Shown here one piece after another: positions 1 to 22,273 of a stretch of DNA of 22,273 nt. How positions within the stretch are numbered: the first letter of the stretch is position 1; each line of letters begins with the position of its first letter. The stretch lies in assembly GCA_964473825.1 (NCBI GenBank), contig CAYYQL010000040.1:1-22273 (forward strand), read 5' to 3'. The notes under the pieces were generated by a model. That model ran no database searches and was not told where the DNA came from. It saw only the letters and a list, made by a program, of their open reading frames with translations. Both the position numbers and the translations under genes were made by a program. Origin of the DNA: an uncultured archaeon (GTDB lineage Archaea; Asgardarchaeota; Thorarchaeia; Thorarchaeales; Thorarchaeaceae).

Positions 1-268
1 GGTGATACCTAGGGTGTTTGTCTGGGTCTCCCAAGGCCACAATGACCACGGGTGATTGGGCCATGAAGCCGCCATAAGGATGCACATCAGCAAGTTTCTT
101 TCGAATCTTATCGTCCTGAACAACAATAAAGTGCCACGGTTGCTTGTTCGAGGCAGACGGTGACCATCTCCCCGCTGTGAGGACCTTATCTAATTTGTCT
201 TTCTCCACTGGCTTGTCTTCATACGCTCTTATACTTCTGCGATGTCTGATTGCTTCGTGAACGTCCAT
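1..268 (-). CDS. Nitroreductase family protein (N-terminal part; runs off the left edge)
   Basis: Not in the ORF track. Manual translation from ATG 268 (alternative in-frame ATG 274) gives MDVHEAIRHRRSIRAYEDKPVEKDKLDKVLTAGRWSPSASNKQPWHFIVV..., with the RRSIR and SPSASNxQPWxF FMN-nitroreductase motifs. Confidence 0.9.
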   Translation of the reverse strand, partial: MDVHEAIRHRRSIRAYEDKPVEKDKLDKVLTAGRWSPSASNKQPWHFIVVQDDKIRKKLADVHPYGGFMAQSPVVIVALGDPDKHPRYH

Positions 269-489
269 ATTCATCACTTCAGCATACCACCGCGGCAAAT
301 AAAGGTCTACGATATGGTATGTCTAGCGAAGTGTTTCTCGCACCCCCGAAAAATCCCAGAATTACCTTCGAAGACTAAATCATTGCCCTCGGTAGGTTGT
401 CCAGCGATTTGATCTGATGAATCTCCGGTGTCACCGTAATTGCTTCCAGTAGCATAAGGGTGAAAAGGACGGCTACTATTATATAAGCC

Positions 490-843
490 ATGAAATACCT
501 GTTCATTCTGGATGGGGCGCCATATGGTTCAGAGAAGACGTATAATGCACTACGATTAATCATGAGCCTCATGAAAAACGGGCAAGACCCAGATATACGC
601 ATTTTTCTTCTGGGGGATGCGACAGTTTCAGCCGTACACGGTCAGAAAACTCCGGACGGTTTCTATAATCTGGAACGCATGCTTAGGGGAATTTTGACCA
701 AGAAAGCTGTTGTGAAAGCTTGTGGTACCTGCCTTGATGCCCGAGGTATCGGTGAGGAGCTGCTTATCAGAGGTGTTAGACGAGGCACCATGAATGAACT
801 CGCATCTTGGACTGCCGATTCTGATAGGGTACTCACGTTTTGA
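490..843 (+). CDS. DsrE/DsrF-like (YchN-type) sulfur-relay family protein
   Basis: 117 aa with GAPYGSE, FLLGDAT, CGTCLDARG and a C-terminal DRVLTF, all typical of DsrE/YchN. Confidence 0.88.
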   Translation: MKYLFILDGAPYGSEKTYNALRLIMSLMKNGQDPDIRIFLLGDATVSAVHGQKTPDGFYNLERMLRGILTKKAVVKACGTCLDARGIGEELLIRGVRRGTMNELASWTADSDRVLTF

Positions 844-1012
844 CCATAAGTGCCGATGGACGACTATCAGGTAGCTTGATAGATCCCTGCAGATCTGAGT
901 TCATTCGAAACGATATGGAAGAGAGCGGACCCAGAAACTGATCCTATGTCATGATGACAAACCTAAAAGGAACACATGAAACCGCCCATTGTAATTCGAA
1001 GGTGACCTCTCG

Positions 1013-2452
1013 TTGCTGGTCAAGACAGACAGAAAGGAGCTCATCAGCGTTGGCGTTGATATCGGCTCATCCACATCACATGTGATCTTCAGTCGAATCA
1101 CGCTGGAGAAGGACAGGATGAGCCGCAGTGAGAAGTTTGAGATTGCCGACAGAGAAGTGCTCCATTCGGGCAAGATCCATCTGACGCCGTTCTCAGATCC
1201 CGATACCATCGATTTCGAGCGACTTGAGCACCTCCTCCTAGTGGACTACAAACTAGCTGGCTTCAAGGTTTCCGAGATAGACACGGGGGCAGTCATCGTG
1301 ACAGGAGAAACAGCGAAGAAGCAGAATGCAGCCGAGATAGTCAATGCACTCGCTGGAGAAGCCGGCAGGTTCGTTTCTGCAACAGCTGGCCCGAACTTCG
1401 AGGCCGTACTGGCGGCTCATGGATCAGGATCTGTTTCGAGGTCGGAACGAACGGGGGAGACCGTGATGAACATCGATATTGGTGGCGGGTCATCCAATAT
1501 TGCAATATGCTCACACGGGCGGGTCATCGATACCTCAGCCATAAACGTCGGAGGTCGGCTCGTGGCCTTTGATGAGGATAATGTCATTACAAGACTCGAA
1601 AATACAGGCCGAGCTGTTGCACAGCTCATGGGTCTCAATCTGAAACTAGGAGGAGTCCTCACGGAGAGTGAAAAGCAGCTCCTAGCTGATATTCTAGCAT
1701 CAGCACTTATTGAAGCGATGATAGGAAATACCACGGATCTCGCCGTTAGTCTTCTTATGATGACAGAGCCCCTGAAGGAACTCGAAAGCATTAATGTGGT
1801 GACTCTCTCGGGCGGTGTTGCAGAGTTCATCTATGGTGAAGAGACCCGCAATTTCGGAGACCTTGGTCCACACCTTGCTGCAGCGATTAAGTCTAAGATC
1901 TTATCCAACGGATTCAGACTGGAGAGGCCGGAGCACCGGATACGCGCCACAGTCATCGGCGCAGGTCAGTGTAGTCTGCAGGTGAGCGGCTCAACAACTT
2001 TTCTCTCATCGGGTATCAGCTATCCCCTACGCAACCTGCCCGTTGTCGTTCCGCAGATCCCAAGAGGCAATGGTGGCGCAGATTCAGTCAGAGATGCAAT
2101 TCGTGATGCGTTGATACGGTTTGACCTGCAGGAGGGAGAAGACGATCTCATTCTTGCATTTCAGGACGCTGTTCGCCCGTCATACGAACGACTCACAGAG
2201 TTCTCCAAGGGTGTTGTGCAAGCCCTCCCCAAAACCGTGGACAGTGGGCGACCAATCATGATGTGTTTCGACACCGATGTTGGTAATAGCGTCGGCAATG
2301 TTATGAAGCGCGAGACTGGTATACGGAACGAGATCTTGTCAATCGACGAGGTCCCCCTAAGAGAGGGAGACTTCATTGATATCGGTGAGCCTATCATCGA
2401 GGGTGTAGTAGTTCCAATCGTCGTCAAGACGTTGGTCTTTCAATCGAATTAG
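1013..2452 (+). CDS. eutA: Ethanolamine ammonia-lyase reactivating factor EutA-like (actin-like ATPase fold)
   Basis: Motifs SVGVDIGSSTSH, TGAVIVTGETAKKQNA, FVSATAGPNFE, NIDIGGGSSN, IRATVIGAG and C-terminal GDFIDIGEP...VVPIVVKTLVF. GGTGA RBS at 1001-1005 precedes the TTG start. Confidence 0.9.
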   Translation: MLVKTDRKELISVGVDIGSSTSHVIFSRITLEKDRMSRSEKFEIADREVLHSGKIHLTPFSDPDTIDFERLEHLLLVDYKLAGFKVSEIDTGAVIVTGETAKKQNAAEIVNALAGEAGRFVSATAGPNFEAVLAAHGSGSVSRSERTGETVMNIDIGGGSSNIAICSHGRVIDTSAINVGGRLVAFDEDNVITRLENTGRAVAQLMGLNLKLGGVLTESEKQLLADILASALIEAMIGNTTDLAVSLLMMTEPLKELESINVVTLSGGVAEFIYGEETRNFGDLGPHLAAAIKSKILSNGFRLERPEHRIRATVIGAGQCSLQVSGSTTFLSSGISYPLRNLPVVVPQIPRGNGGADSVRDAIRDALIRFDLQEGEDDLILAFQDAVRPSYERLTEFSKGVVQALPKTVDSGRPIMMCFDTDVGNSVGNVMKRETGIRNEILSIDEVPLREGDFIDIGEPIIEGVVVPIVVKTLVFQSN

Positions 2453-2481
2453 ACTATCAATCGCATCAGGGGTGTAGATGA

Positions 2482-3339
2482 GTGAATGAAGTGATTAGAC
2501 CTCTCACAGAGAAGGATGAGGAAGATGTCATAGAGATTGGCCGACAAGTGTGGGGTGGCCACGACTATGTTCCATCAACCTTCCATACTTGGCTTGAGGA
2601 TGAGCTTTCACACCCACAGGCAATCGAGATAGAGGGTACGGTTGTGTGCTTTGCAAACCTGCGAGTGATAGACGATGGACGAACTGCTTGGTTTGAGGGG
2701 CTGAGAACACACCCAGAATGGCGCGGGCAGGGGCTCGCTAGGAGAATAACCGAGCATCTCGCAGTGATTGCAGAGCAATTAGAAGTGGACAGGATACGCT
2801 ATACAACCGCGTCAACCAATGAAGCTTCTCTCAAGATAGCTCACCACATCGGAATGAAAGAACGTTATCGAATGCGGGTCACATGGTTTCATCTTGGGAA
2901 ACTAGAATCCCATCCTTCGTCGGGACTCAAGGGGGTTGGAACAGACAAAGTGATTCAGCTACTCTCAGATTGCCCATCACTCATACCAATGAACACCATC
3001 GTCTATGACTGGAAAGTCCTAGAAGCCAGTCCACAGGGAGTATTGCGCGCGGCCGAGTCCAATCGTTTCTGGTTATATGAAGGGGTAAAGCCATCGCTTT
3101 CACTCGGGAAACAGCGAAACGAAGACGATGGGGTTCTCTGGTGTTTCACAATCTACGCACTACAAGAGGGTGATTTTCTCCAGCATCTGAACATCCATAT
3201 CAAACATGCAAAAGACAAGGGCTATGCTGAGGGTATGGCCACCTACCAGCTGGAATTCTCCCGTGTCTTTTCCGAGCTAATTCCAGATGAGAACAATGAC
3301 CGCGGCAGAACCCTCGTTTGTCTGGACAGAGAGATATAG
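2482..3339 (+). CDS. GNAT family N-acetyltransferase with C-terminal extension
   Basis: Acetyl-CoA motif EGLRTHPEWRGQGLA and N.AS motif (TNEASLKI). Starts 29 nt after eutA. Confidence 0.85.
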   Translation: MNEVIRPLTEKDEEDVIEIGRQVWGGHDYVPSTFHTWLEDELSHPQAIEIEGTVVCFANLRVIDDGRTAWFEGLRTHPEWRGQGLARRITEHLAVIAEQLEVDRIRYTTASTNEASLKIAHHIGMKERYRMRVTWFHLGKLESHPSSGLKGVGTDKVIQLLSDCPSLIPMNTIVYDWKVLEASPQGVLRAAESNRFWLYEGVKPSLSLGKQRNEDDGVLWCFTIYALQEGDFLQHLNIHIKHAKDKGYAEGMATYQLEFSRVFSELIPDENNDRGRTLVCLDREI

Positions 3340-3642
3340 AATCTGCCTTCACTCTTTCCTTTGTAGTAGAAGCCATTTCTTCCCACTATCGCTAAACAGC
3401 GCGTTGGTTCACGTCACTGATGTAGCTGCACTCGCAAAACAAAGGCTGGCCTTTCAGGTCTGGCTTCTCAACACGCTATGATTTCTGAGAAACTACGGAG
3501 ATTCCTATTGCTACCCATAGCATATACTGCATCACGGAAATAGGAGAGGTTTCATTGTCTTAGAACGTCACCATTACAGATAGATCCCAAGATGCTACAT
3601 CCCTCATGGATCTATTGCAAGTGCTCGCTGGTTTCACTCAGA

Positions 3643-4581
3643 TTAGCTGGTCTTCATTCGTTGAAGTCCCTCTGCAATGGCTGTCTGAAAATCACCACCT
3701 AGTGTAATCAAGAGACGTGGTTCTTCCACTATGATGGCGAAACGATATACAACTCCGAAATTCTGATTGCTGAAATAGAAGTACTCCGGGGGATGAAGAA
3801 ACCTATCTTCCCATTCGGTGCAGAGCCTGTCGAAAGTCCTCTTTACTTCATCTATGTTGTAGGACATATGCACGTAGACGTCGAAGCTATACCGGTATAT
3901 CTCCTCACCCTTGGTCAAGTACTTGAAGCGGTCAATAGCTGCATCCATTCTACTCTCTGACGAGATGTCTCGGTGATATTCTTCACCGCGTTCCTTCAGA
4001 TAGTCATCAATACGAACCCGGTAATTGGTGACTCCTGACTCCACAACCTTGTTATTGGGTACGAGTGCTCGATTGAAATCGGGCTGCATGATTTTTGTGT
4101 AATTGAGTGTTATCTCAAGTACGATTCCTTCTGTGTCGCCGATTTTGACATAATCCCCCACTCGGAACGGGCGTGCTGCAAATACATACAGACCACTCAC
4201 AACATTTCCGAGTGCTCTTGAAGATGCGAGACCGATAGCAGAACCGAGTAGCGTCGATATGGCTATGGCTGCATCTCCCAATACCACATTTGTTGTAGAT
4301 AACACAGCAAGAAAGGCAATTACAAAGAATATCAATCGAACAATGAAGACCGTACCACCCATCGCTTCTTGCTGCATGCCAATCTTCTGTGCTGATATCT
4401 TGACACTTCTGACCACGATCAGATATACCACATATATCAGAATCAGGAATGGCACGATTGCAACCCATTCGGCATAGCCTCCCAGCCCGTAAGGAGAAAG
4501 GAAGCCTCGGATGTACTCCACGAACGTTCGGAAGAAGTCTATCGTCTGCATCTCATGCACGTGCCAATCAACAAGATTCAT
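3643..4581 (-). CDS. MscS family small-conductance mechanosensitive channel (true start may be ATG 4551)
   Basis: Three hydrophobic helices followed by NVVSG..F..RPFRVGDYVKIG..EG.V.EI and VPNNKV. Confidence 0.85.
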   Translation of the reverse strand: MNLVDWHVHEMQTIDFFRTFVEYIRGFLSPYGLGGYAEWVAIVPFLILIYVVYLIVVRSVKISAQKIGMQQEAMGGTVFIVRLIFFVIAFLAVLSTTNVVLGDAAIAISTLLGSAIGLASSRALGNVVSGLYVFAARPFRVGDYVKIGDTEGIVLEITLNYTKIMQPDFNRALVPNNKVVESGVTNYRVRIDDYLKERGEEYHRDISSESRMDAAIDRFKYLTKGEEIYRYSFDVYVHMSYNIDEVKRTFDRLCTEWEDRFLHPPEYFYFSNQNFGVVYRFAIIVEEPRLLITLGGDFQTAIAEGLQRMKTS

Positions 4582-4615
4582 GGCTCAAAAGAGTTTTGCA
4601 AAAGGACGTCATCAT

Positions 4616-5056
4616 TCAATGATAGTACCGGGGTTCCAAGTCCTCGAACCATGACGGAACTCTAGCATCGTCAACTCGGTCTGAAGTCGGCGTGTAGGGT
4701 TTTAGATCAAGGACTGGGGTCCCATCGCGGGCATCTATCCTGTCAATCATTATGCGTTTCTCTACGGGCTGTAGTTCCCTGAGAGCTACAACAGAATGAC
4801 CTATGGGATTAGGACGGCGTGGAGATCTACATGCAAAAACACCTGAACGTGCTGATGCCTGACCGCGGGCTGGTTTCGGAGTCACAATCAGAGTGCCTCG
4901 GCTCTCGGGATTATCGTGACCATCAATCCACCAGATCACAATCAGATGTGAGAACTTGTCCAAGTTCAGCGTTCCCTCCCAATACTCACTCTCTAGCAGG
5001 ATGAATGTCTCTTCACTTTCCTTCCTGACACGGCCAATCTCCGATAGCTCAATCAT
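4616..5056 (-). CDS. tsaA: TsaA/TrmO (UPF0066) SAM-binding tRNA methyltransferase family protein
   Basis: Signatures FSHLIVIWW, GVFACRSPRRPNPIG and DARDGTPVLDLKPY. Confidence 0.85.
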   Translation of the reverse strand: MIELSEIGRVRKESEETFILLESEYWEGTLNLDKFSHLIVIWWIDGHDNPESRGTLIVTPKPARGQASARSGVFACRSPRRPNPIGHSVVALRELQPVEKRIMIDRIDARDGTPVLDLKPYTPTSDRVDDARVPSWFEDLEPRYYH

Positions 5057-5214
5057 GATTCTATATCTCTACTTGCCAGTGAAGAGGTCTCCTATAATAT
5101 CCAGTAGGAATTGAGGAACAAGAGTTGCTCATTAGGAAGGGCTGAGAGGCATCCTATTGGATTCCCCTTCGAAAGAGTCGACTTGGATAGCTATGTATCT
5201 TCTGTTGATGTTCG

Positions 5215-5781
5215 CTAGCCGGGATAACGACCATAGAAGAGGATCTTATCAATCACGTGTCTTTCGCTTGATCTAGTGATTACCTCTTTGCCTTTTGCAA
5301 GAATCCTGTCGGATAGCTTCTCAACATCTCCCTCATAGCCAATCGCAATTAGAGAAACCACTCGAAAACTGTCGGGAATTTGGAGGACGGCCTTGACCTC
5401 ATTCTCCCGATACCCCGCCATCTGGTGGCTTTTCAGGCCTTGATGCTCAGCCTCAATCACCAGGCTCATGACGCTCATGCCTGCATCGTAAGCATAGTAT
5501 GGAATATCGTTTTTGTCACAGTCCGAGCTGGGTTTTGCCGTGACAGCCACCAAAAGAGCAGCTTTCTTTGCCCATCCATTACCTAAAGAGAGTGCTTTCT
5601 CAAGCGCCTCTCTGGTGTCATCATCTTTCTTGACAACAACAAATCGCCATGGCTGATTATTATAGCATGATGGTGCTTTTCGTGCGGCTTCAAAGATAGC
5701 TTCAATCTTCTCTTGTTCTACAGGGCGCCCGTCTATTATTGGCGGACTGTACCTACCTGTGATCTCCTGAAGAATCTCCAT
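5215..5781 (-). CDS. Nitroreductase family protein
   Basis: Motifs RYSP, EAARKAPSCYNNQPWRF, YDAG, GLKSHQMAG and IAIGY. Confidence 0.92.
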   Translation of the reverse strand: MEILQEITGRYSPPIIDGRPVEQEKIEAIFEAARKAPSCYNNQPWRFVVVKKDDDTREALEKALSLGNGWAKKAALLVAVTAKPSSDCDKNDIPYYAYDAGMSVMSLVIEAEHQGLKSHQMAGYRENEVKAVLQIPDSFRVVSLIAIGYEGDVEKLSDRILAKGKEVITRSSERHVIDKILFYGRYPG

Positions 5782-5996
5782 ACGGGGACCATTCTGTTAT
5801 ACCATTATAGGTATTTTCTAGCTAAGAACATATTATGAGATCCTATGTTTTACGAGACAGGGAATCTGATAGGACATTCTAGGCTGAGAACGCTTGCGCC
5901 AATCCATCCATAAACATCTGATGACGACACTGCAAGGAACATATATCATATTCTCCCCTTGATTTCAATGGTTGGATACTAGTTGAGCGTGGCTGA

Positions 5997-6479
5997 ATGA
6001 AAAGAAAGAAGGTCTCCGAATCGCGGACTACAACAACACAAGTTGTCTATCCAAACGATGTCAACAACAATGGTACACTGTATGGTGGAAGGTTACTGGA
6101 CTGGATAGATACAATAGGTGGTGTCGTTGCCAAGAGGCACTGCCGCTCTTCCGTGGTCACTGCTTCCATCGACTCACTCAGCTTTATCAATCCCATTCAT
6201 CAGCAGGATATTGTCAATCTTGAAGCTTGGATGAACTATGTTGGTCACTCATCTATGGAGGTGGAAGTTAGAGTCACTTCTGAGAATCCGTTCACCGCAG
6301 AAACCAGCAAGACTTGTAGGGCATTCATCACTTATGTTGCGATGGACGATGAAGGTGAACCAAGAGAAGTACCACGATTGATCCTAGAAACGGAAGAAGA
6401 CAAGAGAAATTACGCAATGGCAAAAGAAAGACGTGAGAATCGACTGAGCAGAAGACATCTCGAGCCCATTGAGTGGTAG
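5997..6479 (+). CDS. Acyl-CoA thioesterase (hotdog fold, YciA-type)
   Basis: Motifs PNDVNNNGTLYGGRLLDWID, VVTASID, VGHSSMEV and TYVAMDDEGEP. Confidence 0.93.
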   Translation: MKRKKVSESRTTTTQVVYPNDVNNNGTLYGGRLLDWIDTIGGVVAKRHCRSSVVTASIDSLSFINPIHQQDIVNLEAWMNYVGHSSMEVEVRVTSENPFTAETSKTCRAFITYVAMDDEGEPREVPRLILETEEDKRNYAMAKERRENRLSRRHLEPIEW

Positions 6480-6620
6480 ACCGATGGGTATATGCGAACC
6501 TATAAACGACAATGAGTGCGCGGAGGCAGAAATGTTGAAATCCACTTCGGTGAAGGCGATGACTGACGAATTTCATCTAAATGCAGTACCCACCCGAGTG
6601 CTTTTTGCAGCAATAGATAT

Positions 6621-7964
6621 TTGATAACTACACCTGGAAGGGGTCCGTCAAGCTTGATACAGCACTGGCTAGGAACTAACCCGATAGACATAGCCCTCAT
6701 AGAGGCAACGGTGGCATTCATCGTTCTTGTCACGATACTACTCCTCAGGTATTCCAAAGATACTAGTCTGAGACTCTGGACTCTTGGTTGGACTATCTAT
6801 ACCACTTCGTCTTTCGCGGGGGCGGTCCTCATCTCTGAGATCGTCAGTCCCGGCTTAGCGATTGCATTAGTGGGTTGTGTCGTGGGAACCACCCTGATTG
6901 TAGATGGATCACGAGGTGTGGTATGGGATGCATCGAAATCACTTCGTTACACGGCCGTCACAGCAATTGCTGCACTCTGGGGCCTATTTTCACTGTTTAT
7001 GGGACTAACACTCAGTCAGGCTTTCACGCCTGTCCAGATCTATCTTGGATGCGTCTGCATAGTATCTGCTAAGCAGCCCATTGAAGTTGATTTCAAGGCA
7101 GGCCTTGCCGCATACGGTACGGCTGCGGGCTTTGTTCTCCTCGCATTCTCATCGTTTGTATTCCCAATCTCGAACTTCTACCCGATCTTGAATCTCTATG
7201 CCCTTATTCAGGCTACAGCACTGATCACTATTGGAACGGGGCTCCTGAGTCTGCTTATACGAATCACCACTCACCGATTTGAGTCGCTGTATGCAATCGG
7301 ACAACTAACCGCGGGGGTTTTACAGCATGACATACGTAATTATATCCACATAGTCTCTAATGCAGTCAGTCTTGCCGGACAGGATTCTGAAGACGCCGAG
7401 CAGTGGCGTAAGATTGCCTCGGAAAGCCTCGAAGACGCAACCGAGTTTCTCGAGGAGATGAGAAAAGCCTCGATAGAACTGACTTCTTTCAAGGCGAAAC
7501 TTGTTCCGGTTGACATTGAAGAAGTAATCCAACGTGTGAGAAAGAATGTGATTCGAGAATACGCTCTGAATACTGAGCAGATAGTTGTATCCGTTCCCTC
7601 AAAGACCCTGGTTTTGAGCAACACAATTGTGAGAGAGCTGTTGTGGAACATACTTGATAATGCCTTCAAACATGGAGGGTCTCACATGAGAATTGCTTTT
7701 GTACAGTCGGATGATAGGCGAAAACTTGTCCTCTCTGACGACGCTGGTGGGATGTCTGAACAAGCGAAGCAGTTTATTAAGACCCAGCCCTTCGTAAGAG
7801 ACTCTCTTTCGCATGATGCCGGACTTGGGCTCACTCTGATCAGAGGTCTTGCGCCCTTATGTGGCATTGACATAGATATCGAGGACTATGTTGAGCAAGG
7901 AGTCCTGCTCGGTACGCGATATATCCTTTCGTTCAAGGAGTCAGGACTAGCTTCGTACACTTGA
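6621..7964 (+). CDS. Membrane sensor histidine kinase (~7 TM N-terminus, HisKA, HATPase_c); start may be TTG 6654
   Basis: H-box LQHDIRNY, N-box NILDNAFKHG, G1 SDDAGGM and G2 GLGLTLI. About seven hydrophobic segments lie in the first ~215 aa. Confidence 0.85.
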   Translation: MITTPGRGPSSLIQHWLGTNPIDIALIEATVAFIVLVTILLLRYSKDTSLRLWTLGWTIYTTSSFAGAVLISEIVSPGLAIALVGCVVGTTLIVDGSRGVVWDASKSLRYTAVTAIAALWGLFSLFMGLTLSQAFTPVQIYLGCVCIVSAKQPIEVDFKAGLAAYGTAAGFVLLAFSSFVFPISNFYPILNLYALIQATALITIGTGLLSLLIRITTHRFESLYAIGQLTAGVLQHDIRNYIHIVSNAVSLAGQDSEDAEQWRKIASESLEDATEFLEEMRKASIELTSFKAKLVPVDIEEVIQRVRKNVIREYALNTEQIVVSVPSKTLVLSNTIVRELLWNILDNAFKHGGSHMRIAFVQSDDRRKLVLSDDAGGMSEQAKQFIKTQPFVRDSLSHDAGLGLTLIRGLAPLCGIDIDIEDYVEQGVLLGTRYILSFKESGLASYT

Positions 7965-8025
7965 TTCAGAAACGCGGATTGACGCTGTGGTTTGAGAACT
8001 TGCACCCTTCAAGTCTGCGTTGCAT

Positions 8026-8496
8026 TCACGGACTTATCCGCTTCCGAGGATACCTCGATATCCTTCTCTGGAGCGTCTTTGTCCTCATCTCCAAAACAGA
8101 AGCAGCAGCTTCGAGAAAACGGAGTGGCGTTTCTTGGAGTATCTGCGCAAAGCCCTCAATATCGGTCTCGTCCAGCCTTGAGGATATTGGACAGAGAGAT
8201 AGGTACAACCTGCCGTCTGAATCTTGGTGAACCGGAAAGGCGCGACAACGAAACGGACGCACCTCATAGATTGAACAAGCGTTATCGTGAAGATACGGGC
8301 ATTCTCCTTTAGTCCCCCAATGTGTGATGAGGACATCGTTAGAGATTTTTTGAAAATGGTTCTCATAGCCCGCCTCAACAATCGCCTGAACCTCGTGACT
8401 GGTGGCTACAGCTCCGCCTAGTTTGCAACAGAGAGCTCCACAGACTGCACAGGTCCTACGGGGATTCTCATGGTTATCCGGCGTTGAATCACTCAT
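8026..8496 (-). CDS. YkgJ family CxxCxxCC cysteine-cluster (Zn/Fe-chelating) protein
   Basis: CAVCGALCC ... CPYL ... CSIYEVRPFRCRAFP ... LCP. Confidence 0.85.
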   Translation of the reverse strand: MSDSTPDNHENPRRTCAVCGALCCKLGGAVATSHEVQAIVEAGYENHFQKISNDVLITHWGTKGECPYLHDNACSIYEVRPFRCRAFPVHQDSDGRLYLSLCPISSRLDETDIEGFAQILQETPLRFLEAAASVLEMRTKTLQRRISRYPRKRISP

Positions 8497-8585
8497 GATA
8501 AACAGATCTCATTTCACCCATATCTTGCATCCCCGATGCATTCTCACGAATGGGCATGCCTGATATTGAATCTTTGCAGATGACT

Positions 8586-8627
8586 AAGAGAAAAAGAAAA
8601 GAGAGGGGCCATCGTTGAAGGAGGCCC
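8586..8627 (-). terminator. Probable terminator of the SSB gene
   Basis: Minus strand GGGCC-N12-GGCCC hairpin followed by the pyrimidine/U tract CTCTCTTTTCTTTTTCTCTT, about 50 nt after the SSB stop. Confidence 0.6.
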
Positions 8628-8677
8628 TAAGTAACTGCTGTTTGGTTTCCTGAAAGCAAAGGTAGCAATACTAGTTT

Positions 8678-9172
8678 CTAGTAGCTGCGGTCTCGCCGAC
8701 CGTAACTGCCACCGCCCCTGCGATCTCTGCCACCGCTTCTGCCACCATAACCGCCACCGCCACCGCGGCTTCCGCCGCCATAATTGCGCCGGCGTGGGTC
8801 ATCGTGCTCTTCGGCAGACATGTCAACTTCTTCATTGACCTCGTCTATGGCTTCTTCAGCTTCCTCCAGTTCACCGTATCGACCGATGTTCAGCTGGAGA
8901 TTGCCCTTGAAAAGACCAGTGTAGCCGTTCTTTAGCGTAAAGGTCTTTCCAACTTCAAGTTCGTCAATTGTGGCGTCCCAAAGGGGAACTCGAACTATTC
9001 CGGATTCGTCGCCAACAATTGCATCAGCAACACGGTGAGTTGATCCATCTTTACGGGATGAAACCTCTCGCGCATCACCGACATCCATGACTTTGAACTT
9101 GATTGTGACGTTCTTCATTCTAGGTTCTAGTTGGGCTATTGTAGCCTCAACAGGCTCTCTATCGTAGCTCAT
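8678..9172 (-). CDS. ssb: Single-OB-fold single-stranded DNA-binding protein (crenarchaeal/Asgard-type SSB) with Gly/Arg/Tyr-rich tail
   Basis: KNVTIKFKV, HRVADAIVGDESG.V.V.LW and IKNGY-like LKNGYTGLFKGNLQLNIGRYG match the archaeal SSB OB fold. The C-terminus is low-complexity RGG/YGG. Confidence 0.88.
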   Translation of the reverse strand: MSYDREPVEATIAQLEPRMKNVTIKFKVMDVGDAREVSSRKDGSTHRVADAIVGDESGIVRVPLWDATIDELEVGKTFTLKNGYTGLFKGNLQLNIGRYGELEEAEEAIDEVNEEVDMSAEEHDDPRRRNYGGGSRGGGGGYGGRSGGRDRRGGGSYGRRDRSY

Positions 9173-9456
9173 TGTTTATTCACTCATTTACTAATTGCAG
9201 GTCTATGAAGACTAGGGTGTTCTGTAACGGATTAGCATGAGAAAAGAAGAACTCAATGAACCCTCAACTAGAAGCGCCTGATTGTCTGTGTACCTGCAGG
9301 TTTGGCTGTGACAAGTTTGCTTATTACCTTGTCGCTTTGTCCAGATTCTGTATACTTAACTGCTAGGTACAATTTGATTTACCTGTCTGGCGAAACCAAA
9401 GTGGTCGGTGCTGCAACATTCCCTAAGGCACTGCTCTCGAAGTCTGTGGTCATCAT

Positions 9457-10416
9457 CTACTTCTTTCGAAGAACCTCATACGAACCATACCCATTCTTAA
9501 CCCCATCAAACTCAAACTCTCCGAAGGACTGTATCAGAACCGATTGCTTGCCTGCAGCATCCTCGAATGGAATGGGAATTATTCGACCGGGTCGTGCCCT
9601 GAGTTCATGCTCTTTGTTTCGCGCGTCAACTATGAGGAGCTCGGTCAATGTGGGAAATACACCATCAGGGCGATAGTCTTGCTTCAGGACCTCTATCTTC
9701 TTGATAGGAACATTATCTCCCTCCTCAAAGATGAAACCTCCTGTGCTTATGCGTCCATCATCCAGAATGATGGCAGCCGGATTGAGGGCCAGGCGATCAT
9801 TAAACCAGATGACGAAATAGAGCCAATTACCAACTCCAGTCCAGTCACGTATCCCATGGGTATGGTCTCTCTGGGCCATGGCGTTGGATATGCTGAACAG
9901 AGATTCCCCAAACTCGAATTGTCCGGACACCTTACCAATCTGTTCCCAGTGCATGTCCCCGCTCTTCTTGCCAATCTCCAAGGATTCGGGGGTCATGTGC
10001 TCGCTGTACTCGTATGTGGCGTTGATAGCACGATAGTGAAGCTCCATCTTGCAATCAACAAGGTCTGCAATGAGCGATGGGTCCTGCCTGACTCGTGGAA
10101 GTATCTCTGAGTCTTCTACAATGACTAGAGTGCCGTCAAAGGTATACCTCCATTCACCATCACCAATGCAACGGTGCTCCACACCTCCGACCTTAATAGA
10201 ATCAGGATAGTGTTCGCCCTCATCATTGATATGGAAAGCACCTACCCGGCCATCGGGTTGGAAGACAAAGAGAAATGTCATGCCATCAGGGATATTGGGT
10301 TTAAAGCCGACTCTGCTCATTGCACCAATATCAGCTGACTGGTCATAGAAGATGAAGTAGTAGCTCTCGTTCCAATTGGGATCTGTTGAAGTCGGTTTGT
10401 GAGTCAGTTGTTCCAT
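9457..10416 (-). CDS. Uncharacterised beta-rich protein resembling AttH/CrtC/tocopherol-cyclase-like double beta-barrel proteins (DUF7064/7065-like)
   Basis: Motifs WNESYYF, HWEQ.G.VSG and RDHTHG.RDW. Family recognised from memory, not searched. Starts 2 nt after the upstream stop. Confidence 0.6.
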   Translation of the reverse strand: MEQLTHKPTSTDPNWNESYYFIFYDQSADIGAMSRVGFKPNIPDGMTFLFVFQPDGRVGAFHINDEGEHYPDSIKVGGVEHRCIGDGEWRYTFDGTLVIVEDSEILPRVRQDPSLIADLVDCKMELHYRAINATYEYSEHMTPESLEIGKKSGDMHWEQIGKVSGQFEFGESLFSISNAMAQRDHTHGIRDWTGVGNWLYFVIWFNDRLALNPAAIILDDGRISTGGFIFEEGDNVPIKKIEVLKQDYRPDGVFPTLTELLIVDARNKEHELRARPGRIIPIPFEDAAGKQSVLIQSFGEFEFDGVKNGYGSYEVLRKK

Positions 10417-10418
10417 GG

Positions 10419-13247
10419 TTAGGTGACCTCTTGCTCGATTGCCAGATATCCCTCACTGCCGTTCAACGTGACGGTCTGGCCAGTCTCCAGTAGTTGACAG
10501 GCCTTTCTAACGTTCGTGATTGCTGGAATGCCATACTCCCTTGAAACCACCGCGCCATGAGAGAGGATACCGCCTGTTTCTGTTATGAGTCCTCCAATCC
10601 TCGAGAAGACGGGTGTCCAACCGGGATCTGTTCTGGGGACCACAAGGATCTCACCTGCGCGGACCTGAGATATGTCTGCAACAGAGTTCAAGACACGTAT
10701 GGTACCAGATACTATTCCTTGACTCGCCGGAATCCCGATGAGCCTGCCGGTGGACTCTGGCAGTGGGTCATTGAACTCCCTTGAGCCTTCGAGGAACTTC
10801 GGAGGAGTGATGTTTTCGTAGCGTTTGAACTCGTCATGTCGTTCGCGTGCTAGTTCGCGAATCTCAGGTTTCGATAGAGAGGTAGAACCATCGACTATGC
10901 GACGGATCTCGTTCCTATGGAGAAAGAAGATGTCTATAGATTTGTCAAGATAGTCTTGATTCACCAATCGCTCTCCCAGAATTAGGAAGAGCCTTCGGTT
11001 TCGGGTTATCCACCGATCCAGATTGAACCTCTGATTCTCTCTGAAGACAGTGTAAGTCCGAGCGAAGCTCAGGATGGCCGAGAATAAGAGCCATTTGAAG
11101 CTTCCAAAAGCTTGTTTCTGAAGCTCTCTCTTTACCAGCCTTTCAGCCTGGCCACGTTCAATCTTTATTCTCTTGTCTGTTCGGTTGACAGCAGAGTGTT
11201 GACCACTCACCAAGGCCTTGATGATGTCAAACACATGCTGAGAAGATTCACGCCAGCGAGGGTAGTAGGGTTCTCTAGTGAATCCCCGGTCTCCGAAGTC
11301 GTCAATGAATCCATCGTACGCTTCAGTGAAGATGCGTGATGATTCGCTATCAACCGTCCTGATACGGTCATAAAGAACATCCGAGGGGGTTTCAGATATC
11401 AGTTCTGCTAATTCCGAGTCGTCCCTAGCCAAGCTTGCTAATTCATTCAGACGCTTGTTGGTCTCATTGGTCTTGTGATCTAACTCCGAAACCAAAACTG
11501 GAAACAAAATCGCGGCTGCCCTTTCCCCGAGAAACCTCTTCAGCAGATAATGTGTGATTAGATTCATGCCGATGTTGTGAACGGGAATTCCGTATCTCAC
11601 CAGTCTGAAGTGGCTCATCATGACGCGGTCGAGGTCGTCAGCATGTGCAAGAATCTCCTTCGCGGATGCCGCCTTCTGCAAGCGCTCGAAATCGCGGTCC
11701 AGTTTTTGGCAATATGGAACAAAGACGTTGTCAGTCCAGTCATTGTAGACCGAAGAAGTCTTGGTCATGCCTCCATTGTCGTCGTATAGCATCACTCGAA
11801 TCTCTGCAAGGAGCCTACTCTTGAGGTTGAAGGGCATTCTCTTCATGGTCTCTTTCCCATAGGGGCCGGACCCCTCTGGGAAGTAGTTGAGAAGGTCGTC
11901 TGATCTGAGAAACGGGGGAATTTCATTCTGGACCTTTTTCTTCAGCACTTCTACGTTGAAGTATGCGTGTGCCTTGTACAGCTTGAGCAGCTCTGATGGC
12001 ATGTCTTGGTAGCCCATTATATCATTCAGCTCATCATTAACGATAAACGTGAGCTGGTCGCCAAGAAGATCGAAGAACAAAGGAGTAACATCATCGTTCC
12101 AGTAATCGTCGCTATAACCACGGGTCCAGAGAATCACATCATCACTGCATTGCCTTACTCTCGATGTGGTCACGGGCCTTGATTGTAGAATATGGAGCCT
12201 CTCCGTTTCGTCGATAGCCCACTCAACGTCCTGTGGGTAACCAAACAAGGCCTCTATTGAAGCGCCAACCTCAGCAAGGTGAAGAGCCTGTCCGTCGCTT
12301 AGCGAGGAGTCTTCGCCCCGTTCTCGTGGAAGCTCGATTGTTTTTACACCCTCGAATCCGTCCTCGTTCAGATCTATTATCGTATCCTTCGTTCCAATCT
12401 CTTTGCTCACAAGCGAATAGCCATCCAACTCCTTCGCAACGATGTATCTGTCAGGCACTGCCCTCCCAGAAACTACCGACTCGCCGAGTCCGAAATTTGA
12501 CTCGATCATCATCTCATCGCCATTGTCAGATAGGGGGTTCTTTGTGAACAACACTCCTGCAGAACGAGGTTTGACCATCTTCTGAACTACGACTGCTAGA
12601 GCTGTCCCGTCTTGAGGTATTTCATTGTTGCTGCGGTAGGCCACAGCTCGGCGTGTCCACATTGACGCGAAACACTTCTTCACGGTCTCACAAATTCGTT
12701 CGACGCCTTCTATATTGAGAAATGTGTCGTATTGCCCTGCAAAAGATGCGTCGGGAAGGTCTTCGGCAGTAGCTGAAGACCTAATGGCAACAGGACCACC
12801 TCCTAGACGTTCGTACGCATCACGGATTGCCTCCACCAAACCCTTCGGAAGGTCAACATCATCTATGGCTTGTCTGACCTTGACAGAAGCTTCCTGAAGC
12901 AGACTTTCCTCCCTGCTTGTGGCGTTTTGAAGGCAGCTCCGGACTGCAGCTGAAATGAGTTCTGATGATGTGTGCTCGATATAGCCATCGGTCGTGACTA
13001 CAAACCCATCTGGGACGTCAAAGCCATTTTGGCGGAGGACAGCCAGATTACATGCCTTGCCACCAACTAGGCTGTGATCACGACACTCACTAGCAGCGAT
13101 GTCAATGGTTAGCGGAATCTTGGTTAACTTGTTAACCTCCCTATTAGTCTTCAAGCTATTCCGTGGTACGGCACAATCCCTCCTAAGAGGGTTTCGGCAA
13201 TAGTGAGGAGCTATTTCGACAGAAAGCCAATTGTGTAACAAGATCAT
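10419..13247 (-). CDS. PEP-synthase-like dikinase with rifampin phosphotransferase/PigC architecture (ATP-grasp, helical substrate domain, C-terminal His swivel domain)
   Basis: N-terminal GGKACNL, RSSATAEDLPDASFAGQYDT, QDVEWA and LQSRPVT. C-terminal TDPGWTPVF...GGILSHGAVVSREYGIPA. No pyruvate-binding TIM barrel follows the His domain. Confidence 0.9.
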   Translation of the reverse strand: MILLHNWLSVEIAPHYCRNPLRRDCAVPRNSLKTNREVNKLTKIPLTIDIAASECRDHSLVGGKACNLAVLRQNGFDVPDGFVVTTDGYIEHTSSELISAAVRSCLQNATSREESLLQEASVKVRQAIDDVDLPKGLVEAIRDAYERLGGGPVAIRSSATAEDLPDASFAGQYDTFLNIEGVERICETVKKCFASMWTRRAVAYRSNNEIPQDGTALAVVVQKMVKPRSAGVLFTKNPLSDNGDEMMIESNFGLGESVVSGRAVPDRYIVAKELDGYSLVSKEIGTKDTIIDLNEDGFEGVKTIELPRERGEDSSLSDGQALHLAEVGASIEALFGYPQDVEWAIDETERLHILQSRPVTTSRVRQCSDDVILWTRGYSDDYWNDDVTPLFFDLLGDQLTFIVNDELNDIMGYQDMPSELLKLYKAHAYFNVEVLKKKVQNEIPPFLRSDDLLNYFPEGSGPYGKETMKRMPFNLKSRLLAEIRVMLYDDNGGMTKTSSVYNDWTDNVFVPYCQKLDRDFERLQKAASAKEILAHADDLDRVMMSHFRLVRYGIPVHNIGMNLITHYLLKRFLGERAAAILFPVLVSELDHKTNETNKRLNELASLARDDSELAELISETPSDVLYDRIRTVDSESSRIFTEAYDGFIDDFGDRGFTREPYYPRWRESSQHVFDIIKALVSGQHSAVNRTDKRIKIERGQAERLVKRELQKQAFGSFKWLLFSAILSFARTYTVFRENQRFNLDRWITRNRRLFLILGERLVNQDYLDKSIDIFFLHRNEIRRIVDGSTSLSKPEIRELARERHDEFKRYENITPPKFLEGSREFNDPLPESTGRLIGIPASQGIVSGTIRVLNSVADISQVRAGEILVVPRTDPGWTPVFSRIGGLITETGGILSHGAVVSREYGIPAITNVRKACQLLETGQTVTLNGSEGYLAIEQEVT

Positions 13248-14353
13248 AGAGTGAGGGAGTGGGCTCTCTTGAGAGTTGACACAGCCTCTTCAATGATAAC
13301 GTCAACCAATTCAGAAACATGCGGGATGTCCGATATTCTGCCAGTACACTCTCCCGCGAACATGAGTGCTGTATCCTCCTTCTGATCTAGCAGGTCATCA
13401 AATCCTGATCGTTCCAGTTCAAGAATCTTCTCGTTGGACTCCACCGGTTCTCCGAGATAGAACCTCGGGGCATCCTCCAAGGTCTGTTCGACAATCCTCT
13501 CCGAGCGTGCGTTTCGAAGGAATCTCATGGGCCCAAACAAACCTCGTCCAGCCAATGTCTTCCGTTCCTCACTCTTGACAATCATCTCTTTCCACATAGG
13601 CTCAAAATCGCTCTCCTCTGTGGCGATGAATCTTGTTCCCATCTGAACGCCACATGCTCCATAGCAGAGAGCTGCAGCGAGACTCGCCCCATCACAGAAT
13701 CCTCCAGCTGCAACAACAGGTTTGTCGACTGCTCTGACAACTGCTGGCACCAGAACTGAGGAATGAACAGGATCCCAAGAAATGTGGGCGCCTCCCTCGT
13801 GACCTGAAGCAACGATGATATCTGCTCCTGATTTCTCGGCCTTCTTTGCATGATACACTGAAGGTACTACATGGATCCAGATGAGACCGTGCCGTTTCAC
13901 CTCAGCCCACGGTGCAGGATTCCCTGCAGACGTGATGAGAACGCGCAGCCGCCTCTCGATATCTGAATCGCTTGCTCGTGACTCAATGACCTGCTCGAAG
14001 AACATCTTCGATGCTAGCATGAACTCGGACGCAACAGGCACGTTCACTCCGAACACGGCGCCACTCTTTCTCGTTTCTTGTGCTACTGCTTCGATCGACT
14101 TCCGCAAGAGCTCACGGGGAGGATCCGTTCCAAAGAGTCGCTCGGCATCAACTGGAGCAGCATCAGGAAGAAGACTAGCAGCCATACCAATACTGCTTAT
14201 GACGCCAAGACATCCACTGTTACTGACTGCAATGGCAAGGGACTCCGTCTTATACGGCCCCATGCCTCCCTGTATGATGGGATGGTCGATGTCGAGTAGC
14301 TCGCACAGCTCGGTGCTGATTTTGGCCATGGGATAGAGACGGGGTACTAGCAT
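13244..14353 (-). CDS. Nitronate monooxygenase / FabK-type enoyl-ACP reductase family FMN oxidoreductase (likely start ATG 14329)
   Basis: Motifs HPIIQGGM, AVSNSGCLG, FGVN, GHEGGAH, PVVAAGG..DG and GVQMGTRFIAT.ES. A TTAAAT box lies about 25 nt upstream of ATG 14329. ATGA overlap with the next gene. Confidence 0.88.
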   Translation of the reverse strand: MLVPRLYPMAKISTELCELLDIDHPIIQGGMGPYKTESLAIAVSNSGCLGVISSIGMAASLLPDAAPVDAERLFGTDPPRELLRKSIEAVAQETRKSGAVFGVNVPVASEFMLASKMFFEQVIESRASDSDIERRLRVLITSAGNPAPWAEVKRHGLIWIHVVPSVYHAKKAEKSGADIIVASGHEGGAHISWDPVHSSVLVPAVVRAVDKPVVAAGGFCDGASLAAALCYGACGVQMGTRFIATEESDFEPMWKEMIVKSEERKTLAGRGLFGPMRFLRNARSERIVEQTLEDAPRFYLGEPVESNEKILELERSGFDDLLDQKEDTALMFAGECTGRISDIPHVSELVDVIIEEAVSTLKRAHSLTL

Positions 14354-14542
14354 TTAAGGAATTCACCCAGAACGACCATCTTCTGTTTCTGAGGAAAGGA
14401 TAGTCGATTCTAGAGGGCCAACGCATCAGATATGGATTCAGCGGCTGAGACAAAGCCCTGTGACTCATGAAGGAATTTCCATGTAAGGTCTATTCCGGCC
14501 TGTTCGAATGTTCGAAAAGTAGTAAAGGCTGCAGCTCGAACC

Positions 14543-16585
14543 TTGTCTACTATGACTGCTCAGCTCCCCTATTTTGATGAGAAGCTGGATATTGAGGCTC
14601 GGGCAGGAGATCTGCTCTCAAGACTCTCCTTAGAGGAGAAGTTCAGACTGCTCGCCAGCCATGGGTGGCTACGAATATACACCACCAACCCAATCAAGCG
14701 CCTGAAGATCCCCTCGTTGAAGATGACTGATGGACCGTTAGGAGTAGCTATGCACTCCAGTGGATTCAAGAAGAACACAAGGTTTCCAGCACCCATCGCG
14801 CTTGCTGCCTCTTGGAACAGGGGGCTTATGGAAAGAATAGGTGAGGCAATGGGGAGGGAGGTTCGGGCAGTGGGACGGCAGGTGTTGCTTGCCCCGGGCA
14901 TCAACATCCACCGAACGCCGCTAAATGGCCGCACATTTGAGTACTTCAGTGAAGACCCGTACCTCACGAAGGAGTTGGCAATCCCATTTGTCAGAGGTGT
15001 TCAGAGTCAGCGTGTGGCGGCCTGTCTGAAACACTATGTGGCAAATAACCAGGAGATTGACCGAAGATCCTCGAGCTCGGAGATTGACGAGCGCACTCTG
15101 CATGAGATTTATCTTCGGGCTTTCCGGGCCACAGTAAAGGAGGCAGACCCATGGACACTCATGACCTGCTACAACATGGTAAACGGTGTCTATGGTTGCG
15201 AGAATGAGTATCTCCTGCAAGAAACTCTGTTTGACGCGTGGAGCTTTGACGGACTCGTCATGACTGACTGGTTCTCGTCACGGAATGCAGAGTCCACTGC
15301 AAGATGCCTCAATGCCGGTCTGACCCTTGAGATGCCATGGCCGGCTAGATACAAGACAAAGACTCTTCGAGAGGTCCTTAGTGAAGGAAACATCAACGAG
15401 GACACGCTAGATGATCGGGTTCGAAGGAACCTCCGAGTCATGTTGCAGACAGGTCTGTTTGATAGACCAGATTCATTGCTTCAGGGGTCACGCAATACAC
15501 CTGAACACCAAGAACTCGTCCGTCGTGCTGCCGAGGAAGGAATGGTACTTCTGAAGAATAAAGGCAATCTCTTACCTCTCGATATTGATTCACTGAACGT
15601 AATCAGTCTATCTGGGGACAATCTGAAGAAGAAATTTGGCAGGTTGCTCTACGGTGGATCTTCTGCTGTGAGCCCTCCATATGAAGCGACTCCATTGCAG
15701 GGGATGAAAGAGAGGTGCCGTGGTAAGGTTGACTTGGTACGCGGGAACAAGCCCGCGGATGTAGCCATTATCTTTGCGGGACTGAATCACGGCCGAGGAG
15801 GCGATTCCGAGTCTATGGATAGAGAATCTCTACATCTGGATGATGGGCAAGTCAGAGAGATCAAGGAGGTAGCAAGCACTCATTTCCAGACTGTGGTCTG
15901 CCTCATTGCAGGAAGCCCAATAGCCATGGATGAGTGGCTTGATGATGTCGAAGCGGTCGTCATGTGCTGGTATGGAGGAATGGAGGCAGGTCATGCGATT
16001 GCTAACGTACTGCTCGGCGATGTTAATCCATCAGGAAAACTACCACTGACGTTCCCCAAGAGATTGAGAGACTCTCCTGCTCACAGCACCGACAGTTCAA
16101 GGACCTATCCAGGCAATGGCCAGAAGAGAGTCCATTACGATGAGGGGATATACGTCGGTTATCGCTGGTTTGACCAGAAGAAGATTGAACCATTGTTCCC
16201 GTTCGGATATGGACTATCGTACACCGAATTCGAATACCAGAACGTATCGCTAGACGGACAGTCGATGAGCAGACCAGCCGACACAGTGGTTGTTAGCATT
16301 GACGTGACCAATACTGGAGAACGCGCCGGAGCTGAGGTCGTTCAAGTCTATGCACGCGACGTTGAGGCGTCAGTGAATCGCCCTCCACAAGAGCTTGTTG
16401 GCTTCCAGAAGATACTACTGGAACCAGGTGCGACTGCTGAGATGAGGATAGCAGTGAGAGGAGAAGACCTTGCATTCTATAGTGTAAAGGACAAGATGTG
16501 GAAAGTGGAACCAGGACACTTCAGATTGCTTATTGGAAAATCCTCAAGGGAAACCATTGCCGAGACCGATTTTGTCTATGAGTAG
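14543..16585 (+). CDS. Glycoside hydrolase family 3 beta-glucosidase (cytoplasmic; GH3 N, GH3 C, Fn3-like)
   Basis: Motifs MTDGPLG, LAPGINIHRTPLNGRTFEYFSEDP, KHYVANNQE, nucleophile motif VMTDW, NPSGKLP.TFP, EGIYVGYRWF and FPFGYGLSYT. No signal peptide. Confidence 0.95.
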   Translation: MSTMTAQLPYFDEKLDIEARAGDLLSRLSLEEKFRLLASHGWLRIYTTNPIKRLKIPSLKMTDGPLGVAMHSSGFKKNTRFPAPIALAASWNRGLMERIGEAMGREVRAVGRQVLLAPGINIHRTPLNGRTFEYFSEDPYLTKELAIPFVRGVQSQRVAACLKHYVANNQEIDRRSSSSEIDERTLHEIYLRAFRATVKEADPWTLMTCYNMVNGVYGCENEYLLQETLFDAWSFDGLVMTDWFSSRNAESTARCLNAGLTLEMPWPARYKTKTLREVLSEGNINEDTLDDRVRRNLRVMLQTGLFDRPDSLLQGSRNTPEHQELVRRAAEEGMVLLKNKGNLLPLDIDSLNVISLSGDNLKKKFGRLLYGGSSAVSPPYEATPLQGMKERCRGKVDLVRGNKPADVAIIFAGLNHGRGGDSESMDRESLHLDDGQVREIKEVASTHFQTVVCLIAGSPIAMDEWLDDVEAVVMCWYGGMEAGHAIANVLLGDVNPSGKLPLTFPKRLRDSPAHSTDSSRTYPGNGQKRVHYDEGIYVGYRWFDQKKIEPLFPFGYGLSYTEFEYQNVSLDGQSMSRPADTVVVSIDVTNTGERAGAEVVQVYARDVEASVNRPPQELVGFQKILLEPGATAEMRIAVRGEDLAFYSVKDKMWKVEPGHFRLLIGKSSRETIAETDFVYE

Positions 16586-16681
16586 ATTATGATTCCCCGC
16601 TATCCCTCTAGATAGCGAGCACTCGGCAAAGAATCCAAATATGGGGCTTCCAGACTTGTTGTGCAGTGAGGCGAAAACCCA

Positions 16682-17458
16682 ATGACCGAAGAGCTGGATG
16701 ACAAAACAAAGAGAGCGTTACTGAGGTTCGCGGTTAAAGCTGCAGAAGAGGCTGGGCGGCTTACACTGGAGTATTTCCAGCAATCTATCCGTGTCGAGAG
16801 AAAGGCAGATGACACGCCTGTTACTCTCGCAGACCGGCAATCAGAGCAACTCATCCGCAATTCCATAGAGTCTGAGTATCCGTCCCACTCCATTCTGGGT
16901 GAGGAATTCAAAGACAAGAAGACCAAGTCTCCCTTCAGATGGATTCTTGATCCGATAGATGGGACGCAGTCCTTCGTTCGTGGTGTCCCCCTGTACGCAG
17001 TTCTCATCGCCCTACAGTACCAGCGTCAGCCCTTGCTGGGAGTCATCCATGTCCCGCCGCTAGAGGAAACGGTCTCTGCTGCAGTTGGAATAGGATGCTA
17101 TCATAGAGGCGAAAGGTGCCGTGTGAGAGATACTGAATCACTCGCTGATGCTTGGGTTCATGTCACAGATGTGGTTTCGTTGGCTAGGCACAGGCCTGCC
17201 TTTCTAAGCCGCTTGCTCCAACAGGTCGGCTATCTGAGAACTTGGGGCGATGCTTATGGCTATCTGCTTGTTGCCACAGGCCGTGCACATGTGATGATTG
17301 ACCCAGTCATGAAAATCTGGGATATTGCGCCTCTTATGCCAATAGTGACAGAAGCGGGCGGATGGTTTGGAGACCTTGATGGCAATGCCAACGCTTTCGG
17401 AGATTCTGCCTTGGCATGTGTGCCTGCACTGCGCGAAAGAATCCTCAAGCTCCTGTGA
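16682..17458 (+). CDS. Inositol monophosphatase family protein, HisN-type histidinol-phosphatase-like
   Basis: Motifs KADDTPVTLADR..E, ILGEE, WILDPIDGT.SF, RTWGDAYGY and WDIAP. Confidence 0.85.
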   Translation: MTEELDDKTKRALLRFAVKAAEEAGRLTLEYFQQSIRVERKADDTPVTLADRQSEQLIRNSIESEYPSHSILGEEFKDKKTKSPFRWILDPIDGTQSFVRGVPLYAVLIALQYQRQPLLGVIHVPPLEETVSAAVGIGCYHRGERCRVRDTESLADAWVHVTDVVSLARHRPAFLSRLLQQVGYLRTWGDAYGYLLVATGRAHVMIDPVMKIWDIAPLMPIVTEAGGWFGDLDGNANAFGDSALACVPALRERILKLL

Positions 17459-17642
17459 GATGTGACTGGATCGAGAATGTCTTCGCTCCATACTGCTGAG
17501 AGAGGCAGAAAATGCAGTCAAGGGAGCCAAGAAACTGCCTGTAGTCCTGGAGCTCTGAGAGCGCGGAATATTCAGGTGTGGTCGTGAGATTCTTCAGTCA
17601 GGCTGTGATTGGAGATGCTAGAATCTTATCATCACCTTGGAA

Positions 17643-17672
17643 CCCTTGCGGGGCGTGTTTAACCCGACTAAC
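17643..17672. repeat. Dispersed direct repeat, copy A (26/30 identical to 22075-22104)
   Basis: CCCTTGCGGGGCGTGTttAACCCGaCTaAC versus CCCTTGCGGGGCGTGTccAACCCGgCTcAC; the first 16 nt match exactly. Confidence 0.7.
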
Positions 17673-17780
17673 TTTGGGTGTATACGACCTTGCGATAAAG
17701 CGCAACTCGCGCGTCAGTAAAGCATTCCTTCTTCCTTCAGGTTGTACAAAGAGAAGCGGTAGAAGCCAAGGATGTTATCG

Positions 17781-19604
17781 CTAAAGAGGCCAGAACCACA
17801 ACACCAATGGGGCTGCTAACAGAATGACAACAATCTGCAGAGGAAGACCTACCCGTGAGAAGTCAGTGAATCTGTAACCCCCTGGCCCCATGACCAAGGT
17901 GTTAGATTGATGTGCAATGGGTGTGAGGAACGCGCTTGAACCTCCAATAGACACCGCCATCAGGAAAGGATCTATCGACACACCTAATGCCAATGCAATG
18001 CTTACACCTATGGGAGCCATCAGGACTGTTGCGGACACGTTATCCACGGCACATGATAGAAGCATAGTCACGACCATCAGGATGACGATGAAGGCAGCTG
18101 GAGGTAATACACTACCGGTTTCAAGAAACAGGTCTGCAATTAGCTGGGCCCCTCCCGTGACCTCTAGTGCATGTCCGATTGGAATCATAGCACCGAGTAA
18201 TACTATGACTGACCAATTGATGCTCTTGTAAGCTTCGTCGGGAGATACAAGTCCCAAAACAACCATTCCAACAGCAGCAAGGACAAAGGAGACTTGGATG
18301 GGTAGTAGACCTATTGCAGCAGCTACTAGTGAGGCTCCAAAAAGGGTAATAGCAGGGAGCACACGTCGCGGCTTACCCAGTGTTATGTGTCTCTCAGCTA
18401 GTGGGAGACACGCAAGCTCAGACAGGATTTCAGACATTTCTTCCGCCTGCCCATGTAACAACAAGGTATCTCCCGACCGCAATCGGATATCACGAATCCG
18501 AGCTCTCAACCGCTTTCCTTGGCGCGATACGGCCAGAAGATCCACACCAAAACGAGTGCGCATCTTCATTTGTCGTGCAGTCTTGCCGGTTAAAGGGGAG
18601 TCTGTGGTGACCACAACTTCAATGACATGTACGTCATCCGGTAATAGCATCCCTCCGTCAGACTCTTTGCTTTCTATGAGCTTGAGTTCGCCAGCATCGA
18701 TTAGCATCTTCAGGTCTAAGGCTTCTCCTCTGACAACAAGACTGTCACCTGCTTTCAGACCTCTCATTTTCGAGGGCGAACGAAAATGCTCGTCTTCGCG
18801 TACGAGGGATATCACTGCCACATCAGCTTCTGCTGCTGATTCAAGGTCACGGATACGCTTCCCAACCATCTTGGAATCCTCAGGCACATAGACTTCGGTT
18901 ATGTAGTCTTCAACAAGAGAAAAAGGTTCATTCATCTCTCCCTCACGTTGAGGTATGAGACGCCATCCAACTAATGACATAAACAAGAATCCAGCAAGAG
19001 CTACACTGAGACCAACAGGCGTGAAGTCAAACATGAGGAAGGGTTCAACACCGTACCGACCCCTGAATGTTGCGATAATTATGTTTGGAGGGGTGCCAAT
19101 CATCGTTATCATTCCCCCAAGCATTGAGCAGAACGCTAGCGGCATGAGGAGAAGCGAGGGCGACTTACCGCTTTTCCTAGCCATTCGAATTGCCACAGGA
19201 ATGAGAAGCGCCAAGGCGCCTACGTTGTTCATGAAGGCTGAAAGCACCGTCACTAACCCAGTGAGTGTAAGAAGCTGAACAACTGTGCTGTTTCCAACCC
19301 GAAGGGTCCAGTTGATGATGGTGTCCACGAAACCTGAGTTGACCAGTCCTCGGCTGATAACCAATACGGCTGCGACTGTGATCACTGCGGGATGACCAAA
19401 GCCCAAGAACACTTGGTCCAAAGAAATCACACCTGCGACTGCGATTGCCAGCAGAGCAAACAACGCCACAATATCGTAACGCCAAATGTCAACAACAAAC
19501 AAGATAAGTGTCACAGCTAGAACTGCGAAGACCACTGCAAGTTCAGTTGATATGGGCAACAATGCGATACAGGTCCTCCTTTCGCGATAGGCCCTACTTT
19601 TCAT
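17781..19604 (-). CDS. SLC13/CitMHS family permease with two TrkA-C domains (likely start TTG 19562 or 19559)
   Basis: Motifs SAFMNN, GGMITMIGTPPNII, two TrkA-C repeats (V.EDS.MVGK, V..DSPLTGK) and FLTPIAHQSN.LV.GPGGYRF.DF. AGGAGG RBS at 19575-19580. Confidence 0.92.
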   Translation of the reverse strand: MKSRAYRERRTCIALLPISTELAVVFAVLAVTLILFVVDIWRYDIVALFALLAIAVAGVISLDQVFLGFGHPAVITVAAVLVISRGLVNSGFVDTIINWTLRVGNSTVVQLLTLTGLVTVLSAFMNNVGALALLIPVAIRMARKSGKSPSLLLMPLAFCSMLGGMITMIGTPPNIIIATFRGRYGVEPFLMFDFTPVGLSVALAGFLFMSLVGWRLIPQREGEMNEPFSLVEDYITEVYVPEDSKMVGKRIRDLESAAEADVAVISLVREDEHFRSPSKMRGLKAGDSLVVRGEALDLKMLIDAGELKLIESKESDGGMLLPDDVHVIEVVVTTDSPLTGKTARQMKMRTRFGVDLLAVSRQGKRLRARIRDIRLRSGDTLLLHGQAEEMSEILSELACLPLAERHITLGKPRRVLPAITLFGASLVAAAIGLLPIQVSFVLAAVGMVVLGLVSPDEAYKSINWSVIVLLGAMIPIGHALEVTGGAQLIADLFLETGSVLPPAAFIVILMVVTMLLSCAVDNVSATVLMAPIGVSIALALGVSIDPFLMAVSIGGSSAFLTPIAHQSNTLVMGPGGYRFTDFSRVGLPLQIVVILLAAPLVLWFWPL

Positions 19605-19870
19605 AATAACTCTATCGTCTTCGGAATCCAGAGAGCATGAAATTACCCGGATTCCCCACTTGGTTCATGAAACAGCAGTACAGATATGTATGAGATTGCC
19701 TTTGCCGAAATGCTATATCTGAAACCGGCTGAGAAGGGGTCAAACACAGAAGTTTCTTCTAAGTGACATCCAGTAACCAAATTGTAGTAGATATGTTGTC
19801 GGGTTCGCGAGGGTGTAAAAAGAGCCAGGTGACTGAAAAGCCGACCTTCTGTACGCGATTCCACAAGCAA

Positions 19871-19883
19871 AGATTATATTAAT
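19871..19883 (+). promoter_or_regulatory. Archaeal TATA-box-like element for a probably leaderless permease mRNA
   Basis: TTATATTAA preceded by purine-rich CAAGCAAAG, centred about 25 nt upstream of ATG 19904. Confidence 0.45.
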
Positions 19884-19903
19884 CTGCAATTTCCTCGAAA
19901 ATT

Positions 19904-21223
19904 ATGTCAGTTATCCAAGAAAAGCTATTTCACAGGAACATTGGCGTTTTCGGGCTCACGATGCTTGGTGTCGGGGCAACCATAGGCGCTGGCGTCTTCG
20001 TGTTGCTTGGTGACGCAACCGCAATAACTGGACCTTCGGTCATTATCGCTTTCATTTTCAATTTCGTCCTAGCTCTGGCTATCGCTATGCATTATGGTGA
20101 GATGGCTGCAATGTATCCTGTTGAGGGCGGCGGGTTTTCTTTTGTTGAAGAGGCATTCGGAGGGTCTGCATATTATGTGGGTTGGCTCATCTGGATGGGA
20201 AACATGGCCTATGCATCCTTCAGCGCTTCAGCCTTTGCATTGTACATGACTAGTGGTACAGTCATTCCAGCACTCCCCGTGGCTGTGATAACGTTCCTGA
20301 TCTTCACAGCTGTGAACTTCTCAGGAATTACCAGAGTTGTTGAGGTCGAGAAGCTGGTCACCGCCCTACTAATCGGCATGTTCGTCATATTCATCTCCAG
20401 AGGAGCAATCATAACTGATATCTCAACTTATCAGAATCTGTTTCCAAATGGTGTTCTAGCGCTTCTGCCTGCCACGAGCCTTGTCTTTCTGTGCTATATT
20501 GGATTTGAAACGATCACAACAATTTCTGCTGAGGTGAAAGAACCGAAGACTACTATCCCAAAGGCACTGATAGGGGCGGTCATCATATCTGGCATCCTTT
20601 ACACATCTTTCGCCTTCGTGTTTGCAGGGGCTGTGAGTGTTGAAACGATAACCACTCCGGAGGTCGCTCTTCTTCAGTTCTTCGAGACTGACATCATGAG
20701 AGAACTGCTGCTCTTTGCGGCTGCACTTGCAACACTCTCCACCTTGAACATAGCACTCATGGCAGCCTCTAGAAACGCCTATGCCCTCGCACGAGATCAC
20801 TTCTTGCCAGAGCTGTTTTCCAAGGTGTCGAAGAGGGACGTGCCGACTAATGCCATCAAGCTCACTGCAATCATCTGCGTGGTTCTCATTTTGTCGGAAG
20901 GTGCCACAGCAATCGCGGAACTATCGAACTTCGCGTATATGCTGGTGGTTTCCATGGTGTGTCTCTCAGTCTTGGCACTTAGGAAGAGATGTGCCGACAA
21001 AGAGAGAGCATACAAGGTCCCAGTGTTCCCCTATGTGACATACTTCGGGATACTCACTCCTTTAATCCTCATACCATTCCTAGGGACACAAGCACTCCTC
21101 ATCGGTGCAGGCTGGCTCATAATTGGCTTCCTTTTCTATAACATCTGGAGATCCAAAGCCTTTCGCGAGTCATGGAACAATCATATTGGAAATGTGGATC
21201 CTCAACTGAGATGTGAGGAGTAA
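19904..21223 (+). CDS. APC superfamily amino acid permease
   Basis: Motifs GVGATIGAGVF, YGEMAAMYPVEGG, YIGFE..T..SAEVKEP.TTIPKA and SR..YALARD; about 12 TM segments. Confidence 0.93.
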   Translation: MSVIQEKLFHRNIGVFGLTMLGVGATIGAGVFVLLGDATAITGPSVIIAFIFNFVLALAIAMHYGEMAAMYPVEGGGFSFVEEAFGGSAYYVGWLIWMGNMAYASFSASAFALYMTSGTVIPALPVAVITFLIFTAVNFSGITRVVEVEKLVTALLIGMFVIFISRGAIITDISTYQNLFPNGVLALLPATSLVFLCYIGFETITTISAEVKEPKTTIPKALIGAVIISGILYTSFAFVFAGAVSVETITTPEVALLQFFETDIMRELLLFAAALATLSTLNIALMAASRNAYALARDHFLPELFSKVSKRDVPTNAIKLTAIICVVLILSEGATAIAELSNFAYMLVVSMVCLSVLALRKRCADKERAYKVPVFPYVTYFGILTPLILIPFLGTQALLIGAGWLIIGFLFYNIWRSKAFRESWNNHIGNVDPQLRCEE

Positions 21224-21389
21224 AAGATTTCCTGCCAACTCAACACATACTGCAGCAAACGAAACGAGGGTACACCAACAGCTAGAGAAAACTTGGACAA
21301 AGGTGGACGTTTCAGCATATGAGTTTATATCCTCCAGCCCATGATTGAGAGCTGGTCCCTCACACAACATCGCTAACCACGACAGAGAC

Positions 21390-21465
21390 TACCCAGTGCC
21401 GTTATCTGGGGGGACAACTCTCTGGTGTCCAGGTCTGTCCAACATACAATGAACGGCTACCCAGT
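21390..21465. mobile_element. Putative 60-nt hairpin mini-element (MITE-like) with 8-bp flanking direct repeat
   Basis: TACCCAGT (21390-21397), then GCCGTT...AACGGC (21398-21457, imperfect palindrome throughout), then TACCCAGT (21458-21465). Confidence 0.5.
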
Positions 21466-21827
21466 TTAACACTTGTTCCGAACAGCTCTACATCGATCGC
21501 TCGTTCAAGTGTCAGCTTGTCAAACCTAGAGTTCAGGCCGTATATGTCCAGTCTAAGAAGGCTGTTTCCAAAGAATACTGTGCAACGCGATTGTTCCCAA
21601 AGGGCTGCCTTCATATCCTGGGCAGACGCAGCAAAACCCTGAGAGTTCAAGTAGTCAACGAATGAGTGGATGTCATCCTCTTTGATACTCGCGATGATGT
21701 CGATATCGACTGTCGTGCGGGGAACGCCGTGGAACATCACTGCAACGCCCCCCACGACAACTTAATCAATTCCCCTCCTTTCGAAGTATCGAGAAACAGA
21801 TTGCAGAACCTCACGAAACTCGTCCAT
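21402..21827 (-). pseudogene. Nucleotidyltransferase (DUF6036/AbiEii-like) pseudogene
   Basis: From ATG 21827: MDEFREVLQSVSRYFERRGID*VVVGGVAVMFHGVPRTTVDIDII. The in-frame TAA at 21762-21764 sits where Tyr is expected (YxxxGGxA..HG..R.T.DID motif). The C-terminus is lost after KLGS at about 21458. Confidence 0.8.
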
Positions 21828-21981
21828 GATATCTGTCACCTGCGATTCGAAGAGCCAACGCAGATAGTTCAAGCCCCATGATTAGAGTTTCGAGACCAGT
21901 ATAACGCCTTGCACGTATTGCGGTACGTATCTGATCAAGATCTCTGCGGAGCTTCACTTGAGCGGAAACTGAGCAGGTCAT
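21811..21981 (-). CDS. Small hypothetical protein, possible antitoxin/partner of the nucleotidyltransferase
   Basis: 56-aa ORF MTCSVSAQVKLRRDLDQIRTAIRARRYTGLETLIMGLELSALALRIAGDRYHGRVS overlaps the NTase start by 17 nt. It is below the ORF-track cutoff and its start is uncertain. Confidence 0.5.
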   Translation of the reverse strand: MTCSVSAQVKLRRDLDQIRTAIRARRYTGLETLIMGLELSALALRIAGDRYHGRVS

Positions 21982-22063
21982 TCTCCATTCGCATCCACTC
22001 TATTCAGATTCTTCTCATATATCCTACTGTGCATCTTGGGCAAAACAAAGAATCCAAGGAGTA

Positions 22064-22138
22064 TGACCGGCGCGCCCTTGCGGGGCGTGTCCAACCCGGC
22101 TCACATCTTTACGCCGGGCCTTCATCCGCCGCCAGTCA
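22064..22138 (-). promoter_or_regulatory. Eukaryote-like SECIS element (Asgard-type)
   Basis: Minus strand GGCGG-AUGA-A-GGCCCGGC-GU-AAA-GAUGUGA-GCCGGGUU-G-GA-C-ACGCC. It has an AUGA/GA core, an 8-bp upper stem and an apical AAA 11 nt after AUGA. The outer helix is UGACUGGCG/CGCCGGUCA. G-U pairs occur only on the minus strand. Confidence 0.85.
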
Positions 22139-22273
22139 CTAACTCCTTCCGGACTATCTCGCGACCCTCATCGTCCACAACGACGAAATGAGCGCCGCAG
22201 GATAGTCAGCAGTCATAGCACCTGACAACCATCTCGAGGAGGTTGAGCAGGCCTTCATCTATTTCATCTGTCA
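22122..22273 (-). CDS. vhuU: Selenocysteine-containing [NiFeSe]-hydrogenase active-site peptide VhuU-like (or the C-terminus of a large subunit); 5' end at the window edge
   Basis: Manual translation (x)TDEIDEGLLNLLEMVVRCYDC-U-LSCGAHFVVVDDEGREIVRKELVTGGG*. TGA at 22206-22208 occupies the first Cys of the hydrogenase DPCxxCxxH motif. Stop TGA at 22122-22124. The strand enters the window as ..TG ACA, compatible with ATG at 22274. Confidence 0.88.

Follow-up and report, generated by a model that had tools for sequence, protein, structure and literature searches.

The closest described system to the locus analyzed here is the ATP-dependent dehydration carried out by the kinase 25-HSK and the 25-phosphosteroid lyase 25-PSL (PDB 9fzn, 9g2i, 9g4c). 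In Sterolibacterium denitrificans, 25-HSK uses ATP to phosphorylate the tertiary alcohol at C25 in the side chain of the steroid, after which a separate C-O lyase, 25-PSL, expels the phosphate by elimination and yields the delta-24 alkene (PMC8449060, PMC11061730). The group-transfer potential of this tertiary phosphoester is near that of ATP, so that the ADP-forming reaction of 25-HSK is fully reversible, and no candidate gene for the lyase lies near the kinase gene (PMC8449060). The small-molecule dikinases form AMP instead and pass through a phospho-histidine intermediate; the two-component phenol-type enzymes PpsAB, CreHI and HpeHI, which belong to the same superfamily, phosphorylate phenolic hydroxyls, and no lyase partner is named for them (PMC12167813). 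In the rifampin phosphotransferase RPH (PDB 5hv1, 5fbs), an ATP-grasp domain, a helical substrate domain and a swivel domain with the catalytic histidine follow each other in this order.

We analyzed a stretch of 22,273 nt from an uncultured archaeon of the family Thorarchaeaceae (contig CAYYQL010000040.1 of assembly GCA_964473825.1), hereafter the window. A first-pass annotation had proposed that three of its genes, encoding a FabK/NMO flavoenzyme, a dikinase and an AttH/CrtC-like barrel protein, form one pathway. The three co-directional ORFs are indeed there, all on the minus strand: a flavoenzyme ORF of 369 aa (13244-14353), a dikinase whose longest ORF has 942 aa (10419-13247) and a barrel protein of 319 aa (9457-10416). 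We find a two-gene unit of a kinase and a lyase, made of the last two genes, to be strongly supported as a unit. That this unit is an ATP-driven dehydratase, converting an alcohol to a phosphoester and the latter to an alkene and Pi, is moderately supported, and we give this reading a probability of about 0.6. What we observe directly is how the domains are arranged, that the proteins are homologous to RPH and 25-PSL, and that the two genes are conserved as neighbours or fused; how each step proceeds, what kind of substrate is used and why so much energy is spent are inferred in silico.

The 942-aa protein has the architecture of RPH and PigC and not that of a PEP synthase, as had been proposed. 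Pfam places the ATP-grasp (AMP/ATP-binding) domain PPDK_N at residues 59-363 (PF01326, E 1.6e-92; minus strand, 12159-13073) and the phospho-histidine swivel domain PEP-utilizers at residues 864-933 (PF00391, E 6.5e-23; minus strand, 10449-10658), where the motif GILSHGAVV carries the catalytic His897 (codon 10557-10559, minus strand, checked by translation). Between the two, residues 364-863 (minus strand, 10659-12158) make up a central domain of ~500 aa, largely helical in the model and listed in Pfam as PF27448, which presumably binds the second substrate. The PEP-utilizers_C barrel (PF02896) is absent from the protein according to Pfam, and the chain stops 9 residues after the swivel domain. 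This layout, with an LSHGA histidine domain and no pyruvate barrel, is the one that the first-pass annotation had described. The AF2 model (pLDDT 86) is aligned by Foldseek with RPH 5hv1 over its full length (928 columns, E 1.5e-48, 25% identity), and in this alignment the central domain falls on the region of RPH that binds rifampin. For PEPS and PPDK structures the alignment covers just 350-420 columns, in the ATP-grasp part.

At the level of curated families, the dikinase remains under every NCBIfam cut-off of the PEPS, RPH, PigC and RedH models. It scores 381.6 bits with the PEP synthase model TIGR01418 (cut-off 739.75), with matches in the ATP-grasp and swivel parts only, and 66 with TIGR01828 (cut-off 843). 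The values are 430.8 bits for the RPH equivalog NF041857 (cut-off 999), 304 for NF000283 (cut-off 1700), 379 for PigC (cut-off 1300) and 345 for RedH (cut-off 1350). The protein shares with RPH the order of the domains and the catalytic histidine motif; it differs in this family score, in its obligate lyase partner and in its archaeal host. The ATP-grasp domain has kept every residue that does not vary in the family alignment, among them R156, S157, S158, D163, Q339, D340 and E342, and H897 and the nucleotide-site residues are invariant among 54 dikinase sequences. Across the dikinase alignments, drawn from archaea and a few bacteria, the mean column identity is 46%. The central domain is highly conserved, rich in invariant polar and aromatic residues, and includes the motifs LWTRGYxDDYWND, HFRLVRYGIPVHN and FRENQRFNLDRW. 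This unusually strong conservation suggests one substrate common to the different phyla. The nearest homologues are named Thorarchaeota, and public sources label homologues as pyruvate, water dikinase, the mis-annotation as PEP synthase that had been anticipated.

The 319-aa protein matches the Pfam families DUF7065 (E 1e-9) and DUF7064 (E 7e-8), and a literature search returned no function for DUF7064, DUF7065 or Rv3169. Its AlphaFold model (pLDDT 96, pTM 0.92) is all-beta with two barrels, and the AttH-type two-barrel fold covers the whole length of the protein. The earlier description as an AttH/CrtC-like barrel therefore holds for the AttH-type fold, but CrtC-type hydratases were not among the structural matches. 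The top ranks in Foldseek are the three 25-PSL entries (E 1e-15), followed by AttH, fungal decalin-forming Diels-Alderases and kievitone hydratase. It is the sequence that decides between them and makes 25-PSL the nearest solved relative: a profile of 71 family members matches 9fzn over the full length (E 5e-24, positions 7-315 against 18-352), whereas the same profile against AttH (PDB 2ich) gives a non-significant E of 0.82, and there is no significant sequence match to CrtC-type hydratases, kievitone hydratase or the fungal Diels-Alderases either. The single barrel sequence, searched with phmmer against the PDB, did not reach 25-PSL and gave weak PsaD matches over ~60 residues only, no single stretch of which passed by itself.

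The barrel family and 25-PSL have in common an RDxxxGxR core. In the window's protein it is part of the motif RDHTHGIRDW (R183-W192; minus strand, 9841-9870), which aligns with RDRSWGVR of 25-PSL, and among the 71 family members G188 is invariant while R183, D184 and R190 are nearly so. Compared with 9fzn, the chain of 9g4c, a complex with phosphate and the alkene product, has an Asn in place of the Asp of this RD, i.e., at the equivalent of D184 (codon 9865-9867, checked by translation). Judging from this variant of the depositors, D184 would be a catalytic residue. However, the barrel protein is only ~20% identical to 25-PSL, and E17, S18, H156, E158, D191 and W192, nearly invariant in the dikinase-linked clade, are different in 25-PSL, so its chemistry could differ as well. 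As a relative of 25-PSL, the barrel protein is more likely to be a phosphate-eliminating C-O lyase than the hydratase or cyclase that had been suggested, and we refine its role in this sense.

The two genes are found together far beyond the window. An orthologue of the barrel gene is present in 9 of the 25 family genomes sampled, the window's genome counted. The dikinase gene is directly upstream of it in all eight loci of relatives, seven from within the family and one from another family of the phylum, and adjoins it in 78 of 80 wider loci. The latter were retrieved with the alignment and motifs of the dikinase-linked clade, and the count applies to this clade, not to the whole DUF7065/7064 family; one of the two exceptions (L097) has a split dikinase instead. 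The archaeal loci come from Thor-, Loki- and Hodarchaeota, Bathyarchaeia, Methanomassiliicoccales and other Thermoplasmatota, Methanobacteriaceae, Methanofastidiosa, Methanomethylicia, Thermococci, Theionarchaea and Halobacteria, and the bacterial ones from Chloroflexota, Proteobacteria and Actinomycetota. The synteny that the first-pass annotation had proposed to look for across archaea and bacteria exists for the dikinase and the barrel protein. The gaps between the two genes are short (median ~20 nt), and the 2-nt gap noted earlier in the window (10418-10417) is present and typical of the family. Identity to the window's proteins declines in parallel for the dikinase and the barrel protein (r = 0.91, n = 62; the loci are related to each other and do not count as independent).

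The pair also occurs as a single protein. Natural fusions of ~1180 aa carry PPDK_N, PEP-utilizers, DUF7065 and DUF7064 in that order; a search with the 319-aa protein gave two fused representatives of 1178 aa (P0127) and 1124 aa (P0267), and fused ORFs of 1183 and 1181 aa are found in two Thermoplasmatota genomes (L053 and L067). In two further proteins (P0163 and P0167), of 766 and 801 aa, the ATP-grasp domain alone is joined to the barrel. When the 857 ORFs of 88 loci were clustered, no third gene was conserved with the pair beyond single lineages. The neighbours found are lineage-specific: a His_Phos_1 phosphatase (15 Thorarchaeota loci), an IMPase (7 loci), an AP-superfamily phosphodiesterase (one locus), ABC ATPases and flavoenzymes. 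It is clear that dikinase and barrel protein form one functional unit.

The junction between the flavoenzyme and dikinase genes differs from what had been described. The letters of the ATGA overlap are present at 13247-13244, but they are doubtful as a real gene junction. A 1-nt indel in the two other genomes of the genus puts the first ~31 dikinase codons out of frame there, residues 1-41 of the AF2 model have a pLDDT of 25-36, i.e., below 50, and the GGKA motif, which lies 18-30 residues from the start in homologues, is 62 residues away in the 942-aa ORF. These observations indicate that the ATG is probably a false start and that translation of the dikinase probably begins at the TTG at 13154-13152. 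This start gives a protein of 911 aa, the usual length in the family, and leaves 89 nt after the flavoenzyme gene as a probable spacer (13155-13243, minus strand). The DNA past the flavoenzyme stop codon is well conserved among the genomes of the genus despite the frame-shifting indel. The spacer includes an inverted repeat, CCCTCttagGAGGG, at 13178-13191, and a GGGAGG lies downstream of it, inside the TTG-started ORF, at about 13136-13141. A scan for sigma-70 promoters and terminators performed no better than on shuffled sequences, and sigma-70 models are ill-suited to archaea.

In the reaction that we propose, ATP bound at the ATP-grasp domain would transfer its beta-phosphate to His897 of the swivel domain, with release of AMP and Pi. 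A second substrate, bound in the helical central domain, would then receive this phosphate on a hydroxyl, and the 25-PSL-like barrel would bind the resulting phosphoester and eliminate the phosphate to form a C=C bond. The net reaction would be R-OH + ATP + H2O -> alkene + AMP + 2 Pi. The expense of two anhydride bonds would make irreversible the phosphorylation of a poor, probably tertiary aliphatic, alcohol. Given a partner protein that eliminates phosphate, the substrate is more likely to be an aliphatic, probably tertiary, alcohol than a phenol, which speaks against the phenolic activation that had been among the options of the first-pass annotation. The dikinase would differ on this point from PpsAB, CreHI and HpeHI, although split forms occur here as well, including in this genome. 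More specifically, and tentatively, the pair might be a conserved single-substrate AMP-forming dehydratase of anaerobic archaea acting on a tertiary isoprenoid-type alcohol, as a step in lipid or isoprenoid metabolism or repair. The recruitment of a dikinase would then be explained by the high energy of tertiary phosphoesters, beyond what an ordinary kinase can provide.

Other readings of the locus are less probable. The original one, a three-step pathway on one substrate in this genus, would have the FMN enzyme reduce the alkene made by the pair, for a net deoxygenation, or oxidise its precursor. The flavoenzyme belongs to the broad NMO family (PF03060, E 6e-48), in agreement with the first-pass annotation, but the more precise FabK assignment does not reach its equivalog cut-off (TIGR03151, 183.5 bits for 453.1). 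All three genomes of the genus have it next to the pair, with strand and order unchanged; a short spacer of at most 89 nt separates it from the dikinase gene, and in two bacterial loci (L082 and L098) the pair has unrelated flavoenzymes as neighbours, all of which would fit a common pathway. However, this adjacency is restricted to the genus and is seen in none of the 80 wider loci. The phyletic patterns differ too: 23 of the 25 family genomes have an NMO orthologue (69-90% identity) but only 9 have the pair, and in genomes of other genera with both, the two lie on different contigs or, in one case (G036), 93 kb apart. In another genus the NMO gene adjoins an IMPase gene instead, and the IMPase gene of the window goes with the NMO gene rather than with the pair. 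The translational coupling by ATGA is itself doubtful. Because of its adjacency in a single genus, its absence from the wider loci and its different phyletic pattern, we exclude the NMO enzyme from the unit: it is a bystander, a core gene of the family that is a chance neighbour of the pair in the window's genus. The lack of co-conservation, which the first-pass annotation itself had named as refuting evidence, speaks against its three-gene pathway, which we now regard as improbable.

We hold it similarly improbable that phosphate is installed as a leaving group for some other carbocation chemistry of the barrel, such as a cyclisation, a rearrangement or a substitution. The pericyclases and hydratases of the same fold would fit such a role, but homology at the sequence level is detected to 25-PSL only, and those fungal enzymes are 10-15% identical to the barrel protein and lack a kinase partner. 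To our knowledge, neither AttH, CrtC-type hydratases and kievitone hydratase nor the fungal Diels-Alderases need a kinase. Slightly less probable still is a detoxification or resistance system of the RPH type, which would stop at the phosphorylation of a foreign hydrophobic compound and use the barrel just to bind or carry it. Among solved structures the kinase is closest to a resistance enzyme, and the pair is patchy in the family, like accessory genes; yet the strong conservation of the central domain and the barrel across phyla suits one substrate better than varied xenobiotics, the barrel retains the motif of the enzyme 25-PSL, and the dikinase falls short of the RPH equivalog. As for a PEP synthase or PPDK of central carbon metabolism, the public labels of the homologues point to it, as does the fact that the dikinase is the best match of the genome to the PEP_synth model, where no protein of the genome exceeds the cut-off. 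With about half of the required score in TIGR01418 (382 vs 740 bits), the missing PEP-utilizers_C barrel and the partial structural alignments, we consider it extremely improbable. The reading of the pair as an ATP-driven dehydratase is the one that we retain.

Compared with the steroid system, the kinase here is of an unrelated type, an AMP-forming dikinase of ~910 aa, whereas 25-HSK is ADP-forming and of ~40 kDa. The genes are adjacent or fused here and apart in Sterolibacterium, and the hosts are anaerobic archaea. As far as we know, the only described case of ATP-dependent dehydration by a kinase and a lyase in tandem is one bacterial pathway for steroids. In the loci studied here the lyase has a kinase of a different class as its partner, both in operons and in fusions. 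The spread of the pair over Asgard archaea, Bathyarchaeia, Thermoplasmatota, several methanogen lineages and some bacteria points to a widespread reaction that has not been studied, and, should the isoprenoid-type alcohol be the substrate, to a step of lipid or isoprenoid metabolism or repair that has gone unrecognised in archaea. The PEP synthase label on the dikinase also has a practical consequence, as gluconeogenesis could be wrongly inferred from it in metabolic reconstructions.

A second cassette, with divergent genes, is found on another contig of the same assembly (C16), and we count it in favour of the kinase-lyase reading. It encodes a stand-alone ATP-grasp protein of 327 aa, a stand-alone swivel domain of 117 aa, and a 400-aa protein without a Pfam match, whose gene overlaps by 4 nt that of a 306-aa paralogue of the lyase, 24% identical to the barrel protein of the window. 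The 400-aa protein was considered as a relative of the central domain of the dikinase and rejected, with no match by BLASTP and a probability of 0.5% in hhalign. The set made of the 400-aa protein, the lyase and the swivel domain recurs in loci of Bathyarchaeia and Thermoplasmata. Fused-type and split-type cassettes co-exist in this one genome.

The genome that carries the window also encodes a second cassette of the split type, on another contig (L101, contig C16, positions 1604-5233). There, an ATP-grasp protein (1604-2587) and a swivel His domain (2606-2959) are encoded by separate genes on the minus strand, followed on the plus strand by a 400-aa protein without any match in Pfam (3114-4316) and by a paralogue of the window's 25-phosphosteroid-lyase-like barrel protein (4313-5233). 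A counterpart of the 400-aa protein, 63% identical to it, was found at a related locus (L044), again beside a lyase paralogue. Two further protein representatives, P0163 and P0167, have an ATP-grasp domain fused to a lyase-like barrel alone, without a swivel domain, which implies that the proposed relay of phosphate from ATP-grasp domain to swivel His to substrate has additional split arrangements.

No protein of the window's genome, which is 95.7% complete, reaches the cut-off of the PEP synthase model. The only match to this model outside both cassettes is a 905-aa frame (contig C14, 4494-6500), possibly a PPDK.

The DNA between the FMN-enzyme gene (NMO) and the probable TTG start of the dikinase (13155-13243) is conserved within the genus, even with a frame-shifting indel, and contains the inverted repeat CCCTCttagGAGGG at 13178-13191. 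A GGGAGG motif lies downstream of this spacer, at about 13136-13141, within the TTG-started dikinase ORF, and no canonical start codon follows closely after it.

In 15 Thorarchaeota loci, the dikinase-lyase pair is followed by a histidine-phosphatase-family gene (L015, 9009-9674; L017, 6851-7492; L018, 9025-9666; and 12 others), which is absent from this position in the window's genus. An inositol-monophosphatase-family gene occurs near NMO in the window (16682-17458) and directly upstream of NMO in a different genus (L106, 693-1445); six loci of Methanomassiliicoccales and Methanomethylicus also have unrelated IMPase genes near the pair. Finally, a GH3 glycosidase gene (14543-16585) is divergent from NMO in the window. 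G002, a relative from the same genus, lacks it at the corresponding position and has a 234-aa ORF without Pfam match there instead.

What the first reader, a model, noticed from the sequence alone, without database searches (positions are those of the whole stretch)
22064..22138. Eukaryote-type SECIS whose AUGA core contains the gene's stop codon
Seen: ...GGC GGC GGA UGA AGGCCCGGC GU AAA GAUGUGA GCCGGGUU GGA C. The terminating UGA (22122-22124) is the UGA of the AUGA kink-turn core, and the last codons (VTGGG) form the 5' strand of the lower helices. The core lies 84 nt after the Sec codon. Known: AUGA-N11/12-AA..GA is the eukaryotic SECIS consensus, and similar 3'-UTR elements are reported for Lokiarchaeota, unlike the GAA/A methanogen SECIS. 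Inference: one UGA is recoded and a second terminates inside the recoding element, so a terminating ribosome must unfold the SECIS. This is a compact and possibly self-limiting design, tolerated because the encoded tail is a cleavable extension.
Basis: partly seen in the sequence, partly recalled or inferred. Interest (0 to 1): 0.8.

Follow-up and report, generated by a model that had tools for sequence, protein, structure and literature searches.

The report
Asgard SECIS containing its gene's stop
This is a genuine selenocysteine-insertion RNA hairpin at the end of a small hydrogenase gene (vhuU) of a Thorarchaeota archaeon, and its conserved AUGA core really does contain the gene's UGA stop codon, but exactly this arrangement was already described for Asgard archaea in 2016 and 2024.

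Summary
On the minus strand the window ends in vhuU, the 50-codon Sec-containing piece of a split [NiFeSe] hydrogenase. It reads ...RCYDC-U-LSCGAH plus a 21-residue tail. The Sec UGA is at 22208-22206. The stop UGA at 22124-22122 is the UGA of an AUGA core.

The genome is a Thorarchaeota MAG with tRNA-Sec, a PSTK-like gene, SepSecS, aSelB and SelD.

In a scan of public genomes, 66 of 66 Sec-type vhuU genes from Thor-, Atabey- and Loki-type Asgard archaea end in UGA, and 64 end in AUGA. The spacing from the Sec codon is 84 nt (96 nt in nine). Four Cys-type homologues have no such structure.

Three helices covary: 92.6% of cells are paired against 28-45% in slid controls, with 110 double changes against 14-29.

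The main point is not new. Mariotti et al. 2016 state it for Lokiarchaeum VhuU.1, and Huang et al. 2024 generalise it and describe the Thorarchaeial frhA/vhuU loop and lower stem.

Possible additions are a covarying side hairpin with a YGCAA loop, which makes the base a three-way junction, and repeated copies of tail plus SECIS downstream of vhuU. This scan had already noted the second copy on another contig of this genome.

The parts
22125..22273 (-). vhuU coding sequence (sense codons 2-50). The ATG lies just off the window on contig C56, which overlaps the window end by 55 identical bases. It encodes the Sec-containing C-terminal piece of a split [NiFeSe] hydrogenase large subunit.
   Evidence: Translation. 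The join to C56 and the upstream 438-aa NiFeSe_Hases ORF. Matches to the C-termini of solved Mvh/Frh large subunits and to a 27-aa VhuU chain, 9sfi_M.
22206..22208 (-). In-frame UGA read as selenocysteine (YDC-U-LSCGAH), at the Ni-ligand position that is Cys in homologues.
   Evidence: The position is TGT or TGC in the Cys-type homologues L127, L130, L131 and L062.
22142..22148 (-). 5' strand of the outer helix (AAGGAGU, within the K-E-L codons). It pairs with 22056-22062.
   Evidence: MFE fold. Relatives keep GGAAGGAG...CUCCUUCC, with compensated variants such as GAGAGCU/AGCUCUC in L097 and L105.
22130..22139 (-). 5' strand of helix I, the lower stem. It is coding (V-T-G-G codons) and pairs with 22063-22072.
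   Evidence: RNAalifold and pair counts. Four of 7 pairs show double changes in the MAFFT alignment and 7 of 7 in the model-fitted one.
22122..22125 (-). AUGA of the SECIS core. The A is the last base of the final Gly codon, and the UGA (22124-22122) is the stop codon of vhuU.
   Evidence: These columns are invariant in 57 Thorarchaeal sequences. Of 66 Sec-type loci, 64 have ATGA, 1 GTGA and 1 TTGA.
22113..22121 (-). 5' strand of helix II, the upper stem (AGGCCCGGC).
   Evidence: Eight pairs, 7 of them with double changes, 94% of cells paired.
22101..22112 (-). Apical loop GUAAAGAUGUGA. The unpaired AAA begins 11 nt after AUGA.
   Evidence: the AA is invariant. It matches the G[U/G]AAA loop reported for most Thorarchaeial frhA genes (PMC11227280).
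22092..22100 (-). 3' strand of helix II (GCCGGGUUG). The last G faces an A next to the core.
22090..22091 (-). GA of the core, the partner of the GA in AUGA (putative tandem sheared G.A pairs of a kink-turn).
   Evidence: G, A and the following C are invariant or nearly so. The non-Watson-Crick geometry is inferred by analogy and was not tested.
22074..22086 (-). Side hairpin GCCC-CGCAA-GGGC, lying between the core GA and the 3' strand of helix I. It makes the base of the element a three-way junction.
   Evidence: RNAalifold helix 3, with 96.5% of cells paired. The stem changes with compensation in Atabeyarchaeia (GGCG-UGCAA-CGCC) and in Loki-type loci, while the GCA of the loop is kept.
22063..22072 (-). 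3' strand of helix I (3' UTR).
   Evidence: The second copy in this genome differs here by C-to-U and A-to-G, and both changes keep the pairing.
22056..22062 (-). 3' strand of the outer helix (ACUCCUU). It is followed by a U-rich tract (about 22038-22052) that could serve as an archaeal terminator; that role is inference only.

Best explanation
The element is the Asgard-type, eukaryote-like SECIS of vhuU in a Thorarchaeota genome.

Proposed mechanism:
- While a ribosome sits on the Sec codon (22208-22206), the structure downstream is still folded. Its outermost pair begins about 57 nt after that codon.
- The structure has an outer helix and helix I, an AUGA/GA kink-turn core, a 9-position helix II, an apical loop starting GUAAA, and a small side hairpin.
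- Probably through a kink-turn-binding protein together with aSelB-GTP-Sec-tRNA(Sec), it directs Sec insertion at that UGA.
- The ribosome then translates the 27 remaining codons. The last nine or so are the 5' strands of the outer helix and helix I.
- On reaching the second UGA the ribosome has melted the helices and the core, and its mRNA channel covers helix II. No SECIS exists for that codon, so it is read as a stop.
- The tail after His is most likely removed by the hydrogenase maturation protease, as in other [NiFe] large subunits.

Once stop and core overlap, the arrangement locks itself. Changing UGA to UAA or UAG would destroy the G of the sheared G.A pair. That alone explains the near-universal conservation without any extra regulatory role.

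Shown: the sequence, the fold, the covariation, the conservation of the overlap, its absence in Cys forms, and the Sec machinery. Inferred: the protein partners, the order of unfolding, and cleavage of the tail.
For: Sequence and frame.

Fold: -49.1 kcal/mol, z = -3.7.

Gene context:
- The upstream gene is a 438-aa NiFeSe_Hases ORF in both copies.
- VhuU matches the C-termini of solved Mvh/Frh large subunits and a 27-aa VhuU chain that ends just after the His.

Sec machinery: tRNA-Sec(UCA) lies next to a PSTK-like gene on C35. SepSecS and aSelB are adjacent on C3. A NifS-SelD fusion is on C8.

Taxonomy: the closest named records are Thorarchaeota MAGs.

Conservation of the overlap:
- 66 of 66 Sec-type vhuU loci end in TGA, 64 of them as ATGA.
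- The UGA-to-UGA spacing is 84 nt in 57 loci and 96 nt in 9.
- In this genome, TGA ends only 40% of long ORFs.

Covariation on an unfitted MAFFT alignment of 57 sequences:
- 92.6% of cells are paired, against 28-45% when partners are slid.
- 110 cells carry double changes, against 14-29 in the slid controls.
- 0 of 500 shuffles reach the observed score.

On the model-fitted alignment of 73 matches, all 19 pairs show double changes.

Specificity:
- The model hits only the two vhuU 3' ends in the genome.
- It finds nothing at Cys-type homologues L062, L127, L130 and L131.
- A non-homologous candidate selenoprotein gene on C37 has the same layout: stop inside AUGA, a GUAAAG loop, a side hairpin and a closing helix.

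[quoted passage not shown] Huang 2024 reports the same overlap and the Thorarchaeial loop and stem features.
Against: - There is no experimental evidence for Sec insertion, for the kink-turn geometry or for any protein partner in any Asgard archaeon.
- The Rfam eukaryotic SECIS models give no hit even at E up to 10, as the literature also reports for SECISearch3.
- The relatives are not independent, so the counts overstate the support.
- The 5' strands of helix I and the outer helix are coding. Part of their conservation is therefore protein-level, since the tail resembles that of FrhA.
- The fixed 84-nt spacing is also seen in Cys-type homologues (81-87 nt), so it reflects protein length and not an RNA rule.
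- The PSTK-like gene scores below the NCBIfam cut-off (132.6 against 290.5 bits).
Confidence: 0.88

Rival explanations
1. The overlap of stop and core is an adaptive throttle, the first reader's 'self-limiting' idea. Each terminating ribosome destroys the SECIS. A following ribosome at the Sec codon, only 28 codons behind, then finds no signal and aborts or waits. Output of VhuU would thus be capped or coupled to refolding.
For: The geometry makes unfolding at termination unavoidable. The overlap is kept in 66 of 66 Sec-type loci across three Asgard classes. A second, unrelated gene in the genome uses it too.
Against: - Conservation is explained more simply by lock-in, because the stop cannot mutate without breaking the core.
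- L043 has an earlier TAA and L044 a TAA 19 nt before AUGA, and both keep the SECIS. The overlap is therefore dispensable.
- In the C37 gene the Sec codon lies 729 nt upstream, so no common spacing exists for a throttle.
- No expression data could be obtained.
Confidence: 0.12
2. The conserved structure is mainly something other than a SECIS. It could be a transcript-end or stability hairpin, or the attachment site of integrating DNA, with the AUGA...GA and AAA resemblance incidental.
For: - Extra copies of the tail plus structure lie downstream of vhuU in several genomes: L086 three times, also L106, L077, L109 and L119.
- A partial copy lies at 17642-17672 of this window.
- A U-rich tract follows the element.
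Against: - The element is present in every Sec-type vhuU and absent from Cys-type homologues.
- AUGA, GA and the loop AA are invariant while the stems covary.
- The same core and loop occur behind an unrelated gene that has an in-frame UGA.
- A role as a recombination target is compatible with SECIS function and does not replace it.
Confidence: 0.04
3. The UGA inside AUGA is itself sometimes read as Sec, or read through, giving a longer VhuU.
For: In this window a second in-frame UGA follows six codons later.
Against: The downstream frame is not conserved in relatives, and its length and sequence vary with the stem covariation. The codon sits inside the structure that would have to act on it.
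Confidence: 0.02

Closest known systems
lokiSECIS of VhuU.1 in Lokiarchaeum (Mariotti et al. 2016, Mol Biol Evol, PMC4989117)
   Same: The same gene family, the same AUGA core that doubles as the UGA stop, a 9-position upper stem and an A-rich apical loop, placed immediately at the gene end. The Loki-type loci fetched here align to the model built from Thorarchaeal sequences.
   Different: - Loki VhuU has AUGA..AA, whereas this element has AUGA..GA.
- The loop here is 12 nt and starts GUAAA; the Loki loop is 11 nt and starts AAAAA.
- The sequence is GC-rich (64%) against about 30% in Loki.
Type I eSECIS-like elements of frhA/vhuU in Thorarchaeia (Huang, Xiao, Zhang 2024, ISME J, PMC11227280)
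   Same: The AUGA_GA core, the G[U/G]AAA loop start and the [U/C]GG_C[C/U][A/G] lower-stem pairs all match this sequence (UGG/CCG). That paper also notes that UGA stops overlap AUGA.
   Different: The text of that paper treats the region between core and lower stem as an internal loop. Here its 3' side folds into a covarying hairpin, and a further outer helix reaches into the K-E-L codons. I could not see their figures or supplement.
Eukaryotic type I SECIS (Rfam SECIS_1)
   Same: AUGA, then about 11 nt, then unpaired AA(A) in the apical loop, then GA. Helix I, internal loop, quartet, helix II. It acts at a distance on an upstream UGA.
   Different: - Helix II is shorter.
- The element overlaps the coding sequence and contains the stop.
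- It has a side hairpin.
- No SBP2 is known in Asgard archaea.
- No Rfam hit was obtained.
Methanococcales/Methanopyrus archaeal SECIS (GAA_A bulge type)
   Same: It lies in the 3' UTR close to the stop of vhuU/fruA-type genes. The Sec machinery is the same (PSTK, SepSecS, aSelB).
   Different: The core motif is different (GAA/A bulge, a 3-bp GC upper stem). It has no AUGA/GA quartet and no overlap with the stop.

Membership tests
Asgard eukaryote-like SECIS (lokiSECIS / eSECIS-like type I) | Lies at the 3' end of a gene with an in-frame UGA at a position that is Cys in homologues | tested here: met
   YDC-U-LSCGAH against YDCCLSC in Cys forms and DPCLSC in solved Mvh/Frh structures
Asgard eukaryote-like SECIS (lokiSECIS / eSECIS-like type I) | 5'-AUGA ... 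[G/A]A-3' core flanking the upper stem | tested here: met
   AUGA at 22125-22122 and GA at 22091-22090. Both are invariant or nearly so in 57 sequences. The non-Watson-Crick geometry itself cannot be tested here.
Asgard eukaryote-like SECIS (lokiSECIS / eSECIS-like type I) | Upper stem of 7-15 bp (9 in lokiSECIS) with an apical loop of 8-20 nt that starts A-rich | tested here: met
   Eight standard pairs plus one A.G, and a 12-nt loop GUAAAGAUGUGA. Seven of 8 pairs have double changes.
Asgard eukaryote-like SECIS (lokiSECIS / eSECIS-like type I) | Conserved among orthologous selenoprotein genes and absent from Cys-type orthologues | tested here: met
   The model matched 65 of 66 Sec-type loci at E <= 0.05; L118 reached exactly 0.05 in the smaller search and L125 was never matched. 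It found nothing at L062, L127, L130 or L131.
Asgard eukaryote-like SECIS (lokiSECIS / eSECIS-like type I) | The genome encodes tRNA-Sec, PSTK, SepSecS, aSelB and SelD | tested here: met
   PSTK is only PSTK-like (E = 2e-38, below the curated cut-off), but it lies about 430 nt from tRNA-Sec.
Asgard eukaryote-like SECIS (lokiSECIS / eSECIS-like type I) | Directs Sec insertion at the upstream UGA | not testable with these tools
   No experiment exists for any Asgard SECIS.
Eukaryotic SECIS (Rfam SECIS_1 and relatives) | Scores against the curated covariance models | tested here: not met
   No SECIS family appears among the matches at E up to 10 in 21700-22273. The element works like a eukaryotic SECIS by motif but is not a member by model.
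VhuU (separate Sec-containing C-terminal peptide of an F420-non-reducing [NiFeSe] hydrogenase) | Short separate ORF directly after a large-subunit gene that lacks its C-terminus, carrying the D-x-U-x-x-C-x-x-H Ni-ligand motif | tested here: met
   A 50-codon ORF lies 13-16 nt after a 438-aa NiFeSe_Hases ORF, in two copies. It aligns to the 27-aa VhuU chain 9sfi_M. The motif is D-C-U, not D-P-U.

The most novel reading that the evidence does not exclude
The vhuU SECIS of Thor-, Atabey- and Loki-type Asgard archaea is not a simple two-helix eukaryote-like hairpin. It is a three-way junction.

A covarying side hairpin with a conserved YGCAA-like loop sits between the core GA and the 3' strand of the lower stem. 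A further outer helix reaches into the coding sequence. An unrelated selenoprotein gene in this genome also has a side hairpin at the same place.

This extra arm could be the docking site for an Asgard-specific SECIS factor, since no SBP2 is known there. One candidate is the uncharacterised 'Sel_Asgard' protein encoded next to SepSecS.

The whole tail-plus-SECIS module also appears to serve as a recombination target, with spare copies left behind.
Probability: 0.25. Interest if true: 0.55.

Novelty: already known. Interest (0 to 1): 0.25.

Why it matters
Asgard SECIS elements are the proposed link between the archaeal and eukaryotic ways of encoding selenocysteine. This locus is a clean, well-supported example.

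It shows that one UGA can be recoded and another, 84 nt on and inside the recoding signal, can terminate. That illustrates the minimal-distance rule also seen in eukaryotes. All of this has been said in print.

This analysis adds three things:
- a quantified picture (66 of 66 loci, with natural Cys-type controls and two lineages that separate stop and core);
- a simple lock-in explanation for the conservation;
- a side hairpin that published text does not mention and that might guide the search for the missing Asgard SECIS-binding protein.

Tried and rejected
- Rfam at a permissive threshold gave no SECIS hit, only weak C/D-box snoRNA-like noise. One such match (sR30, E = 5.5) simply reflects the GAUGA/UGA boxes of the kink-turn.
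- Pfam gave nothing for the 50-aa peptide alone.
- The strict motif scan gave one extra site, C55:7270, with no ORF upstream. I treat it as chance.
- I considered the fixed 84-nt spacing as an RNA-level rule and dropped it. Cys-type homologues have 81-87 nt, so it reflects protein length.
- I checked whether VhuD and SelD in this genome are selenoproteins that could supply further SECIS examples. All VhuD copies and SelD are Cys forms.
- The first call to the genome search failed and was repeated. One fold call had a mistyped reference.
- No complex prediction was run. No specific protein partner is claimed.

Full report
**What is there**

The window is a whole contig (C40) of a 3.27-Mb, 96%-complete genome. 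The finding lies on the minus strand at the contig end.

Read in frame, 22271-22122 gives TDEIDEGLLNLLEMVVRCYDC-U-LSCGAHFVVVDDEGREIVRKELVTGGG-stop.
- The start ATG and the preceding gene lie on contig C56. Its first 55 bases are identical to the window's last 55.
- That preceding gene is a 438-aa [NiFe]-hydrogenase large subunit without its C-terminus (Pfam NiFeSe_Hases).
- The small ORF supplies the missing C-terminal Ni-ligand motif. It aligns to the C-termini of solved Mvh and Frh large subunits and to a 27-residue VhuU chain (9sfi_M) that ends just after the His.
- This is therefore vhuU, with selenocysteine encoded at 22208-22206.
- A second copy, 95% identical, lies on C19 behind its own vhuD-G-A genes.

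- AUGA is at 22125-22122, and its UGA is the stop codon.
- Upper stem: AGGCCCGGC pairs with GCCGGGUUG.
- Apical loop: GUAAAGAUGUGA.
- GA is at 22091-22090.
- Lower stem: 22130-22139 (codons V-T-G-G) pairs with 22063-22072.

Two more elements appear.
- An outer helix, 22142-22148 with 22056-22062, reaches into the K-E-L codons.
- A small hairpin, GCCC-CGCAA-GGGC at 22074-22086, lies between the core GA and the 3' strand of the lower stem.

The 101-nt stretch folds at -49.1 kcal/mol (z = -3.7). The distance from the Sec UGA to the stop UGA is 84 nt.

**Organism and machinery**

The nearest named records are Thorarchaeota MAGs; the same genus includes isolate TEKIR_12S. The genome carries:
- tRNA-Sec(UCA) about 430 nt from a PSTK-like gene on C35;
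- SepSecS and aSelB side by side on C3;
- a NifS-SelD fusion with Cys at the active site.

**Comparative evidence**

Forty relatives and a scan of 185,579 species genomes gave about 70 vhuU loci.
- All 66 Sec-type loci end in TGA. Sixty-four read ATGA, one GTGA and one TTGA.
- The spacing is 84 nt in 57 loci and 96 nt in nine.
- In this genome TGA ends only 40% of long ORFs, and about a third of those follow an A.
- The loci come from Thorarchaeota, Atabeyarchaeia and Loki-type 'Promethearchaeota'.

On a plain MAFFT alignment of 57 Thorarchaeal 3' ends, RNAalifold recovers three helices: lower stem, upper stem and side hairpin. Twelve of 19 pairs show changes on both sides. The pair counts are:
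- 92.6% of cells paired, against 28-45% when partners are slid by one to three columns;
- 110 cells with double changes, against 14-29 in the slid controls;
- 0 of 500 shuffles reaching the observed score.

A covariance model built from this alignment behaves specifically.
- It finds only the two vhuU ends in the whole genome, at E about 1e-20.
- It finds the homologous elements in Atabey- and Loki-type loci.
- It finds nothing at four Cys-type homologues (L062, L127, L130, L131).
- On the model-fitted alignment all 19 pairs show double changes. That alignment leans towards the structure.

AUGA, the GA and the loop AA are invariant or nearly so, while the stems vary.

**Exceptions that inform the mechanism**

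- L043 has a TAA 39 nt after the Sec codon but keeps the AUGA element at the usual place.
- L044 ends in TAA 19 nt before its AUGA.

The SECIS therefore works without containing the stop.

The tail after His is conserved as protein in Cys forms and resembles the FrhA extension. Its length, and hence the 84-nt spacing, belongs to the protein family.

The simplest account of the near-universal overlap is lock-in. With the stop inside AUGA, a change to UAA or UAG would remove the G of the core.

**How it most likely works**

1. The element is folded while the ribosome decodes the first UGA, and it promotes Sec insertion there.
2. Translation of the last nine or so codons then unwinds the outer and lower helices and the core.
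3. The second UGA is therefore met without a SECIS and terminates.

This is inference from geometry. It is the same argument that Mariotti et al. make for a minimal-distance rule. Partners such as L7Ae-type kink-turn binders and aSelB are assumed and not shown. The 'self-limiting' idea is not excluded, but nothing here supports it.

**Comparison with what is known**

- Mariotti et al. [quoted passage not shown]
- Huang et al. 2024 repeat that UGA stops often overlap AUGA. For Thorarchaeial frhA/vhuU they report the AUGA_GA core, the G[U/G]AAA loop and the [U/C]GG_C[C/U][A/G] lower-stem pairs. All three fit this sequence.
- The central claim is therefore already known, and this locus is one more member.
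- Eukaryotic Rfam models do not match, as the literature also found with SECISearch3.

**What may be new**

- The text of the two papers mentions no hairpin or junction at the base of the element. I could not see the figures.
- Here the side hairpin covaries. Its stem is A/G-CCC in Thorarchaeota, GGCG in one Atabeyarchaeial locus and CUCU in two Thorarchaeal loci. The GCA of its loop is kept from Thor- to Loki-type sequences.
- An unrelated candidate selenoprotein gene in this genome (C37) has its stop in AUGA, a GUAAAG loop, a side hairpin and a closing helix in the same order.

**Side observation**

Full copies of 'last 45-50 coding nt plus SECIS', without the Sec codon, recur downstream of vhuU.
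- They occur in L086 (three copies that differ by compensatory changes) and, more weakly, in L106, L077, L109 and L119.
- This window has a partial copy at 17642-17672.
- C19 has a truncated tail at its end.

**Verdict**

The novelty is low because the arrangement is already published.

Noticed in passing
window 17642-17672 (minus strand), against 22075-22104: A partial copy of the 3' half of the SECIS: the 3' strand of helix II and the CGCAA side hairpin, about 26 of 30 bases identical. It lacks AUGA and has AA in place of the core GA. It lies 4.4 kb downstream of vhuU, beyond two transporter genes and a decayed nucleotidyltransferase-like ORF. It looks like a leftover tail after an insertion at the vhuU 3' end.
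   Followed up: partly
L086:1618-1723, 2443-2548, 3009-3113; also L106:2708-2811, L077:2786-2890, L109:2507-2602, L119:2645-2743: In other Thorarchaeota, complete extra copies of 'vhuU tail plus SECIS' without the Sec codon lie in the same orientation downstream of vhuU. The three copies in L086 differ by compensatory stem changes, as if they came from different donors. This suggests that the module is a recombination or attachment site.
   Followed up: partly
G000 contig C19:44184-44262 (contig end): A third, 5'-truncated vhuU tail (…CGAHFVVVDDEGREIVRKE) with an unrelated upstream sequence, about 7.7 kb downstream of the C19 vhuU copy.
   Followed up: no
G000 contig C37:12248 (locus L143:949-1030): A non-homologous gene with an in-frame UGA in a C-x-x-U motif (…ECMSUGKG…). 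It also ends in CGA-UGA, so its stop lies inside an AUGA core. A GUAAAG loop, a GA, a side hairpin (AAAGGG/CCCUUU) and a closing helix (GAAGAU/AUCUUC) follow. Here the Sec codon is 729 nt upstream.
   Followed up: partly
window 22209-22220 (minus strand) and all Asgard vhuU loci: The Ni-ligand motif is R-C-Y-D-C-U, with Cys where Methanococcales and bacterial [NiFeSe] enzymes have Pro (D-P-U), plus a further Cys three residues earlier. The motif is invariant across about 70 Asgard loci.
   Followed up: no
L043 (G032:C49) and L044 (G030:C3): Two lineages in which stop and core are separate. One has a TAA only 13 codons after Sec with the AUGA element kept at the ancestral place. The other has a TAA 19 nt before AUGA.
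   Followed up: partly
G000 contig C8:31000-35200 (minus strand): SelD is fused to an N-terminal NifS-like cysteine desulfurase / selenocysteine lyase domain (749-aa open frame). It has Cys, not Sec, at the active-site loop (GLGCACK).
   Followed up: no
window 1013-2452 and 10419-14353: Ordinary metabolic genes elsewhere in the window: an EutA-like reactivase, a PEP-utilising enzyme (PPDK_N) next to a nitronate-monooxygenase-family gene, a GH3 glycosidase, a CitMHS/TrkA-C transporter and an amino-acid permease. Nothing ties them to the SECIS.
   Followed up: no
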